The notes: generated by a model from the letters alone, not told the origin. Positions 1 through 64,000 are shown, counted from the stretch's first letter. The stretch is DNA of 64,000 nucleotides from an uncultured delta proteobacterium (GCA_963706575.1 CAVPNL010000013.1:32001-96000), one strand, 5' to 3'. A program made the numbers and translations.

Positions 1-84
1 CCCGCCTCCAAAACACTTGACTTAAGGATTCGAACCCTTATTTTATTGATTCAGTTTGCCAGTTGAGCCCGTTTGCCCGTAATA

Positions 85-205
85 ATCGTCGCTGGCCTGC
101 GACGAGCTCAGCCGAGTCGAAGCCACTCCCACTGGTATTCATGACTGCTTAATTGATGAAACCCCGTCTCAAAATAAGTACGTGGGAGCGGCATCTTGCC
201 GCGAT
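85..205. repeat. Pair of GTGGGAGC-type REP-like palindromes (85-132 reverse copy with an internal insertion; 182-205 forward copy)
   Basis: GTGGGAGCGGCATCTTGCCGCGAT at 182-205; degenerate reverse copy ATCGTCGCTGG[cctgcgacgagctcagccgagtcg]AAGCCACTCCCAC at 85-132. Confidence 0.5.
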
Positions 206-526
206 AAGAATTTTGACGACGCGCAACGCAGCTATCGCACAAAAAATGGCAATTTTTATAAATTTGATTAATGGGGTTTATTCTGATATATTGACATTAT
301 TATTGAGAATCTCTGAGCGGTAATGGGGCCAAACAGCGCCGAGCGATCTGCACCTCCCGATAAGGTTGCCCGCCACGACTTCCATTCTCCGTTTTAGCCC
401 AATATCCCGGGAATTGAACAATCACAGTCAAATCTATTTCAGTGTCTCTTCAAAACGTTTTAAGCAAGAGAATCTGTACGCCGTTTATACGACAGCGCAT
501 CGATATAAAAACAGGTATGAGAAAAC

Positions 527-1440
527 ATGATCGATAATCATCGCATTCAATTTGAAAGACCCAATCTGGCTGAATTAATAAAAGAAAATACCGTGGTGGA
601 CCTGCATTTTCATTCTTACTATTCGGATGGGTTTAATACGGTAGAAACGATTGCCAAAAAGGCACATGACCTTGGAATCGGCATAGCGATAACCGACCAT
701 AATGAAATACGCGGCGCAGTTGAAATTGATGGATATCAGGATATTTTCAGCATACCAGGCATCGAAATGACATCCAGGGAAGGAACCCACGTCCTCATTT
801 ATTTTTACCAGATCGAAGCGCTTGAAACGTTTTACGGGATCATGTTATCCCCTATATGGGTAATGACATCATGAGTTCCACGGCGCTGGAGATGGAAGAA
901 ATTATCAGACGTGCCCGCAAATTTAAAACCGTTATTATCTTTCCCCATCCATTCTGCGGGGTCTATACCGGCATCCAGAATTCATATTTTCCCGAGGATC
1001 GTCTCGAACGTATTTTTTCCAAGGTTGACGGCGTCGAGGTCATCAATTCAGAGAATATGAATAAATCGAATTTGCGCAGCGCGCTTTTGGGATTTAACCT
1101 GGGCAAGGGAATCACCGGCGGCAGCGACGGCCACCGCATATCCCAGATGGGAAAAGCAGTGACCTATGCAGCGTGCAAACCAAGCCGCAATGCGTTTCTT
1201 AATGCCATCAAGAAGAAAAAAACAAAGGTTGTCGGAAAGGAAATCGATCTGATCCACAAGATGACCTCAAACGGCGTGAAACTAAAAAACAATATTAAAA
1301 ATTATCCGGATCTGGTCGAAAAAAACCTCAAGTACAGCTATACGGTGATAAACTCCAAATCAAAAGAAATAAAAGAAAATGTGAAGCGCAGTTTAAATGG
1401 CAAAAAAAGAGAGCGGCAAAAAAAATACAGGGCTATATAA
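527..1440 (+). CDS. PHP-domain metal-dependent phosphoesterase, split by one frameshift near 836
   Basis: ORF 527-874 has DLHFHS..SDG, ITDHN and GIE..H motifs; ORF 856-1440 has HPF, EVINS and GGSDGH; adding one base at ttttacgggat joins them (FY-RDHVIPYMGND). Confidence 0.85.
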
Positions 1441-1500
1441 GTATATAAGAATTTGATTTTAAATTGAATTTTACTGTCAACCGCTGCAACAGCGGAAAGC

Positions 1501-1533
1501 AAATCGCCGGGGACTAAATCCCCGGCGATTTTT
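1501..1533. terminator. Probable bidirectional intrinsic terminator between convergent genes
   Basis: AAATCGCCGGGGA-ctaaa-TCCCCGGCGATTT followed by TT; 13-bp stem. Confidence 0.8.
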
Positions 1534-1565
1534 ATTTGCAAAATCGGTCTGATGGAATTTTGAAA

Positions 1566-1724
1566 TCACTTCTCGTCATTCGAATTAAGATCTTTGACAT
1601 CGATGCCACCACAATCCGGACAAAAAATTTGAGTTTGGCCGCTGGAGTCATCATTGGTTTCATCCAGTTCAGCAGCCAGCCCCCTCCAGCCGCATTCCTG
1701 ACATTCTTTCGGGTGCTCACCCAT
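1566..1724 (-). CDS. 52-aa CxxC...CPxCG zinc-ribbon microprotein (not in ORF track)
   Basis: Manual translation MGEHPKECQECGWRGLAAELDETNDDSSGQTQIFCPDCGGIDVKDLNSNDEK*; RBS GAGGTGG just upstream; terminator downstream. Confidence 0.75.
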   Translation of the reverse strand: MGEHPKECQECGWRGLAAELDETNDDSSGQTQIFCPDCGGIDVKDLNSNDEK

Positions 1725-2001
1725 AACCCCACCTCGTTAATTGCAGTAAACGGGATGCTTTTTTAAAACCACTTCTAATAATCCGTTTGAATTCCAGGCG
1801 TTAAATTAATTTGGCTCTTTCTTTTATTATATCTAATTTCAATCCTGAGGGCAACTTTAGCCCCTATTTGTCTTCAATATCACCATTGGGGGCCTGGCAA
1901 AAGCGGATCACCTTTCAATGAAAAAGGGATAGACCTGGACGACTCCAAGGCAGAAAACTACAAGGATATTCTGGATGCCTTAACCGAATTTGAACTGAAT
2001 G

Positions 2002-5000
2002 TTATTTCATCTCTGCGTGGTATTCCTGCAGCGATCTGACTTGCGGCGCACCATCGCGGCGCGCTGCGATGCCTTTGGCCGCCGCAACAGCCGCCGCCGT
2101 CGTGGTAATGTAGGGCACTTTATATTTAATGGCGGCTTTGCGTATATTTGAACTGTCCTGCGCACTCTTTCGGCCGCTGGGCGTGTTTACCAGAAGATTT
2201 ATGGTTTCGTTCTTTATGGCATCCACAAGGTCCGGTCTTCCATACCCCAGTTTGCGCAAGGGCGTGTTTTCAATACCGCGCTCTTCTAAAAAGTAGTGGG
2301 TACCTTCGGTTGTCATTATCTTAAAACCCAGCTCTTTAAAAAGTCTGACCGCTTCCAATGCCGCATTTTTGTCTCGATCCGCAATGGTAAACAGTACCGA
2401 TCCTTCTAAGGGCAAGGGGGTCTGGGTCGCTTCCTGGGCTTTAAAAAATGAGCGCCCATAGGAATGGGAAATACCTAAAACTTCGCCGGTAGATCTCATT
2501 TCCGGACCCAGAATCGGATCCACCTCGGGAAACATGTTGAAGGGAAAAACCGCCTCTTTAATACCGTAATGGGGTATGGGCCGATGCTTCAACTCTAGAT
2601 CCGCGATGCGTTTGCCCAGCATGACCTGCATGGCAATCCTGGCCATGGATATGTTACAAACCTTGGATACTAAAGGTACGGTTCGCGATGCCCGCGGGTT
2701 GGCTTCGAGCACATACACCGTATTTTCAAATATGGCATATTGAATATTCATCAGTCCGACAACGTTTAGCTCGATTGCGATCTTGCGCGTATATTCACTA
2801 ATGGTTTCGATGTGTTTCGGTGCGATGCTTACCGGCGGAATAACGCATGCCGAATCACCGGAATGTATCCCGGCCAGTTCAATATGTTCCATTACAGCCG
2901 GCACGAAAGCATCCGTACCATCGGCAATCGCATCGGCTTCAGCCTCAATGGCATTATCCAGAAATTTATCGATAAGAATCGGCCTTTGGGGAGAGATCTC
3001 TACCGCTGCCTCGAGATAGAATCTAAGGGATTCCTCATCCTGCACGACTTCCATACCACGGCCCCCCAAAACATATGAGGGCCTCACCATTAAAGGATAT
3101 CCGATTTTGTCAGCGATTTTCTGCGCCTCATCCATGTTACTGGCCATACCCGACTCAGGCTGGGGGATGTCCAGCTTACGCATAATGAGCCGGAAGCGAT
3201 CCCGGTCTTCGGCCAGATCAATGGTTTCAGGAGACGTGCCCATGATCTTTACGCCCATCTCCTCCAGTTCAGTCGCAATATTCAGGGGCGTCTGTCCGCC
3301 AAATTGAACAACAACGCCTTCGGGTTTCTCCTTTTCATAGATGCTCAAAACATCTTCAACGGTCAGCGGTTCAAAATAGAGTTTATCCGATGTGTCGTAA
3401 TCTGTAGACACAGTTTCAGGGTTGCAGTTAACCATAATCGACTCATAACCTGCATCGCGGATGGCCAGCGCTGCATGCACGCAGCAGTAATCAAACTCAA
3501 TGCCCTGACCAATACGATTGGGCCCACCACCTAAAACCATTATCTTTTTACGATCACTGACCGGAACCTTGTCGGGCGCATTGTAGGTGGAATAGTAATA
3601 GGCTGCGTTTTCGACACCACTTACCGGTACCGGTTCCCAGGCCTGATGCATGCCCAATGCCTTTCTCTGTTCACGGATTTGCTTTTCCGTCAGGTTGAGC
3701 AACAGGGCCAGGTAGCGATCTGCAAAACCGTCCTTTTTGGCTTGAATCAGCAGATCATCCGGCAATGCTTGATCCTTGTACGCGAGTATTTTTTCCTCAA
3801 GTTCGACGATTTCTCGCATCTGCTCAATAAACCAGGGTTTGATATGGGTCTTTTCATACAGCTCCTGCACGTCAGCACCTTTGCGCAGGGCTTCATACAT
3901 GAGAAACTGGCGTTCGCTGGTGGCAAAGCCCAATCGATCTATCAGTTCTTCCAGCGACAACCGATTGAAATTTTTGGCAAACCCAAGACCATAGCGGTTG
4001 GTTTCAAGGCTTCGAATCGCTTTCTGCAATGCCTCTTTATAGGTTTTACCCAGACTCATGACCTCGCCGACCGCCCGCATCTGGGTACCCAATTTGTCCT
4101 CAGCCCCCTCAAATTTTTCAAAGCCCCAGCGGGCAAATTTAACGACTACATATTCACCGGAAGGCGTATATTTCTCCAGGGTTCCATCCCGCCAGTAAGG
4201 GATTTCATCCATGGTCAAACCGCCGGCGAGCAGAGAAGAAACTCTGGCAATGGGGAATCCGGTGGCCTTGGATGCCAGGGCGGAAGAACGGGAGGTGCGG
4301 GGGTTAATCTCAATAACAACCACACGACCGGTTTTTGGATCATGGGCAAACTGAATATTGGTTCCGCCAATCACCTCAATGGCCTCAACAATGTCATAGG
4401 AATATCGCTGCAAGCGTTCCTGAAGTTCCGGGCTGATCGTCAACATGGGGGCCGTACAGAAGCTGTCGCCGGTATGGACGCCCATGGCGTCGACATTTTC
4501 GATAAAGCAAACCGTTATCATCTGATTTTTCGCATCGCGAACCACTTCCAGCTCGAGTTCCTCCCAGCCCAGGACCGATTCTTCAACCAGGATCTGATTG
4601 ACCAGGCTGGCTGCCAGACCGCGGGCGGCGATAACGCTTAATTCCTCAACATTATAGACCAATCCCCCACCGGTACCCCCCATGGTATAGGCTGGACGAA
4701 TAACAACCGGGTAACCCAGATCTTCTGCCACCGCCTCGGCATCTTCAACCGTGTTGACCGTCTTGCTGCGCGGCATTTCGATACCCAGTTTTTCCATCGT
4801 GGCCTTAAACGCCAGACGGTCTTCACCCCGCTCGATGGCATCCACATTTACACCGATAATCTGGACACCATATTCTTCCAATACACCGGTGCGGGAGAGC
4901 TCGGAAGACAGATTCAGACCGGATTGCCCGCCCAGGTTGGGCAGGAGTGCATCGGGTCGCTCCTTGGCGATAATTTGCGTCAAGGTCTTCAAATTCAGCG

Positions 5001-5202
5001 GTTCAATGTAGGTCACATCGGCCATACCCGGATCGGTCATGATCGTTGCCGGATTGGAATTCACCAACACGATTTCATATCCCATGGATCGCAGTGCTTT
5101 ACATGCCTGGGTACCGGAATAGTCAAATTCGCAGGCCTGCCCGATCACGATAGGACCTGATCCGATGATGAGAATCTTGTGGATGTCATCTCTTTTGGCC
5201 AT
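2002..5202 (-). CDS. carB: Carbamoyl-phosphate synthase large subunit
   Basis: 1066 aa; GSGPIVIGQACEFDYSG, duplicated ATP-grasp halves (GGGPNRIGQGIEFDY), C-terminal MGS-like domain. Confidence 0.98.
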   Translation of the reverse strand: MAKRDDIHKILIIGSGPIVIGQACEFDYSGTQACKALRSMGYEIVLVNSNPATIMTDPGMADVTYIEPLNLKTLTQIIAKERPDALLPNLGGQSGLNLSSELSRTGVLEEYGVQIIGVNVDAIERGEDRLAFKATMEKLGIEMPRSKTVNTVEDAEAVAEDLGYPVVIRPAYTMGGTGGGLVYNVEELSVIAARGLAASLVNQILVEESVLGWEELELEVVRDAKNQMITVCFIENVDAMGVHTGDSFCTAPMLTISPELQERLQRYSYDIVEAIEVIGGTNIQFAHDPKTGRVVVIEINPRTSRSSALASKATGFPIARVSSLLAGGLTMDEIPYWRDGTLEKYTPSGEYVVVKFARWGFEKFEGAEDKLGTQMRAVGEVMSLGKTYKEALQKAIRSLETNRYGLGFAKNFNRLSLEELIDRLGFATSERQFLMYEALRKGADVQELYEKTHIKPWFIEQMREIVELEEKILAYKDQALPDDLLIQAKKDGFADRYLALLLNLTEKQIREQRKALGMHQAWEPVPVSGVENAAYYYSTYNAPDKVPVSDRKKIMVLGGGPNRIGQGIEFDYCCVHAALAIRDAGYESIMVNCNPETVSTDYDTSDKLYFEPLTVEDVLSIYEKEKPEGVVVQFGGQTPLNIATELEEMGVKIMGTSPETIDLAEDRDRFRLIMRKLDIPQPESGMASNMDEAQKIADKIGYPLMVRPSYVLGGRGMEVVQDEESLRFYLEAAVEISPQRPILIDKFLDNAIEAEADAIADGTDAFVPAVMEHIELAGIHSGDSACVIPPVSIAPKHIETISEYTRKIAIELNVVGLMNIQYAIFENTVYVLEANPRASRTVPLVSKVCNISMARIAMQVMLGKRIADLELKHRPIPHYGIKEAVFPFNMFPEVDPILGPEMRSTGEVLGISHSYGRSFFKAQEATQTPLPLEGSVLFTIADRDKNAALEAVRLFKELGFKIMTTEGTHYFLEERGIENTPLRKLGYGRPDLVDAIKNETINLLVNTPSGRKSAQDSSNIRKAAIKYKVPYITTTAAAVAAAKGIAARRDGAPQVRSLQEYHAEMK

Positions 5203-5340
5203 TATCCCCCCTTTAGGTGAGTTTCAAATGATTTCGTTTCGGCAGTAGATTGCCATCAATTCTTGCGAAAAGAATATAGAAAACTGGATATTGGGTGTCA
5301 ATCATATTTGTCCGTTGAATCCGGTCGCCGGCGGGATTTT

Positions 5341-6099
5341 TTATGCCCGGCTGTTGACCCCGGGGCTTGAGCTGGGGGGTGCTTTTCTGAAATGCATCAG
5401 ATAGTTAACGTGGGTGTTCCCGCCTGCTGAGTATTTTCTTAAAATCGGGTTGTAGTGCAGCCCCGTCAAGTCCTCAAACGATAATCCGGAATTTAGGGCC
5501 CAATCCTTGAGCTCCGCCGGTTTGATGAATTTGCCATAGCGGTGGGTGCCTTTGCGTACCAGGCCGAGGATATATTCGGCACCGATAATCGCAAACAGAA
5601 AGGATTTCGGGTTGCGGTTAAGGGTGGCAAAAAACACGTCCCCACCGGGCCTGGCCAGTGTTTTACATGCCGCGACGACCGAGACCGGATCGGGAACGTG
5701 CTCCAGCAGCTCCAGACAGGTAACGACATCAAATTGATCCGGATGGGTTCCGGCAAATTGCTCGGTGGTCGCCTGTTGATAATCGATAGTAAGGCCGGAC
5801 TTGCGCGAATGCAGCCTGGCAACCCCCAGGGCGGCCGCGCCCATATCAATCCCGGTGACCACGGCACCCAGCGAGGCCATAGCCTCGGACAGAATCCCCC
5901 CGCCGCAGCCTGCGTCCAGCACCGCTTTTCCGGCAAGAGGTGCCCGATCGTTAATATAGTTCAGCCGCAGCACATTGATGTCATGCAGGGCTTTAAAGTC
6001 CCCCTGCTTATCCCACCAGATCGGGGCCATGGCCTCAAATTTGGTAATTTCAGCCTCGTCAATATTTACAGCGGGGGTTTGTTTTGAATTATCTATCAT
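5341..6099 (-). CDS. ubiG: Bifunctional 2-polyprenyl-6-hydroxyphenol methylase / 3-demethylubiquinol 3-O-methyltransferase
   Basis: EITKF..MAPIWWD..GDFKALHDIN..RL, SAM motif VLDAGCGGG, LELLEHVPDP, TLNRN, GTH.Y.KFIKP; start moved to ATG 6099 because the longer ORF overlaps a repeat and the DMT gene. Confidence 0.9.
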   Translation of the reverse strand: MIDNSKQTPAVNIDEAEITKFEAMAPIWWDKQGDFKALHDINVLRLNYINDRAPLAGKAVLDAGCGGGILSEAMASLGAVVTGIDMGAAALGVARLHSRKSGLTIDYQQATTEQFAGTHPDQFDVVTCLELLEHVPDPVSVVAACKTLARPGGDVFFATLNRNPKSFLFAIIGAEYILGLVRKGTHRYGKFIKPAELKDWALNSGLSFEDLTGLHYNPILRKYSAGGNTHVNYLMHFRKAPPSSSPGVNSRA

Positions 6100-6115
6100 T
6101 GATTTATCGAATGAT

Positions 6116-6176
6116 TCACCGCAGAGACGCAGAGACAAAGAATTATTTCTCTGCGATCTTTGCGTCTCTGCGGTGA
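6116..6176. repeat. Intergenic inverted repeat built from 9-nt periodic units
   Basis: TCACCGCAGAGACGCAGAGA ... TCTCTGCGATCTTTGCGTCTCTGCGGTGA; related arms at 7328-7357, 8437-8467, 30690-30764, 51940-52027. Confidence 0.8.
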
Positions 6177-6179
6177 GAA

Positions 6180-7088
6180 CTATTCTGCAACAGTAGTTTT
6201 GTTCATGAGACCCCAGAGCTGTGACAACAGCATGCCCGACAGCATCAGCCCGCAACCGAAAAGGCCGCGTGCAGAAATGATTTCACCCAGTATCAGCCAG
6301 CCACCGATGGCCGCAAAGACGGCTTCCAGACTCAGCAAAATGGCCGCATGGGCTGGATGGGCATCTCTCTGGGCAATCACTTGTAAGGTATAGGCGATCC
6401 CGACCGAAAGCAAGCCGCCATATAAAATGGGAATGGCAGCCTGAAAAATTGAAAGCATGGTGATGTCTTCAACAACGCCTGCGGTGATTAGACTGAGAAT
6501 CGAACAGGCCACATACTGAGAAAAAGCCAATTTAACCGGGTTGATTCTGGGTGAAAGCCAACCGATGATCAAAACATGAGCGGCCCAGAAAAAAGCGCCG
6601 ATTAAGACAAGCAAATCGCCCGGTTCAATCGTAAATTCTTCAGTCACACTTAAGAAGTAAAGACCGATAGCCGCCAGAACTGCTCCGATCCAGGTCCCGA
6701 TTTTGGGTTGCTGCCGCCAGAAAAGACCCAGCAGCGGCACAATTATCACATAAAGACCGGTGATAAACCCGGCCTTTCCGGCTGTCGTGTAGACCAATCC
6801 AATTTGCTGTAACGAGGCCCCCGAGAAAAGCGCCAGCCCCAGGGCAGCGCCTCCGAATAGAATGGTTTTCAAACCGGGGGGCGGCATGATCTTATGGGTT
6901 GCGATTTGCTGCTCCCGGCCTATTGCCACCAGGGGCAACAATGACAGGCTGCCGATGGCAAATCGAATGCCGTTGAAGGTAAACGGCCCCACATAGTCCA
7001 TTCCCACCCGCTGGGCGACAAAGGCAAATCCCCAGATGATCGCGGTGGTCAGCAGGAGCGCATCTGACTTTATTGTTACACCTTTCAT
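6180..7088 (-). CDS. DMT/EamA family transporter
   Basis: About 10 hydrophobic segments; IWGFAFVAQR, AGFITGLYV, LSLEAVFA motifs. Confidence 0.92.
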   Translation of the reverse strand: MKGVTIKSDALLLTTAIIWGFAFVAQRVGMDYVGPFTFNGIRFAIGSLSLLPLVAIGREQQIATHKIMPPPGLKTILFGGAALGLALFSGASLQQIGLVYTTAGKAGFITGLYVIIVPLLGLFWRQQPKIGTWIGAVLAAIGLYFLSVTEEFTIEPGDLLVLIGAFFWAAHVLIIGWLSPRINPVKLAFSQYVACSILSLITAGVVEDITMLSIFQAAIPILYGGLLSVGIAYTLQVIAQRDAHPAHAAILLSLEAVFAAIGGWLILGEIISARGLFGCGLMLSGMLLSQLWGLMNKTTVAE

Positions 7089-7379
7089 AAATGGGCACCA
7101 TACTTTCTGCCCAATTCGGAGTCAAGTGAAACTCCCCGGGTTGAAACCCAGGGCATCTAATACTTCCTTAGACAAACTCCTCCTCCTTGATCCCCTCCCA
7201 TCCTGGCATATGGTCGCAACGATCAGATGCGATCAAGCAGAAATAAAAATGGTTGATAAATATAAATTCGCAGAATAAATTGATCCCAAAGTTTGCCGGA
7301 GTCTCAGCGGCAAATGAAAAAAAATTATCTCTGCGTTCTCTGCGCCTCTGTGTGAGATATTTAAAAGGAGGACTCGATA

Positions 7380-8402
7380 ATGAATCTGGCCAAATTTCCC
7401 CGCCGCCGCTATACCGAAGGAAGGACCCCGATTGAAAAACTTGAACGGCTTTCGGCAGAGCTGGATGGGCCCACCATCTACGTGAAAAGAGACGACTTGC
7501 TGGGGCTCGCCGGAGGTGGCAATAAAACCCGTAAGCTGGAATTTCTGGTGGCCGAGGCTTTGGACCAGGGCGCCGACACGCTGATTACCTGCGGTGCGGT
7601 GCAATCCAACCACTGCCGTCTGACGCTGGCAGCCGCCGTCAAAGAAGGACTCAAATGCAGGCTGGTTCTGGAAGAGCGGGTCCCCGGCAGTTATAAACCG
7701 GAATCCGGCGGAAACAATTTTTTATTCCAATTGATGGGTGTCGAAAAAATCACCGTCGCCCCCGGCGGTTCGGACATGATGACCGCGATGCAGGCAGTTG
7801 CCGACGAGGTCGCCGCTGAAGGCTGCAAAGCCTATGTCATCCCCGGCGGCGGGTCCAATCCGGTGGGTGCGACCGGCTATGTTGCCTGTGCGGAAGAGAT
7901 CCTGGCGCAAACCTTTGACATTGGCATCAATATCGACCGAATCATTTGCGCCAGCGGCAGCGCCGGCACCCATGCGGGATTGGTCACCGGCTTTTACGGC
8001 AACAACAGCAATCTCCCGGTAATCGGCATCAATGTCAGCCGACCGAAAATTGATCAGGAAGAACTGGTCTATGATCTCGTGCAGAGAACTTCCAAACATG
8101 TCGGCCTGAATTCAGATATTCCCAGAGAAGCCGTGGTTTGCTTTGATGAATATGTCGGACCCGGCTATTCTCTGCCGACACCTGAAATGGCAGAAGCCGT
8201 TCGAATGCTGGCCCGTTTGGAAGGCGTTTTGATCGACCCGGTTTACACCGGCAAAGCCATGGCCGGACTCATTGACCTGGTGCGCAAAGGCACTTTCAAC
8301 AACGATGAAAACATTCTTTTTGTCCATACCGGTGGTTCACCGGCACTGTATGTGTATATGGATGAAATTTTGGGTACAGGGTATAAGGTATCTGAGTGCT
8401 GA
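7380..8402 (+). CDS. dcyD: PLP-dependent D-cysteine desulfhydrase / cysteate sulfo-lyase (CuyA)-family enzyme
   Basis: KRDDL.G...GGNKTRKLE (PLP lysine), GAVQSNH, GSAGTHAG, DPVYTGKA, HTGG; RBS AGGAGG. Confidence 0.88.
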   Translation: MNLAKFPRRRYTEGRTPIEKLERLSAELDGPTIYVKRDDLLGLAGGGNKTRKLEFLVAEALDQGADTLITCGAVQSNHCRLTLAAAVKEGLKCRLVLEERVPGSYKPESGGNNFLFQLMGVEKITVAPGGSDMMTAMQAVADEVAAEGCKAYVIPGGGSNPVGATGYVACAEEILAQTFDIGINIDRIICASGSAGTHAGLVTGFYGNNSNLPVIGINVSRPKIDQEELVYDLVQRTSKHVGLNSDIPREAVVCFDEYVGPGYSLPTPEMAEAVRMLARLEGVLIDPVYTGKAMAGLIDLVRKGTFNNDENILFVHTGGSPALYVYMDEILGTGYKVSEC

Positions 8403-8471
8403 GGACTGAGAACAAGAGAATTTCACTAGTTTTTTTTCTCCGTGTACTCTGTGCGCTCTGTGGTGAAAAAA

Positions 8472-9188
8472 GTGAAGGAAAAGACGATCGGTATATTGGG
8501 CGGCATGGGACCCAAAGCTACCCTGGACTGTTTTGCCAAAATTATTAAAAGCACGCCGGCAAAAACGGATCAGGAACACCTGCGGGTGATCGTCGATTCC
8601 AACCCCAAAGTCCCGGACCGCACCGCCGCCATAATCGCCGAGGGCGAATCACCGGTGCCCATCCTGGTGGCCGGATGCCGTTCCCTTCAACAAGCCGGGG
8701 CTGATTTTATTATTATGCCCTGCGTGTCGGCCCATTTCTTTCTGGATGAAATCCAACAACAGATCGCGCTTCCCATCCTGTCGATTTTTGATGTTGTAAG
8801 CCAAGCCATCATCAGCGACCATCCGCAGATCAAAACCGTCGGGCTGATGGGCACCACCGGAACCATCAATGGCGGTCTGTTTCAAAAACGCCTGGCCGCC
8901 GATGGCATCGAAACCATTGTGGCCGATGAAAGCCACCAGTCGAAGGTAATGGAAGCCATTTACGATATCAAAAATTCTCTGCCGGCTCGTTCCAGAGCGC
9001 AAATTACATCAGATCTGGTAGATGCAGCCGAGCGCCTTATCTCGAACGGTGCCAGGGGAATCGTTGCCGGCTGCACCGAGATCCCGCTGGCCTTAAAGCA
9101 GAGACACCTGTCAGTGCCCTACTTCGATGCGTTGACCATACTGGCCCGCGCCGCCATATTAAAGGCCGGTCTGACGCCAATTCCCTGA
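8472..9188 (+). CDS. Aspartate/glutamate racemase family amino-acid racemase
   Basis: IGILGGMGP.AT, PDRT, two catalytic cysteines (PCVSAH, GCTEIP); start GTG 8463 or 8472. Confidence 0.9.
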   Translation: MKEKTIGILGGMGPKATLDCFAKIIKSTPAKTDQEHLRVIVDSNPKVPDRTAAIIAEGESPVPILVAGCRSLQQAGADFIIMPCVSAHFFLDEIQQQIALPILSIFDVVSQAIISDHPQIKTVGLMGTTGTINGGLFQKRLAADGIETIVADESHQSKVMEAIYDIKNSLPARSRAQITSDLVDAAERLISNGARGIVAGCTEIPLALKQRHLSVPYFDALTILARAAILKAGLTPIP

Positions 9189-9258
9189 TCCATGTCTTGA
9201 CTTGTAGCTTAATTCCAGATTATCCTTGCATTCTGCTCGATCTACCCATTAGAATCCC

Positions 9259-9404
9259 TAGAAGTGGTTTCAAAACCTCAGATCAGGTTCAAGGGCAAGG
9301 CGCAGGCCGATCGAGAAAGCGCAGCATACGTGGGTATGTGAGCATTTATCGGAGGCCTGCAACGCAGCCATTGAGCCTCAGATGGGGTTTTGAGACCACT
9401 TCTA
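9259..9404. mobile_element. MITE-like element copy 1 (146 bp, TA at both ends, ~19-bp terminal inverted repeats)
   Basis: TAGAAGTGGTTTCAAAACC ... GGTTTTGAGACCACTTCTA; related copies at 10496-10642 and 21711-21970. Confidence 0.85.
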
Positions 9405-9526
9405 ATGCAAAACAATGGGTCGTTTCCCATTTTATTGTTTCGACCGTCGAGAGGCATGCAGATAAAGAAATGAAACCCGGTTGCTCTCGTTCGTTTTTAG
9501 ACCATTGTTTTTAAACAGGTGATGTT

Positions 9527-10498
9527 ATGGCTAGCGCAATCTTGATGGCCGGATATAAAAACAAAATGGAGGTAAAGCGTTACAGCAAGATCGTTGCCGA
9601 GCATTACGGTGAGAAATTCATTGAGGCCGGTTACCTGCCTTTAAGGGAATTTAAAGCGGTCAAAGACGGCAAAGAAGAAAAAAAGCCCGTTATCCAGTTT
9701 ACGCTCGAAAGGCTTTTTGCATGTGATCTGATTGACGAAATTATAATTGTCGGCCATCAGATGTTGCTGGAGCAACGTCTGGGAAAATTTATAAAAAAAT
9801 TTGCAAAACCATGCCGCTTGATTAATCAGAATTCGCCGATTGAACCGGAGGTTGTCAAGCGGTTCAACATCATCAGGCGCAAAGTCAAATACAATACCAT
9901 AGCAGGCAATTTAATCAAAGGATACGCCGCCAGCAGCGCCTGTCAGCATAAAAAGCATGCGTTGTTTGTGGCCTCGGATTCCCCCCTGACGACAAAAGAA
10001 TTCATCGGGCATTTTCTGGTGGCCGCCCAAAAATATCAGGACCAGGCTGCCATTATTTTCCCGGCGATACTCATTGATGCCGAAAAAGACAAACTGGAAA
10101 GACACCCGCTTAAGCTTAAGAATGACACGGTGTTTGATTTGCCCGGATTGAAAGATATGTATGGCCGGCATGGATTCCGGCTTTCTTCTTTGATGTTTGC
10201 CAACCCTCATTTTTTCGATATCAACACGACCAACACCGCATACAGCCTGCGCAAAGCGCTTAATCCCAACGTCCAGCTGAGGTTGTTTAAAATTACGCGC
10301 AACCTGGGCTATCCAAATGTCTATTCCAAATATTTCATCCGAAAAGATTTAAGTATCAAGGAGGTTGAAAACATCACATCCGCATTTTTTAACGGCAAGC
10401 TCAAGTTAATTCCAATGGCTGGAGAAGAATCAACATACGACTATGACGGTACTGATTTTGAATATCGTATGATCAATAAGATGCTACAGGATGGATAG
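9527..10498 (+). CDS. Hypothetical protein with nucleotide-diphospho-sugar transferase / NTP-transferase-like N-terminus
   Basis: 323 aa; AILMAG, KPVIQFTLERL, IDEIIIVG, ASDSP and terminal DYD resemble the MobA/GT-A fold; no canonical GxGxR. Confidence 0.6.
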   Translation: MASAILMAGYKNKMEVKRYSKIVAEHYGEKFIEAGYLPLREFKAVKDGKEEKKPVIQFTLERLFACDLIDEIIIVGHQMLLEQRLGKFIKKFAKPCRLINQNSPIEPEVVKRFNIIRRKVKYNTIAGNLIKGYAASSACQHKKHALFVASDSPLTTKEFIGHFLVAAQKYQDQAAIIFPAILIDAEKDKLERHPLKLKNDTVFDLPGLKDMYGRHGFRLSSLMFANPHFFDINTTNTAYSLRKALNPNVQLRLFKITRNLGYPNVYSKYFIRKDLSIKEVENITSAFFNGKLKLIPMAGEESTYDYDGTDFEYRMINKMLQDG

Positions 10499-10642
10499 AA
10501 GTGGTTTCAAAACCCCATCTAAGGCCCACTGGCTGCGTTGGCCCGCGAATTGAAATACTCACGTACTCACGTGTACGCTCCGTTTCCAATTCGCGGGACA
10601 CCTTGCCCTTGAACCTGATCTGAGGTTTTGAAACCACTTCTA
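10496..10642. mobile_element. MITE-like element copy 2 (147 bp, inverted relative to copy 1)
   Basis: TAGAAGTGGTTTCAAAACCCCATCT ... CCTGATCTGAGGTTTTGAAACCACTTCTA. Confidence 0.85.
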
Positions 10643-10697
10643 ATGAATGAATAAAGGATAGCTGACTATTTGCTCATAAAATTATTTTTAAGAATAA

Positions 10698-11365
10698 ATG
10701 AATTCAAACAGTCATATTGCTGCATTTTTTGATTTCGATGAAACCTTGCTGGACGTGGAAAGCGGCGATTGGGCATCCAGTGGCTCCGGGATAGACGCCT
10801 GGTACCGTTTGGCTATATTCTTAAAATCCTCTTGGCCAACTTTTTATATCAGCGGCGGCTGCTTTCAGACGAGCGCATGGTCAAAATAATGCTGACCTTC
10901 TACAGGAAAAAACGCCTGGCCGACTTTCAAAAAGGTGCGGATAATTTTTATAAAACCTATTTAAAACCTCACCTGGCGCCTGGAATTCTGACACGGGTTC
11001 ATTTCCATAAAAAGGAAGGCCATATGCTGGTATTGATATCCGGCTCGGTCAGATACCTGCTCGAGCCTGTCGTAAAGGATCTTGAATTTGACCATCTGTT
11101 GTGCACCGACCTGGAAGTCGACAAAAACGGCCTGATGACCGGAAAGCCGGCAGACCTGGTGTGCGTGGACCACAATAAAAAAGTGCTGACCTTAAAGCTG
11201 GCGCAACAGCTCGAATTAGACCTTCAAAAATCCTACGCCTACGGCAATCATCATTCGGATCTCCCGCTGCTGGAGACCGTCGGCAACCCGCATGTCGTAG
11301 AACCCAACAGCATTCTTGAAAAAATCGCCCACCAAAGATCCTGGCCTATACTCGGCTATCGCTAG
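10698..11365 (+). CDS. HAD-IB (SerB-like) phosphatase, frameshifted near 10766
   Basis: FFDFDETL motif I in ORF 10698; ISGS, K and YAYGNHHSDLPLLETVGNP in ORF 10769; one added base joins them. Confidence 0.85.
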
Positions 11366-11378
11366 AATCTATCTCAAA

Positions 11379-11691
11379 AACGGTGCAATTTTTTTTGCAG
11401 TGTAAACCACGTTCACATTAATTAATATCCTGAAATCGTTGCGTTTAAAAGCAAACCGCTGCCATCCTGTCAACTTTCGTTGCGCTTCATATATTCTTGC
11501 AATCGTCGGTACTTTAAGCCCGTTCCACCAATCGCTATCCTTTCTTAAGATAAAAAAGCCTCACGCCACCAAAAAATAACATACTGAAATCATATGAGTA
11601 AATTCGCGATGGCGATTCAAAATACCATTTCTTTGCCATTTAACAAGATCTGAAAGATAGCCCCGGAAAAAATTTTGGCATGCCGGTTGCT
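11379..11691 (+). promoter_or_regulatory. Sigma-54 promoter 1 with two upstream enhancer boxes
   Basis: TGGCATGCCGGTTGCT 11676-11691 (GG-N10-GC); boxA AACGGTGCAATTTTTTTTGCAGTGTAAACC at 11379; boxB GTCAACTTTCGTTGCG at 11469. Confidence 0.75.
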
Positions 11692-11728
11692 CTATACCAT
11701 AGCTAAAAAAGAAAGGGAGGGCGGGGAA

Positions 11729-11938
11729 ATGAAATATTACATGGCAAGTTACAGCGGGACGGTTTCAGATGGGATGAATTACAAAGCGCAGGGCAGCGGC
11801 AGCGATTTATATCGTCATTTCCCGGAATTGAGAGAAGTTATCAATCGCTATCCCTTTAAGAGCATCGACTTCAGGCTGGCAAACGGTGATCGGCTCAGAA
11901 TTTACGATATCAATAAAAACAAGAGCCTCAATAACTGA
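11729..11938 (+). CDS. Small hypothetical protein (69 aa)
   Basis: RBS GGGAGG before ATG 11729; directly downstream of a sigma-54 promoter. Confidence 0.6.
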   Translation: MKYYMASYSGTVSDGMNYKAQGSGSDLYRHFPELREVINRYPFKSIDFRLANGDRLRIYDINKNKSLNN

Positions 11939-11985
11939 GAACGCAACAAACAAATATCGTCCAAAAATTAGAGAAGAAGGACCCA

Positions 11986-12201
11986 ATGAAAAAAGAACTC
12001 TTATCAATTCCTGAAGCGGCAGAACTATTAAGCTGCAGCACCCGCACGGTTCGGCGATTGATAGAAGAACGAACCATTGAAGCCTGCAAGCTCAGAAGCT
12101 CAACCCGGGTGGTATATTCCTCTTTACAGGGATACATTCTGACCATTATTGGGGACTATCAGAAAAAAAACGGCCTGGCAGAATTTAAATCATCCGGTTG
12201 A
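11986..12201 (+). CDS. Excisionase-like helix-turn-helix DNA-binding protein (HTH_17 type)
   Basis: LLSIPEAAELLSCSTRTVRRLI; 71 aa; RBS AAGGA. Confidence 0.8.
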   Translation: MKKELLSIPEAAELLSCSTRTVRRLIEERTIEACKLRSSTRVVYSSLQGYILTIIGDYQKKNGLAEFKSSG

Positions 12202-12272
12202 AAAAGTGTGACTGGGAGGGACTGCACGGGACCGGTTGGCTTTGCTTAGCTACCCCTAAAAATGATATCCCC

Positions 12273-12353
12273 TATCTAATACTTTTTCATTAGATATTTC
12301 CAGCCTTGGCTGCGAGTATCTAATACTTTCATAATCCATATACCATCTAACTT
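12273..12353. promoter_or_regulatory. Candidate operator: palindrome plus direct repeats of TATCTAAT
   Basis: TATCTAAT-actttttc-ATTAGATA 12273-12296; TATCTAATACTTT 12317-12329; CATCTAACTT 12344-12353. Confidence 0.5.
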
Positions 12354-12662
12354 ATTATAAAAATTCATACTCATGCCGTATTGCACCGAAGTGATTGCAT
12401 TGATAGGATTACGGACGATCCAGCTTAGTTTTTATATTGACAATGATTTGGAGTCTCGAATATACAAATATTAACAGCGCGAATGCCCGTTTTTCTAAAT
12501 TGCACCTGAAGTTCACGCTGGTTGACCATTCATTCGACTATTCTCACACACCTTCAAGCGACCGTTCACCTCTGATCCGTCCGAGCCACCAAAAAAACGC
12601 TGATCTACTTTCTGACTCCGATTGCAACAGCTTAGCGACACCAAAAAAATAATGACGTAAAA

Positions 12663-12777
12663 CCCATCAAGGGGGAGATGGGCATCCAAGACAACAGCAC
12701 GCTGATTAGGGGGACGCTGTGTACCGTTTGTCTTGCATAAATGGCCGAGTTGCCTCTTATGGGCGGCTCGGTTTTTT
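12663..12777 (+). promoter_or_regulatory. Structured 5' leader ending in an intrinsic terminator (attenuator/riboswitch candidate)
   Basis: Stems CCCATC/GATGGG, CAAGACAA/TTGTCTTG and ACAGC/GCTGT, then GCCGAGTTGCCT-cttat-GGGCGGCTCGG-T6 about 14 nt before the AGGAGG RBS. Confidence 0.55.
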
Positions 12778-12802
12778 GATTTGCACAAAAAGGAGGTATG
12801 TC

Positions 12803-15417
12803 ATGAGGAGCTTATTCATTAAGGTATATAAGCAATTAGGTTCGAAAAAACTACTGCTTAAATTGGCCGGGGTTTTATTTGTTCTCTTTTTCTTTTCCCT
12901 GAGTGCGAATGCTGCTGTTGGAAACGTATTCGTCATCGTTCGGAAGGCTAGCGCGCCAGATGTTTATCCAGATATTCAGGTAAAAACGATTAGCATATCA
13001 GATTATAATTACGAATATGAATTGTATCAGTTGACCTTTAATGTCTCTGCAGGTGACTATTTGGGTTTTTCGCTCGGTTTTGATAATTACACAGACAATC
13101 CCGGTTCCGTTTTGTACGACAAGGTTGAACTCAATGGCCCTTCGGGGGCAGTCGCAATTCCTAACTCGGGCTTCGAACAGGGCACAACAGGTTGGAACAA
13201 AAGCTGTCCCCCATGGGCAATTTCCACATTTACGGTCTCCGATGATGCCTATGAAGGTTCAAAGGCGGCGAATGTGACGGTTAACAATGCTTCCAATAAT
13301 GGGTTTTGTTCAATCCGCAATGACCCGAATATCGCTATCGTTGAGACCGGGACCTACACGTTGAGTCTCTACGCCAAAGTGATAGAAGAGGAATTTCCGC
13401 CCGATGAAATTTTCGCCATGGAAGTAGGCAACTGGTGGATATATGGCTCGAACAGCGAAAAAAGGGTTACCAGGCTAGATCAAACAACCTTCCGAAAAGA
13501 TACTTATGAGGTAGAGTTTTTAGAAAACAGTATTTCCTTTGGGAAAGAATGGTACGAACCTTTTAAAGGAGAATTGAGATGGTGGGGATTTTTCGATGAC
13601 GGTCAATTATTCAAATTTGATAATGGTCTTGTGGTGGCATGGTTCCCCGCCTCAGTGGGCGAGCTTCGTGAGTCTTCCACGGGGGCAGTCGGCTATAGTG
13701 GAAGTGTTAACATGACCGTTGATGTGATGGCCGTTGAGCAATTATCACTTAGCTTTGGTACTCTAGACGCTTACAAATTACGCTATAGGCTTACGGACAG
13801 CGAGCCGGGTACAGAGGTCCTAACTTATTATTACTGGTTGGTGCCATATTTAGGTATTGTAAAAATGGAATATGAGGGGGAATCAGAGCAACTTACATCC
13901 TTTGCCATCGGCGGCGGAACGATAACTCAGGATACCGACACGGATGGTGACGGTCTTAAGGATTATGAGGAACTCAGTATATATAACACGGACAGGCTGG
14001 ACGCCGATACGGATGATGACGGTCTTACCGATGGCGAGGAAGTAAACACTCATGATACGGATCCAAACGATAACGATACAGATGATGATGGTCTTACTGA
14101 TGGGGAGGAAGTCAATACCCATGGTACAGATCCAACTAACGAAGATACAGACAATGACGGCCTTAGCGATGGTGATGAAATCAATACCCACAACACCGAT
14201 CCAAACAACGAAGATACAGATGGAGATGAACTTAATGATGGGGATGAAATCGCCATCGGTACTGATCCGAACAACTCTGATACCGATGGAGATGGAATGC
14301 CCGATGGCTGGGAGGATGATCACGGCTTAGATCCATTGACTGATGATGCAGACGCTGACCCGGATGGAGACGGTTTAACAAACTTCGAAGAATACGGGTT
14401 GGGAAGACACCCGACTAACGTGGAACCGGATGCACCGGTACTTTTACTGCCCGATGATGCAGAAACCGATATTTTACTGACACCGCAACTGCAAACGCAG
14501 AGTTTTTCGGATATGGACGGGCATGACCACAGCCTGACCCATTGGCAGATCGGCAAACGCATCGGAAATCCCGAACCCTGCACAGAGGAATCATTTACCA
14601 ATTCTGACTACATGGTATTTGATGCCACCTCCGACACCCAACTGACCCTGTTTAACGTGCCGGATTTACTTTTAGATGTCGACACCGGTTATTGCTGGCG
14701 GGCTAGATTCACAGACACCGGCAATGCCACATCTGAATGGGCTGACCCGTTTTCATTTACAACAGTTGCGCAGTCTGAAGACGATCAAAATGATAACGGG
14801 ATCCCCGATGATCAGGAAGCTGACTGTCTGGGGATATTTGATCCTGGTGAGGTGCCGCCAAATACCGTGTGCGTTGATACGCTGGTGGGCAACGCCCAGG
14901 TCGGCATAGAACCTTCAGCCAATATTGTCAGCATCGATGCCTTTCGGTCAGTTGATCCCCAGGAGATTCCGGAAAAACTGCAGGGAGTGGAACTGTTAAT
15001 GGGATTGATGAGTTTTAAGGCAGAAGTTGACCAGGTAGGCGGTACCATGCAGATGACGTTTCACACCTCTATACCGATGCCCATTGAGGCTGAATGCTAT
15101 AGATATGACCCCGTCAATGGTTGGCATAATTATTCCGCGCATATGGTAGCAATCAGTCCTGATAGAAAAGCGATAACCTTGGAGTACAAGGATGGGGATT
15201 TTGGTGATTTGGATGGGGTTGCAAATAAATTCATTATCGATCCGTCGGTTTTGGCGTTGCTGCCGCCGGAGGTGGCGGTGGCGGTGGTGGCGGTGGGTGC
15301 CTGATCTCCACCGCTGCATACGGGTTCCGTATGCTAAAAGAATCATTGGCCTTAGTACTTCTTTTCGGACTTTTGATGTTCGGTCTTTTAGAGTTTAGAA
15401 AGAAGTTTAAGAAATAA
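12803..15417 (+). CDS. Large secreted surface protein: signal peptide, CBM-like domain, thrombospondin type-3-like Ca-binding repeats, Fn3-like and choice-of-anchor-like domains, poly-Gly CFI-box-CTERM-type anchor (frameshift near 15245)
   Basis: RBS AGGAGG; signal LSANA; PNSGFEQG..GW; DTDxDGLxDGxE repeats; DGDFGDLDGVANKFIIDP; shifted frame reads GFGVAAAGGGGGGGGGGCLISTAAYG-hydrophobic-RKKFKK* ending 15417. Confidence 0.85.
13931..14413 (+). repeat. Intragenic ~69-bp (23-aa) tandem repeats encoding DTDxDGLTDGEEVNTHxTDP units
   Basis: About 7 consecutive units in the translation. Confidence 0.9.
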
Positions 15418-15441
15418 AAATACATTTCCGTTTTTGTGCTA

Positions 15442-15478
15442 AAAAGGCAGAGTCTTAGGAGGCTCTGCCTTTGTTTTA
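15442..15478 (+). terminator. Intrinsic terminator after the surface-protein gene
   Basis: AAAGGCAGAGTCTT-agg-AGGCTCTGCCTTT-GTTTT. Confidence 0.75.
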
Positions 15479-15534
15479 TGAAGCACTGTGGGGTGTTTGC
15501 AAAGAAGATGAGACAAACACTTACGCCTAATAAT

Positions 15535-15848
15535 AACCATGAAACTATTTTTGCTTTGTAAATATTTTTATTAACTCGCTAAGCTTTCGATTTAACTACT
15601 TAATTTCAGATACGCCCAAAACCAGGTCAACGCTTGTTGCACCTCTCATTGAATTCGGTTCCTGAATCACTCGCGCCCCCGCTTACCACCTGCCAGGTTT
15701 TTTCTTAAAAATCCAGCTGAACAAACCCTATCAATAAATATAAAGCAAATTAACTAGTTATTGTTGACTGCCTTTCTGTATTCCTTCTCGCTGAACGATC
15801 TTCCTCCACCAGTTTAGAGAAATATGACTACCTGGCATATCACTTGCT
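15535..15848 (+). promoter_or_regulatory. Sigma-54 promoter 2 with two upstream enhancer boxes
   Basis: TGGCATATCACTTGCT 15833-15848; boxB GTCAACGCTTGTTGCACC at 15626; degenerate boxA AACCATGAAACTATTTTTGCTTTGTAAA at 15535. Confidence 0.75.
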
Positions 15849-15953
15849 CTGGATTGTAAGCAATAGCGGCAAGGTAGATAAAATTTTGATCAATTCGCAT
15901 GACGAACTGAGGCTTTTTCTAACAAGAAATATTCATAAATCCGGGAGAAAAAA

Positions 15954-18900
15954 ATGGAAAAGATGCATTCAAAAAAATACTGCGTGGGCATTGATATCGG
16001 TTCAGTCAGTCTGAACTGTATTGTTATCAACACGGACAAGGAAGTCGTTTATGAATCTGCCTATAAGAGGCACTTTGGAAAAATTGATGAAGAGATTTTA
16101 AGTCTGGTTGAGAGATTGTTTCAGAAATTTGGGGAAAACCGGATTCAATCCATTTCTTTCACAGGCAGCCACGGCAAAAAGCTGGCTGAAAAATTGGGCG
16201 TCTTTTATGAGTTTGAAACCATCAGTCAGGTATTGGGCACCCTTCACCTGATTCCGGATGCAAAGAGTCTCATCTGTATGGGAGGCCAGGATACGGCTTT
16301 ACTTCAAATTCATCACGATGGAGATAGATGGGAGCTCGAAAGCTTTAACGCCAACGGGCCCTGTGCTTCGGGCACCGGATCCTTTCTTGATCAACAGGCA
16401 GAACGTTTGGCCACCGCTTTGTACGAAAAGAACAAGGAAACATCTCAAAACCATATTGACAGGATTTTAAATGACTTCATCCACCTGGGTCTTAAAAGCG
16501 AAAAACCCGCCAATGTGGCCTGCCGTTGCACCGTCTTTACCAAATCCGACATGATTCATCTTCAGAACAAGGGCGAAAAGCTTGAAGATATTATTTACGG
16601 TCTGCATGTCGGCAATGCCAGAAACTATGTCAGCACGATTGTCTGCAACCAGATGCTTGAAGATCCGATCATATTTGTGGGCGGGTTGTCCAAAAACGAA
16701 TTACAGGTAAAAGCGTTTCAGGACTACTATCCGGACCTGATCGTCCCGCCGCATAACACCTCCACCGGCGCGCTCGGCGTTGCCTTAAAAGCCCTGGAGT
16801 TAAAAAGAGAAGGATACCTTTGATCTTGGCGACCTGAAAAAAGCAAACCTTCGCGGGGATATTGCAGTGCCCAAGGCCCCCAGGCTGGTCTTGAAAAAAA
16901 CCAAACTGCCGAATCCCCAACCATCCCGCAGAAAATTTTTGGCGATCAGAACCCGGGCCTTCCTCGGTATCGATATTGGCTCGACAACCACCAAATATGC
17001 GTTGATAGACGAAAACCATCATTTAATCCACAAAAGCTATGTGCATACCCGGGGAAAACCGATCGAGGTGACCCAGAAACTTTTAAAGCACATCATGGAT
17101 GAGCTGGACGATAAAGTCGAGATCATGGGAGTGGCCACCACCGGCTCGGGAAGATATGTGGTCGGTGACTTTTTAAATGTGGATTTAACGATTGACGAAA
17201 TCACCGCCCATGCCCGGGGGGCGGTCGAAATTGATCCCGAAGTGGACACCATTTTTGAAATCGGCGGCCAGGACTCGAAATACATTTCACTGGTCAACGC
17301 TAACCCGCTTGATTTCGACATGAACAAAGTTTGTGCAGCCGGCACCGGCAGCTTCCTGCATGAGCTGGCCAATAAATACGGCATCAATATTGTCGGTGAA
17401 TTTCAGGATATTGCCCTTTCTTCCAGGACACCGGTCAAACTCACCGATCGCTGCACCGTTTTTATGGAATCAGACCTGGTCTCCTATTACCAGAAAGGCG
17501 CATCCCGCGAAGACCTGATGGCCGGTCTTTGCTACGCCATCGTGCATAATTATTTGAACCGGGTTGTCGGCAAACGAAATATCGGGCGGCGGATTATGTT
17601 TTTGGGGGGCCCTTCTTTAAATAAAGGCGTTGTGGCGGCCTTTGAAAATGTTCTGGGCCATGGCCTGCTCGTTCCGCTTCACAGAGAGGTCCTCGGGGCC
17701 TATGGAGCGGCCATCTGTGTTCAGCAAAAAATGCAATCTGAAGACAAAGACCGCAGCACCTTCAGAGGAATGCACAGCGCAATTCATGATCGCATGAACT
17801 TCAAGGAGAAAGTGTGCCGAGTTGACCCAAATTGCCATAATCAGTGCAAGCTCAAAATCTATCAATTTGACAATCGGCGAAGTATCTGGGGCGGCGAATG
17901 CGGCCGCCACGAGTTAGCACGAAACCTTAGCAAAGGAAAAGACAATTATTTTAAACTCAGACGGATGCTGTGGGAAACCCACATGGCCGGTGTGTACAAA
18001 GAACTGGAAGATCAGCCGCTGATGGAAATTGAGGGTCGCCCGACAATCGGGATGCAACGGGCACTTTACGGCCATCAGACGGCAATCCTGTGGGCCCATT
18101 TTTTTGACCGGCTCGGATATCGCCTGGTGCTCACACCACCCACCAGCGCCCGCGTATCCACCAAGGGGGTAGAGAAGGCGGTGGACGGCGTTTGTTACCC
18201 CGTCAAAGTCTCCTATGGCCATATCGAGCAACTGGCGGGCAAAACAAGATATCTTTTTATTCCAAGCCTGACCAAGATGCCGACACCGAAGCCATCTGAG
18301 ACCGGATTTTACTGCCCCATGGTTCAGAGCAATTCGTATATGGTTCGTATGACCTTCGACCTGGACCGGGTATCAATCCTAAATCCGGTTCTTAATCTGA
18401 AATACGACCCCGCTACCCTTGCGGTGGAAATATACCGGCAAATGGGTACACGGCTGGGTTTATCTAAAAAATTGATAAGTAAAGCGTTGTCCTATGCAAT
18501 TGAACGGCAGCGGCAATTCGTGGCGGACATGTATCAACAGGGAGGCAAAATTCTTCGAAAACTGGATTCAAATGAACCCATCATGGTGGTTAGCGGTCGT
18601 CCCTATAATCTTTACGACGACAGGTTGAATCTAAGGCTCGGCCAAAACCTGGCCAAGCTTGGCATCGCAGCGTTGCCGATGGATTTTATCGACGCCGGCG
18701 CGGTGGACCTGGCGGAATTTCCCGCGATGTTCTGGGGTTTGGGCGCTCAGATCCTCAAAACGGCAAAGATCGTAGCCAGAAACTCAAACTATTTCGGTTT
18801 GCATTTGACCAATTTCGGCTGTGGTGCGGATTCATTTGTTGAGCACTTTTACAAATCCATCATGGGAGACAAGGCCTATTTAATCCTTGAATTAGATGAG

Positions 18901-19020
18901 CACAGCGCCGCTGCCGGTGTTATGACACGGCTCGAAGCTTATAAAAACGTGATCGAAAACAGCATGCAAGCGTCGCAACTCGCAACCCAATTACAAAAGA
19001 TCCATTCACAAAAGAGGTAA
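15954..19020 (+). CDS. Acyl-CoA dehydratase activase-like protein: two BadF/BcrAD ASKHA ATPase domains plus a reductase/dehydratase (DUF2229-like) domain; PlsA/Ger-like; frameshift near 16810
   Basis: GIDIGS twice, GGQD twice, CASGTGSF/CAAGTGSF, RCTVF twice, CYPVK, CPMVQ, NFGCGAD, LELDEHS; removing one base at 16803-16821 fuses ORFs 15954 and 16867 (~1020 aa). Confidence 0.88.
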
Positions 19021-19024
19021 AAAA

Positions 19025-20398
19025 ATGAAATCAAAACAACAAGGTAATTTCGATTCGCCGACAAACCGCATTGGCAAGTTTCATCTTCAGAATAAGACCG
19101 TCCTGATCCCCGAGATGAACCGTATCGCCGCTCACCTGATTGCGGCAACTTTCAGAAGTTTTGGCAGCAATGCAAGGGTGCTGAAAACTTACCATGGTCT
19201 TGATCTGGGCAAAAAGTACACTTCCGGCAAGGAATGCTTCCCCTGCCAGGTTACGCTGGGAGACATTCTGCTTTTCCTCAAAACCGAGCAGGAGAGACTG
19301 GGCGCCGCCTTTGATCCGGAAGATTATCTGTATTTTTTGCCGGAGTCCGACGGGCCCTGTCGATTCGGCATGTACAATACGTTCCAGCGAATGGTGTTGG
19401 ATTCTTTTCCGGGACTCGAGCGGGTCAGAATCGTTTCGATCACTGCCAAAGACGGCTATTCACTTGAAGGGGTGATTGAACAGGAACGCATGCTAGCTTT
19501 CAGAAAGGCAAGCTATATTGCCGTGGTGGTGGCCGACATCATGGAACGGCTTCTGTGGCGCATCAGGCCCTATGAAACTCAGGAAGGCATCACGGATGAA
19601 TTTATTAAAAAATCCATGTGGCATATGGAATCAATTTTTGAAACCCACGCGCTCACCAACGATTTTGGCCGGATACTGAATGAACTCGAAGAAATTACCA
19701 AAAATGGGAAAACCCTGATTGATCCTGCGATTCCGACCAAACCGCTGATCGGGATTGTGGGCGAAATTTTTTTAAGAATGCATGTTGATTCCAATCAGGA
19801 TGTGATCCGGGTTCTTGAAAAGCACGGCGCTGAAGTCGTTAATTCCTCACTGGCCGAATGGGTGAATTATATCACATACGGGCAATTAAGAGAGAACAGG
19901 ATCAACTTCCGCTTAAACCTGAAACAACTTAACTTCGGCCGCTTAAAACATCATTTTCAAAAGATCATCAGCTTCGGTGGAGATCTTTTTTACCAGGAAA
20001 TGAGACAAAAACAGTTCTATAACCGCGCCACCCGGCTGATTGATTTTGAACACGATCATAAAGTGAGCCATCTGGAAAAGCTGCTCAAGAAAGAAGATAT
20101 CTTTACCTTTGATGTCACCACGGAAACCTGTCTGAGCATCGCGGCCATCCTGCAATTTGTTAAAGAAGGCTACAATGGCGTTGTCAATGTATATCCCTTC
20201 ACCTGCATGCCGGGCATGACCACCTCGGCCATTGTAAAGCCGGTTCTGAACCGCATGAGAGTCCCCTATCTGGATACGCCCTATGACGGAAGCTTTCAGC
20301 CGGGTCGGGAAACCGCATTAAGGACGTTCATGCATCAGGTCACCCAGCATTTCCAACGCCATGGCAGAAAAGGCATCATTCAGAAACGTGCGGCCTGA
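19025..20398 (+). CDS. 2-hydroxyacyl-CoA dehydratase/reductase-like FeS subunit (PlsR-like)
   Basis: GKECFPC, GPCRFGMY, IGIVGEIFLR, PFTCMP; starts 4 nt after the activase stop. Confidence 0.82.
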   Translation: MKSKQQGNFDSPTNRIGKFHLQNKTVLIPEMNRIAAHLIAATFRSFGSNARVLKTYHGLDLGKKYTSGKECFPCQVTLGDILLFLKTEQERLGAAFDPEDYLYFLPESDGPCRFGMYNTFQRMVLDSFPGLERVRIVSITAKDGYSLEGVIEQERMLAFRKASYIAVVVADIMERLLWRIRPYETQEGITDEFIKKSMWHMESIFETHALTNDFGRILNELEEITKNGKTLIDPAIPTKPLIGIVGEIFLRMHVDSNQDVIRVLEKHGAEVVNSSLAEWVNYITYGQLRENRINFRLNLKQLNFGRLKHHFQKIISFGGDLFYQEMRQKQFYNRATRLIDFEHDHKVSHLEKLLKKEDIFTFDVTTETCLSIAAILQFVKEGYNGVVNVYPFTCMPGMTTSAIVKPVLNRMRVPYLDTPYDGSFQPGRETALRTFMHQVTQHFQRHGRKGIIQKRAA

Positions 20399-20420
20399 AC
20401 CCGCAATACGGTCTAGCGAT

Positions 20421-21602
20421 ATGCTTTTAAGTCAATTAGAAAGCAAAGTGCAACCAGCGCCTCGACGACCTGAAAATTCTGTTCCGGGTCCGGTTAAACC
20501 GTCGGCCCTATCAGAAAATAATGTTCAAAAATTCGGTATCTACCGGCTGGTCGGCGGCGGACTGATTTTCATTGGATTAACGGCGGGCATATTCTGGTAC
20601 CAATTTTCTGAGATACCGATGGGCCAGCGTCCTCCGATTTGGCAGCAGCTGCAATGGCGCTATTTGTTCTGGCTATTGATCTTTCTTCCCGTCGAAACAT
20701 TTGCGGCCGGTTTGCGGATCTGGGTGATCAGCCGCGCACTGCAGCCCGGCGTGAGTTTATGGACCTGTTTGAAGGCCGAGTGGGCCAACCTGGGTCTTGC
20801 CATGCTGACGCCTTCACAGACCGGTGGGGGGGTCGGTCAGATTTACATGCTGAGTCGTGGGGGCATGAATCTTGGTACCGCCCTGACTGTCAGTTTAATT
20901 TCCTTTTTGGGCAGCATGGTCGTTTTATTGTTTATTGGTATTTACTCGCTGCTGATCGCCAAAGTCGACCATTTGGTCGTCTTCTTCCAGGGGGCCCTGC
21001 TTATCTTTTTACTTATTTTTGCGGTGGTGATTGTTGCAGTCTGCTGGCCCGGATCCCTGCGTTTTGTGATTTCGGGGATTTGCAGGGGGATCCAGAAGAT
21101 ATGTGACAAAAAACACTCACCGAAGAACATCGGTTTACCGCAAAATTCCAGAATCAACCGCTTGACGAATCAGCTGCACAATTTTTCGGAAAAACTGATC
21201 GCTCTCTGCTATATGCACCAGGTCAACATGTGCCGGTTTTTCAGTCAGGATAAGGCCAGTTTTGCATGGGTGTGCTTCTTGAGCATCGTCTTTATGCTTT
21301 CACGTTCCATTATGGCGTTTTTGTGTCTTCGCTTTCTCGGAATTCAAGCATCCAGCCTATTGAGTGTAATCGAAACCCAGTTAAGCCTGATATTCCTGAT
21401 ATACTTCGCGCCCACTCCGGGAAGTTCGGGCCTGGCTGAAGGCGCGTCGATGTTAATGATGAATGGCGCCATGTCGGCAGGGTTGGTGCCCTATTATAAT
21501 CTGCTGTGGCGCTGTTCGACACTTTATCTGCCGGCCATCGCCGGACTGGTTTTTCTGTCGTGGGCGATTATTCAAGATACGCGCCGGGTCGTTGACCGCT
21601 GA
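20421..21602 (+). CDS. Lysylphosphatidylglycerol-synthase TM (flippase-like) domain membrane protein
   Basis: LTPSQTGGG..Q, APTPGSSGLAEG, LLWR..TLY motifs; multiple TM segments. Confidence 0.8.
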   Translation: MLLSQLESKVQPAPRRPENSVPGPVKPSALSENNVQKFGIYRLVGGGLIFIGLTAGIFWYQFSEIPMGQRPPIWQQLQWRYLFWLLIFLPVETFAAGLRIWVISRALQPGVSLWTCLKAEWANLGLAMLTPSQTGGGVGQIYMLSRGGMNLGTALTVSLISFLGSMVVLLFIGIYSLLIAKVDHLVVFFQGALLIFLLIFAVVIVAVCWPGSLRFVISGICRGIQKICDKKHSPKNIGLPQNSRINRLTNQLHNFSEKLIALCYMHQVNMCRFFSQDKASFAWVCFLSIVFMLSRSIMAFLCLRFLGIQASSLLSVIETQLSLIFLIYFAPTPGSSGLAEGASMLMMNGAMSAGLVPYYNLLWRCSTLYLPAIAGLVFLSWAIIQDTRRVVDR

Positions 21603-21710
21603 CAGCGTAAGATAGATGAGTCCGGTAGATTTCGAAATGCAACATCAACGCGATGTATTCAATCAAGCCTCTTGAAAAATCTTTAAATTAAGTCTAAACA
21701 ATAACTTGAT

Positions 21711-21970
21711 TAGAAGTGGTTTCAAAACCTCAGATCAGGTTCCCCGCTTTAACGCGGGATTGCACGTCTTTATTTTATCAAATTAATGTGTGCATCAAAG
21801 TAAGGCGCAGGCCGATCGGGAAAGTCGTTGTTCTCAGCATACATGATGGGCTAGTATGTGAGCATTTACCGGAGGCTGTGCTGCACCCTTATTTAAAAAA
21901 TCAGATGCGAATCCCGCTTGCGGGGCAACGCAGCCATTGGGCCTCAGATGGGGTTTTGAAACCACTTCTA
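21711..21970. mobile_element. MITE-like element copy 3 (260 bp) carrying two internal insertions
   Basis: Same termini and core as 9259-9404, plus inserts at about 21743-21796 and 21880-21924. Confidence 0.85.
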
Positions 21971-22150
21971 GATGAATATGGGACAATGTGCTGCCGGCTA
22001 ACTCTTGCCGATTGCAGGGGTTTTGATCTCGGTACATGGTGCCTCGAAGATCGTGCGGGTTTAGAAAGAAAAAGATTTCTTTTCGGGTAATTTCCATCAG
22101 ACGGTGAGATCCGGTTCAGGTTTGCAGCGTTTATCCTGCGTGCCTGAAAA

Positions 22151-24594
22151 ATGCAAGAAAGGAGATACAAATTGCATCCGAAGAATTTGAAAATCTTCAT
22201 TGGGATAGGGCTTCTTATTTTTGTGTTGACCTCATCGGCCTGGTCGCAAAATCCTCTAATGCTCAAAACCGGCAAGAAACGGGCAGATGCCAAAAATGCC
22301 GAAAACGTTTCGCTGCCCAAGCCCCTGACTGCAGAAAACATCGATCATATCGTTGCCGGTCTCAGTGACGCGCAGGTCCGACGATTGTTAATCAATGAGC
22401 TTACGTTGCAGGCACAGAAAGAGACGCCTGTCGAGGCGAAACCGGAAGGCATCGCCGGTTTCATCCATAAGATAAGAAACCTGACCGCTTTGCTGCAAAC
22501 CCGCATTGAATTTATCCGCTCTGGCGGCAGCGCGGCGCCGCAAGAATTCGAGGGCATATACGCCTTTCTTGCCAGGGGTGAACGCGGGACGAAAACCGTG
22601 CCCCAGGTCATTTTGAGTGTCGCCGCGGTGCTGGCCGGAGGTTTGCTGATCGAATGGCTGTTCGTGCTCTACACTGCAGCGGCGCGGCGCCGCATCACAT
22701 CGAGCGTGCCTTCCGGATGGATCGCCAAAATCGGATCCCTGGGCTCGCGGGCCCTGCTGGATTTAACGGCCATCATCATCTTCATCGCCGCGGCCGTAAT
22801 CCTTTTTTTCTTTTTTTTGGACCGCACTGCCGGCCAGCGCGTGCTTTTGGCCGCTTACCTGGCGGGCTTGGCATTTTTCCAGGTCGCCTATCTGGTATTG
22901 CGATTTTTCCTGGCCCCGCGCACACCCGCACTGCGGTTTCTGCCGTTCAGCGACGAAACCGCAGTGTATCTCCATTACTGGCTCCTGGCGCTGACCTTCG
23001 TTCTCTGCTTCGGTAATGTGACCAGAGGTGTGATGGGCCTGGCGGGCGCCACCGAGTTGACGCAGCTCAAGTTCGGCACGCTGTCTGGTTTGATCGCGGC
23101 CGCGATGATCATCTGGATGATTGTGCAGAAACGCAAGGCAGCGGCAGCCGCATTCAGCGAGGGTCTGCCGGAAGCCAGCCTGCGCTACCGGTTGGCTCAG
23201 AAGTGGCATCACTTTGCCGTTTTTGCTGTCTTAGTGCTCCTGGCCGCTGCCATCAGCAGCTCGATTTTGGGTACGGCCTCGAACCAGGCGATACTGACCC
23301 TGCTGATGGTAATCCTTTACTTTATGCTGGACTGGATTCTGCGTTTGATGCTGGAGGCGGCTTTCGGCATCGTGGAGCAGCCCGAGGAGCAGCCGGTGGC
23401 TGCTGAAGCAGCGGCCGACGAGCCGGAAGATGATATTGAAACTGAAGACGCCGGAGTGCCGGCCGCAGAAGCCTCAAAGGATAAACCGGCCCCCGGCGGC
23501 CGCCTGGAACTCGACCGCATGAAAGGTCCGCTGCGCACCGCCCTGCGTCTGGCCCTGGCGGTATTGCTGTTTTTCTGGATCCTTGACATCTGGAACCTTG
23601 ATCTCCCGATCGGAGAGGCGGTGGTCCGGACCCTGATAAAGATTTTGGTGGTCGTGCTGATCTGTTACGTTGCCTGGGGCCTGGTGAACGCTGCGATCAT
23701 GCGCCGGATGCGCGACGAGATGCCGGAGGAGGATGAGGAACAGGAAGAGGGCGGCGCCGGCGGCTCGCGCATCGCCACCCTGCTCCTGCTGCTGCGCAAG
23801 TTCATGCTGGTGGTCATTATCGTCATGGCCAGTCTGATTGTTTTATCGGCCCTGGGGGTGAACATCGGCCCCCTGATTGCCGGCGCCGGTGTCTTCGGCC
23901 TGGCGATCGGCTTCGGCGCCCAGACGCTGGTCAAGGACATTATCTCGGGGGTGTTTTACCTCATGGACGATGCCTTCCGGGTCGGCGACTATCTGGAGGT
24001 TTCCGGCACCAAGGGAACGGTGGAGCACATTTCGCTGCGCTCCCTCAGGCTGCGCAACCCGCGGGGCCAGGTCTATTTCATTCCTTTCGGCGACCTCAAG
24101 CTGGTGACCAACCTCAGCCGCGACTACGTCATCATGAAGCTCGACTTCCGGGTGCGCTATGACGCCGACGTGGAAAAAATTCGCAAGATTATCAAGAAAA
24201 AAGTCTATCAAAAAATCGCCGAAGATCCCGAGCTGGGGCCCAAACTGATGGAACCGATCAAATCCCAGGGCGTGCGGGAGATGGATGACTCGGCCATGGT
24301 CATGCGGGTCAAATACAAAACCAAGCCGGGCGATCAGTTTGCCATCCGCAAAGAAGTTTACCACCTCATGCAGGAAGCGTTCAGGGAAGAAGGCATAGAG
24401 TTTGCGCATCGAAACGTGACCGTGTACATGCCGCCGGAGGCCAGCGAGGCGGCGCGCAGGCGGCGGATGAAGACCAGCAAAAAGATGCGAAGGCAAACAG
24501 CGAAATTCAGCGCCAGGCCGCTGCAGCGGCAGCGTTGGCAGCCATTCAGGCCCAGGAGGAGGCAGAGAAAGCCAAGAAGAAATCTGAAAAATAA
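22151..24594 (+). CDS. Large MscS-family mechanosensitive channel (probable frameshift near 24450)
   Basis: GLAIGFGAQTLVKDIISG, FRVGDY, GTVE.I.LRS; alternative frame gives QAADEDQQKDAKANSEIQRQAAAAAALAAIQAQEEAEKAKKKSEK* ending 24594. Confidence 0.88.
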
Positions 24595-24649
24595 GACCTT
24601 TTTTACGCACTGCACCTTTTAAACCCTTGAAAGCCTTGCAACCCACCCG

Positions 24650-24960
24650 AACGGTGCAACTTTATTTGCATTGTAAACCTCTCCTTTCCTACCTAACCCA
24701 TTGATTTAATATATTATAATTAAAATTACAGGGTTACAGAGTCAACTTATGTTGCACCCTCATAACAAGCAATTTTAGATCGGATTTTGCTTGTCTAAAC
24801 AGGAATTAATCTTTTTCAATTCAGATTCCATTTTCAATTCAAAACATATCCTGTTGAAATTAATAGGATAAATTTCCAACACGCTGTTTTCTTTAGTCTC
24901 CGGAAAATTATTAAAGGCACAAAAATAAGAGATCTAAACGTTTTTGGAACAACAGTTGCT
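24650..24960 (+). promoter_or_regulatory. Sigma-54 promoter 3 with two upstream enhancer boxes and an IHF-like site
   Basis: TGGAACAACAGTTGCT 24945-24960; boxA AACGGTGCAACTTTATTTGCATTGTAAACC at 24650; boxB GTCAACTTATGTTGCACC at 24741; AATCAATGGGTTA on the minus strand near 24694-24706. Confidence 0.75.
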
Positions 24961-25046
24961 CTTTGATTGATTAAGAAAAGGAAAGAGCAATCAATCTAAG
25001 GCCAATCATTAGAATATCGTTTTAAACTTTATTAAGGGAGCCCATC

Positions 25047-25514
25047 ATGAAAATTTCATCTAAAGTGCGAGGACTAATCATAGCCGCAATCATTTTACCG
25101 CTAACGGGTTGCATGAGCGCACATCAGCACTACCAGCAAACCCATGGTGCTCAGGAGCGCCAAATGACAATTGGTATCGTGCAGAAAGAAATAAGGAACG
25201 GTATGTCGGCTGCTGAAGTAGCCGAGGTACTGGGGTCACCCAACATTGTGACAACCGATGGCGAAGGTCGCGAGGTCTGGGTTTATGATAAGATTTCGAC
25301 CGATGTGACGTATTCAAATGATTCCGGGGGCGCAGGCGTTATTCTTTTAATTGGCGGCGCAACCGGCGGTACTGCCGGTGGAGGGCTCGGTTCGGGAAAT
25401 TACAGTCGATCTGCAGGCGCTCAATCCAAGACCCAGCGAACCTTGACCGTGATAATTAAGTTCGATGAACAGAATAAGGTGCGTGACTTCGCATATCATT
25501 CCAGCAGGTTTTAA
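25047..25514 (+). CDS. Lipoprotein with SmpA/OmlA (BamE-like) motif
   Basis: Lipobox LTGC; GMSAAEVAEVLGSPN, EVWVY, LTVIIKFD. Confidence 0.75.
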   Translation: MKISSKVRGLIIAAIILPLTGCMSAHQHYQQTHGAQERQMTIGIVQKEIRNGMSAAEVAEVLGSPNIVTTDGEGREVWVYDKISTDVTYSNDSGGAGVILLIGGATGGTAGGGLGSGNYSRSAGAQSKTQRTLTVIIKFDEQNKVRDFAYHSSRF

Positions 25515-25526
25515 CAAGGAGAAAGT

Positions 25527-26063
25527 GTGATGAAATTGCGTAGAACTTTCAAAATAAGCGTAATTTTAATCTGCCTGAGCTCCTTTTTGGCCTGTCAGAA
25601 TAAGATCCTCAGAGAAGCGCTCACATTGTCACCTGAATCTCTTAAAGACCGCCAATTGCAGACAAGACTATTTGAAGGCAGCGATGAAAAGAAGATACTG
25701 ACTGCATCTGCGGCCGTGCTTCAGGATCTGGGCTTTAACATCGACGAGACAGAGGTCAGCGCCGGTGTTATCGCGTGTTCCCGAGAAAGGGATGTTACAG
25801 ATTCCAAGGAAGTGGTGCTGTCAATAGCGCTTTTGTTCCTGGGTATTTATCTTCCCTATGCCGAAAAACAAAAAGTGTTCGCCTCACTGGTAACGAGGCC
25901 CTTGAGCCATAAAAGAATTGCTGTTCGTATTACCTTTCAACACATGGTCTGGAATAGTGATCATGTCCAGATCAAAAACGAGCAGATTAATGAGCCTGAA
26001 ATCTACCAGGAGTTTTTTTCCAAGCTTTCAAAGTCAGTTTTCCTGGTAGCTCATGAGATATAG
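25527..26063 (+). CDS. Hypothetical lipoprotein
   Basis: Lipobox FLAC; QTRLFE, VLQDLGF, YQEFFSKLSKSVFL; paralog of the next gene. Confidence 0.75.
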   Translation: MMKLRRTFKISVILICLSSFLACQNKILREALTLSPESLKDRQLQTRLFEGSDEKKILTASAAVLQDLGFNIDETEVSAGVIACSRERDVTDSKEVVLSIALLFLGIYLPYAEKQKVFASLVTRPLSHKRIAVRITFQHMVWNSDHVQIKNEQINEPEIYQEFFSKLSKSVFLVAHEI

Positions 26064-26073
26064 GAGGCCTGTT

Positions 26074-26496
26074 ATGGAAAAACGTGTCCTGATCATATTT
26101 AGCCTGATCTTTGTTCTCGCTATTGCAGCCTGCGCCGGAAGGCAGAAAAACATCCTTGAAACGACCGAATCTCAGGTGAAGCTGCGGAGCATGCAAAGCC
26201 GCGTGTTTGACATGAGTGATCAAAACCGCCTGCTACGAACCATCATAGCGACTATGCAAGATTTGGGATTTGTGATTGACGACGCCGAAGAGTCTCTCGG
26301 AACTGTTTCAGGTACAAAACGTTCCGTTTATTTCTTACGGATGACCGTATCGATTCGACCCAGAGGAACCCATCAAATGATTGTTCGCAGCAATATGCAG
26401 TTTAACTGGGCGTCCATAGAAGACCCGGAACCCTATCAACATTTTTTTTCAACATTATCCAAGGGGCTTTTCCTGGAAGCACAACCGATAGAGTAA
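26074..26496 (+). CDS. Hypothetical lipoprotein
   Basis: RBS AGGAGG; lipobox IAAC; QSRVFD, MQDLGF, YQHFFSTLSKGLFL. Confidence 0.75.
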   Translation: MEKRVLIIFSLIFVLAIAACAGRQKNILETTESQVKLRSMQSRVFDMSDQNRLLRTIIATMQDLGFVIDDAEESLGTVSGTKRSVYFLRMTVSIRPRGTHQMIVRSNMQFNWASIEDPEPYQHFFSTLSKGLFLEAQPIE

Positions 26497-26596
26497 ATCA
26501 GCGGTTATCAGCGATTAACGGGCAAAAAAGCCAGGGCATTTTAATTGACAGACTTACGCCGGCATAATATTGTTTTTAATGGGGATTCTTTATCCA

Positions 26597-29134
26597 ATGC
26601 CGCATTTAAAGAACCGACATAATTTATTCATCATCTCACTGCCGCTTATCATTGCCTATCTGATATTCTTCAGCGCCTGTATCAATGATTCTCCCCGACG
26701 AATTCCGCCCAAAGCGCTCAAGGGTGTTCTCGATCTCAGCGACTGGGACCTCAAAGAAGACGGTCCGGTTGATCTTATCGGTGAGTATGAATTTTACTGG
26801 TTGCAACACCTGCTGCCGGATGATTTTTCTAAAACAAATCCGGGGGAGAAAACAGAATTCATTAAAGTGCCCGGGTATTGGACTGGTTATAAATTGGGAG
26901 GCATGGAACTGCCTGGGCATGGATACGTTACCTACCGTCTAAACATTGTGCTAAACAAACAGCAGGGACCCCTTGCTTTAAGAACGGTTGAAATTTCGAA
27001 TGCCTACAGCATCTATGTAAACGGGCAAAAGGTGGGTTCTTTGGGACAAGCCGGTAAAAGTCGCGAGACGACCGTTCCGCGGCAATTCCCCCAGATCATA
27101 GATTTTGAGCTCAAAAAAAATCAAATGGAACTCATCATTCAGGTTTCCAATTTCCACCACAGACGCGGTGGAATCTGGGAAGTTATTCAACTGGGAAGAG
27201 AAAAAGATCTGCGCGCAGCCTGGGAGAGAAGGCTTAGCTTTGATCTGCTTTTGATCGGCAGTATTATGCTGATGGGCCTTTACCATCTGGGGCTTTTTAT
27301 GGTCAGAAAAAAGGACCGTTCACCACTTTACTTCAGCATCTTCTGCATCCTGCTTGCACTGAGGACGCTCACCACCGGTGGAAGATATCTCGTTCTTTCT
27401 TTCCCTGATCTAAGCTGGGAACTTATGATCAAGTTCGAATATCTTTCATTTTATCTGGCCGTCCCGGCTTTCGGGATGTTTATGCGATCGATTTTTCAGA
27501 AATTTTCAGAAGGATTTCTTCGTTCCATAGAAATGCTGGCAATTGCTTTTGCAGGTGTTGTCATCTTTACCCCGGCAAGATTCTTCTCACATACCCTCAA
27601 CATATACGAAATCATTATCCTGATGACAGTTATATACGGGCTATACGTGATCATTGCCTCTTTGAACCAGAAGCGAATTGAGGCATCCGTATTTCTTCTC
27701 GGGTTTGTTATCTTATGTCTTACAATCATTAATGACATGCTGCATGTTGAAAATATCATACAAACAGGCTTTTTTACCCAGTTTGGCTTTTTTTTCTTTA
27801 TTCTGTCCCAGGCGTTTCTTCTCTCCTATCGTCACTCAATAGCCTTGACAACAGTTGAAACCCAACAGATAGAATTAAGAGATACGCTTGAATCCCTTAA
27901 AGCCGAAATCATCGATCGGGTGCAGGCTGAAGAAGCACTGCGTGAAAGTGAAGAAAAATACCGAACTATCCTCCAAAGTATCGAGGAAGGGTATTACGAG
28001 GTCGACCTGGCCGGCAACCTGACCTTCTTCAATGATTCCTTGTGCAAGCATCTTAAATATTCAAAGGATGAGCTCATGGGAATGAACAACCGGCAGTTTA
28101 CCAGCAAAGAAACTGTCGAGCGGGTATATAAAACATTTAATTCGGTCTTCAAAACCGGAAAGGCCGCAACGGCATTTGACTGGGAGATGATCGCCAAAGA
28201 CGGTAGTAAAAAATTTGTCGAACTGTCTGTATCTTTAATACGGGATTCGGAAGGCCAGCCGGTGGGGTTTCGGGGAGTGGCGCGAGACATTAGCGAACGC
28301 AAAAAAGCCGAGGAACAGGCCAAACTCCATCAACACCAGCTCATGCAGGCCAGTAAGATGGTGGCATTGGGCACGCTGGTTTCCGGTGTGGCCCATGAGG
28401 TGAACAACCCCAACAATTTTATCATGTTGAATTCCCCCATTTTAAAAGAAGCCTGGGACAATGCCCTGCCGATCCTGCAAAAGTATTATGAGGAAAATGG
28501 TGATTTCCTCGTCGGCGGCATGAATTACAGCGAGATGCGCGAAAATATTCCCACCCTGTTTTCCGGCATATCCGACGGTGCCAGACGGATAAAACAAATT
28601 GTTGATGACCTCAAGAATTATGTAAGGGATAACACCGCCGATCTGACCCAGTCGGTCGATATCAATGAAGTATTAAAGTCAGCCGTTTCGCTGCTCTCCA
28701 ATATGATCAAAAAATCCACCAATAAATTTTCAATCGAATATGGCAAAAATTTGCCGCAGTTACGCGGAAATTTCCAGCGACTCGAGCAGGTCATGATAAA
28801 CTTAGTTCAAAATGCCTGCCAGGCGCTGCCGGATGCTCAAAAAGGTATTTTTATTACCATCCAATTTGATCGTAAAGCCTCAAATATCGTCATTAACGTT
28901 CGCGATGAAGGCATGGGAATTCCTCCCGAGACGCTTCTGAATATTACCGACCCGTTTTTTACGACCAAACACGATTCCGGTGGTGTCGGGCTGGGCCTGT
29001 CAATTTCTTCAAAGATCGTTGAAGAGCATGGCGGTACCCTGAACTTCAAATCAGAAATCGGTGCCGGCACAACGGCAGAGATCACCCTGCCTGTTGATCG
29101 AAAAAATCAAACCGTGAAAGGGAAACCAGAATGA
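26597..29134 (+). CDS. Sensor histidine kinase (7TM-DISM-type extracellular and 7TM region, PAS, HisKA, HATPase)
   Basis: GVLDLSDW..GEYEFYW, VSNFHHRRGG, 7 TM segments, PAS, AHEVNNP, NACQA, DEGMG, FFTTK, GLGL; start uncertain (26579 or 26597). Confidence 0.92.
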   Translation: MPHLKNRHNLFIISLPLIIAYLIFFSACINDSPRRIPPKALKGVLDLSDWDLKEDGPVDLIGEYEFYWLQHLLPDDFSKTNPGEKTEFIKVPGYWTGYKLGGMELPGHGYVTYRLNIVLNKQQGPLALRTVEISNAYSIYVNGQKVGSLGQAGKSRETTVPRQFPQIIDFELKKNQMELIIQVSNFHHRRGGIWEVIQLGREKDLRAAWERRLSFDLLLIGSIMLMGLYHLGLFMVRKKDRSPLYFSIFCILLALRTLTTGGRYLVLSFPDLSWELMIKFEYLSFYLAVPAFGMFMRSIFQKFSEGFLRSIEMLAIAFAGVVIFTPARFFSHTLNIYEIIILMTVIYGLYVIIASLNQKRIEASVFLLGFVILCLTIINDMLHVENIIQTGFFTQFGFFFFILSQAFLLSYRHSIALTTVETQQIELRDTLESLKAEIIDRVQAEEALRESEEKYRTILQSIEEGYYEVDLAGNLTFFNDSLCKHLKYSKDELMGMNNRQFTSKETVERVYKTFNSVFKTGKAATAFDWEMIAKDGSKKFVELSVSLIRDSEGQPVGFRGVARDISERKKAEEQAKLHQHQLMQASKMVALGTLVSGVAHEVNNPNNFIMLNSPILKEAWDNALPILQKYYEENGDFLVGGMNYSEMRENIPTLFSGISDGARRIKQIVDDLKNYVRDNTADLTQSVDINEVLKSAVSLLSNMIKKSTNKFSIEYGKNLPQLRGNFQRLEQVMINLVQNACQALPDAQKGIFITIQFDRKASNIVINVRDEGMGIPPETLLNITDPFFTTKHDSGGVGLGLSISSKIVEEHGGTLNFKSEIGAGTTAEITLPVDRKNQTVKGKPE

Positions 29135-30561
29135 CTGAATCAACCTATCCGCAATTTCCCGTCATGATGGTCGATGATGAAGCCCAGGCCATAACCAGTT
29201 TTGAAATGGCGCTGCGCTCGGCAAATATGAATAACTTCATTCGCTGTCATGACAGCCGCGATGTCATACCGCTGCTTTCCAGCCAGGAGATCGAAGTTAT
29301 GCTGCTGGACTTGAGAATGCCGCATATATCGGGTGAAGAGCTGCTTCCGATCATAACCAGTGACTACCCTGAAATTCCGGTTGTCGTTATAACCGGATCA
29401 AACGATGTGGATACGGCCGTAAAGTGTATGCAATACGGCGCATTTGACTACATACTTAAGCCGGTTGAGAAAAGCCGTCTGATTGGTGGCGTCAAGCGGG
29501 CGGTCGAACTGCGAGAATTGCAGCGTGAAAATCAGTTGCTCAAAGCCCATGTATTGTCGGACAAACTGGAAAAGCCGGAAGCCTTCTCAGAAATTATTAC
29601 GGTCAGCACCAGCATGCGGTCCATTTTTCAATATATGGAGGCCATCGCCAACAGCCCGCGGCCGGTGTCGATAACCGGAGAAACCGGTGTCGGCAAAGAA
29701 TTGGTCGCTAAAGCCGTTCACACCTTAAGCAACCGTAAAGGCGATTTCGTGCCCGTGAACGTGGCCGGCCTGGACGATCATGTTTTTGCGGATACCCTCT
29801 TTGGCCACAAAAAGGGCGCTTTTACGGACGCCCGCGAAGCACGCAGCGGTCTAATTGAGCGGGCAGCGGGGGGCACCCTTTTTCTGGATGAAATCGGAGA
29901 TATGAGCACGACTTCCCAGGTCAAGCTGTTGCGTCTTTTACAGGAGGGGGATTTTTTCCCGCTGGGATCGGATGTGACCAAACGTTCCGATGCGCGTATC
30001 GTGGTGGCCACGAATCAAGACCTTGATGCACTGCAGTCATCCGGACAGTTTCGCAAAGATCTGTATTACCGGCTATGTGATCATCAAATTCACATACCGC
30101 CGCTGCGCAGGCGACGGGAGGATCTGGCGGTTCTGGTTGAGCATTTTTTGGAAAAGGCGTCTAAAACGTTAGATAAAAAGAAACCGACACCACCGCTAGA
30201 ACTGATCACACTGCTATCAACCTATCATTTTCCCGGAAATATCAGAGAACTCGAATCCATGATCTTTGATGCGGTCAGCAGCCATGCATCCGGCAAGCTG
30301 TCCATGGACTCGTTTAAAGCCCATTTATCCAAGGTTTCCGTGACCGATGCGCCGGATTCACCCCTCGAAAAAGGAGCACTGATCAGCTTCTCGCATCAAT
30401 TGCCCACGCTTAAACAAATCGAACAATTGTTGATTGATGAAGCCCTTAAAAGAGCCAACGACAATCAATCCATTGCGGCGCTGAGTTTGGGAATATCGCG
30501 TCAGGCCTTGAACAAGCGCCTTAAAAAAATGGCCGAGCAGCAAGATTCCGCATCACAATAA
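29131..30561 (+). CDS. Sigma-54-dependent (NtrC-family) response regulator
   Basis: Receiver VDDE..LLD; GETGVGKE, GAFTDA, LFLDEIG, FPGNIRELE; Fis-type HTH; overlaps the kinase stop (ATGA). Confidence 0.96.
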   Translation: MTESTYPQFPVMMVDDEAQAITSFEMALRSANMNNFIRCHDSRDVIPLLSSQEIEVMLLDLRMPHISGEELLPIITSDYPEIPVVVITGSNDVDTAVKCMQYGAFDYILKPVEKSRLIGGVKRAVELRELQRENQLLKAHVLSDKLEKPEAFSEIITVSTSMRSIFQYMEAIANSPRPVSITGETGVGKELVAKAVHTLSNRKGDFVPVNVAGLDDHVFADTLFGHKKGAFTDAREARSGLIERAAGGTLFLDEIGDMSTTSQVKLLRLLQEGDFFPLGSDVTKRSDARIVVATNQDLDALQSSGQFRKDLYYRLCDHQIHIPPLRRRREDLAVLVEHFLEKASKTLDKKKPTPPLELITLLSTYHFPGNIRELESMIFDAVSSHASGKLSMDSFKAHLSKVSVTDAPDSPLEKGALISFSHQLPTLKQIEQLLIDEALKRANDNQSIAALSLGISRQALNKRLKKMAEQQDSASQ

Positions 30562-30866
30562 GATCATAGCACGCCTGTATTGCCGACGCATGCGCACGAT
30601 ATTTGTTCTTGATTACCGCAAAATTCAGATGATAAAACAAATTAAATTCTCTTATTCGGTTATGCAGAAAGCCCAAGTTAAGCTCTTTCAACCACGAAGC
30701 GCACGAAGGACACGAAAAGGGATTTTAAATTTATTCTATCCTACCTTCGTGATCTTCGTGGTGAGATAACTATCGGAGGTATTCAACTGGAGATTTCCAG
30801 ATAACCACATTCTCTTATTTTTCGAAAATATTTGTTTGGGTTATCAATTAGAAAGGTTAAGTTGCT

Positions 30867-31583
30867 ATGCCTGAAATCCGAATTGATCCTAAAATATTTG
30901 AGGATTATCCCTCTTTCCGGCGCGGGATTGTCATCGCCGGAAAAATGGATAATCAGGGTCACTCCAGCGAAATAGAGGACCTCCTGAACCGCTCAATCGC
31001 CCAGGCTGCCCAACAACCCATTGACCTTAAAGCTGACGCGCGCACAACGGTCTGGAGTGATGCGCACCACCGCTTTGGTTCAAATCCGAATAAATTCCCG
31101 CCGGCGCATTGTGCCCTATTAAAGCGTGTTCAAAAACCGGGTGCCGCAATACCGTTTATCAACAAAGTGGTGGCGATTATGAACATCAATTCGATTCAGG
31201 ATGTAACACCGGTGGGTGGAGATGACGTTGTTCGGGCCAATGGTAGCCTGGAACTGCGATATGCGGACGGCAGCGAGAACTTTACTCCGCTGGGCCGCCC
31301 CGATAGTAGCGAGCACCCCGTTGCCGGGGAAGTTATCTATCTGGTACCCGAATCAAACGAGGTGATGTGCCGGCGCTGGAACTGGCGTAATGGGCATCAC
31401 ACCCGTATTGCCGAAGATACCCGGTCAATCGTCATGAATATCGACAGCCTCGGAGAGGACAGTGAAAGACGGGCGATTGCGACCCGCGACCGGGTGGCAC
31501 AGATGCTTGAGGCCTACTGTCAGGCTAAAGTTGCCACAACACTGCTTGCTCCTGAAAAGCCGAGCTACTCATTTAATCTATAA
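30867..31583 (+). CDS. Stand-alone B3/B4 domain protein (PheRS-beta editing-like)
   Basis: W..AH..FG.NP.KFPP...ALLKR, IN.VV.I.N, CRRWNWR. Confidence 0.88.
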   Translation: MPEIRIDPKIFEDYPSFRRGIVIAGKMDNQGHSSEIEDLLNRSIAQAAQQPIDLKADARTTVWSDAHHRFGSNPNKFPPAHCALLKRVQKPGAAIPFINKVVAIMNINSIQDVTPVGGDDVVRANGSLELRYADGSENFTPLGRPDSSEHPVAGEVIYLVPESNEVMCRRWNWRNGHHTRIAEDTRSIVMNIDSLGEDSERRAIATRDRVAQMLEAYCQAKVATTLLAPEKPSYSFNL

Positions 31584-31599
31584 TTTGCAGGCAGTTGGA

Positions 31600-31626
31600 T
31601 CAAGTTTTTAAAAGAAGTGCCGATAT
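31600..31626 (+). promoter_or_regulatory. Sigma-28 (FliA)-type promoter
   Basis: TCAA-N15-GCCGATAT upstream of the PilZ gene. Confidence 0.65.
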
Positions 31627-31725
31627 CATTAAGGAATGTTTGCCAGAAGATACCTGGCTCACGGCCTTGGCCATGGGAAGCCGAACATATAAAATTCAAA
31701 CTTTAGTATGCACGGTATATGAGTA

Positions 31726-32328
31726 ATGGATGATAACCCCGAAAATAGAATCAATGCTCGTATCAAGTACAAGTCGCCGGTGACGATCGAAAATTTAAAA
31801 GCCGGCATCATTTATCAGGCCAGAATGCTCAATTTCAGCAAGTATGGATTGTATTTTGAGGCCGACAGTTTGCTGGGTCTTGGCGATGAGGTTTTTATCG
31901 GTATTGAATATTCGCCATATGCTGATTCGCAGGATACTTACGAGTGTGTGCGGGCAAAAATCATGTGGCGCCGGGAATTGCCGACTTCCTTTTTTAAATA
32001 TGGTTATGGTGTTAAATACAGCATTGATTATGATAAGCAAAAATTGCGAAACGGCAGTTTGAAAATCGTAGAGGATCAAAGAAAGCACGTCCGAAAACGT
32101 TATTCCAAGCACATCATTTTTTCTACCCGGAATAAAATTCTCAGTGGAATTACCAAAGACATCAGCCCTTCCGGCGTATTTATCGAAACCCAGGACCGTT
32201 TAGAAGTGGGACAGACCGTCACGCTCGTTGTCCCATTAAAAAATGATCGAAAAGCCAAAATAAAGAGTGAGATCATCTGGGCCGGCCCGGAAGGTTTCGG
32301 GGTAAAATTTTTGCAAATTAAAAAATAG
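31726..32328 (+). CDS. Tandem PilZ-domain (c-di-GMP binding) protein
   Basis: RINAR...NFSKYG and RKHVR...DISPSG (RxxxR plus D/NxSxxG twice). Confidence 0.88.
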   Translation: MDDNPENRINARIKYKSPVTIENLKAGIIYQARMLNFSKYGLYFEADSLLGLGDEVFIGIEYSPYADSQDTYECVRAKIMWRRELPTSFFKYGYGVKYSIDYDKQKLRNGSLKIVEDQRKHVRKRYSKHIIFSTRNKILSGITKDISPSGVFIETQDRLEVGQTVTLVVPLKNDRKAKIKSEIIWAGPEGFGVKFLQIKK

Positions 32329-32469
32329 GCGTCCACCGATTCCCCATTTCCCATTTCCCATAACGTTACATTTACTTAACTTTTCAATTGTTGTAGGATG
32401 CCATGGTGACATCATCACCGTATCCCTTTTGCGCATTCTTTGAGGTCAACAATAAATTAGGAGGGTAAA

Positions 32470-33060
32470 ATGACCGCAGTAATTATTATCGGGGGCATCA
32501 TTCTTTTGGCAATTATAATTGTAGCTGCTATTTACAACAGCCTGATTACACTTCGAAACCGCTACAAAAATTCTTTTTCGCAAATCGATGTCCAGCTCAA
32601 ACGCCGCTATGACCTGATCCCCAATCTGGTTGAAACGGCCAAAGGTTATATGAAGCATGAACGCGAAACCCTGGAGGCCGTCATCAACGCCAGAAACAGC
32701 GCCTTGAGTGCCAGCCAGAAAGCATCCGGAAATCCCGGAGATCCGGCTGCCATGAAAGACCTGGCCAGTGCCGAGACCTTACTGACAGGGACGTTAGGCC
32801 GCCTGTTTGCGCTCGCTGAAAATTATCCTGATTTGAAAGCCAATGAAAACATGCTGCAGCTGCAGGAAGAGTTAACGTCGACTGAAAACCGGGTTGCCTT
32901 CGCACGTCAGGCCTTTAACGACGCAGTGACCGCTTACAATATTGCCTGCGAAAAATTTCCCCATACGATCATCGCGGGCATGTTTAATTTTTCACCGGCT
33001 CAATTGCTGGAATCCACCGAAGCTCCCGAAGAAAGAAAAGCACCTAAAGTTTCCTTTTAA
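32470..33060 (+). CDS. lemA: LemA family protein
   Basis: N-terminal TM; IDVQLKRRYDLIPNLV, ENYPDLKAN, ENRVAFARQ. Confidence 0.95.
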   Translation: MTAVIIIGGIILLAIIIVAAIYNSLITLRNRYKNSFSQIDVQLKRRYDLIPNLVETAKGYMKHERETLEAVINARNSALSASQKASGNPGDPAAMKDLASAETLLTGTLGRLFALAENYPDLKANENMLQLQEELTSTENRVAFARQAFNDAVTAYNIACEKFPHTIIAGMFNFSPAQLLESTEAPEERKAPKVSF

Positions 33061-33132
33061 GAATTATAAAAAAAGTATTTAACACTCGATGGCAGAGTTC
33101 TATTCCTAATATAATTGCTCACAACAATAAGT

Positions 33133-33262
33133 GAGCTAAAATTAAAAATGAGCTAAAATGCCTAAAGTTATGGTTTCGCTGCGCTCCGCCTTTTATTATA
33201 TAAATGATAGAATGCCTCAATTTTAGGCATTTTAGCTCATTTTAGGCATTTTAGGCATTTCT
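33133..33262. repeat. Inverted arrays of GCCTAAAAT/GAGCTAAAAT-type periodic units
   Basis: TGAGCTAAAATGCCTAAAGT ... TTTTAGGCATTTAGCTCATTTTAGGCATTTTAGGCATTT; related arm at 51870-51912. Confidence 0.75.
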
Positions 33263-33332
33263 AACTTTTGAACACCTTTTGTACTTTTTTTCTCCGCTCT
33301 CGAAGAGAAGCTGCTAACTTTGAATTAGAGCA

Positions 33333-35246
33333 ATGGATTTTTTTAAAGAACAGGATAAATCACGAACAAAAACCACCCAGTTAATCGGTTTATTTATCCT
33401 GGCCGTTGTGGCTGTCGTATTGGCGGTTTACGTGATTGCCGTCATGGTTTTGTTTTTTTACGGCGCCCGCCAGCCGGGTTTCAACCCGAACAACTTTCAC
33501 TGGATCCAGCCCCGTTTGGGATTCTGGGTGGTCAGCGTCACCCTGCTGATTATTTTTATCTCAAGCGCAGCTAAAATTATCGCCTTGGCGAAAGGCGGCA
33601 GCGCCGTTGCTGAAAACCTGGGCGGAAGACTCATCAATGCGTCTGCCACCGATCGTGATGAACGCAGGCTGATAAACGTTGTCGAAGAAATGTCGCTTGC
33701 TGCCGGTGTCCCTGTGCCTCAAGTTTATATCCTTGACCGCGAAAAAGGCATCAACGCCTTTGCTGCCGGCTACTCGCCCAATGATGCGGCGGTGGCCGTT
33801 ACCCGCGGATGTTTAACCCAACTGAGCCGTAATGAGCTTCAAGGCGTCATTGCCCATGAATTCAGCCATATCCTAAACGGTGATATGCGCTTAAATATTC
33901 GCCTGATCGGTTTTCTTAGCGGAATTATGGTACTTGCCCAGATTGGATATCTTATTCTGCGATCCAGATCCAGCAGCCGAAAAAGCGGGGCCCAGATTGT
34001 TGTGGTGGGATTGGGCCTGCTGATCATCGGATTTGTGGGTCAATTATTCGGCAGGATGATCCAGGCAGCGGTATCGCGTCAGAGAGAATTTTTCGCGGAT
34101 GCCTCATCGGTGCAATTCACGCGAAATCCCAGGGGAATTGCAGAGGCGCTAAAAAAAATCGGCGGATTTATGACGGGATCCAGAATTGAATCACCCAACG
34201 CCGGAGAGATCTGTCATATGTTCTTTGGTAAAGCCATTCGAACATTGTTTGCCACCCACCCGCCATTAACCGACAGAATTTATCGACTGCAACCCGATTT
34301 CAACGGCCAGTTTATCCCGCTGGCGATTTCGGATGAAGAACCTGCGTCGCTGGCGTCTGAGCCCCCAAAATCTGAGTTGGATGCAGCCATGCAGCCTGTA
34401 GCAGGATTTGTGATCGGCGCCGACTCCGTTATCAAGCGACCGGGAAATATAACGCCGCAAAATCTTAACCGCAGCCGGCAGCTTTTGGCCGCAATCCCGG
34501 AACCGGTCAAAAACGAACTCAGCGACACCCTGGGGTCAATCTGCGTCACCTGCGCCCTATTATTGGAAAAGGATTCGACCTTAAAAGCAAGGCAGATCAA
34601 AAGCCTGCACAAAGTTGCGCCTGAGGACGTAATTCGGCATATTTTGCTCCTCGAAAACGAATTGAAAGATATCAATCCCCAGTTGCGGCTTCCCATCCTG
34701 GATCTTGCCATGCCGGTTTTACGACAGATGTCCGCCCGTCAGTATGCAAAATTCCATGAGCTTGTTCAAATCCTCGCGGAGGCCGACGCCAAACTCTCTC
34801 TTTTTGAATTTGCGCTGCTGGAAATCATCACGCATCGGCTGGGAGCGACCTTCAGACGTCATAAAAGGGAAGTGATTTATAAAAACATCGAGTCACTCGC
34901 AGGTGATGCCGTCAATATCCTTTCAAAGCTGGCCCACGTGGGGCATCCCGCAGAGGTTGCAGCCCAGGCCGCTTTTAATTCCGGATGGTCGAAATTGCAT
35001 ATCAGCGCTTCAACTCGGGACTGGGACATGCTGCCGGCCGGCAAGGTGTCGTTTAGCGTGCTGCGGGTGGCCCTGAAACGGTTTTCGCATGCCACCCCGG
35101 GGGTTAAAAAAGCCATCCTGGATGCCTGTGCCCACTGCGTGCTGCATGACAAAAAGGTGACGGTCGAAGAGGCGGAGCTTTTGCGCGCCGTTGCCTATAC
35201 GTTAGACATACCGCTACCACCATTTCTCGAAGCCTTTGGTGAATAA
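33333..35246 (+). CDS. M48 family (HtpX-like) zinc metallopeptidase with C-terminal extension
   Basis: NVVEEM, INAFAAG, HEFSH, SRQREFFADA, THPP; follows lemA. Confidence 0.92.
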   Translation: MDFFKEQDKSRTKTTQLIGLFILAVVAVVLAVYVIAVMVLFFYGARQPGFNPNNFHWIQPRLGFWVVSVTLLIIFISSAAKIIALAKGGSAVAENLGGRLINASATDRDERRLINVVEEMSLAAGVPVPQVYILDREKGINAFAAGYSPNDAAVAVTRGCLTQLSRNELQGVIAHEFSHILNGDMRLNIRLIGFLSGIMVLAQIGYLILRSRSSSRKSGAQIVVVGLGLLIIGFVGQLFGRMIQAAVSRQREFFADASSVQFTRNPRGIAEALKKIGGFMTGSRIESPNAGEICHMFFGKAIRTLFATHPPLTDRIYRLQPDFNGQFIPLAISDEEPASLASEPPKSELDAAMQPVAGFVIGADSVIKRPGNITPQNLNRSRQLLAAIPEPVKNELSDTLGSICVTCALLLEKDSTLKARQIKSLHKVAPEDVIRHILLLENELKDINPQLRLPILDLAMPVLRQMSARQYAKFHELVQILAEADAKLSLFEFALLEIITHRLGATFRRHKREVIYKNIESLAGDAVNILSKLAHVGHPAEVAAQAAFNSGWSKLHISASTRDWDMLPAGKVSFSVLRVALKRFSHATPGVKKAILDACAHCVLHDKKVTVEEAELLRAVAYTLDIPLPPFLEAFGE

Positions 35247-35305
35247 ACCCGATTGCAGAAAAAATTAGTTGTAAGCGCAATAAAAAAATTGGCTACTTCT
35301 CGTGT

Positions 35306-35863
35306 TCAGGGCGGTTCGGTAGCGGATAAGATGCGGCGCGCGGTCCAATAGTATTTTCCCCAGTAGGTTGGGTCGATTTTCGAAAGCGTCACACCTTTGT
35401 TTTTGGAGGCGTGCACAAATTCGGATTCGCCTAAATAAATCCCGACGTGACGCGGATAAGTCGGCGGTTTAAAAAACACCAGATCTCCGGCCTGCAGTTC
35501 CTTAAAGGGTATCGGCCGCCCCTGCCTTGCCTGCGTTTTAGTGGTCCGCGGCAAATCAACCTTAAAAACATCTTTATAAACCGCTTTCACAAAGCCGGAA
35601 CAATCGATCCCCCGGCTGCCGGTCCCCCCCAGGTGATGCCGGGTTCCCTTCCATCTACCATATTCCTGGCGCAGGCGTTTCTCGATCTCAGCATCATTAA
35701 AATGCGATTTGACGGCTGGAGGATGCGTGGTTCCTGTGGTTGTCACGCGAGACTGTTTTGGGGATGTCGCACACGCCGAAATCAGAAAAAATACTGCCAG
35801 GACAATCAATCCATGAAAGCTTAAAGATTTATAACTGCAACAGATTTTAAACGCGCGTTCCAT
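35306..35863 (-). CDS. NlpC/P60 family cell-wall endopeptidase lipoprotein
   Basis: Lipobox ISAC; GIDCSGF, LPRT, GDLVFF, HVGIY, HAS. Confidence 0.93.
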   Translation of the reverse strand: MERAFKICCSYKSLSFHGLIVLAVFFLISACATSPKQSRVTTTGTTHPPAVKSHFNDAEIEKRLRQEYGRWKGTRHHLGGTGSRGIDCSGFVKAVYKDVFKVDLPRTTKTQARQGRPIPFKELQAGDLVFFKPPTYPRHVGIYLGESEFVHASKNKGVTLSKIDPTYWGKYYWTARRILSATEPP

Positions 35864-36141
35864 TTTTTGTTCCCTATTTTACAATCGCTAAATATGTTTA
35901 TTAATAAATGAGAGCTTTCTATGGTTACAGATCGGCTAAAATCCCGATTTCTTGAGTTTTAGCAAAGCATGTGCCTGCACTAAGCCGCACAAATTCGTGC
36001 CTATGTTTATTGGAGACGGCCAGTCGGTCTGTAAAGTCGACAGATCGATTCGATTTCAAAAAAAGGAGTGCGGAAAAGTTGCCTATGCAAAACCGTGTTT
36101 TACTATTAGAAGAGGTATTCAAATTTAATGGAGGAAAATCT

Positions 36142-36594
36142 ATGCGTACCATAATCATAGCTTTTATTTTGGTGATCGTATCTGCTCTGTCGCTATCAGC
36201 GGAACCCGGCCTAATCAGCTTAAAAAGTTCGCATGACGTCAGAAATACAGCCGATCGTCTGGAAACGGTTTTAAAAGAAAAAGGGATGACCGTATTTTTG
36301 CGGATCAATCATAGCGAAGGTGCCCGCAAGGTGGGTGAAAAATTGCGGCCGACGCAATTGGTGATATTCGGTAATCCGAAAGTCGGTACGCCCCTGATGC
36401 AATGCAGCCAGACGGTGGCAATAGACCTTCCGCAAAAGGCACTCATCTGGCAGGATGAAAGCGGGCAGGTATGGCTGACCTACAATGATCCCCAATACCT
36501 GGCGGCACGTCACGGAATCGATGGCTGCCAGGCGGTAGTCGTGAAGGTGCAAACCGCACTTAAAAATTTTACCCAGGCCGCCACGCAGCCTTAA
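36142..36594 (+). CDS. DUF302 domain protein
   Basis: RBS GGAGG; signal peptide; IFGNPKVGTPLMQ, IDLPQKALIW. Confidence 0.9.
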   Translation: MRTIIIAFILVIVSALSLSAEPGLISLKSSHDVRNTADRLETVLKEKGMTVFLRINHSEGARKVGEKLRPTQLVIFGNPKVGTPLMQCSQTVAIDLPQKALIWQDESGQVWLTYNDPQYLAARHGIDGCQAVVVKVQTALKNFTQAATQP

Positions 36595-36614
36595 ACCGCC
36601 GAAGGAAATCATCT

Positions 36615-37394
36615 ATGTTCGATTGCGCCTACCTGATTGAAATCCTAACCCCCCTGAGATCCGATCAAGAAAACGTCAAAGAAAATATGGGGCGTTTTGC
36701 CGGGCGTTACCGCCGCATTATGGATTCAGGCTGCGGGGTGTCTATTCCGGACAATCCCATGGGCCGGCCGCGCTATAATGCCCTGGAAGCAATCGATAGT
36801 TGCGGCCTCTCGATCGATCCGCAAAGAATGGTAATAAACCTAAATACGTTCCACACCAAAGACGAACTGGATGGTGTGCTCAGCAGGGCCTCATCAATGG
36901 GTGTCAAATATCTTCTGATTATCCGGGGTGATGGTGGACCGGACTTGGCAAAGCTCAATCCCCAGAGCATTGGCGGGCAAAAGACCATCGCAACATCCAT
37001 TGACCTGATCCGCTACATCAACACAGGGTATGCGGATAGCTTTATCACCGGTGCGGCCTTCAACCCGTATAATCCGATCGATTTTGAAACCCGGCGGTTG
37101 CAACAAAAGATGGCAGCGGGCGCCAAATTTATCATCACCCAACCGATCATCGGCCAGGATCCCCATGTGGATGCACTTCAAAATTTGGGTATCCCCGTTG
37201 TCATCGAAGCCTGGATGTCAAAGAATATCGATCTTCTGTATAAGAGTGTTCGAAAACAGAAAGATGCGTCATCCGAGGTGTATGATCCCGCACAAAACCT
37301 AAAAGTTCTGCACGACGCCTACCCGCAAAACTGTGTGTATCTTTCGATGCTCAGCTTTAAACAGGACTGGAAGCATCTCCTGCCGAAGTTATAG
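36615..37394 (+). CDS. Methylenetetrahydrofolate reductase (MetF)-like flavoprotein
   Basis: IEILTP, SIPDNPMG, LIIRGDG, AFNPY, K.AAGAKFIITQP. Confidence 0.75.
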   Translation: MFDCAYLIEILTPLRSDQENVKENMGRFAGRYRRIMDSGCGVSIPDNPMGRPRYNALEAIDSCGLSIDPQRMVINLNTFHTKDELDGVLSRASSMGVKYLLIIRGDGGPDLAKLNPQSIGGQKTIATSIDLIRYINTGYADSFITGAAFNPYNPIDFETRRLQQKMAAGAKFIITQPIIGQDPHVDALQNLGIPVVIEAWMSKNIDLLYKSVRKQKDASSEVYDPAQNLKVLHDAYPQNCVYLSMLSFKQDWKHLLPKL

Positions 37395-37570
37395 AAGCGG
37401 TTGCCGGTTGTCTGAGTGTAAAAATTCTGAATTTCAACTTACCCTTCCAAGCTCGAAACTTCAAAGGCTCGCTTGATTCCCGATGATCAATCGTTATCAT
37501 ATTAGAAGGATAGGTTTCAGACATTGTATGCAGGACACATCGTTTTAGAAGCGCATGAAATGGAGATGAT

Positions 37571-37828
37571 ATGTTGAATCAAACAGAATCAGTGAAATCC
37601 CGAATTGATCCGGTGTGCGGCATGTCCGTAAATCCCGGGACGACAAAAATAATAGCGACCATCGAAGGACGGCAGTATTATTTCTGCGCGGAAGGCTGCC
37701 GCAAGGCATTTGAGGAAAACCCTGGAAAATATATCGAGCCGGAATGTGCAAAACCCAAAAGCTGGTGGGGGCGCTATATGGCCAAACTTCAGAAAGCCAC
37801 TGGCGGCAAGCCGATGAAATGCCACTGA
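37571..37828 (+). CDS. YHS domain protein
   Basis: DPVCGMSV, YYFCAEGC..F..NP..Y. Confidence 0.9.
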   Translation: MLNQTESVKSRIDPVCGMSVNPGTTKIIATIEGRQYYFCAEGCRKAFEENPGKYIEPECAKPKSWWGRYMAKLQKATGGKPMKCH

Positions 37829-37901
37829 TCCTTATTTTCAAAAAGCGCCGCTCAAACGACCGAGCCGGATAAACACAGCCCCTCAGCCGGTAGCAGGATG
37901 G

Positions 37902-38474
37902 TTAACGGGAATTGCCGGTATCATATTGGTTGAGAAGTTTCTGGACCCCTTTGAAATACGGCAAATGCGGACGCATGTATTTGAAAAATATACGGCAAAG
38001 GATGTATATTGGAATGAAGGTGAAGATATATCCTACCGACTTTCCGAAAATCAGCGACAGCGGAAATGCCAGATCAAACTGCACCTCGGAAAATCTCGTC
38101 TGCATCCACCCCAGTGCAAATGGTATGGGCCACAGGATCCCGGCGGAATAGGCCACCATCGTAAAGAAGTGCTTTCCCCAGACATCGGTCGCCTGCTTGT
38201 TTAAAGATTTGTAACCGTCTTTGTCCCCGGCACGGTAAGCCGCTATGGAAAGCATCTCCTTTTCCTTCATTTCCTTGGACATGGAATCCAAATAACGCTT
38301 GTTGAACCGGATGGCCAGGGAAATGCTCAACTCGCCGATGACAATGCAAATAAACGCAAGGATCGTGGTGCCGATGAAATAGTCGATAAGGCCATAACCC
38401 GAGATTCGGTAAAAGGTGATCAAAAAGCTGTCCGCCTGCAGGGCAAGCGTATCAAAAAGGCCGTAGATATCCAT
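37902..38474 (-). CDS. Hypothetical membrane protein downstream of the TauE gene
   Basis: Hydrophobic segments around a coiled region; LWPIPFALGWMQ.RF; start set at MDIYG (38474). Confidence 0.7.
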   Translation of the reverse strand: MDIYGLFDTLALQADSFLITFYRISGYGLIDYFIGTTILAFICIVIGELSISLAIRFNKRYLDSMSKEMKEKEMLSIAAYRAGDKDGYKSLNKQATDVWGKHFFTMVAYSAGILWPIPFALGWMQTRFSEVQFDLAFPLSLIFGKSVGYIFTFIPIYILCRIFFKYMRPHLPYFKGVQKLLNQYDTGNSR

Positions 38475-38648
38475 GAATATCTTTTGGTTAAAGTTGCTGC
38501 CCTTCTTCGCCCCAATGTTCCCAATTTGCAAAAGAGCGCTTTACCTTAACATTTCAGCGGATGGGGGATTAACCTGCGGCTGTTCGGGACCGAACTCAAA
38601 TAGATGTTCGGCCCCGAACCCGCTACACTCAGAGCGCCCGAGGGCCTA

Positions 38649-39792
38649 TCATAGCATTTGAATGCCGAAAAAGCCTCGCAGGGTGTATCTTAAGCCGATG
38701 TACAGCGCCAAAACGATGAATATCCCTTTTAAGACCTTGGCGGGTATGTACTTGCCGGTCCTCGGTCCGATCATGGAACCAATGAAGATGCCGATCAACT
38801 CCGCTCCGATCAGGGTCCAATGGACCACGACTCCCTTCAAGACCATGAAATTGAAGATGGCAAAAATCATACCGATCAACACCGAAAGCGCCGAAGTTCC
38901 CGCCACCACGAACATGGGCAGCCCGACCACGCTGGTCAGGAAGGGCACGTAGAGAAATCCGCCGCCGACACCCAAAAATGAGGCAATACAGGAAATAAAA
39001 AACCCACCGACGAAGGCCCATATCGGACTGAAGGTGAATTTTTGTCCGAAAAAGGAAAATTCGGTTTTGACTAAACTCCATTTCAGCGTTTTGATGCCCT
39101 GCTCGGTGATGTCCTTTTTTTCTTTGATGCTTGCTTCAAATGCCTTGGCCGCCTCCTGGGAGGATTTCTTTTTGGCCTGTCCCTTGGGGGTCATTTCGTA
39201 GATCATGAACCCGCCGATGACAAAAACGCACAGCCCGAACCAGCCCTGATATTGCGAGAAGCTGATTTTGCCCGCCGTGGTAAAAACCACCAGCAGGGTG
39301 GCAAAAAGGGCTCCAATCCCCATGAAAAAACCCAGGGCTGTGACCAGCCGTTTTTGCCGGGCGTAGTTGATGCTGGATACCAGGGCTGATAGGCCCACCA
39401 GCCACTGATTGGAAACCCGGATGCTGTCGGTAACAAGCTTGTTCAAACCCGGCGCAGACGCTTTAAAGGTCTTGGCATAGGTACCGAGTCCATAGATGGT
39501 CATGTGGCCGACGCCGGCCATGATTCCCCCAAAGGCGCCGACGGTGGAGAAAATCCAACCCACCCAGATGGCCCACAAAAGACCGATAATGGGATTCAGC
39601 TTCGGGGACCGCCCGGAATGCCCAGATAGCCCTTCTCCGCATCGGGATTGATCTGTCCTTTTTCGGTCCCCTGAGCTGCTTTGCGATCGCTTCCTCCACC
39701 GTCTCGGCTGAGGCATCACCGGCTAAAATAAATGGGACAGCTAATGTGAAAAGCAGCAAAATCGATCCGACAACCAAAATAGTTTTCCTCAT
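38649..39792 (-). CDS. Sulfite exporter TauE/SafE family protein (two frameshifts near 39605 and 39680)
   Basis: GWIFSTVGAFGGIMAGVGH, FLGVGGGFLYVP, VAGTSAL; N-terminus MRKTILVVG with RBS AAGGAGG, rejoined as AIAK-AAQGTEKGQINPDAEKGYLGIPGGP-KLNPII. Confidence 0.85.
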
Positions 39793-40301
39793 GTCCTCCC
39801 TCCTTAAAATGTGAATTGATCAGTTAGCCCTAAAGGCCTGTCTCATGCAGCTGTTTTGTATTTAAACACCATTACGATATGATTTGATATCAGCAGATTA
39901 ATAGTTCCCAGATTCGGAAGTCCTTAAAAATTGGATATTTTTGAATAATTAAAGTAAACTGAAGTTTAATTCATAAAGGCCTCATGTTCATATCAGTGCA
40001 ATAAAAACATTGCAATTTTATTTTTTTTCAGCATTGTTTACCATTCTTTTTGACTTAACTTTTTTCCCATTATCTAATATAACGTATCAAAATTATGAAT
40101 AGATTGCAGATCTTCTACCAGGAGCCGCAATCGGTGCTAAAACCGGTGCAAGCTGTTATAATTATTGCTGAAGCAGAATCAAATGGTAAAGTGCCGTTTT
40201 CGAAATGGGCACTATTCGGATCGCATCATATATTGCTTTTTGTTCAAGGATTTTGTAATGAGTCCAATTTGAAATTTTACTGCGGAGGAGAAATTAAAGT
40301 C

Positions 40302-42406
40302 ATGAAAGAATCGGTATTCAGTATTTGCGGAATGTGCACGGTCAGATGCCCCATTCAAGTCGAGGTTGAAGACGGGGTTGTCAAATGGATTGAAGGCAAC
40401 CCCCAGGATCCGGGTATGGCCGGACGCCTGTGTGCCAAAGGCTCCGCCGGCCTTGCCATGCTTTATGACTACGAAAGACCCCAGCACCCCATGATCAGAG
40501 AAGGCAAGCGCGGAGAAGGCAAATGGAAAAAGGCCACCTGGGATGAAGCCCTGGACTATATCGCCAAAAAATTGAAAGCCATCATCAAAAAGGATGGTGC
40601 CAGGAGCAATTGCGCTGAGTGATCGCGGCGGACCGTTTCGCGATATCCACCGCAGTTTTCTGAGGGCCATCGGTTCGCCCAACTACTTCAACCACGATTG
40701 CACCTGTGCACGCAACGTTCAGCATGCCGCCCTGTCGCTTTTTGGCTCCGGCCGCAAGACCTTTAATTATGATTACGGCAACTGCAAGCATCTGGTTCTA
40801 TACGGCCGCAATGTATTTGAGTCCTCTGCGGGTCAAAGCAGGCCGGTAAAATTATGGACATGCTCGATAAGGGCGGAAAAATTACCTACATCGACCCGCG
40901 GGCAGCCGGCACCGCCATGAAGGCCACCCGATACTGGGCGATTCGCCCGGGCACGGACTATGCCCTCAACCTGGGAATTATCCACACGGTGCTGCGCGGA
41001 CAAGCTCTATGATGCCGAATTCGTCAGACAGTGGGTGTTGGGATTAAAAGAGCTGGAATCATTTGTGTCTCCTACACACCGGAGTGGGCCGCTCAGGAAA
41101 CCGGAATTCCGGCCAGATGAAATCATTGCATTTGCGCATGAAATCGCCGAGGATCGACCGGCGGTCATTTTCCATCCGGGCTGGATGGTGGCCCGATATA
41201 CCGGATTCGTTTTACGCAATCCGATCGATCTATATCTCTGAACGCTCTGATGGGTGCATTCGAATCGCCCGGCGCGACTCTTTTTCCAGAAGGGCCCCGG
41301 GGATGTCGGAGAAAAGGGCCTGAAATCCCTGATGGATACCATCCCCAAGCCCGAAGAAAAACGGGTGGACGGATGCGGCTGGAAATACAAGCATTTCGAA
41401 GCCGGACCGGGATTGTTGCATTTGATGTATCAGGCAATTTTGAGCAAAGAACCCTATCCCATTAAAGCCTATATCGCTTTTCGACATGACCCCTTGCTGT
41501 CGTTGCCGGACCCGGAAGCCCAGAAGAAAGTATTCGATAAACTGGATCTGCTGGTCTCGATAGACGCTAATTACAGCGAGACGGCCTGGTATGCCGACGT
41601 GCTGCTGCCGTCGGCGACCTATCTGGAAAAATCAAGCGTTTTATCAACCGGTAAGGGCCTCAAACCCCAGTTTCAGATGCGGCAAAAGGCGGTGGATCCC
41701 CGTAACGAGGCCAAACCCGACTGGTGGATTTTCAAATCATTGGCCGAGCGCCTCGGGGTCGGTAAATATTTTAAATTCAGCGATATCGAAGAGTTCTGGG
41801 AATGGCAGCTGGAAGGCACTGGCGTCTCGGTGACAGATCTGGAAAAAAAGGGATCCGTCGCCCTGACCGATAAGCCCGTCTGGTGGGATCGCCTGCAAAG
41901 ATCTTAAATTCAAAACGCCTTCGGAAAAAATTGAATTTGTGTCCAGCCGCCTGGCCGAAAGCGACATCGAATCGTTCAAACCCTATGAGCGCCCGAAACA
42001 ACCGGAGCCGGGATATTTTCGACTGGCATTCGGCAGAAGCCCGGTCCATACCCACGGCCGCACTCAGAACAACCCGGTCCTCAGCGAAATCATGCCCGAA
42101 AATTCATTATGGATCAATGTTGATGAGGCTGCTAAACTGGAAATCTCCGATGGTGACCGGGTTCAGGTCACATCTTCCGACGGCAGCCACAGCGGCACCA
42201 TAAAGGCCTTTGTTACCGAATTTATCCATCCGGAGTCGGTGTTCATGGTCCATGGTTTTGGCCGCAAGGTCCCTTGGCAGACCCGCGGGTACAACAAAGG
42301 GCTGGGTGATTATCGCTTTGAAACTGGCCTGCTGGATGTTTATGACCCGGTCGGCGGCGCCATCGCGCTGATGGAGTGTTTCGTTAAAGTTGAAAAAGTC
42401 TCATAA
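40302..42406 (+). CDS. Molybdopterin oxidoreductase catalytic subunit (PsrA/PhsA-like, no Tat signal), broken by about 10 single-base indels
   Basis: CGMCTVRC..LCAKG FeS motif, NHDCTC, IDPR, IRPGTD, ADVLLPSATYLEK, C-terminal HTHGRTQNN..WIN..A..I.DGD; pieces recoverable across ORFs 40095, 40594, 40960, 41063, 41250, 41254 and 41939. Confidence 0.88.
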
Positions 42407-42431
42407 CAGAAATGGAATCGGAGGAATATCC

Positions 42432-42935
42432 ATGAGCAAATATTACATCTACCAGGATACCCGGCGATGCATCGGGTGCTTCAGCTGCGAGTCCCATTGC
42501 AAAATGAAAAACAATCTGCCGATCGGGCCGCGTCTAACCCAGATTGTTTCGGTCGGTCCTAAAAAAGTCAACAATTTGCCCCGTATGGCCTGGGTGTTCA
42601 TGCCGTGCTTCCACTGCCAGGATCCGTGGTGTGTGTCGGCCTGCCCGACCGGGGCCATGCAGAAACGGCCAAAGGATGGCATCGTATTTGTCGAATCCGA
42701 ACTGTGTGTGGGCTGCAAGGCCTGCATTACCGCCTGTCCCTGGGGGACACCGCAATGGAATCCGCAGACGGGTAAAGCCGTTAAATGCGATTATTGTATG
42801 GACCGCGTTGACCAGGGTTTGCAACCGGCCTGCGTCACCAAATGCATCACCAAATGCCTTCATTTCGGTGAACCGTCAATTAAATCTAAGAGCCGGAGAG
42901 AACGACACGCTCAGCAGGTTGCCGATTTTGACTAA
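42432..42935 (+). CDS. 4Fe-4S dicluster electron-transfer subunit (PsrB/DmsB-like)
   Basis: CIGCFSCESHC, CFHCQDPWCVSACP, CVGCKACITACP, CDYC..PACVTKC; RBS GGAGG. Confidence 0.93.
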   Translation: MSKYYIYQDTRRCIGCFSCESHCKMKNNLPIGPRLTQIVSVGPKKVNNLPRMAWVFMPCFHCQDPWCVSACPTGAMQKRPKDGIVFVESELCVGCKACITACPWGTPQWNPQTGKAVKCDYCMDRVDQGLQPACVTKCITKCLHFGEPSIKSKSRRERHAQQVADFD

Positions 42936-43022
42936 AACCGAAACAATTCATTTGGATGAATCGCATCTGCGTTGAATTTAGGGATCAGCTAATAGCGCAT
43001 TTTCGGCATAGGAGAGGAAAAA

Positions 43023-45179
43023 ATGCCCGCTCAGATCTGCCCGGTTCACCAGACCGTCACAACGCTCGGTGAAATGATCAACGCCGGCCGGTTGAAAACC
43101 CCCCGCAATCGTTGGACAGTAGAAGAAATACGAACACTTTTCAATGATATTGCCTGGGGCAATGCCGGCGCCGAGCATCTACCGGCGGTAGAGGCCAAAT
43201 TGCAGCAATTAAAATCAGAGTGCGCCGATGACGCCTGTCGTGAAGTTGCCGATTTTATCGAATCAGCGGTTTCCCAAAATCGGGAAGTTTTCACCAGTCA
43301 TATCGATACCCACAACTGCCCCACGGGCGAATGTGTGAAACTCGCACCGGCGCCCTGCCAGATGACCTGTCCCGCCGGGCTGGATATCCCCACCTATGTC
43401 ACCCTGATTGGCTTGGGCCGAGATGCCGAAGCCATCGATGTCATTCGCAAAGATTGCCCTTTCCCCTGGGTCTGCGGGCTGGTTTGTACCCGCCCCTGTG
43501 AGTTTATGTGTGTGCGAGGCCGCATCGACACGTCGATCGCCATTAAAAACCTCAAAGGCTTCGCGGCCGAGCGGGCCATGTCGGAAGGCAGTTATCGGAA
43601 TCCTTCAAGGGAGCCCGCCAAAAACAAAAAGGTGGGGGTGATCGGCGCCGGGCCCGCAGGGCTGAGCGCTGCCTATTATCTGGCACTGAAAGGTTATGGT
43701 GTCCGCGTTATCGAACAGCACCCGGTGGCCGGGGGTATGCTGTTGCTGGGCATTCCCCGCTATCGGTTGCCGCGCGAAATCATCGACCGTGAAGTCGAAA
43801 TGCTGCGAAACCTGGGGGTCGAATTCAGCTTTGACACACGTTTTGGAACCGACATCACATTTGATCAATTAAAAGCGGAAGGCTTTGCAGCCTTTTTCTT
43901 TGCAATCGGCGCGCATCTGTCATTTCAATTGAACATTCCCGGTGAGAAGGATTTTTCACAGGTGATTGAGGCGGTCGATTTTTTACGGCAGGTGGCCCTG
44001 GGCGATCGCCACCCCCCCGGAAAAAAAGTCATCGTTATCGGCGGCGGCAATGTGGCCATTGATGCTGCCCGGACCTGTTTGCGCCTGGGCTGCGAATCCG
44101 TAGTCCTGGCGTACCGGCGAACAAGGGCGGAAATGCCGGCCGACATAGAGGAGATTGAGCAGGCGGAAGAAGAAGGTGCCCGATTCGAATTTTTAAACAT
44201 TCCTTTAGAGATTGTTGGCAGCCAGGGCCGGCTTGAAGGTCTCAAATGCCTGCGGGCCAAATTGGTGAGCATCGAGGGACAGGACCGTAAATTTCCAAAA
44301 GCCATCGATGGCAGTGATTTTGTCATCAAAGCCGATGCGGTGATTCCGGCCATCGGCCAGCAGGTGGATGCCGCCAGTCTGGAATCTGTGGCCGGACTGG
44401 ATTGGACCCGTCGCAAAACCATTCAGATCAATACGGTCACCACCGAAACCGGCGTAGCGGGTATTTTTGCAGCCGGTGACGCCGCTACCGGACCGGCCAC
44501 GGTCATCGAAGCCATCGGCGGCGGCAAGCGGGCGGCAGAATCCATACACCGCTATCTGTCCGGAATACCCCAGCCAAAAATGCCGCCGGTCCCCAGCCGC
44601 CGGGGACGAATCGAATGGTTGAAGGTGCCCGCTACCACAAAAATGACCCTGAAGCGACCCGATATGCCATTGCTCAATATCGACCGGCGACGGACGACGT
44701 TTCAGCAGGTCGAGTTGGGCTACTCGGAAAACATGGCACGGGAGGAAGCACGCCGCTGTTTGCGTTGTGATATCTGTCTGCGCTGCGGGAAATGTGTCGA
44801 GATCTGCCGCGATAAAATGGGGGTGGATGCGCTGCAAATGGGTTATTTTGACTTTGACCATCCGGTCGCAACAGATTATAGAGTCACCGAAGAACGCTGT
44901 ATTCTGTGTGGTGCCTGTGCCACCAATTGTCCCACCGGTGCCATGAAAATGGAAGATAGAGATGATGAACGGGTATTGTCGCTTTGCGGCACGATCCTCA
45001 ATCGCCAAAAACTGCTGCACTGTGAGATGTGCGGAACCGTTTTGGGACCGGCACGCTATCTTGATTTTGTTAAAAGCCGCACCCGGGCAGTGGCCCGGGT
45101 AGCTGACGATCGCAATTTGTGCGAAATATGTGCCAGGCGGTCAACCGCCAAATCCAGCGCCGATGATGCACCGGTCTGA
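43023..45179 (+). CDS. FAD/NAD(P)H oxidoreductase (GltD/NfnB/SfrB-like) with NuoF-tail-like N-terminus and C-terminal FeS module
   Basis: HIDTHNCPTGEC, APCQMTCPAG, CGLVCTRPCE, GAGPAG, GGGNVAID..YRR, GDAATGP, CLRCGKCVEIC, CILCGACATNCP. Confidence 0.92.
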   Translation: MPAQICPVHQTVTTLGEMINAGRLKTPRNRWTVEEIRTLFNDIAWGNAGAEHLPAVEAKLQQLKSECADDACREVADFIESAVSQNREVFTSHIDTHNCPTGECVKLAPAPCQMTCPAGLDIPTYVTLIGLGRDAEAIDVIRKDCPFPWVCGLVCTRPCEFMCVRGRIDTSIAIKNLKGFAAERAMSEGSYRNPSREPAKNKKVGVIGAGPAGLSAAYYLALKGYGVRVIEQHPVAGGMLLLGIPRYRLPREIIDREVEMLRNLGVEFSFDTRFGTDITFDQLKAEGFAAFFFAIGAHLSFQLNIPGEKDFSQVIEAVDFLRQVALGDRHPPGKKVIVIGGGNVAIDAARTCLRLGCESVVLAYRRTRAEMPADIEEIEQAEEEGARFEFLNIPLEIVGSQGRLEGLKCLRAKLVSIEGQDRKFPKAIDGSDFVIKADAVIPAIGQQVDAASLESVAGLDWTRRKTIQINTVTTETGVAGIFAAGDAATGPATVIEAIGGGKRAAESIHRYLSGIPQPKMPPVPSRRGRIEWLKVPATTKMTLKRPDMPLLNIDRRRTTFQQVELGYSENMAREEARRCLRCDICLRCGKCVEICRDKMGVDALQMGYFDFDHPVATDYRVTEERCILCGACATNCPTGAMKMEDRDDERVLSLCGTILNRQKLLHCEMCGTVLGPARYLDFVKSRTRAVARVADDRNLCEICARRSTAKSSADDAPV

Positions 45180-45238
45180 AACCGACAGAACAAATGGTAA
45201 TGCATTAAAGCATTAAAATGAAAGTCAGGGTGAAACAT

Positions 45239-45451
45239 ATGGTTTTTCGTCGCGGTCAAAAAGTCGAAATCTTCAAACGCTCCACTGATGAGAGCTGGGA
45301 AAGCTACATGGATGCATATGTGGGTCTGCACGGTATCATCACCGACCCGGACAGCACCATAAATGACCCGGATGCCCTCGTGGAAGTGAGTTTGGAGGGC
45401 AAGGGCACCCACCGTTTTCCGCAGGATTGCATTCGGCTGCTGGAGGACTGA
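45239..45451 (+). CDS. Small hypothetical protein (SH3-like beta barrel possible)
   Basis: MVFRRGQKVEI..YVGLHGIIT..VEVSL..HRFP; lies inside the operon. Confidence 0.65.
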   Translation: MVFRRGQKVEIFKRSTDESWESYMDAYVGLHGIITDPDSTINDPDALVEVSLEGKGTHRFPQDCIRLLED

Positions 45452-45499
45452 CAAAGGACTTTTGGCAAATACCCGATTGAATTTACAAGCACAAGGTCC

Positions 45500-45949
45500 A
45501 TGAAAGTACATGAATTGTTGCCTCTAAAATCTCGCCCGGTTTACACGCTTAGCAGTGATCAAACCGTCGATGATGCCATCAATCTAATGACGGCAAAAAA
45601 GGCAGGTGCCTTGATCGTCACCGAAGCCGATCATCCGGTGGGCATATTCGCGGAAAGGGATGTCTTCCGGGCTCACATTCGAGACAAAACCGCTGCGTTT
45701 ACGGATATTAAGCTGAAAGATGCGATGAGTCCTAAATTGTTGATGGCCAAAATGGAAGACGAGGTCGGCAGCGTCATGTCCATGATGATTCAGGCCAATA
45801 TCAAGCACATGCCGGTTATCGCAGAAAATCAAATCGTTGGCATGCTGACACTTCCGGATCTTATCGAACACCAGTTCGATATGCTCACGGAAGAGCTTCA
45901 TCATCTTCGAGAATACATTGAGGATCTGCATCATGCCGGGCGCGATTGA
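45500..45949 (+). CDS. CBS domain pair protein
   Basis: TVDDAINLM..GAL.V, VGIFAERD, IKHMPV..VGMLT..DL. Confidence 0.92.
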   Translation: MKVHELLPLKSRPVYTLSSDQTVDDAINLMTAKKAGALIVTEADHPVGIFAERDVFRAHIRDKTAAFTDIKLKDAMSPKLLMAKMEDEVGSVMSMMIQANIKHMPVIAENQIVGMLTLPDLIEHQFDMLTEELHHLREYIEDLHHAGRD

Positions 45950-46035
45950 CCGGTCGCCTCGCTTCTGCTGTGAACGCCGGTGGATACCCGCAACCCGCAG
46001 CTGCCTGCTGCCTTTTTTCGCATGAGGATCAAAAC

Positions 46036-46797
46036 ATGATCAAGATCATAATCGATGGACGCGAATATGAGGCTGAAAAGGACATAAGCGTCCTGGAAAT
46101 CGCCAGAATCAACCATATCCCCATTCCCACCCTGTGCTTCCATCCGTCCCTCAGACCCTCGGGATCCTGCAGATTATGCGCTGTGGAGGTGCCGGGAAGA
46201 GCGACGGGCCGGCAGATAACCATGTTATCCTGCATTCTGAAGGTAAAAGATGGCTTGGTCGTGAAGACTCAGGGGGAGGCGGTTCGGCGCGCCCGCAGCC
46301 GGGCGTTTCGAAATCTGTTGAATATGGCGCCTCAGGCCAAACGCATTATCGATCTGGCAAAAGCCTACGATATTGACCCGGGTCCGCCGCCGGACGGTTG
46401 CGTGCGCTGCCGTCTGTGTATCCGGGTGTGTAAAGAAATTGTGGGGCCCGCTGCGCTGAAAATGGAAAAACGCGACGGGCTCAATTTTGTCGTCCCCGTC
46501 GAGGGCCGCTGCATCGGCTGTATGACCTGTGCCAATATTTGCCCCACCGATGTGATCAGCGCGGTTGATTCCGAAAATGTCAGAACCATATCGATTCGGG
46601 ATGAAATCATCGGTAAACATCCGCTGGAACGCTGTGAAGGCTGCGGCAAACTGTTCGCGACCCCGAAGTTTTTAGAACATATCCACAAGCGCACCGCCAC
46701 TCACATCGACACCAAATCTCACCATACATATTGCCCCACCTGCACCAAACTGTTTTCAGACCGCGTCGAGACGTTTAAAAAAAGACCCGGTAAATAA
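46036..46797 (+). CDS. 2Fe-2S / 4Fe-4S protein (NuoG/HydA N-terminal-like)
   Basis: IPTLCFHP..GSCRLCAVE..LSC, CVRCRLCIRVC, CIGCMTCANICP, CEGCG..CPTC; RBS GAGGA. Confidence 0.9.
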   Translation: MIKIIIDGREYEAEKDISVLEIARINHIPIPTLCFHPSLRPSGSCRLCAVEVPGRATGRQITMLSCILKVKDGLVVKTQGEAVRRARSRAFRNLLNMAPQAKRIIDLAKAYDIDPGPPPDGCVRCRLCIRVCKEIVGPAALKMEKRDGLNFVVPVEGRCIGCMTCANICPTDVISAVDSENVRTISIRDEIIGKHPLERCEGCGKLFATPKFLEHIHKRTATHIDTKSHHTYCPTCTKLFSDRVETFKKRPGK

Positions 46798-46820
46798 TCG
46801 AGGAGTCGGGGTGTTTTCCC

Positions 46821-46918
46821 GTCATGCCCGCGTAAGCGGTCATCCAGCCTTCGTCCCCGCGCATGCGGAGATCCAAAACAAAAAAACATTTCTGGATTCC
46901 CGCCTGCGCGGGAATGAC
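46821..46918. repeat. GTCAT(G/T)CCCGC-type REP-like inverted pair after the oxidoreductase operon
   Basis: GTCATGCCCGCGTAAGCGGTCATCCAG ... CTGGATTCCCGCCTGCGCGGGAATGAC; single copy at 59255-59282. Confidence 0.75.
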
Positions 46919-47090
46919 AAGTCTTGAATAAAAAACACTCCGACCCATCAAATAATCATCGGGTGAGAACATCTTTCAGTTTCAAACAGGCCCTTATCGC
47001 CGCAACCCTTTTCATCGGGCTTTGAATGGTTACATTGATCGTATTGACTCAATTTCCGAACTGCTGTTTCCAAGAAAGATAATTGTGAAG

Positions 47091-48449
47091 ATGAACCCGG
47101 CTGAAGCGAATTTGCAAATCGATAACAAAGAAAGCAATCAATACGCCATCCCGCATCCGACATTCGGGGAGGCGTTCAGATTCTGGGTAAAGCTCGGCTT
47201 TATCAGCTTTGGCGGACCGGCCGGACAGATCTCGATCATGCATCACGAACTGGTGGATCAAAAAAAGTGGGTCAGCAACGAACGTTTTCTCAATGCGTTG
47301 AACTATTGTATGCTGCTGCCCGGCCCCGAAGCCCAGCAACTGGCCACATACATCGGCTGGCTGCTGCACAGGCTCCCCGGCGGTATTATCGCCGGCGCAT
47401 TTTTCGTTATTCCATCCATCTTTATCCTGTTCGCTCTAAGCTACACCTATGCCGCATTCGGCACGATTCCCTGGGTGGCCTCTGTGTTCAGCGGGTTGAA
47501 AGCGGCCATCATGGCAATCGTCGTATCGGCGGTGATCAAGATCGGCAAAAAGGCCCTCAAGAACAGTGTCATGGTAGGCATTGCCGCCCTTTCGTTTATT
47601 GCGATTTTTTTTCTCAAGGTCCCATTTCCGCTGATCGTTCTGGGCGCCGGCCTCCTTGGTCTGGTCGGCCGTTATGCCATACCGGCAAAATTTGATGCCA
47701 TCAAAGGCAAGGATGCTCGCGATTTCGATTCAGGTTATGTGCAGATTTGCGAAGATACTGAGGTGTGTCACATCAATCCGTCCACCAAAAGAAATATTAT
47801 TCTCATCGCCGTATTTGTTCTGCTGTGGTTGGCGCCGGTGATGATGCTTTATGTCTTTCTGCCGCATCGTGTTTTTTACACCGAAGCGCTGTTTTTTACC
47901 AAGGCTGCTTTTTTAACTTTCGGGGGCGCCTATGCCGTTCTGGCTTACATCGCCCAGGCAGGGGTCGAACAGTATGCCTGGCTGACGGGCCCACAGATGA
48001 TCGACGGTTTGGGACTGGCCGAAACCACTCCCGGCCCCCTGATTATGGTCGTTCAGTTTGTCGGTTTTATGGCCGGATGGAATCATCCTGCAGGCTGGAG
48101 CCCGGTTGTCGGGGGGGTGGTCGGTTCACTGGTCGCCACTTACTTTACCTTTCTGCCGTGCTTTCTGCTTATTTTTCTGGGTGGTCCATATATCGAAAAA
48201 TTTCGTGACAATGCCACCCTGTCCGCTGCCCTTTCCAGCATCACCGCCGCCGTGGTCGGTGTCGTTCTCAATCTGGCGGTTTGGTTCGGGCTCCAGGTGC
48301 TCATGCCTGCCGATGCAGGCTTCAACTGGTTTGCCGCCGCCATCGGATTGGCTGCCTTTGCATCGATACAGTGGCTTAAGGTTGGCATGACGACGGTCAT
48401 CGCAGCCGCGGGTATAATCGGATTCATCTGGTATCAGTTAATTTTTTAA
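47091..48449 (+). CDS. chrA: Chromate efflux transporter (long-chain CHR)
   Basis: LGFISFGGPAGQI, LLPGPEAQQL, TFGGAYAVL, AETTPGPLI. Confidence 0.93.
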   Translation: MNPAEANLQIDNKESNQYAIPHPTFGEAFRFWVKLGFISFGGPAGQISIMHHELVDQKKWVSNERFLNALNYCMLLPGPEAQQLATYIGWLLHRLPGGIIAGAFFVIPSIFILFALSYTYAAFGTIPWVASVFSGLKAAIMAIVVSAVIKIGKKALKNSVMVGIAALSFIAIFFLKVPFPLIVLGAGLLGLVGRYAIPAKFDAIKGKDARDFDSGYVQICEDTEVCHINPSTKRNIILIAVFVLLWLAPVMMLYVFLPHRVFYTEALFFTKAAFLTFGGAYAVLAYIAQAGVEQYAWLTGPQMIDGLGLAETTPGPLIMVVQFVGFMAGWNHPAGWSPVVGGVVGSLVATYFTFLPCFLLIFLGGPYIEKFRDNATLSAALSSITAAVVGVVLNLAVWFGLQVLMPADAGFNWFAAAIGLAAFASIQWLKVGMTTVIAAAGIIGFIWYQLIF

Positions 48450-48471
48450 CCGTCGCTTCCAAATAGCCGCC

Positions 48472-48855
48472 TTACGCTTTTTCAACCCGGGCAGCAATGG
48501 ATCCACCCATTTCTCCGAGTGCCATCCAGTCTCCTTGAACATTCCCAACGGTTAAAATGGGAACCGCCGCCTCGGGGGCATCACCGCTGCTGGCCGGCGT
48601 GGGGCCGAAAAACAGGCAGAACCACTGGTTGGGTGCATGCCAGCCCAAATCACCAACATTCATGACCGTGCCCTTCTCACCGGGATGGTCCCCGAAATCC
48701 ACCGTTGGCGGCCCGTAATACTCATCCCCCCAGCGACTGCCGCTCCATTCGAATGGCAGTGCGTCGGCCGCCGCTTTTCCGGCGGGCGTATCGTTAAACT
48801 CTCCTTTGAGCTCGAGATCACCGATTTTAACAATGATGGGTGTGGGCATTTGCAT
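48472..48855 (-). CDS. Cyclophilin-like fold protein
   Basis: LP..SRWGDEYY, VGDLGW, CLFFGPTP; RBS AAAGGAG. Confidence 0.85.
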   Translation of the reverse strand: MQMPTPIIVKIGDLELKGEFNDTPAGKAAADALPFEWSGSRWGDEYYGPPTVDFGDHPGEKGTVMNVGDLGWHAPNQWFCLFFGPTPASSGDAPEAAVPILTVGNVQGDWMALGEMGGSIAARVEKA

Positions 48856-48945
48856 GTTTCTCCTTTCTGCTCTGTAAGCAAATTCCTATAATATCCCTCG
48901 ACTATTGTAAAGATTGCGCAGATCTTGCCTTAATTCAAAATTCCC

Positions 48946-48972
48946 TCAAGAATATTTCGGGAATGCCGATAT
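48946..48972 (+). promoter_or_regulatory. Sigma-28 (FliA)-type promoter
   Basis: TCAA-N15-GCCGATAT. Confidence 0.6.
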
Positions 48973-49205
48973 TTAGGGATGCAGGAGCAGTCACCTTTTA
49001 AGAAAGATCCCGCAGACAAGATATAAAACCAGGAGACCCCATATGAATCGTAGTTGTCGAAAAGGGCTCATCGCGGCCTTGACCATTCCGGACAGTTAAA
49101 GAAAAAGAAATCTAAAAAATGGGTCAAAGCAAAATAAAAAAGCCGTCACTAATATGGATTTGCCGAAGGCTATCCGTAACAGCAAAATTAATCAGGTGAA
49201 AAATA

Positions 49206-49448
49206 ATGGAAACCATCGAAATAAAATCCGTCAAATCCTGGAAACGGGATGTTATCGAGTATTTTGAGGACCTAAAATTTATTTGCAGTGATTACAATCG
49301 CACGATTTTAAGATATCTGGGCAAATTAAACCGCCTGCTGCATGAAGAACGCATTGACCAGTCCGAATATGATGACCTCAAAAAAAGCCTGCTGAAAGCC
49401 TCAGAAGCGATCAATGATGTCCCGCGGACCATCCTCGACATAAGGTAG
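49206..49448 (+). CDS. Small hypothetical helical protein (80 aa)
   Basis: RBS AGGTG; amphipathic composition. Confidence 0.65.
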   Translation: METIEIKSVKSWKRDVIEYFEDLKFICSDYNRTILRYLGKLNRLLHEERIDQSEYDDLKKSLLKASEAINDVPRTILDIR

Positions 49449-49660
49449 GGTTCGGGATTCAGAGGTTCACTGTTCTGGGTTTTGGATATTACCGGATTTA
49501 ACATACTGTTGCATTAGTTGCATTAGTTTCATTTGTTTTATTGGTTAAATTTTGACCAATCGAACCAATGGAACCAATCAAACCAATTAAACAAAAAATA
49601 ATTTGCCTGAAACCTAAAATCCGAACCTTTAAATTTTTGAACCTTTGAACCCTGAACCTG
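49449..49660. repeat. Nested inverted arrays: outer GGTTC/GAACC heptamers, inner 9-nt GTTGCATTA/AACCAAT units
   Basis: GGTTCGGGATTCAGAGGTTC ... GTTGCATTAGTTGCATTAGTTTCATTTG ... AACCAATGGAACCAATCAAACCAATTAAAC ... TGAACCTTTGAACCCTGAACC. Confidence 0.75.
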
Positions 49661-49667
49661 TTGCCAC

Positions 49668-50600
49668 TTAGATCTCTTTCCGAATCGGATACACCGGTGC
49701 TTCTTTGCGGGGTTTCAGATGCACAACCAGAATGCCCGCCACAATTAACGCCAGGGCAATCAGAATCTTCGAGGTAATCGGTTCCCCCAGCACCAGCCCA
49801 CCCAGAGCGACCCCGGCGATCGGCATAATAAAAATAAATGAATGCAGGGCCACCGCCCCATATTTTTGAAGCAAGGTATTCCAGGCCACAAACCCGAAAG
49901 CTGCCGTCACCAGACTCTGATATAAAACTGCGCCGATAACCTGAAGATTGAGTTTATATATCATCGGTCTATCCCACAAAAGGGCTTCCACAAAAAAAAT
50001 AGGGACCGCAAAAACCATGGAATAGAGGGTTATATGCACCGCGCTAAAGGCACTGATGATTCGTTTCAGGTAAATTACACTGCATGCCCAGATAACGGTG
50101 GCTGAAAGGATAATGAGATCCCCTGCTCTGAAATCCGCCGTCACCCCTTTCTTTTCGGCGAACATGAAAGCCACCCCGCTGAAACCCAAAAGGATACCAA
50201 AAAATTTCCATCGGGTAATTCGATCACCGGGTATAAAAAAATGGGCGAGGAACAGAACCCAAAACGGAAGTAGATTGGCGATCAACGTACCGCGAGATGC
50301 ATTGGATTTACTGAGTCCGAGATAGAACAGGGACAGCTGGACTACAAAAAGTGCCGCCAGGATCAGGAGCTGATAAAACTGGCCTTTTTTAAACGCCAGG
50401 GATTGCCCGGTGGCTCTGGCCCATATATAAATGGCAAGGGATGCAATACTGAACCGAATTGCCGCGGTCGTGAAAACACCCACGCCGCAAAAGGCCAATT
50501 TGATCGCCACCGCATTGGCACCAAATAAAATGCATAAAAATGCCGACAAAATGCCGGCAAGAAAAGAAAATTCCGGGTTATCGCTTTTCGGTTTGTTCAT
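49668..50600 (-). CDS. DMT/EamA family transporter
   Basis: About 10 TM; GANAVAIK, GDLIIL, LVLGEPIT; 8 nt downstream of kbl. Confidence 0.9.
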   Translation of the reverse strand: MNKPKSDNPEFSFLAGILSAFLCILFGANAVAIKLAFCGVGVFTTAAIRFSIASLAIYIWARATGQSLAFKKGQFYQLLILAALFVVQLSLFYLGLSKSNASRGTLIANLLPFWVLFLAHFFIPGDRITRWKFFGILLGFSGVAFMFAEKKGVTADFRAGDLIILSATVIWACSVIYLKRIISAFSAVHITLYSMVFAVPIFFVEALLWDRPMIYKLNLQVIGAVLYQSLVTAAFGFVAWNTLLQKYGAVALHSFIFIMPIAGVALGGLVLGEPITSKILIALALIVAGILVVHLKPRKEAPVYPIRKEI

Positions 50601-50608
50601 CGCAACAT

Positions 50609-51796
50609 TTAAACCACGCCCGTCTGCTTTCCCACTTTTGTAAATGCCGTTATTGCCATATCGAGCTCTGCCGTAGTGAGGGCGGCTGAAATCTGAACCC
50701 GGATTCGGGCCTTGCCTTGGGGCACCACCGGATAGGAAAATGCAATCACATAAACACCTTCGGCCAGCATCGCTTCCGCCATCCGCACGGCCACTTTGGC
50801 ATCACCCAGCATAATCGGCACAATCGGATGATCTCCCGGATTGATCTTAAAACCAGCTTTGGTCATGCCATCTCGGAAATGGGCTGTGTTGCGCGCCAAT
50901 CGGTCCCGCAATTCGGTTGAGGCACTGAGGGTTTCAAGCACTTTGAAAACAGCGGCGGCAATGCCCGGAGCCAGTGTATTGGAAAAGAGGTAGGGACGCG
51001 AGCGCTGCCGCAGGATATCGACAATTTCCCGTCGCCCGCTGGTAAACCCGCCGGATGCGCCGCCCAGCGCTTTGCCGAAAGTGGAGGTAACAATATCCAC
51101 CCGGTCCATGACGCCGTGGTATTCGGGGGTGCCACGGCCGGTTTTTCCGATAAAGCCGGTCGAGTGCGAATCGTCTACCATCACCAGCGCCTCGTAGCGG
51201 TCTGCCAGGTCGCAGATGCCTTTCAAATCCGCCATGATGCCATCCATCGAAAAGGATCCATCGGTGGCAATCAATCGGAACCGGGCATCCTGCGCCTCTT
51301 TCAGCTTGGCCGCCAGATCCTTCATATCATTGTTTTTGTAACGAAACCGCCTGGCCTTGCAAAGGCGAATACCGTCGATGATGCTGGCATGATTGAGCTC
51401 ATCAGAGATGACGGCATCCTCAGAGCCCAAAAGGGTTTCAAAAAGGCCGGCATTGGCATCAAAGCAGGAAGAATAAAGAATCGTGTCCTCGGTACCGAGA
51501 AACTCGGACACCTTTTGTTCAAGCTGTTTGTGCAGTTGCTGGGTGCCGCAAATAAAGCGCACCGAAGAAAGACCATAACCCCATTGCTCCAGGCCCGCTT
51601 TGGACGCCTCCACCAGTTCCTGGGTGCCGGCCAGGCCCAGATAATTATTGGCGCAAAGATTGATCACCTGGCGGCCATCGGCCAGCTGAACCCTGGCCCC
51701 CTGACGTCCGGCAATGACACGCTCGTCTTTAAAAAGGCCACTGTCGCGAATCTGCTCTATCTCTTTGATCAGATGATCTTTTATCTTACCGTACAT
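50609..51796 (-). CDS. kbl: 2-amino-3-ketobutyrate CoA ligase (glycine C-acetyltransferase)
   Basis: [53 protein letters not shown]. Confidence 0.97.
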
Positions 51797-51869
51797 GTTT
51801 TCTCCTCTTCAACGCTCTAGCAAAACAAAAAGTTTATCATTTCAGATTACACTTAAGGGCTAATTGAGC

Positions 51870-52027
51870 GAGTGCCTAAAATGCCTAAATTGAACTAAAG
51901 TGACTAAAGTTGAAAAATTCTGTCCATTTAATATTATTGCTCACGCAAAGCCGCTAAGCCGCAAAGAAAGATAATTTAAATTTTAAAAAATCTTGGAATC
52001 TTTGCGTCTTTGCGCCTTTGCGTGAGG
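51870..52027. repeat. Intergenic periodic repeats and inverted repeat between tdh and kbl
   Basis: GTGCCTAAAATGCCTAAATTGAACTAAAGTGACTAAAGT; CTCACGCAAAGCCGCTAAGCCGCAAAG ... CTTTGCGTCTTTGCGCCTTTGCGTGAG. Confidence 0.75.
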
Positions 52028-52050
52028 CTTAAATCTCTCGCTCGTTTTTG

Positions 52051-53094
52051 TCAATCTTCAGTCCAATTAAGAATGACCTTGCCCGATTTACCGGATCGCA
52101 TGATCTTAAAGGCTTTTTCATAGTCGGTATAATTAAACCGGTGGGTAATGACCGGGCTGATATCCAGACCGGTCTGGATCATGGCGGTCATTTTATACCA
52201 GGTTTCATACATTTCACGGCCGTAGATCCCTTTAAGGGTGAGACCGTTAAAAATGACCAGATCCCAGTCAATGACCGTATCCGCAGGCAAGATCCCCAGC
52301 ATGGCGATTTTGGCCCCATGACACATGTTGGTCAGCATCGAGCGCAGCGCATCCGGATTGCCCGACATCTCCAGACCCACGTCAAAGCCCTCCTTCATGC
52401 CCAGCTTTTTCTGGGCATCTTCAATCTTTTGCGTGCGTATGTCCAGCGTCAGGGTGGCGCCCATTTTTTTTGCGAGCTTTAAGCGATAGGGGATCACATC
52501 GGTGACCACCACATAACGGGCACCGGCATGTTTGGCAATCGCGGTGGCCATACAGCCAATGGGCCCGGCACCGGTGATAAGCACATCTTCGCCGAGCACA
52601 TCAAACGAAACCGCAGTGTGGGTGGCGTTGCCCAGCGGGTCAAAACAGGTGATCATATCCAGCGGGATATGGGGATCGCAATACCAGATGTTGGTGACCG
52701 GGAGGCTTAAATACTCGGCAAAAGCGCCAGGTCGGTTAACCCCCACACCGCTGGTGCGCATGCACAGGTGGCGTCGGCCGGCCAGACAGTTTCGGCAGCG
52801 GCCGCAAACCACGTGGCCTTCACCGGAAACCAGGTCGCCAGGCTTAAAATCATGGACATTGTCACCGATCTCGGCCACCCGCCCCACAAACTCATGGCCC
52901 ACCGGCATCGGCACCGGAATGGTTTTTCGAGCCCACTCGTTCCAGTTATAAATGTGCACATCCGTTCCGCAGATCGCGGTTTTGCGGATCTTTACAAGCA
53001 CATCGTTGATACCGATCTCCGGAACGGGCACTTCTTCCAACCAGAGCCCCGGTTCAGGCTTGGCCTTCACCAATGCTTTCATTTTAGCGGTCAT
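52051..53094 (-). CDS. tdh: L-threonine 3-dehydrogenase
   Basis: [51 protein letters not shown]. Confidence 0.97.
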
Positions 53095-53406
53095 GCAAAC
53101 CTCCGGGCTTTTGTGTCTGAGTGTAGCAACCGACGTTGCCGCTGCCGGTTGAATCCTTCAGCGGGTACGAAACGCCATTTCACAACCTTATTTCATACCA
53201 TCTTCTGTGATGGGTCACAAATCAAATCTATTGATGATTTATTCATAATATATTAAAGATCAAACAATTTCCGATAGGAATGGTTTAAAGCCATGCGTTT
53301 CAGATTAGGCGCCACTTCAAGGCCAATCGCACAAAAAGGATTGGTTATTATTGATGATGCGAATTGAAACGCGGGCCACTGGATACGTAAATAATAAGGA
53401 GGTGTA

Positions 53407-54045
53407 ATGATGTCATTTAAGGCGCTTTGCCAGGCTGTAGAATCCGGCAACACTGCTGATGCTGAAGGTCTGACACGCAAATTTCTGGACGAGGGCAAAG
53501 ATCCTCTGGAAATGATTGCAGCACTCACAGAGACAATGAATAAGCTTGGCGAGCTGTTCGAGCGTCTGGAAATATTTCTTCCCCAATTGATACTGGCAGG
53601 GGAGGCCTTAACAGCTTCAGTCGAAATTCTGCGCCCCAAGATAATGGCGGCAGGGGAACAGGGAGCCCCCAAGGGCAGGGTTGTCATCGGTGTTGTCAAG
53701 GGTGATCTACATGCAATCGGAAAGAATATCGTGAAGTTGATGCTCGATACCAACGGATTCGAGGTAAAGGACCTGGGATACGATGTGGATTCACTCACCT
53801 TTATCAAAGAGGCCGAGGCCATGGGAGCAGATATCATCGGAGCGTCATCTCTGATGACCACCACCATGCCGGGGCAGAAGGAAATCATAGAACTCTTGAA
53901 AGAGAAGGGACTCAGAGACCGATACAAAGTGGTAATCGGTGGGGCGCCCACAGGTCAGGAGTGGGCGGACCAAATCGGCGCAGACTTGTGGTGCGAGGAT
54001 GCCACCTCAGCGCCCAAGAAGATGGCCGAGCTTTTGGGCAAGTAA
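53407..54045 (+). CDS. Methyltransferase cognate corrinoid protein (MtmC/MttC-like)
   Basis: B12 cap (GELFE..EIFLPQL) and B12-binding GDLHAIGKNIV (DxHxxG), SSLMTTT, IGGAP; RBS AAGGAGGT. Confidence 0.95.
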   Translation: MMSFKALCQAVESGNTADAEGLTRKFLDEGKDPLEMIAALTETMNKLGELFERLEIFLPQLILAGEALTASVEILRPKIMAAGEQGAPKGRVVIGVVKGDLHAIGKNIVKLMLDTNGFEVKDLGYDVDSLTFIKEAEAMGADIIGASSLMTTTMPGQKEIIELLKEKGLRDRYKVVIGGAPTGQEWADQIGADLWCEDATSAPKKMAELLGK

Positions 54046-54048
54046 GGC

Positions 54049-54120
54049 GGGTTCAAAGGTTCAGGGTTCAGCGTTCAAGGTTGTTTTAACCCAGAACCCT
54101 GAACCTCTGAACCCTGAACT
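54049..54120. repeat. Inverted heptamer arrays (GGTTCAG / CTGAACC)
   Basis: GGTTCAAAGGTTCAGGGTTCAGCGTTCAAGGTT ... AGAACCCTGAACCTCTGAACCCTGAAC. Confidence 0.8.
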
Positions 54121-54198
54121 CTTAGGCTTTTCATATTGGAATTTAGTATATCGACGAATACAGAAGACACGATTGAAAAAAAATAAGGAGAATCCACC

Positions 54199-55581
54199 AT
54201 GTCTACTCCCTATCGTCTCTGGGAAATTTTGCAGCGGTCCTATACAGGCCCACATTGCGAAGAAGATGATTTTTTGCCAAAAATATTTACACCCAAGCTG
54301 CAGGAAGTCATAAAAAAATATGAGATAACCTATGATCCAAAAACCCCGGTGCCGGCTGACGACGATCTGGCGGACAGGGTGTGGCAGGCCGGCTGGGAAT
54401 TGTTCCGCGAGGTGGGCCTCTACAACACGAACACCCACCGGATCATTAAAGTCTCCGACGATGAAATCAAAGAAGCGCTCTATATGACGACAGGGGCATA
54501 CTGGGTCGGCGCCGGAAAGGACGCTGTGTTATGGAAATACCGCCAGGTGGAGGATCGCGAGCCGCCATTTTGCATCTTCAGCCCCGACATAACCTGTGAT
54601 GAAAATCTGCACCACTCCATGTGCCTCGCTTATCTTAAAGAGCCGCTTCTGGATGGCTTTTGTGCCCCAATCCTGGAGGACTCTATCGGCCAGCTTATCT
54701 CATCGGGCTCACCGACTGAAATAAACGGGTGCACCCAGCACATATACAACCTTCGTCTGGCGGCAAAGCAAGTCGGCCGGCCCGGTGTTTTTTTGGTTGC
54801 TGTCGGGACCGCCGAGCACGACACCGGTCAGATTGCCGTGTCTGACAACGAGTGGGGGGTGCGAACCACCGATTCCCGGCTCGTCGGAACGCTAACCGAG
54901 TTTAAAACGGCGGACACCCTGCTCAACCGGGTAACCCACTACGCGCAATACGGGTGTTATACCGGCAACCTTACAGGCCCTATCTACGGGGGCTGGTGTA
55001 TGGGTTCGGAGGGGGTTGCCGTTACGCTGGTGGCCTACAGTCTCAGCGGTCTGTGCATCCATGGTGCGGTCTATAACCAGCATTTTCCCTTTCACCTGCA
55101 TTGGGGCTCCAATACAACCAGAGAGCTTCTTTGGCCGATCAGTGTGGCCGGTCAGGCCATGGCGCGCAACAGCAAGCTCCTGCATACCTCCAACGGATTC
55201 TCAAACGCAGGCCCCATGACGGAAATGGTCTTATACGAAACCGCATGTCATGCCCTTGTCAGCACGGTATCGGGATGGCACCTGTGGGAAATGGCCTCGG
55301 CTCGCAATAAATATAGAAATCGGGCAACCCCGATGGAGGCCCGCATCGGTATGGAAGTCGGCCATGCCGTTGCAGGTCAGGGAATGACAAGAGAGCAGGC
55401 CAACGAGCTGGCTCTGAGGCTGTTGTCAAAATATGAAGAAAACGCAGCCGATGCCCCTATGGGCAAAGAATACCCGGAATGCTACGACGTGGCCACGGCA
55501 CTGCCGACCACCGAGCACTTTGATATGTACCGCCGCATCAAGGATGAGCTGGCTGAAATGGGTATCGAATTCCCATACTAA
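54199..55581 (+). CDS. mtmB: Monomethylamine:corrinoid methyltransferase (MtmB) family protein without pyrrolysine
   Basis: 460 aa uninterrupted; P.DDDLADRV, GSPTE, GRPG, PIYGG, H.HWGS.TTRE, AGPMTEM, PMEAR, YE..APMGK.Y.ECYDV match the MtmB pattern as I recall it. Confidence 0.88.
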   Translation: MSTPYRLWEILQRSYTGPHCEEDDFLPKIFTPKLQEVIKKYEITYDPKTPVPADDDLADRVWQAGWELFREVGLYNTNTHRIIKVSDDEIKEALYMTTGAYWVGAGKDAVLWKYRQVEDREPPFCIFSPDITCDENLHHSMCLAYLKEPLLDGFCAPILEDSIGQLISSGSPTEINGCTQHIYNLRLAAKQVGRPGVFLVAVGTAEHDTGQIAVSDNEWGVRTTDSRLVGTLTEFKTADTLLNRVTHYAQYGCYTGNLTGPIYGGWCMGSEGVAVTLVAYSLSGLCIHGAVYNQHFPFHLHWGSNTTRELLWPISVAGQAMARNSKLLHTSNGFSNAGPMTEMVLYETACHALVSTVSGWHLWEMASARNKYRNRATPMEARIGMEVGHAVAGQGMTREQANELALRLLSKYEENAADAPMGKEYPECYDVATALPTTEHFDMYRRIKDELAEMGIEFPY

Positions 55582-55641
55582 GGTATGGGCGGTTGATATG
55601 AAAAAGCGAAAATTTCCTTTCCAATAAATCAATTGTCCGAT

Positions 55642-56463
55642 ATGTCTACTGGAATGTCCCAATCATACCAAGAACTCCGGTTAAAACTGAAGCGTTCCCC
55701 GGTGATGGATGTCACCAAATTCCTGATGGTTGTGGCGGTAATCATCTGGGTTATGGCTCGCGGGACGCAGCAACTCGGTTATAACTGGCAATGGTACCAG
55801 ATTCCCAAATATATCTTTCAGTTACAGGACGGCGAATTTTCTTTTGGACCCCTTCTGTTCGGGTTGTCCGTGACGTTTCGGATTACCGCCTGGGGTCTTG
55901 TATTGTCTATGACCATCGGATTGGTGACCGCCCTTTTACGGCTATCCAACTCTTTCTTGGCCAGGATCGTTGCCAGAGGATATCTGGAACTCATCCGAAA
56001 CACACCGCTTCTGGTCCAAATCTTTTTCCTTTACTTTGTCCTGGCCCCCATCTTCGGCTTCAGCCGTTTTTTTGCAGGCGTCCTCGCGCTGAGTCTTTTC
56101 GAAGGTGCCTATGTCTCGGAAATTTTTCGCGCGGGCATCGTGTCCATTCACAAAGGCCAGTGGGAAGCAGCCCACAGCCTGGGGCTGAGCATATTTGACA
56201 CCTACCGCTGCATCATTCTGCCACAGGCGATCCGTCGTATTCTTCCTCCCCTTACCAGCCAGGCTATATCACTGATCAAAGACTCGGCCCTTGTCAGCAC
56301 AATTGCTATTTATGATTTGACCATGGAAGGCAGAGCAGTTATCGCCGAAACATTTCTGACATTTGAGATCTGGTTCACGGTTGCTTTCATGTACCTCATT
56401 ATTACGATAACGCTATCTATTGCTGTCAATACCCTGGAAAATCGATTTCGCATTCAGACCTGA
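55642..56463 (+). CDS. Polar amino acid ABC transporter permease
   Basis: YLELIRNTPLLVQ, SEIFRAGI, GQWEAA.SLG, LIKDSAL; start uncertain. Confidence 0.93.
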   Translation: MSTGMSQSYQELRLKLKRSPVMDVTKFLMVVAVIIWVMARGTQQLGYNWQWYQIPKYIFQLQDGEFSFGPLLFGLSVTFRITAWGLVLSMTIGLVTALLRLSNSFLARIVARGYLELIRNTPLLVQIFFLYFVLAPIFGFSRFFAGVLALSLFEGAYVSEIFRAGIVSIHKGQWEAAHSLGLSIFDTYRCIILPQAIRRILPPLTSQAISLIKDSALVSTIAIYDLTMEGRAVIAETFLTFEIWFTVAFMYLIITITLSIAVNTLENRFRIQT

Positions 56464-56484
56464 GGCGACCAGGAGGAGCTGTCT

Positions 56485-57237
56485 GTGATAGAAAAGAAAC
56501 TGGGTGATTATATTGTGACGGTGGATAAGATCGGCAAAACATTTCCCAACGGTGTTTGTGCCTTGCGTGATTTTTCCACCCGAATCCGCCGCAGTGAGGT
56601 GGTGGTCATCATCGGCCCATCCGGTTCGGGGAAATCCACCTTTCTGCGTTGCCTCAACGGATTGGAAGAGATCGATAACGGTTCCATCGTTATTGACAGG
56701 ATGCCGCTCGACGAAAATAAAAAAAATAGACTGGAGATCCGCAAGGAAGTCGGCATGGTTTTCCAGTCGTTCAATCTGTTCCCCCATAAAACCGTGCTCG
56801 GAAACATAACACTGGCTCCCGGGCTGGTCCGTAAAAAAAGCAAGGATGAGGCCAGAAAAATGGCGATGGACCTCCTGATGAAAGTTAATATTTCGGAAAA
56901 AGCGGACAGTTACCCTTCTCAGCTGAGCGGGGGCCAGCAGCAGCGGGTAGCGATCGCCAGAGCACTGGCAATGCGCCCGAAAGTCATGATGTTCGATGAA
57001 GCCACTTCCGCCCTGGATCCTGAAATGATTGGCGAGGTTTTGGACGTTATGAAAAACCTTGCCAGAGAAGGAATGACCATGATCGTAGTCACCCATGAAA
57101 TGGGCTTTGCCCGTGAGGTCAGCGACCGGGTGATCTTTATGGAAGACGGTTGCATTGTCGAAGAAGGAACGGCAGAGCATTTTTTCTCAAACCCGCAGAA
57201 AGAGCGGACCAAGCTTTTTCTCAGTCAAATTTTATAG
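56485..57237 (+). CDS. Polar amino acid ABC transporter ATP-binding protein (GlnQ-like)
   Basis: [42 protein letters not shown]. Confidence 0.96.
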
Positions 57238-57325
57238 ATGTATTTGTATTTATGCATCCAAATAGCGAATAACCAATAACTATTAACTAACAACAAATAG
57301 CATTGAATTATTAAAGGAGGGAAAG

Positions 57326-58153
57326 ATGAAAAAACAATTCTTCGTTTCAGTCATTGTGCTTGTTGGTGTTCTCGTTTTCAGCCTGGCTGCCAGCACGTCT
57401 GCCGGAGAGATCCAGAGAAAGCTGACGACAGAAAGCGCCATCGAACAAATCGCCAAACGCGGTGTCATCAAGGTGGGTATGGACGTTTTCGTGCCATGGG
57501 CCATGAAAGATAAAAAGGGAGAATTAATCGGCTTTGAGATCGATATGGCCAAAAAACTGGCAGAGGATATGGGCGTCAAAATAGAGTTTATTCCGACGAA
57601 ATGGTCCGGAATTATCCCCGCCCTTATTACCGGCAAGTTTGACGTGCTTATTGGTGGAATGACAATTACGACCCAGCGCAACCTGAAGATCAATTTCACA
57701 AGACCTTATTACTACACCGAGCAGGGGTTAATGGCGCATAAAAAGAAAGCTGCGGGCTTTAAGGTCTCCGACTTCAACAGCCCGGATGTCACCATCGCCG
57801 CCAGATTAGGGTCAACCGCCGCCGTTGCTGCAAAGCAGCAATTTCCAAAAGCAAAACTTCGCCTCTTTGATGACGAACCTGCGGCTGTTCAGGAGCTGCG
57901 CAATGGTAACGTGCACGCCATGGTTTCGGCGCAACCACTGCCGTCAAGCACAGCCCTGGAATACCCCGATACGATCATGGTTTATGACGAAGTTATGATG
58001 CTTGAGGCGATCGGCATTGGCGTTCGCAAGGGCGACAGCGATACCCTCAACCTGGTTAACAACTGGATTGAAATTAACCGAAACAACGGGTGGATTCAGG
58101 GCAAATACGCATACTGGTTCAAATCACAGGACTGGAAGAGTCTGATTGAATAG
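57326..58153 (+). CDS. Polar amino acid ABC transporter substrate-binding protein (family 3)
   Basis: Signal peptide; GFEID.A, W.GIIPAL.TGKFD, GMTIT..R, FTRPY; RBS AAGGAGG. Confidence 0.95.
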   Translation: MKKQFFVSVIVLVGVLVFSLAASTSAGEIQRKLTTESAIEQIAKRGVIKVGMDVFVPWAMKDKKGELIGFEIDMAKKLAEDMGVKIEFIPTKWSGIIPALITGKFDVLIGGMTITTQRNLKINFTRPYYYTEQGLMAHKKKAAGFKVSDFNSPDVTIAARLGSTAAVAAKQQFPKAKLRLFDDEPAAVQELRNGNVHAMVSAQPLPSSTALEYPDTIMVYDEVMMLEAIGIGVRKGDSDTLNLVNNWIEINRNNGWIQGKYAYWFKSQDWKSLIE

Positions 58154-58165
58154 CCTTTCAAAAAT

Positions 58166-58208
58166 CATCGCTGCGTCAGGGCTGGAAACCAGCCCTGACG
58201 CAGCGATG
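58166..58208. terminator. Perfect 20-bp intercistronic hairpin after the binding-protein gene
   Basis: CATCGCTGCGTCAGGGCTGG-aaa-CCAGCCCTGACGCAGCGATG; no U-tract, so possibly an mRNA stabiliser rather than a terminator. Confidence 0.65.
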
Positions 58209-58251
58209 GAAGTTATTCGTTATTTGTCGAAAAGGAACTAAGAGAAATACG

Positions 58252-59136
58252 GTGCTGCAAAAGAAAAGCAAAATTTCAACCCTTGACGTGCTTGTATTGC
58301 TCACCCTTCTCGGGGGGCTCACATATATTATCTATCAGGTCAAGGTCAAGCTCAACTATAACTGGCAATGGGGAATCATCCCCCAGTATCTCTTTCGCTA
58401 CGATGCCGAATCCGGAAAGTGGGTGTCCAACTATCTGATCCATGGGCTCATGACCACCCTGCGGCTGAGCTTCTGGGGCACCCTGCTGGCCACCATCCTC
58501 GGCACGGTGATGGGGCTGCTGCGCGTGAGCAAAAGCCTGTTTCACCGAATGATCGCGCGTTCCTATGTTGAGCTCATGCGCAACCTTCCGCCACTGGTCA
58601 TTATCTTCATTTTCTATTTTTTTATTAGCGACCAGATAATGCCGATTATCGGCATTGACGATTTCCTCAGATCCAGTTCTCCAGGAACACAGCGGCTCTT
58701 TGAGACGCTCTTTTCACCGCCGCAATATGCATCTGCCTTCATTTCCGCTCTTCTCACACTGGCTATTTTCGAGGGCGCCTATATCACAGAGATCGTGCGA
58801 GCAGGAATCGAGTCTGTGGAGAAAGGACAGTGGGAGGCATCCCATGCCCTGGGCCTGTCAAAATATCATAATATGCGCCATATTATTCTACCCCAGGCGA
58901 TGCAACGCCTCCTGCCGGCCCTTGCCGGCCAATTTATCTCTCTGATCAAGGATTCGGCCATTGTTTCCGTGATATCGATCCAGGAGCTATCCTACCAGGG
59001 AACGCAATTAATGGCTTCCACCTATCTGACGATCGAAATCTGGGTTACGATTACCGCCCTTTATCTGGTTATGACCCTGACCTTTTCCCTCGGCGTCGGA
59101 AAACTCGAAGCATATATGGCTCGAAGTCAGGCCTGA
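58252..59136 (+). CDS. Polar amino acid ABC transporter permease
   Basis: YVELMRNLPPLV, TEIVRAGI, GQWEAS.ALG, LIKDSAI. Confidence 0.93.
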   Translation: MLQKKSKISTLDVLVLLTLLGGLTYIIYQVKVKLNYNWQWGIIPQYLFRYDAESGKWVSNYLIHGLMTTLRLSFWGTLLATILGTVMGLLRVSKSLFHRMIARSYVELMRNLPPLVIIFIFYFFISDQIMPIIGIDDFLRSSSPGTQRLFETLFSPPQYASAFISALLTLAIFEGAYITEIVRAGIESVEKGQWEASHALGLSKYHNMRHIILPQAMQRLLPALAGQFISLIKDSAIVSVISIQELSYQGTQLMASTYLTIEIWVTITALYLVMTLTFSLGVGKLEAYMARSQA

Positions 59137-59470
59137 TTCAATTAAAAGGTTCAGGGTTTCGAGTTTAGTTGATTCATTAAATGGCCGAATGGTCAATTAG
59201 TTTATCTTTCGTTAATTCGTCAAATATTTATTTGAGGGATCGGGGAGTTTTACCGTCATGCCCGCGCCAGGCGAGCATCCAGTATTTGCAGCATAAAGGA
59301 AAATCATACACGCCGGTAATACCATCCACATACCTGTGGTTTAGGCGAATTTGTGATATTTTATGATATCAGGCACTCAACCCAAAGTTACAGCCCTTGT
59401 AAAATCTTGAAGATTTGCGTATGACTGATCCAACCCATAACGGATAATAGTCTAAAAAGAGTGCTAATTA

Positions 59471-61523
59471 ATGAAATCCATTCGAATCATTTTATTTTTA
59501 TTGTTTGCCGGTCTTTTGACGGTTGTCCCATTTACCAACGCCGAGGATAAAACACCGGTGACCCAAACAAAGAATAAACAATCCATTGCCATATCCGAGG
59601 CAATGGACGATGTAATGATCCAGGAGGTCACCAAGGTCAAGGAAGAGTTTAGCCAGAAAGTACGCTCGCTTTTCGACCGCCATCCGCTCGGCTGGGATCT
59701 GAATACCATCGCTTACTTATCCCGTCTGGCGCTTTCTTTGCCGGGGAAACTTCCCGTATTTACCCGTATGGTGATCGAGCAAAGCCGGGTGCTGGGCGTG
59801 ATCGGCTCCATCCTTGTTTTGGTGTTTTTTTCCGCTGTCCTGTACAGCCTGCTTGGTCAGCGGCGGGTGATGCGCCGGGTAGAACGGCGCGTCGAACCGC
59901 TGTCCAGGTTCATTCCGGAAGCCACTTATCCGTTCGTTATGTCCGGTATCAAAGTGGTCGTTTCCGCCTTGATCCCACTGTCGCTGCTCGGTGCATTTGT
60001 CCTGATCAACGTCATGATCGACTATTCGGCGGTCTGGTTTCAACTTGTCGGGCGGCTGCTCGGATTCTGGGCGGTCGGTGCCCTTTTGCTGCGGTTGCTG
60101 AAGGAATCCCTGACCCGCGACCTGTTTAAGGTAACCGCACAGCACGGTCGGACCATTTATCGTTGGACACGGCTGGCATTGCTGTACGCGATTTTCGGCG
60201 TGGCCATATACTGGACGGCGGAAGTTTTCAAGATACGAGATGATGTTCTGGCGCTTTTGCGTTTCGCGATATCGGTTTCCGTCTCAGTCGTTCTGTTGAT
60301 CCTGCATCTAAACAAGAAAGCCTTTATATCGTTTTTACCGTAAGCTGTCGATTCGAGGCTATACGCAGTTTCGAAGCTTTCTGGAACGGTATTACTTTCC
60401 GCTGCTGTTTGTGTCGTTTCTGGCTGCTCTGTTATGGTGCGTTGGATATCGCGACTTAGGCCGGCTGGTGTTGATCAAGATCTGGTTCACCGGTGCTGCG
60501 TTTGTTCTAATTATGCTGCTATATAACACCTTGCAGCGCTTTCTGAACAATTGGTTTCAGCGGTTGGACCACACTGATGAAAACGCCCGGATGTTCGTCA
60601 ACACATTGCGGTCAATTCTCAAGTATGCCACCATTGCGGCGACCCTGATCATTGGTCTTAACATGCTCGGGTTATTGAATCCCCTGCAGCGTATCATGTC
60701 CTTTCCGATTTTTCAGCTCGGCGATAAAACTGTCACATTCTGGCTCATTATCATGGCGATACTAAGCCTCCTGGCTATTTTTGCGGTCTCCCGCCTGGCA
60801 CAATCTTACTTTGACTACAAGGTGTATCCCTCTTTCGGCATCGATCCGGGTCTGGGGTATGCACTCAACACGGTATTCAAATTCGTCGCTCTCGGGATCG
60901 GATTTTTAATTGCACTGAATATCCTGGGGATCAACCTTCGCTTTTTCTTGGTCTTTGCCGGCGCCATCGGTATCGGTGTCGGTCTCGGGCTTCAGAATAT
61001 GGCTGCCAATGTGATCAGCGGCTTTAGCATCATTTTCGGCGGGAAAATCCGCAAGGGTGACTGGATCGAGGTCGGGTCCATGCTCGGAGAAGTGACGGAT
61101 ATTTACCTGCGAGCCACCAAAGTGCGAACCCGGGATAATATCGAGTACCTGGTTCCCAATTCCAATATTATTTCCAACACCATGGTGAATTATTCATTGT
61201 CGTCACCGCTGATCCGTATTGAGCTGCCCGTTGGCGTTTCATACAAGGCTGATCCGCGCCAAGTTGAAAATATTCTACTGGCTGCTGCGGAAAACGAGCC
61301 GCTTGTCGAAAAAATCCATATTCCGGCGGTACGCTTTGTCGAATATGCCGACAATTCCATCAATTTCGAATTACTCATCTGGATTAACGTACGCAAAACG
61401 CCGCGACGCAAGGTACGAAGCGACCTTTATTTTGTCATATTCGAAGAGCTTGCCAAAGCCGGAATTGAGATCCCGTTTCCCCAAAGAGACATACATATCC
61501 GCTCAAAAGTGGATCCAGTCTGA
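59471..61523 (+). CDS. MscS/MscK-like mechanosensitive channel, split by a 1-nt insertion at 60341
   Basis: Deleting T60341 gives FLP-KLSIRGYTQFRSFLERYYFPLLFVS into ORF 60411; GVGLGLQN, IRKGDWIE, VPNS, IEIPFPQRD. Confidence 0.88.
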
Positions 61524-61568
61524 GTAGCAACAAATTATTTAACCATATCCCCTGAAATCCATTCTCTG

Positions 61569-62828
61569 CTATCTAACCTCTGAACCTTTGAACGGTGACA
61601 AGGGCCCTTTTTGCCTGTTGCTGAGGAAATCAACCGCGCAACAGGCTTGAATTGCTGCGCCCAGAGGCATGACCTCCTCATTAAAATCAAAAAAGGGGCT
61701 GTGAAGCGGGTGGATGAAACCCAGAGCGGGATTTGCGGTTCCCAGGAGCCAGTGAGCACCGGGAACCTTCTGATGGAAGTAGGCGACATCTTCCCCGGTC
61801 ATGCTGGGGGATTGCTTGTCGATGACGTTGTCGACCGGCAGAATTTTGCATGCAGAATCCTTGAATTCCGCAGCCAGCTCCGGATGGTTGAATACCGACG
61901 GATATTCCATCTTAATTTCCAGGCGGTGGGTCCCACCGCTCGTCCGGGCCACACCCCGCGCCACCTGGTCCAATTCAGCGGCCAGCGCTTCGCGCTTCTC
62001 CGGATCGAGGGTCCGGATGGAGCCTGTCAGCGTGACCTCTTCAGGTATAATGTTACTGGCCGTTCCCCCGTGAACCGTACAAAATGAAAGGATCGCGGGA
62101 TCCAGGGGATTTACTTTCCGGGTAACAATGGTTTGACCGGCCATGATCACCATTGCGGCCATGATGACCGGATCCACGCCTTCATGGGGGCTGGCGACAT
62201 GGCAGCCTTTGCCGATCATTCTTAGAACAAATTCCGCCGATGAGATCGTGCAGAAGCCGGGTTTTATCCCGATGGTGCCTTCCGGCAAATCGGGGTTCAG
62301 GTGCAGTGAAAAGATTCCATCGACATCGGGATTTCTAAGGGCACCATCCTTTATCATGGGTATGGCACCGCCGGGCGCCTGATCCTCGCTGGGCTGAAAG
62401 ACGAACTTGACGCTGCCCTTGAGTCGATCCGAAAACTTGCAGAGCAAACTGGCGGTCCCCAGCAGGATGGCCGTGTGCCCGTCGTGACCGCAGCAATGCG
62501 CAACACCGGATTTGGTCGAAGCATAGGGAACGGCATTTTTTTCTTCCATCGGAAGTGCATCCATGTCGGCACGCAGGGCAACACATTTTCCCGCCTCCTT
62601 GGCTGAGAGGGTGGCGACAACGCCATGACCGCCGATACCGCTGTGCACATCGAGTCCGAGATGCTTTAAATAGTCGGCAACAATGCGGGATGTTCGAACT
62701 TCTTGCGTCCCGAGGTCGGGGTGCTTATGCAGGTCTCTGCGGATTTCACGCATCTGGTTTAGGAGATTTCCGGCTTCCTGTAAAAAACGATGTGGCTTCA
62801 CGATATGCAAATCTTTTTTCTGCTTCAC
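61569..62828 (-). CDS. M20D family amidohydrolase
   Basis: RRDLHKHPDLG, LRADMDALP, HCCGHDGH, FQPSED, GEDV, LHSP.FDF; GTG start with RBS AAGGGAG. Confidence 0.93.
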   Translation of the reverse strand: MKQKKDLHIVKPHRFLQEAGNLLNQMREIRRDLHKHPDLGTQEVRTSRIVADYLKHLGLDVHSGIGGHGVVATLSAKEAGKCVALRADMDALPMEEKNAVPYASTKSGVAHCCGHDGHTAILLGTASLLCKFSDRLKGSVKFVFQPSEDQAPGGAIPMIKDGALRNPDVDGIFSLHLNPDLPEGTIGIKPGFCTISSAEFVLRMIGKGCHVASPHEGVDPVIMAAMVIMAGQTIVTRKVNPLDPAILSFCTVHGGTASNIIPEEVTLTGSIRTLDPEKREALAAELDQVARGVARTSGGTHRLEIKMEYPSVFNHPELAAEFKDSACKILPVDNVIDKQSPSMTGEDVAYFHQKVPGAHWLLGTANPALGFIHPLHSPFFDFNEEVMPLGAAIQACCAVDFLSNRQKGPLSPFKGSEVR

Positions 62829-62844
62829 CTTGGCTCCCTTTGTG

Positions 62845-64000
62845 TTAAGGGATCTTCTCAATCCGGACGGGAATGGCTTTTAACAGGGGAAAACCGCTGA
62901 TCGGGTCATTGATATTATCGTAGGTTACCAGATTAACATTGCTATCCTGCCAGCCGTGTGGGATTTCAACGAAACCCGGAAGAATTTGTGCGTCGTTGGC
63001 TATTTTTACCCGGACTTGCACCGCGCCGATTTCCGATACGACCCTGACCTGTTCCGTGTTTTCAATTCCCAGGCTGGCGGCATCTTCAGGATTCATCTCC
63101 ATTTCTGCGACGGGAAAGGCTTTACGAAACTTTGGAATATTATGATATCTCGAGTGGTAGTAGAGCGGGTTGCGTGCGCCGGTGTTTAGTACAAAAGGAA
63201 AATCGTTGCTGGGATTACGAAGGTAACGGGGCGCGATATACTCCGGGATTTCGGGGAGATTGAGTTCTTTCAAATATTGTGATGTAAATTCAATCTTTCC
63301 GGACCTCGTCGGGAAGGGCCGGGCTTCATATTTCTTATAACACATGGGTTTGTAAACAATACCTTCGGAATGTTTTTGCAGCGCTTCCAGAGAAATGCCG
63401 GTCGGCTCCAGAATCCAGCGGTTCACCTCTTCTTCGTTTTTCCACGGAAAATATTCTTTCCCAAAACCGAGGCGGTGGGCCAGATCATGCCACAGTGAGT
63501 ACTCATCATGCACACCCTCAATCTCCGCCACTTTGGCGGTCAGCACAACCCTTTGGTATTTTGGATGAAAATGGAGCTCAGATCTTTCAAGAAAGCTGGC
63601 CGCCGGCAGAACATAATGCGCCAGCTGGGCCGTTTCAGTGAGGAACAGATCATTTACCACCAGAAGTTCCAGTGACGAAAGCGCCTGAACAACTTTTCTT
63701 GTATTGGGATTGTTAATCGCCGGATTGGCTGCGGTCATGATGATTCCTTTGAGGGGGTATTCACCGTTTCCGAGCATGTAATCCATGGCTGTCATGGTGT
63801 GGCACTCCCAGCGGTAATCATAAAGGACCGGAAACTTATCCGCCCCGATCGGCTTCTGATCGCGGAGTGAAATCTCGTCACATAAGGAGAGTTTGCGCTC
63901 TCCCAGTGCTTCAGGCCAGGTGAATCCCCCTTTGATATCAAGCGCGCCGCAGAGGGCTACCAGGCAAGCAATCGTGCGGACGTCGTTGACACCATTTTCC
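62845..64000 (-). CDS. Molybdopterin oxidoreductase (DMSO reductase family), C-terminal part; 5' end lies outside the window
   Basis: Frame open from 64000 (ENGVNDVRTIACLVALCGALDIKGG) through DLFLTETAQLAHYVLPAA, TRSGKIEF, HSRY, EMNPEDA, PHGW. Confidence 0.92.
   Translation of the reverse strand, partial: ENGVNDVRTIACLVALCGALDIKGGFTWPEALGERKLSLCDEISLRDQKPIGADKFPVLYDYRWECHTMTAMDYMLGNGEYPLKGIIMTAANPAINNPNTRKVVQALSSLELLVVNDLFLTETAQLAHYVLPAASFLERSELHFHPKYQRVVLTAKVAEIEGVHDEYSLWHDLAHRLGFGKEYFPWKNEEEVNRWILEPTGISLEALQKHSEGIVYKPMCYKKYEARPFPTRSGKIEFTSQYLKELNLPEIPEYIAPRYLRNPSNDFPFVLNTGARNPLYYHSRYHNIPKFRKAFPVAEMEMNPEDAASLGIENTEQVRVVSEIGAVQVRVKIANDAQILPGFVEIPHGWQDSNVNLVTYDNINDPISGFPLLKAIPVRIEKIP

Follow-up and report, generated by a model that had tools for sequence, protein, structure and literature searches.

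We describe an operon whose conserved core comprises four genes, encoding a MopB catalytic subunit, an iron-sulfur (FeS) subunit, a flavoprotein and a protein of 70 residues. It lies in a window of 64,000 nucleotides (the whole stretch of DNA that was analysed) from an uncultured delta proteobacterium. The host is a sulfate-reducing sediment bacterium, and its genome carries dsrA (607.6 bits for a cut-off of 392.85). On balance, and by a small measure, we favour the view that the operon encodes a soluble cytoplasmic PsrA/PhsA-like molybdenum (or tungsten) enzyme, wired through FeS clusters to an NADPH-oxidising flavoprotein and likely reducing thiosulfate or a related inorganic sulfur compound. 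Anchor-less PhsAB-like enzymes are already in print, with no electron donor named for them, and our literature search found no paper on the link of an NfnA-like flavoprotein to a PhsAB-like enzyme. For part of the family, the operon would thus fill in the missing donor of an enzyme that has lately been linked to sulfur disproportionation.

The locus and its conserved core

Pfam and NCBIfam searches recovered every gene that a first-pass annotation of this DNA had listed between 37902 and 46797. The plus strand carries, from 40302 to 46797 and in this order, the genes for MopB, the FeS subunit, the flavoprotein, the 70-residue protein, a CBS protein and a 2Fe-2S protein. Divergent from them, on the minus strand, are the genes of a TauE-family transporter and a small membrane protein. 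Two gene models had to be revised: the small protein (45239–45451, +), predicted to fold as an SH3-like beta-barrel, starts at 45239 and has 70 residues instead of 77, and the 2Fe-2S protein starts at 46036 instead of 45946 and has 253.

We then surveyed the conservation of this cluster, on which the first-pass annotation had made its reading depend. Across 401 genomes sampled evenly from the phylum, the 70-residue gene is found in 29 and the MopB enzyme family in 98, which makes the former a sharp marker, usable for the choice of strains for purification. Among 26 loci anchored on the 70-residue gene, the flavoprotein gene is adjacent in all 26, the FeS gene in 25 and the MopB gene in 23. Beyond these 23, two more genomes have one MopB of the family elsewhere, and one locus is cut off by the end of its contig. 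Hence, MopB, FeS subunit, flavoprotein and 70-residue protein form a conserved four-gene core. The 70-residue gene is found directly 3' of the flavoprotein gene in every anchored locus, and in one genome (G429) the two are fused in a single frame of 789 residues; the barrel might be a structural subunit of the flavoprotein. Seen from the catalytic gene, the flavoprotein gene is not nearby in 43 of the 80 nearest loci, so the flavoprotein module is not obligatory for the MopB family.

The two last genes of the operon are accessory. The CBS gene (45500–45949, +; a stand-alone pair of 149 residues, Pfam CBS, 71 bits in two stretches) had been rightly placed in this operon, but it is present in only 9 of the 26 anchored loci and is not part of the core. 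Adenylate sensing by this pair is suggested by its family, and the protein could be an optional nucleotide-responsive regulator. The 2Fe-2S gene (46036–46797, +) is present in 13 anchored loci and missing from the other 13. Its product, a WorA-type (short BfuA-type) protein, has a [2Fe-2S] domain, two [4Fe-4S] motifs and a C-terminal CxxC...CxxC module, with no flavin domain, and might give electrons an additional, optional way in or out, e.g. to ferredoxin.

The catalytic subunit

The MopB gene (40302–42406, +; about 700 residues, Mo/W-bisPGD type) is split in the assembly. Its fragments match the Pfam families PF04879 (Molybdop_Fe4S4), PF00384 (Molybdopterin) and PF01568 (Molydop_binding), with the N-terminal CxxCxxxC [4Fe-4S] domain preceding the other two. 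MopB scores 404 bits against PsrA of T. thermophilus (2vpw) and 201 against FdhF. Of the 26 NCBIfam families matched the best is PhsA, with 549.2 bits, below the curated cut-off of 694 bits of this equivalog (NF012032), while Fdh-alpha scores 271. In a FastTree phylogeny, the placement that the first-pass annotation had called for, the MopB family forms one clade with a support of 100 versus seven paralogs of the same genome. The assignment as PsrA/PhsA-like is thereby upheld, and the subunit does not go with formate dehydrogenases.

An intact ortholog, whose protein is 92% identical, matches 2vpw end to end (E 1e-119, residues 17–711). The first Cys of the MopB motif CTCAR aligns with the Cys of CTAPR in 2vpw, which we take to be the metal ligand Cys173 of PsrA, and it is invariant in the six orthologs aligned. 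His145 and Arg332 of PsrA, which presumably line its active site, are replaced by Arg and Trp in the same alignment, and therefore the pocket of MopB is unlike that of PsrA.

The ATG at 40302 follows a GGAGGAG box and precedes CxxCxxxC by seven codons. Read from stop to stop, 80 of 81 members of the MopB family have this motif; none of these 80 has a Tat-type leader, and a Met is found a few residues upstream wherever this can be read, i.e. in nearly all of them. A subgroup from soil MAGs has an extension of about 20 residues ending in GRRT, with no hydrophobic stretch behind it. NrfD (PF03916) is encoded at six places in the genome and at none on contig C13, and hydrophobic segments are absent from all five redox proteins. 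These sequence features support a cytoplasmic, soluble enzyme without membrane anchor, as had been proposed. The first-pass annotation had named three observations that would speak against it, a Tat leader or anchor, a grouping with formate dehydrogenases and a lack of co-conservation, and we came across none of them.

At least five frames are needed to read the MopB gene, which contains nine single-base insertions and one deletion between 40605 and 41896 (at 40605, 40825, 40840, 41001, after 41066, and at 41115, 41200, 41237, 41277 and 41896). The first-pass annotation took these for indels to be repaired. The breaks are present in the sequence, but they are most likely assembly errors and not biology, because the orthologs are intact in the genomes of nine relatives (82–91% identity), because the indels are missing from near-identical short-read contigs of four runs, and because the gene with the indels projected out has no stop in 697 codons and a dN/dS of 0.058. 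Between these contigs and the window there are 0 to 4 base differences; one contig of 122 bases, for example, shows one gap and otherwise no difference. One might argue that MopB is a true pseudogene with ten frameshifts and that the operon is dead here, as the indels stand in the assembly as given and further MopB paralogs of the same assembly are likewise in pieces. We regard this as highly improbable: besides the dN/dS, the lack of stops and the contigs, nine of the ten indels are insertions, whereas natural gene decay is biased to deletions, and the genes 3' of MopB are all intact.

The FeS subunit and the flavoprotein

The FeS subunit (42432–42935, +; 167 residues) is PsrB/PhsB-like and leaderless, and matches Fer4_11 with 92 bits. 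Its 16 Cys form four cluster motifs, invariant in 19 sequences, in a pattern of the PsrB/DmsB type; the top NCBIfam matches are DmsB, NrfC and TtrB, all under their cut-offs. The gene that follows (43023–45179, +) encodes an NfnA/GltD-like FAD flavoprotein of 718 residues (Fer4_20, Pyr_redox_2, C-terminal Fer4). It consists of an N-terminal helical extension, two [4Fe-4S] motifs, the FAD and NAD(P)H folds, a C-terminal pair of [4Fe-4S] motifs and a CxxC...CxxC module. Its closest solved relative is NfnA of NfnABC (9bov, 369 bits over residues 110–590), with which it shares the permuted order of segments; the match to NfnB (4ylf_B) is of 281 bits.

The NAD(P)H fold contains YRRTRAEMPA, and the motif YRRTRxEMPA is common to the flavoprotein, NfnA and NfnB, aligned in all four structures compared. 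NfnB binds and oxidises NADPH. The same is described for NfnA (PMC11829005), and the flavoprotein is predicted from its sequence to oxidise NADPH too, in agreement with the earlier suggestion based on YRR.

Complex prediction also agrees with the earlier idea of a molybdoenzyme wired to the flavoprotein. The pair of flavoprotein and FeS subunit scored 0.62, 0.63 and 0.63, the best of three controls 0.00, although these scores may mirror a likeness to solved ferredoxin-to-WorA-type contacts; the mark is one that 116 of 157 solved complexes reach, as do 2 of 215 mismatched pairs. At least 83% of contacts are common to the runs, with a partner pLDDT of at least 80. The runs place residues 594–713 of the flavoprotein, its C-terminal ferredoxin module, on the cluster loops of the FeS subunit, and the flavoprotein is thus predicted to dock there.

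Comparison with known systems

The PsrABC of T. thermophilus (PDB 2vpw-2vpz) and the PhsABC of Salmonella (NF012032) have the same catalytic fold, domain order, N-terminal [4Fe-4S] motif and ligand Cys as this enzyme, as well as a four-cluster B subunit. Yet they are exported by Tat, face the periplasm and have an NrfD-type anchor that oxidises quinol, whereas here there is no leader and the flavoprotein takes the place of the anchor. Cytoplasmic MopB enzymes paired with a GltD-like or another NAD(P)H flavoprotein are known from SfrAB of Geobacter sulfurreducens and from the NAD(P)H-linked assimilatory nitrate reductases. The catalytic subunit in these cases resembles formate dehydrogenases or is of the Nas type; it is not PsrA/PhsA-like, and we know of no 70-residue subunit in these enzymes.

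Similar in composition are DITHS69_2028/2027 of Dissulfuribacter thermophilus, PhsA-1/2 of Desulfolithobacter dissulfuricans and PhsAB of D. alaskensis G20, which by their descriptions have A and B subunits with neither a Tat leader nor a PhsC/NrfD anchor, as here (PMC13490349, PMC9751629, PMC4215793). These three systems were tied to thiosulfate by proteomics or mutant fitness (same sources). During thiosulfate disproportionation by D. thermophilus, the cytoplasmic PhsAB-like enzyme is reported as more abundant, and so are a TauE-family protein and the adjacent membrane protein, which respond together (PMC13490349). Mutants of D. alaskensis G20 in PhsAB have their lowest fitness on lactate/thiosulfate (PMC4215793), while the PhsAB-like enzyme of D. 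dissulfuricans gave no clear response. The papers on these systems name no electron donor, and the word NADPH does not occur in the main text of PMC13490349; two of them leave the electron source open and call for biochemistry (PMC13490349, PMC9751629). Compared with the published systems, the AB pair shares an operon here with the NfnA-like flavoprotein, the 70-residue subunit and, at roughly every second locus, the WorA-like protein. This offers a testable answer: a dedicated NADPH flavoprotein, with a 70-residue subunit of its own and the B subunit as its predicted docking site.

The flavoprotein has the same FAD/NADPH module as NfnA of NfnABC and StnA (9bov, 8oh5, 9n5u), in the same permuted order and followed by a ferredoxin-like domain. 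NfnA unites an N-terminal [2Fe-2S] domain, a flavin module and a domain resembling MopB in one chain, whereas here the corresponding modules are encoded by separate genes, which bears on the origin of Bfu-type transhydrogenases. The MopB-like part of NfnA is formate-dehydrogenase-like, lacks the pterin and is called an 'evolutionary remnant' (PMC11829005); here the PsrA/PhsA-like MopB is complete and has its own B subunit. NfnA works with BfuB and BfuC, whose genes are absent from this locus: Pfam finds neither a NuoF-like BfuB nor a NuoE-like BfuC in 37902–48449. There is likewise no gene at the locus for the small subunit of NfnSL, with its [2Fe-2S] cluster and second FAD. The 253-residue protein aligns end to end, CxxC...CxxC module included, with WorA of the WorABCSL of Acetomicrobium mobile (residues 2–238 with 5–235 of 9mqx_A, E 8e-36). 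WorA takes electrons from the poly-[4Fe-4S] subunit of a pterin enzyme (PMC12318220). It passes them to a bifurcating BfuBC core, and its pterin enzyme is of the AOR family, whereas here there is no such core and the pterin enzyme is a MopB.

Proposed function

In the mechanism we propose, NADPH would reduce the FAD in the NfnA-like subunit by hydride transfer, and from this FAD single electrons would pass to the two [4Fe-4S] clusters of the flavoprotein and on to its C-terminal ferredoxin module. They would then run through the four PhsB-like clusters and the [4Fe-4S] cluster of the catalytic subunit to the Cys-ligated pterin centre, where thiosulfate would be split, yielding sulfite and sulfide. 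Transport of the sulfur anion, either substrate in or sulfite out, might fall to the TauE-family transporter and its partner. Homology and the papers on presumed relatives point to thiosulfate as the substrate. Standard potentials are about −402 mV for thiosulfate/sulfite + sulfide, −320 mV for NADPH and about −270 mV for sulfur/sulfide. Hence, NADPH-driven reduction of thiosulfate is uphill unless sulfite is very low.

This difficulty would vanish with zero-valent sulfur as the substrate of the same architecture, since NADPH suffices unaided at the sulfur/sulfide potential. The enzyme would then be an NADPH:polysulfide or persulfide reductase, PsrAB-like in the cytoplasm. The nearest solved relative, 2vpw, is what we take to be a polysulfide reductase, under a database entry titled 'thiosulfate reductase'. 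We nevertheless find a sulfur substrate unlikely: the presumed pocket residues of PsrA are not conserved in MopB, the proteomic and fitness signals of the relatives are for thiosulfate, and an anion transporter of the TauE family suits an oxyanion better than sulfur. The opposite direction, a cytoplasmic dehydrogenase of sulfite (or of sulfite and sulfide) reducing NADP+, would fit the annotation of TauE-family proteins as sulfite exporters and the potentials, by which sulfite oxidation easily reduces NADP+; Desulfocapsa sulfexigens reportedly has a sulfite oxidoreductase activity, the protein not being named. Yet MopB is closest to reductases that cleave S-S bonds, and the cytoplasmic sulfite dehydrogenase already known, SoeA, is another kind of MopB and far larger, so that we give this direction very little credit.

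The low potential of thiosulfate, near that of H+/H2, the couple of confurcating hydrogenases, might also be reached by coupling NADPH to a second carrier. Such a confurcating thiosulfate reductase would use NADPH at the NfnA-like FAD together with reduced ferredoxin through the WorA-like subunit, or with NADH in forms fused to NuoF. In reverse, thiosulfate formation would reduce both carriers and conserve energy through the reduction of ferredoxin. In seven loci of Desulfobaccales/Desulfacinum MAGs, the GltD match starts 1–3 kb past the FeS gene; in the two scanned with Pfam (L029 and L073), GltD is part of a single frame of about 1130 residues fused to a NuoF-like part (Complex1_51K, SLBB_2 and NADH_4Fe-4S in L073, SLBB only in L029), which makes two nucleotide sites. 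The WorA-like subunit is, moreover, homologous over its full length to the adaptor in a bifurcating complex (PMC12318220). But in the form in the window there is a single flavin site, genes for BfuB and BfuC are missing from the locus, the homologous FAD of NfnABC is described as a non-bifurcating, plain entry point for NADPH (PMC11829005), and half of the anchored loci do without the WorA-like gene. The 'possibly bifurcating' character once attributed to this operon is thus not indicated, and we hold coupling to a second carrier to be rather improbable, in the reductive as in the reverse mode. If this coupling were real, a PsrA/PhsA-type molybdoenzyme would for the first time be the basis of a bifurcating enzyme, and sulfur disproportionation would gain a central step that has gone unrecognised.

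Divergent genes, promoter region and 3' flank

The TauE/SafE (TSUP) transporter gene (38649–39792, −) matches Pfam PF01925 with 77.5 bits, for a cut-off of 32.6, and its product carries a signal or anchor segment at the N-terminus. A single-base indel near 39608 breaks the gene into two frames, and contigs of two runs omit one base at 39608; an intact ortholog has 435 residues. Its partner gene (37902–38531, −), with a probable start at the Met near 38474, encodes a small membrane protein of about three hydrophobic segments, for which a Pfam search returned no family. The two genes occur together in 17 of the 80 loci and in 9 of the 26 anchored ones.

The dyad TGCAATAAAAACATTGCA noticed earlier at 39997–40014, with AAAAAC between its TGCAAT and ATTGCA arms, is indeed present, 288 bases 5' of the ATG of MopB, and is a candidate operator. 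It occurs once in the window for 0.38 expected, and 33 of 100 shuffles have at least one, so the single copy is not by itself beyond chance. No dyad is found in the same-genus loci L018 and L019, nor in L021. Upstream of MopB, 9 of 48 regions have the dyad with at most two mismatches (11 sites), whereas 300 mononucleotide shuffles average 1.05 and never exceed 5, and L076 has an exact copy at a like distance.

A gene for a ChrA-family (chromate ion transporter) membrane protein (47022–48449, +; Pfam Chromate_transp, 259 bits) lies directly 3' of the operon, an arrangement seen in loci of the same genus only (L011, L012/L018 and L019).

Gene content and family of the catalytic subunit

Six plus-strand genes are packed between 40302 and 46797 of the window, with intergenic gaps of 25-87 bases. 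In order, they encode a PsrA/PhsA-like catalytic subunit of the MopB family (start at 40302), a PsrB-like four-cluster ferredoxin (the B subunit), a GltD-like flavoprotein of 718 aa with an extra C-terminal ferredoxin domain, a small protein of 70 aa, a CBS pair and a [2Fe-2S]/[4Fe-4S] protein of 253 aa. A ChrA-family transporter gene comes after the sixth gene. Divergent from MopB, on the minus strand, are a gene of the TauE transporter family and one for a small membrane protein without a family. The start codon of MopB is preceded by a GGAGGAG box and followed seven codons on by the CxxCxxxC motif. The first-pass annotation had described a catalytic subunit without a twin-arginine leader, and this holds for the family at large: when 81 full-length members are read between stop codons, 80 show the motif and none a Tat-type leader. 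The absence of an NrfD-type anchor, also claimed there, is confirmed, with no NrfD gene on the contig and no hydrophobic segment in any of the five redox proteins. The host genome carries dsrA.

The annotation of the subunit as PsrA/PhsA-like was borne out by model scores and phylogeny. An intact ortholog of MopB aligns end to end with PsrA of T. thermophilus (E 1e-119); the alignment begins past the PsrA leader and the cysteine at the ligand position is kept. The best NCBIfam model is PhsA, at 549 bits, short of its cut-off of 694; no other MopB paralog of the source genome exceeds 291 bits with this model. Formate dehydrogenase was rejected, as the scores of FdhF and Fdh-alpha are roughly half those of PsrA and PhsA. 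A pattern-based search across the species genomes of GTDB yielded 583 confirmed relatives, the best 80 of which were kept. The family forms one clade with support 100, set off from seven paralogs (FastTree). At E <= 1e-200, it has members in 98 of 401 evenly sampled genomes of the phylum; the MopB of the source genome itself escapes this search because it is split into several frames.

Some neighbouring genes deserve mention. The window ends on the right with a second MopB paralog on the minus strand (62854-64000; contig positions 95331-96887), about 29% identical to the PhsA-like one, whose open frame spans 715 aa. Just outside the cluster, two genes at 36615-37828 encode an MTHFR-like protein that is short, at 259 aa, and a YHS/TRASH-domain protein of 85 aa; the position of the MTHFR-like gene is kept across same-genus loci. 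In one Desulfobacteraceae MAG, a MoCF_biosynth (MoeA/MogA-like) gene is found between MopB and the B subunit (L081:12109-13209), which fits a pterin-dependent enzyme.

Frameshifts in the catalytic gene

Between 40605 and 41896, MopB departs from intact same-genus orthologs (707-726 aa) by nine single-base insertions and one deletion. A further indel affects the TauE gene near 39608, and the remaining genes across 31.7-48.4 kb each occupy one frame matching their orthologs. These indels could reflect gene decay or errors of assembly. We compared the region with short-read contigs from estuary and sediment metagenomes (four public runs, four studies). In these contigs the extra base is absent at 40825, 40841, 41001, 41115/6, 41203, 41236, 41277 and 41892/41895, and a C is added at 41066. 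A contig of 122 bases shows one gap and no other difference, and one of 265 bases spanning 40605 shows one gap and four differences. Of the words sampled from 39500-42500, every sequencing run contained less than half (best share 0.36), and no habitat is concluded from such small shares. Once the indels are projected out, the gene has 697 codons free of stops, encodes a protein 92% identical to its ortholog and has a dN/dS of 0.058. Natural decay does not typically produce nine insertions among ten indels. Assembly error is thus the most likely explanation, given the near-identical contigs free of indels, the stop-free frame under such a low dN/dS and the excess of insertions. Local patches of low quality seem to recur in this assembly, since other MopB paralogs are also fragmented into several short frames (C4:61144-63126, C22:21718-23607 and C14:19542-21741 of the source genome); these may be further indel patches or real pseudogenes.

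A conserved core of four genes

Among the 80 nearest loci, a GltD-like gene lies within a few kb of MopB in 37, of which 14 also have the small protein; many of these loci end at contig ends and the sampling is biased towards the query. As an independent test, we used the small protein as anchor in the 401 sampled genomes and fetched 26 loci. It is present in 29 of these genomes, in single copy, with a second, partial match at a contig end in one of them (G238). The flavoprotein gene is directly upstream of it in all 26 loci, the B subunit is adjacent in 25 (the remaining locus ends with the contig) and 23 of the loci contain MopB; two more genomes hold exactly one MopB of the family elsewhere. 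In one genome (G429; L119:3644-6010), the flavoprotein and the small protein make up a single frame of 789 aa. These counts therefore define the conserved core as MopB, the B subunit, the flavoprotein and the 70-aa protein. The co-conservation expected of the whole operon holds for these four genes, but not for the CBS gene (9/26) or the 253-aa protein gene (13/26); the pair of TauE and membrane protein is found in 9/26.

The small protein is 54-97% identical across 17 loci, and at E <= 1e-10 it matches 46 of 1.84 billion representatives. No Pfam family was found for it. Its predicted fold is a small SH3-like barrel (pLDDT 79.9), for which Foldseek returned no PDB match at E <= 0.001. The nearest folds, all weak, are PetP (2n5u, the top match, E 0.014, TMq 0.72) and the variable chain of ferredoxin:thioredoxin reductase. 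A finer identity (PetP, this variable chain or PsaE) was rejected for lack of a significant match; we treat the likeness as a lead and keep the term SH3-like barrel. Our reading is that the small protein serves the flavoprotein as a structural subunit.

The flavoprotein and its partners

A GltD/NfnB-like flavoprotein with a YRR motif had been proposed, and indeed the stretch YRRTRxEMPA is common to the flavoprotein and its closest solved relatives, i.e. NfnA of NfnABC (9bov, the closest, 369 bits over residues 110-590), StnA (8oh5), archaeal NfnA (9n5u) and NfnB (4ylf). The segment that is N-terminal in NfnB sits behind the flavin domain here, and NfnA has this same order. According to the NfnABC study (PMC11829005), the FAD of NfnA takes a hydride from NADPH and passes single electrons to an Fe-S chain, this NADPH-side FAD is not the bifurcating site, and the formate-dehydrogenase-like domain of NfnA lacks a pterin. 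WorA, from the tungsten enzyme WorABCSL, matches the 253-aa protein over its full length and shares its C-terminal CxxC...CxxC module; PMC12318220 describes WorA as accepting electrons from a poly-[4Fe-4S] subunit. The C-terminal part of the flavoprotein is a paralog of this module (32% identity).

We predicted the complex of flavoprotein, small protein and B subunit, with the latter as scored partner. Three controls reached 0.00 at best, and the scores for the complex were 0.62, 0.63 and 0.63, a mark attained by 116 of 157 solved complexes and, among mismatched pairs, by 2 of 215. Contact agreement between runs was at least 83% and the pLDDT of the partner at least 80. The predicted interface sets the cluster loops of the B subunit (residues 64-73 and 93-108) against residues 594-713 of the flavoprotein. 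As a prediction, the model supports binding between the two proteins; likeness to solved contacts may contribute to its score.

The upstream region

The dyad TGCAAT-N6-ATTGCA named in the first-pass annotation is present, with AAAAAC as its spacer, at 39997-40014 in the shared promoter region, but this single occurrence in the window is not significant by itself. Related sites whose spacer is an A-run precede MopB in the window and at L040, L043 (three sites), L053, L076 and L081, and sites with at most two mismatches occur in 9 of the 48 regions upstream of MopB, where shuffled sequence gives a mean of 1.05. The dyad was not found in same-genus loci. There is no regulator gene near it, and Pfam scans of flanking genes, at seven type-1 loci and for the window, revealed no common DNA-binding protein. 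Between 39700 and 48600, sigma-70 promoter-like sites (7, against 7.5 in shuffles) and terminator-like sites (9, against 11.8) are none above chance. A candidate sigma-54 promoter (GGCAC...GCA near 40208) was rejected by eye for its wrong spacing.

Other partners in other lineages

In seven loci from Desulfobaccales and Desulfacinum MAGs, the GltD match starts 1-3 kb beyond the B subunit. The two loci scanned with Pfam, L029:13322-16744 and L073:12749-16138 (MAGs labelled Desulfacinum and uncultured delta proteobacterium), encode in one frame a GltD-like protein of about 1130 aa with an N-terminal NuoF-like part, where L073 has matches to Complex1_51K, SLBB_2 and NADH_4Fe-4S, and L029 to SLBB alone. 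Such a fusion would place two nucleotide sites in one chain. Nine soil-MAG loci (labelled Chloroflexia, Actinomycetes, Solirubrobacterales, Acidobacteriota and Bacteroidales) combine a leaderless pair of MopB and B subunit with a downstream GltD-like gene that is more distant (36% identity). The one that was scanned (L055:12627-18499) has a 246-aa gene without assignment ahead of a 776-aa GltD-like gene, then pyruvate-formate-lyase-like and glycyl-radical pieces. Loci of Desulfobulbia, Desulfovibrio and Thermodesulfatator have the A and B genes only, often alongside the TauE pair. In Desulfolithobacter dissulfuricans, the locus tags of PhsA-1/PhsB-1 (GF1_30490/30500) neighbour those of Nuo subunits (GF1_30510/30520) that, according to PMC9751629, were detected only during thiosulfate disproportionation. 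This neighbourhood may be a further wiring of the same enzyme.

Proposed function

Anchor-less PhsAB-like enzymes are already in print, without a named donor, and NADPH is unmentioned in the main text of the D. thermophilus study (PMC13490349). We found no literature linking them to a GltD/NfnA-like flavoprotein; table S9 of that study may list the neighbours of DITHS69_2027/2028. In the mechanism we propose, NADPH would reduce the FAD of the flavoprotein, and electrons would then cross the flavoprotein clusters and the B subunit to reach the pterin centre.

NADPH-driven cleavage of thiosulfate is uphill by potentials unless sulfite is kept low, which counts against this substrate; by our own estimate, sulfite at about 1 micromolar would suffice. 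Residues that line the PsrA pocket are replaced in MopB, and this too speaks against thiosulfate. Polysulfide reduction, an oxidative direction and confurcation with ferredoxin are possible rival roles. Yet, by analogy, thiosulfate is the favoured substrate, because PhsA is the nearest family, the D. thermophilus proteins respond to it and PhsAB mutants of D. alaskensis G20 show a fitness effect. During thiosulfate disproportionation by D. thermophilus, a cytoplasmic PhsAB-like enzyme is up, as are a TauE-family protein and the neighbouring membrane protein (PMC13490349). For the G20 PhsAB mutants, PMC4215793 gives thiosulfate as the worst condition.

Follow-up and report, generated by a model that had tools for sequence, protein, structure and literature searches.

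Which methylated compound is demethylated by an MtmB-family protein that has no pyrrolysine and is encoded beside a corrinoid protein and an amino acid importer? This question is raised by positions 53407-59136 of the window (the whole stretch of DNA analysed, 64 kb, from the genome G000 of a sediment-type anaerobe; C-numbers denote its contigs, L- and G-numbers related loci and genomes). Nearly all Pyl-free MtmB clades are without a function, and here a narrow list of candidate substrates is offered for a widespread one, carried by no fewer than 80 species-level genomes whose titles name Desulfobacterota, Spirochaetota and other groups. We propose that the locus is probably a three-component, corrinoid-dependent module specifically for the N-demethylation of a methylated histidine, because a hut cluster lies near, an MES-like Mo enzyme co-occurs and a HutC-type operator joins the genes in relatives.

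A pyrrolysine-free MtmB clade and its corrinoid partner

ORFs and profiles agree with the first-pass annotation, which had placed a corrinoid protein, an MtmB homologue and a family-3 ABC importer here in one direction (Table 1). The MtmB homologue matches PF05369 over residues 7-456 with 305.6 bits (cut-off 25; E 7.5e-91) and aligns to Methanosarcina barkeri MtmB (1L2Q) over its full length at ∼ 30% identity (E 7e-59). Its AF2 model (pLDDT 95.9) compares with 1L2Q/1NTH at TM 0.95 and rmsd 1.5, so that alignment and structure model both uphold the proposed family membership. Val200 lies opposite X202 (pyrrolysine) of 1L2Q and there is no in-frame TAG, as the earlier reading of an open frame with valine at this site had it. 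The valine recurs in 77/77 full-length clade rows, drawn from 80 related loci. E205, E229 and E259 of 1L2Q, which we take to be the catalytic acids, align with Gly, Leu and Leu.

Table 1. Features of the locus, in positions of the 64-kb window.
Feature	Position	Strand	Basis
Corrinoid (B12-binding) protein, 212 aa	53407-54045	+	PF02310 and PF02607; DxHxxG at residue 100
Pyl-free MtmB-family methyltransferase (clade 1), 460 aa	54199-55581	+	PF05369; 1L2Q alignment; fold; isolated clade
GTT codon (Val200), aligned to pyrrolysine-202 position	54796-54798	+	1L2Q alignment; codon read
Polar amino acid ABC permease 1	55633-56463	+	PF00528; TIGR01726 above cut-off
ABC ATPase, GlnQ-like	56485-57237	+	profile matches
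Family-3 solute-binding protein (SBP_bac_3), 9E2B-like subgroup	57326-58153	+	PF00497; 9E2B E 3.7e-96
Polar amino acid ABC permease 2	58252-59136	+	PF00528
M20 amidohydrolase, closes hutH-Mo enzyme-M20 run	61569-62861	-	PF01546; TIGR01891
Mo/W-bisPGD enzyme, 3' part; acetylene-hydratase/MES-like	62845-64000	-	full gene G000:C13:94848-96908, 687 aa

On sequence identity the MtmB homologue belongs to a separate, tight Pyl-free clade: the 80 loci lie at 69-97% identity, neighbouring clusters at ≤ 38%, and none of the 80 is methanogen-titled. Candidate pocket residues that are invariant in the clade comprise F296, F298, F334, W363 and E364, together with R227, R369 and K371, which suggest that the substrate carries a carboxylate. 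The spirochaete enzymes, at 77-83% identity, have identical invariant candidates. A second MtmB is encoded in 6/80 loci; the closed genome G058 has one.

The corrinoid gene is present in 72/80 related loci, and its DxHxxG protein and the MtmB homologue fit, as judged from their sequences, the MT1/corrinoid pair of three-component systems. Genome-wide searches of G000 found three RACo/RamA-type genes, on contigs C16 and C6, and, above cut-off on C15, a methyl-THF:corrinoid methyltransferase as well as pylS, pylB and pylC, all of them away from the contig of the locus (C13). MtaA-type genes are also encoded, as are separate Pyl-type MttB/MtbB genes. Among the related loci an MT2-type gene occurs in 29/80 and MttB in 34/80. 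A promoter and terminator scan gave chance-level or uninformative results. In RNA runs 0.03-0.20 of the words matched; these matches were relatives' contigs that span neighbour genes too, from which expression is not readable.

The protein shares its fold, identity level and adjoining corrinoid gene with MtmB/MtmC of M. barkeri. It differs in having valine with no amber codon, although G000 has pylSBC, in lacking the three acids, in being bacterial and in its linkage to hut genes and a Mo enzyme. The annotation's statement that no assigned substrate is known for Pyl-free MtmB homologues is overtaken by two publications. MtqB/MtqC of Methanococcoides methylutens Q3c is described in the available text of PMC13044021 (2026) as acting on tetramethylammonium and choline. 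MtqB is likewise a Pyl-free MtmB homologue whose gene directly follows that of a corrinoid protein; it passes the methyl group to cobalamin and has a conserved Met/Cys/aromatic site, but it comes from a methanogen, uses CoM as acceptor and branches near Pyl MtmBs (a comparison by description only). EmtAB, the estradiol methyltransferase of Denitratisoma DHT3, is also Pyl-free, ∼ 30% identical to MtmB and paired with a cobalamin protein, yet the accessible part of the preprint (bioRxiv 10.1101/714501) describes methylation of a steroid ring and an emtABCD cluster with a flavodoxin-like activator. No emtCD-like neighbours were found among the annotated clusters; at our locus the neighbours are instead the ABC importer, M20, Mo enzyme and hut genes. 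Non-Pyl MttB systems (MtgB, MtcB, MtyB, MtpB, MthB) follow the same three-component logic of MT1, corrinoid, MT2 and RamA but belong to another protein family (12-14% identity, fold search) and use quaternary amines.

Linkage to histidine catabolism

Directly past the end of the window, the Mo enzyme is followed by hutH, hutU, ftcD, hutI and fchA, all five above cut-off. The sole hutH and sole hutU of G000 lie 9.5-13.5 kb from mtmB, and this hut cluster is the only one in the genome. The gene order is the same in the close relatives L002, L192 and L207; that of the M20 gene, possibly encoding an N-acyl or dipeptide hydrolase, is also kept in close relatives. HutH is canonical, with the SH and ASG motifs, and would therefore require a free alpha-amine.

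Co-occurrence was assessed in a class sample of 151 genomes including G000 and in a second set of 50 clade genomes. In the class sample the clade occurs in 7 genomes and the Mo-enzyme ortholog in 8 (those 7 and G170), while hutH occurs in 65, among them 6/7 clade genomes; the Mo enzyme thus tracks the methyltransferase, not hut generally. Co-occurrence with hutH by itself is not significant (Fisher p 0.08, among related genomes). Of the 50 clade genomes, 43 have the Mo enzyme (within 20 kb in 26/34 same-contig cases) and 33 have hutH, which lies within 20 kb of mtmB in 12/16 same-contig cases and is remote in 4/16; the other 17, drafts, gave no hutH match. The Mo enzyme adjoins hutH in 17/21 clade genomes. 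Among 11 Spirochaetota-titled genomes, 10 have the Mo enzyme and one has hutH. IOR genes with HisC-like or ACS genes are found in 10/80 loci, never alongside hut genes.

A palindrome, TGTATATACA, lies upstream of a hutC-like gene in 17/19 loci, against a background of 0.016 per 330 nt; the HutC consensus is TGTA-N2-TACA (PMC12977541). The hutC-like gene of the relatives scores below the TIGR02018 cut-off. In the closed genome G058, 3/4 genome-wide sites fall at corrinoid-mtmB, at hutC/Mo enzyme and at a hutU operon 1.3 Mb off, and in G025 5/6 sites mark the same genes. By its sequence, a HutC-type operator joins corrinoid-mtmB, the Mo enzyme and hutU in relatives, up to 1.3 Mb apart. The pattern varies: just 2/7 sites of G039 are at the locus, G034 has no box at the corrinoid gene, and none was found upstream of the tested hut genes of G048 and G049. 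The regulon evidence comes from relatives only, because G000 has no HutC ortholog (best 26%, genome-wide search) and no operator near the locus.

The molybdenum enzyme

The Mo enzyme consists of Mo domains only, an acetylene-hydratase-like Mo-bisPGD module with a Cys ligand, and has no fused C-terminal cysteine desulfurase. Its identity to MES-type proteins is 30-32%, with a similar score against acetylene hydratase. A search for near-length homologues returned generic names only; among proteins of 1051-3000 aa, the best 8 of 23 matches were MES-type fusions. Two motifs, picked after inspection of the alignment, occur in 24/24 and 22/24 Mo-enzyme homologues, in 8/8 MES-type rows and in 0/26 other Mo enzymes. 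Trees gave a trichotomy with MES and long-branch joins, and recovered no sister-to-MES grouping. Besides the two motifs, MES shares the acetylene-hydratase-like Mo/W-bisPGD architecture, Cys metal ligand and 4Fe-4S motif, and its sulfur transfer is reversible, as far as the available text of PMC9516567 describes it; MES has a fused cysteine desulfurase, whereas our enzyme has none and sits in a catabolic context. We nominate the Mo enzyme as a possible thiohistidine desulfurase, acting in reverse of MES.

Its low identity to MES, the unresolving tree, the missing fusion and the FeS subunit gene that precedes it in 23/33 loci would also suit a different role. The MtmB homologue might demethylate methylhistidine while the Mo enzyme, with no sulfur compounds involved, takes oxygen from a substrate such as 2-oxo-histidine or serves to oxidise a side product. 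Acetylene-hydratase-like ring dehydroxylases do remove oxygen. We regard this as a tenable but doubtful alternative, in view of the motifs shared with MES and confined to it among the Mo enzymes compared, and of the fact that thiohistidines are the common ring-substituted histidines in nature.

Proposed pathway and the methyl site

Our data suggest as substrate a modified, probably sulfur-bearing histidine, e.g. ovothiol or ergothioneine, that would feed ordinary histidine breakdown. The ABC system would import the methylated histidine compound (step 1), and the linked Mo/W enzyme would strip a ring substituent, most likely the thiohistidine sulfur, by a reversed MES reaction (step 2). The Pyl-free MtmB would then methylate the corrinoid protein at its Co(I), taking the methyl from a nitrogen of the substrate (step 3), a step in which the family is clear and the substrate and chemistry are predicted. 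Pyrrolysine may be dispensable where a cationic leaving group, for instance an N-methylimidazolium, is already part of the substrate, an idea on which this system bears. From the corrinoid the methyl group could pass to THF via the C15 methyltransferase or to a thiol via an MtaA-type MT2, and RACo proteins would restore the cobalt (step 4); the genes are in G000, their use here is putative. Free histidine would enter HutH-HutU-HutI-FtcD (step 5) or, in spirochaetes, a route through HisC-like aminotransferase, IOR and acyl-CoA synthetase. Beliaeva and co-workers reportedly described, in 2022, catabolism of N(tau)-methylhistidine and ergothioneine by Hut homologues. TMA-lyases, too, are described as degrading methylated or thiolated histidines into the urocanate pathway (available text of bioRxiv 10.64898/2026.04.22.720169). 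Those routes eliminate the amine with the methyl or sulfur retained, whereas here the methyl and probably the sulfur would go first, followed by canonical Hut.

Within the methylhistidine model we lean, tentatively, towards a singly methylated substrate, ring N(pi)-methylhistidine or ovothiol A, because the linked MttB ortholog is an accessory gene, present in 24/50 clade genomes and 3/151 of the class sample and absent from G000 and G058, and because G058 has one MtmB. An alpha-N-methyl intermediate from ergothioneine or hercynine breakdown is a plausible second candidate, and N(tau)-methyl or another site an unlikely one. A betaine with several methyl groups would account at least equally well for the MttB genes and second MtmBs of other loci.

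A histidine betaine would be a sub-case of the methylhistidine model with another methyl site: the enzyme would act in the manner of MtqB, possibly more than once, on the trimethylammonium group of ergothioneine or hercynine, or it would take off the final alpha-N methyl once MttB and the second MtmB had acted. MtqB is reported (PMC13044021, available text) to be a Pyl-free MtmB able to demethylate quaternary amines, and trimethylhistidine is the MES substrate. In L004/L005 mtmB1 and the Mo-enzyme gene share a single run with mttB and another corrinoid-mtmB pair, which makes three demethylases, and the invariant aromatic and acidic pocket candidates would also suit a betaine. We consider it rather unlikely, as the MttB ortholog is missing from G000 and, with the second MtmB, from closed G058, and as the operon's M20 amidohydrolase would suit alpha-N-acylated or dipeptide forms, impossible for a betaine.

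It is conceivable, if speculative, that ovothiol or ergothioneine is recycled fully to histidine, with reductive desulfurization of the imidazole by the stand-alone, MES-like Mo/W enzyme and B12-dependent demethylation of an imidazole ring N by the Pyl-free MtmB; the remaining methyl and sulfur positions would, on that equally speculative extension, fall to MtmB/MttB paralogues and to a second subtype of the Mo enzyme. In the literature searched, in which subscription journals are little covered, we found no corrinoid methylhistidine demethylase, no ergothioneine/hercynine demethylation or desulfurization, no ovothiol catabolism and no description of structure 9E2B; the available text of the mlp-cluster paper (PMC10418091) does not mention MtmB or CobW. 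Full recycling, if true, would be the first ovothiol catabolic route in that literature, in which an anaerobic pathway is undescribed. The methylhistidine model, if true, would explain the use by anaerobes of the histidines that animal, algal and fungal biomass supplies in methylated and thiolated form, and would link these with C1 metabolism and with the release of sulfide in sediments.

The importer and other substrates

The importer is a weak clue. An SBP3 gene lies near mtmB in only 22/80 loci and its pocket varies among them. The binding protein falls below the cut-off of every named NCBIfam family tested, HisJ/ArgT-type included; its single-sequence AF2 model (pLDDT 43) served solely for locating PDB titles. 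The nearest structure, 9E2B, is titled as bound to L-tryptophan. The alpha-amino-binding Asp of the HisJ/ArgT type is absent throughout the subgroup, also from 9E2B, and the pocket was discarded as a substrate clue: it is non-diagnostic because this loss is subgroup-wide and the pocket varies. The annotation had argued from the importer to a methylated amino acid. That class of substrate remains likely, with histidine picked from the four amino acids named, while the argument from the importer itself is weak. The stronger substrate evidence (Mo/W enzyme, hut genes, HutC operator) lies outside 53407-59136.

The title of 9E2B and the IOR, HisC-like aminotransferase and ACS genes, sets typical of aromatic amino acids generally, would accord with another methylated aromatic amino acid (N-methyltryptophan, tryptophan betaine or O-methyltyrosine), the hut linkage then reflecting an amino-acid catabolic island. 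This is improbable: in Desulfobacterota there are HutC-type operators and linkage to hut genes, and the spirochaete enzymes keep the same invariant pocket and share the same Mo enzyme. Still harder to sustain is an MtqB-like choline/tetramethylammonium methyltransferase or methylamine enzyme with no histidine tie, even though the sole characterised Pyl-free MtmB demethylase described in the available text of PMC13044021 has such substrates: the Arg/Lys candidates suggest a carboxylate, no locus is methanogen-titled, the Pyl site and acid equivalents are lost, and G000 has its own Pyl-type genes. Least credible is the reverse direction, in which the pair methylates as MtmB-like EmtA does, for example to make methylhistidine or, the Mo enzyme serving as a sulfur transferase, a product like ovothiol or ergothioneine; MES is indeed biosynthetic, but importer, hut genes and HutC-type repressor box point to catabolism, and the desulfurase fusion on which synthesis by MES depends is missing from the Mo enzyme.

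The divergent tdh-kbl pair (50609-53094) was considered as a pathway partner and rejected; its proximity is coincidental, as homologues occur in 0/80 related loci.

Active site and extent of the MtmB clade

The first-pass annotation described a six-gene layout of corrinoid protein, MtmB homolog and ABC importer; ORF calls and a profile search bear this out, and the mtmB frame is open as claimed, with Val at the pyrrolysine (Pyl) site. Alignment places Val200 opposite pyrrolysine 202 of M. barkeri MtmB, and the predicted structure (72-row alignment, pLDDT 95.9) matches 1L2Q/1NTH with a TM score of 0.95. The homolog nevertheless differs from Pyl-type MtmB in having no Pyl, and it carries Gly, Leu and Leu at the positions of M. 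barkeri E205, E229 and E259, which we take to be active-site acids with a catalytic role in Pyl-type MtmB. Val occupies the Pyl site in 77/77 full-length rows of the clade, partial rows having been removed. Among the clade-specific invariant residues at the ends of barrel strands are D130, R227, T259, Q294, H295, F298, W363 and E364; F296, F334, R369 and N370 are also shared with co-located MtmB paralogs. The aromatic/acidic patch with Arg/Lys suggests a zwitterionic amino acid substrate.

A search that sampled each species by one genome yielded 85 relatives, of which 80 were kept. These show 69-97% identity and carry Desulfobacterales/delta proteobacterial or Spirochaetota record titles, with one each from Anaerolineae, Gemmatimonadota and Pseudomonadota. 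Among 50% representatives, one full-length protein reached 54% and the next ≤ 38%. FastTree set the clade on one side of a branch with support 100, with co-located paralogs and the two other MtmBs of the window's own genome (G000) on the sister side. The system is real, conserved and uncharacterised. The earlier statement that no assigned substrate is known for Pyl-free MtmB homologs must be withdrawn: published work gives demethylation of tetramethylammonium and choline for MtqB (PMC13044021) and estradiol methylation for EmtA (10.1101/714501). The window pair would work like MtqBC/MtmBC, yet cannot be filed as MtqB.

Positions of the features discussed (window unless a genome is named)
Feature	Position	Strand	Remarks
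tdh, kbl	50609-53094	-	threonine to glycine; divergent from corrinoid gene
Corrinoid protein	53407-54045	+
Inverted repeat	54049-54119		intergenic; 30-nt imperfect arms
MtmB homolog	54199-55581	+
Val200 codon	54796-54798	+	GTT
Inverted repeat	58166-58208		intergenic; 20-nt perfect hairpin
ABC importer genes	to 59136 (binding protein 57326-58153)	+
Two ORFs	59471-61523	+	different frames; 290 aa (no Pfam match), 370 aa (MscS-like)
M20 amidohydrolase	61569-62861	-
Mo enzyme, 3' part	62845-64000	-
pylS, pylB, pylC	G000 C15:114-122k (L084)		adjoin dimethylamine methyltransferase homolog and corrinoid gene
MttB with in-frame TAG	G000 C15:58.7-60.1k
Corrinoid-MtmB pair	G000 C12:16.6-18.6k (L081)
Corrinoid-MtmB pair	G000 C4:159-162k (L082)		then MtaA-type MT2
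Methyltransferase cluster	G000 C6:695-704k (L085)		MtaA-like, corrinoid, RACo, UroD-like MT2, small thioredoxin-like, CobW-like GTPase
Second Hut-like operon	G043 C17:431-450k (L088-L089); also G040, G011, G025		fchA-ftcD-hutI'-hutH'-hutU'-mttB-ABC
250-aa protein	L078:9457-10212		and homologs

Linkage to histidine catabolism

The sole hutH and hutU of G000 lie just beyond the window end (M20, Mo enzyme and hutH leftward; hutU-ftcD-hutI-fchA rightward), hutH has canonical motifs, and this order, importer included, is kept in close relatives. Flanks of up to 8 kb at the 80 clade loci, many shortened by contig ends, held corrinoid genes in 72, MttB in 34, MT2-type genes in 29, SBP3 in 22, the Mo enzyme and hutC-like genes in 18 each, and hutH or hutU in 11. 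IOR with HisC-like or ACS genes occurred at 10/80, and no locus combined the hut and IOR contexts. A 250-aa protein with no Pfam/NCBIfam match directly follows mtmB in 18 loci. The tdh and kbl genes are unlinked in relatives (0/80).

For 50 of the 79 distinct clade genomes, selected because their contigs are long, there was a hutH match in 33 (≤ 20 kb from mtmB in 12/16 same-contig cases) and a Mo-enzyme match in 43 (26/34); hutH and the Mo enzyme lay ≤ 20 kb apart in 17/21 cases. A separate, independent sample of the class (151 genomes, G000 included) contained the clade in 7 and hutH in 65; this co-occurrence alone is not significant (p 0.08), and the genomes are related and so not independent. 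With seven candidates scored per genome, the Mo ortholog was found in 8/151, namely the 7 clade genomes and the draft G170. Its distribution thus tracks that of the methyltransferase, which it connects with hut. The reverse search by Mo enzyme gave 79 metagenome loci; of the 33 that reach ≥ 9 kb, not dereplicated, 9 carried clade MtmB, 14 some linked methyltransferase and 19 hut genes. Spirochaetota-titled genomes had the Mo enzyme in 10/11 and hutH in 1/11; carriers possess an aminotransferase-IOR-ACS set, plausibly a second histidine route.

A perfect palindrome fitting the HutC operator consensus (PMC12977541) precedes the hutC-like gene in 17/19 loci (expected 0.016 per 330 nt). In the closed genome G058, 3/4 sites fall at corrinoid-mtmB, hutC/Mo enzyme and a hutU operon 1.3 Mb away. 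G025 has 5/6 at hutH/hutC, corrinoid, and distant hutU and Mo-enzyme operons; G048 has 4/4 at hutC, corrinoid and a distant Mo enzyme, with none upstream of the hut genes tested there. At the locus itself lie 2/7 sites in G039 and 1/7 in G034. G000 has no ortholog of the regulator and no palindrome near the locus; we read both as lost.

The Mo enzyme and the substrate

The closest PDB match of the Mo enzyme is acetylene hydratase. When the search was limited to long proteins, Mo-domain/cysteine-desulfurase fusions took the first 8 places among 23 matches; their motifs agree with sequences of the ergothioneine synthase MES in the supplement of PMC9516567. Two Mo-enzyme motifs, picked after the fact, are common to 8/8 fusions and 0/26 other Mo enzymes; identity to MES-type proteins is 30-32%, and trees leave kinship open. 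Because MES is described in that paper as exchanging sulfur reversibly on trimethylhistidine, a homolog that stands alone, is paired with an FeS protein and belongs to a catabolic regulon would be a candidate desulfurase, an assignment to which we lean slightly.

The core set is corrinoid protein, MtmB, Mo enzyme and histidine catabolism. A linked MttB ortholog is accessory (24/50 clade genomes; 3/151 in the class sample, each of them a clade genome; neither G000 nor G058 has it), as is a second MtmB (6 loci and G000 C12); G058 encodes a single MtmB, plus two MttBs at distant sites. A single demethylation yielding histidine, from ring-methylated histidine or ovothiol A, fits best; ergothioneine or ovothiol C fit the three-demethylase operons of loci L004 and L005. 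The importer does not settle which methyl or substrate is used. We think it probable that the enzyme is a methylhistidine:corrinoid methyltransferase serving the anaerobic catabolism of (thio)histidine; our literature search found no description of such a demethylation system.

Next to the second Hut-like operon lie MttB and another Mo-enzyme subtype. The MIO motif is intact in HutH', with Asp replacing His of the SH motif, and HutU' scores best, below cut-off, as S-methyl-thiourocanate hydratase. The operon is a candidate for a lyase pathway acting on a different modified histidine.

Other methyl-transfer genes and minor features

The methyl-THF transferase, activator and pyl genes that the first-pass annotation did not find in the window have their genome-wide matches on other contigs. 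G000 encodes three RACo activators, a methyl-THF:corrinoid methyltransferase, MtaA-type MT2 genes and, among 12 MttB matches, one with an in-frame TAG; pylS, pylB and pylC score above cut-off. The bacterium appears pyrrolysine-competent, so the absence of Pyl from the window MtmB does not stem from missing machinery. The C12 and C4 MtmBs, also Pyl-free (37-39% identity), carry His or Tyr where Pyl would sit; in 6 related loci the C12 type lies beside the clade MtmB. In many relatives the UroD-like MT2, thioredoxin-like and CobW-like genes are fused into the operon of mtmB, and they may form the methyl-accepting module.

The two ORFs between importer and M20 may be one split mechanosensitive-channel gene; they have no homolog in the retrieved loci and thus represent a lineage-specific insertion. 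Pieces resembling the longer inverted repeat recur near 49.6k, 59.1k and 61.6k and on many sediment contigs, as in a REP-like element.
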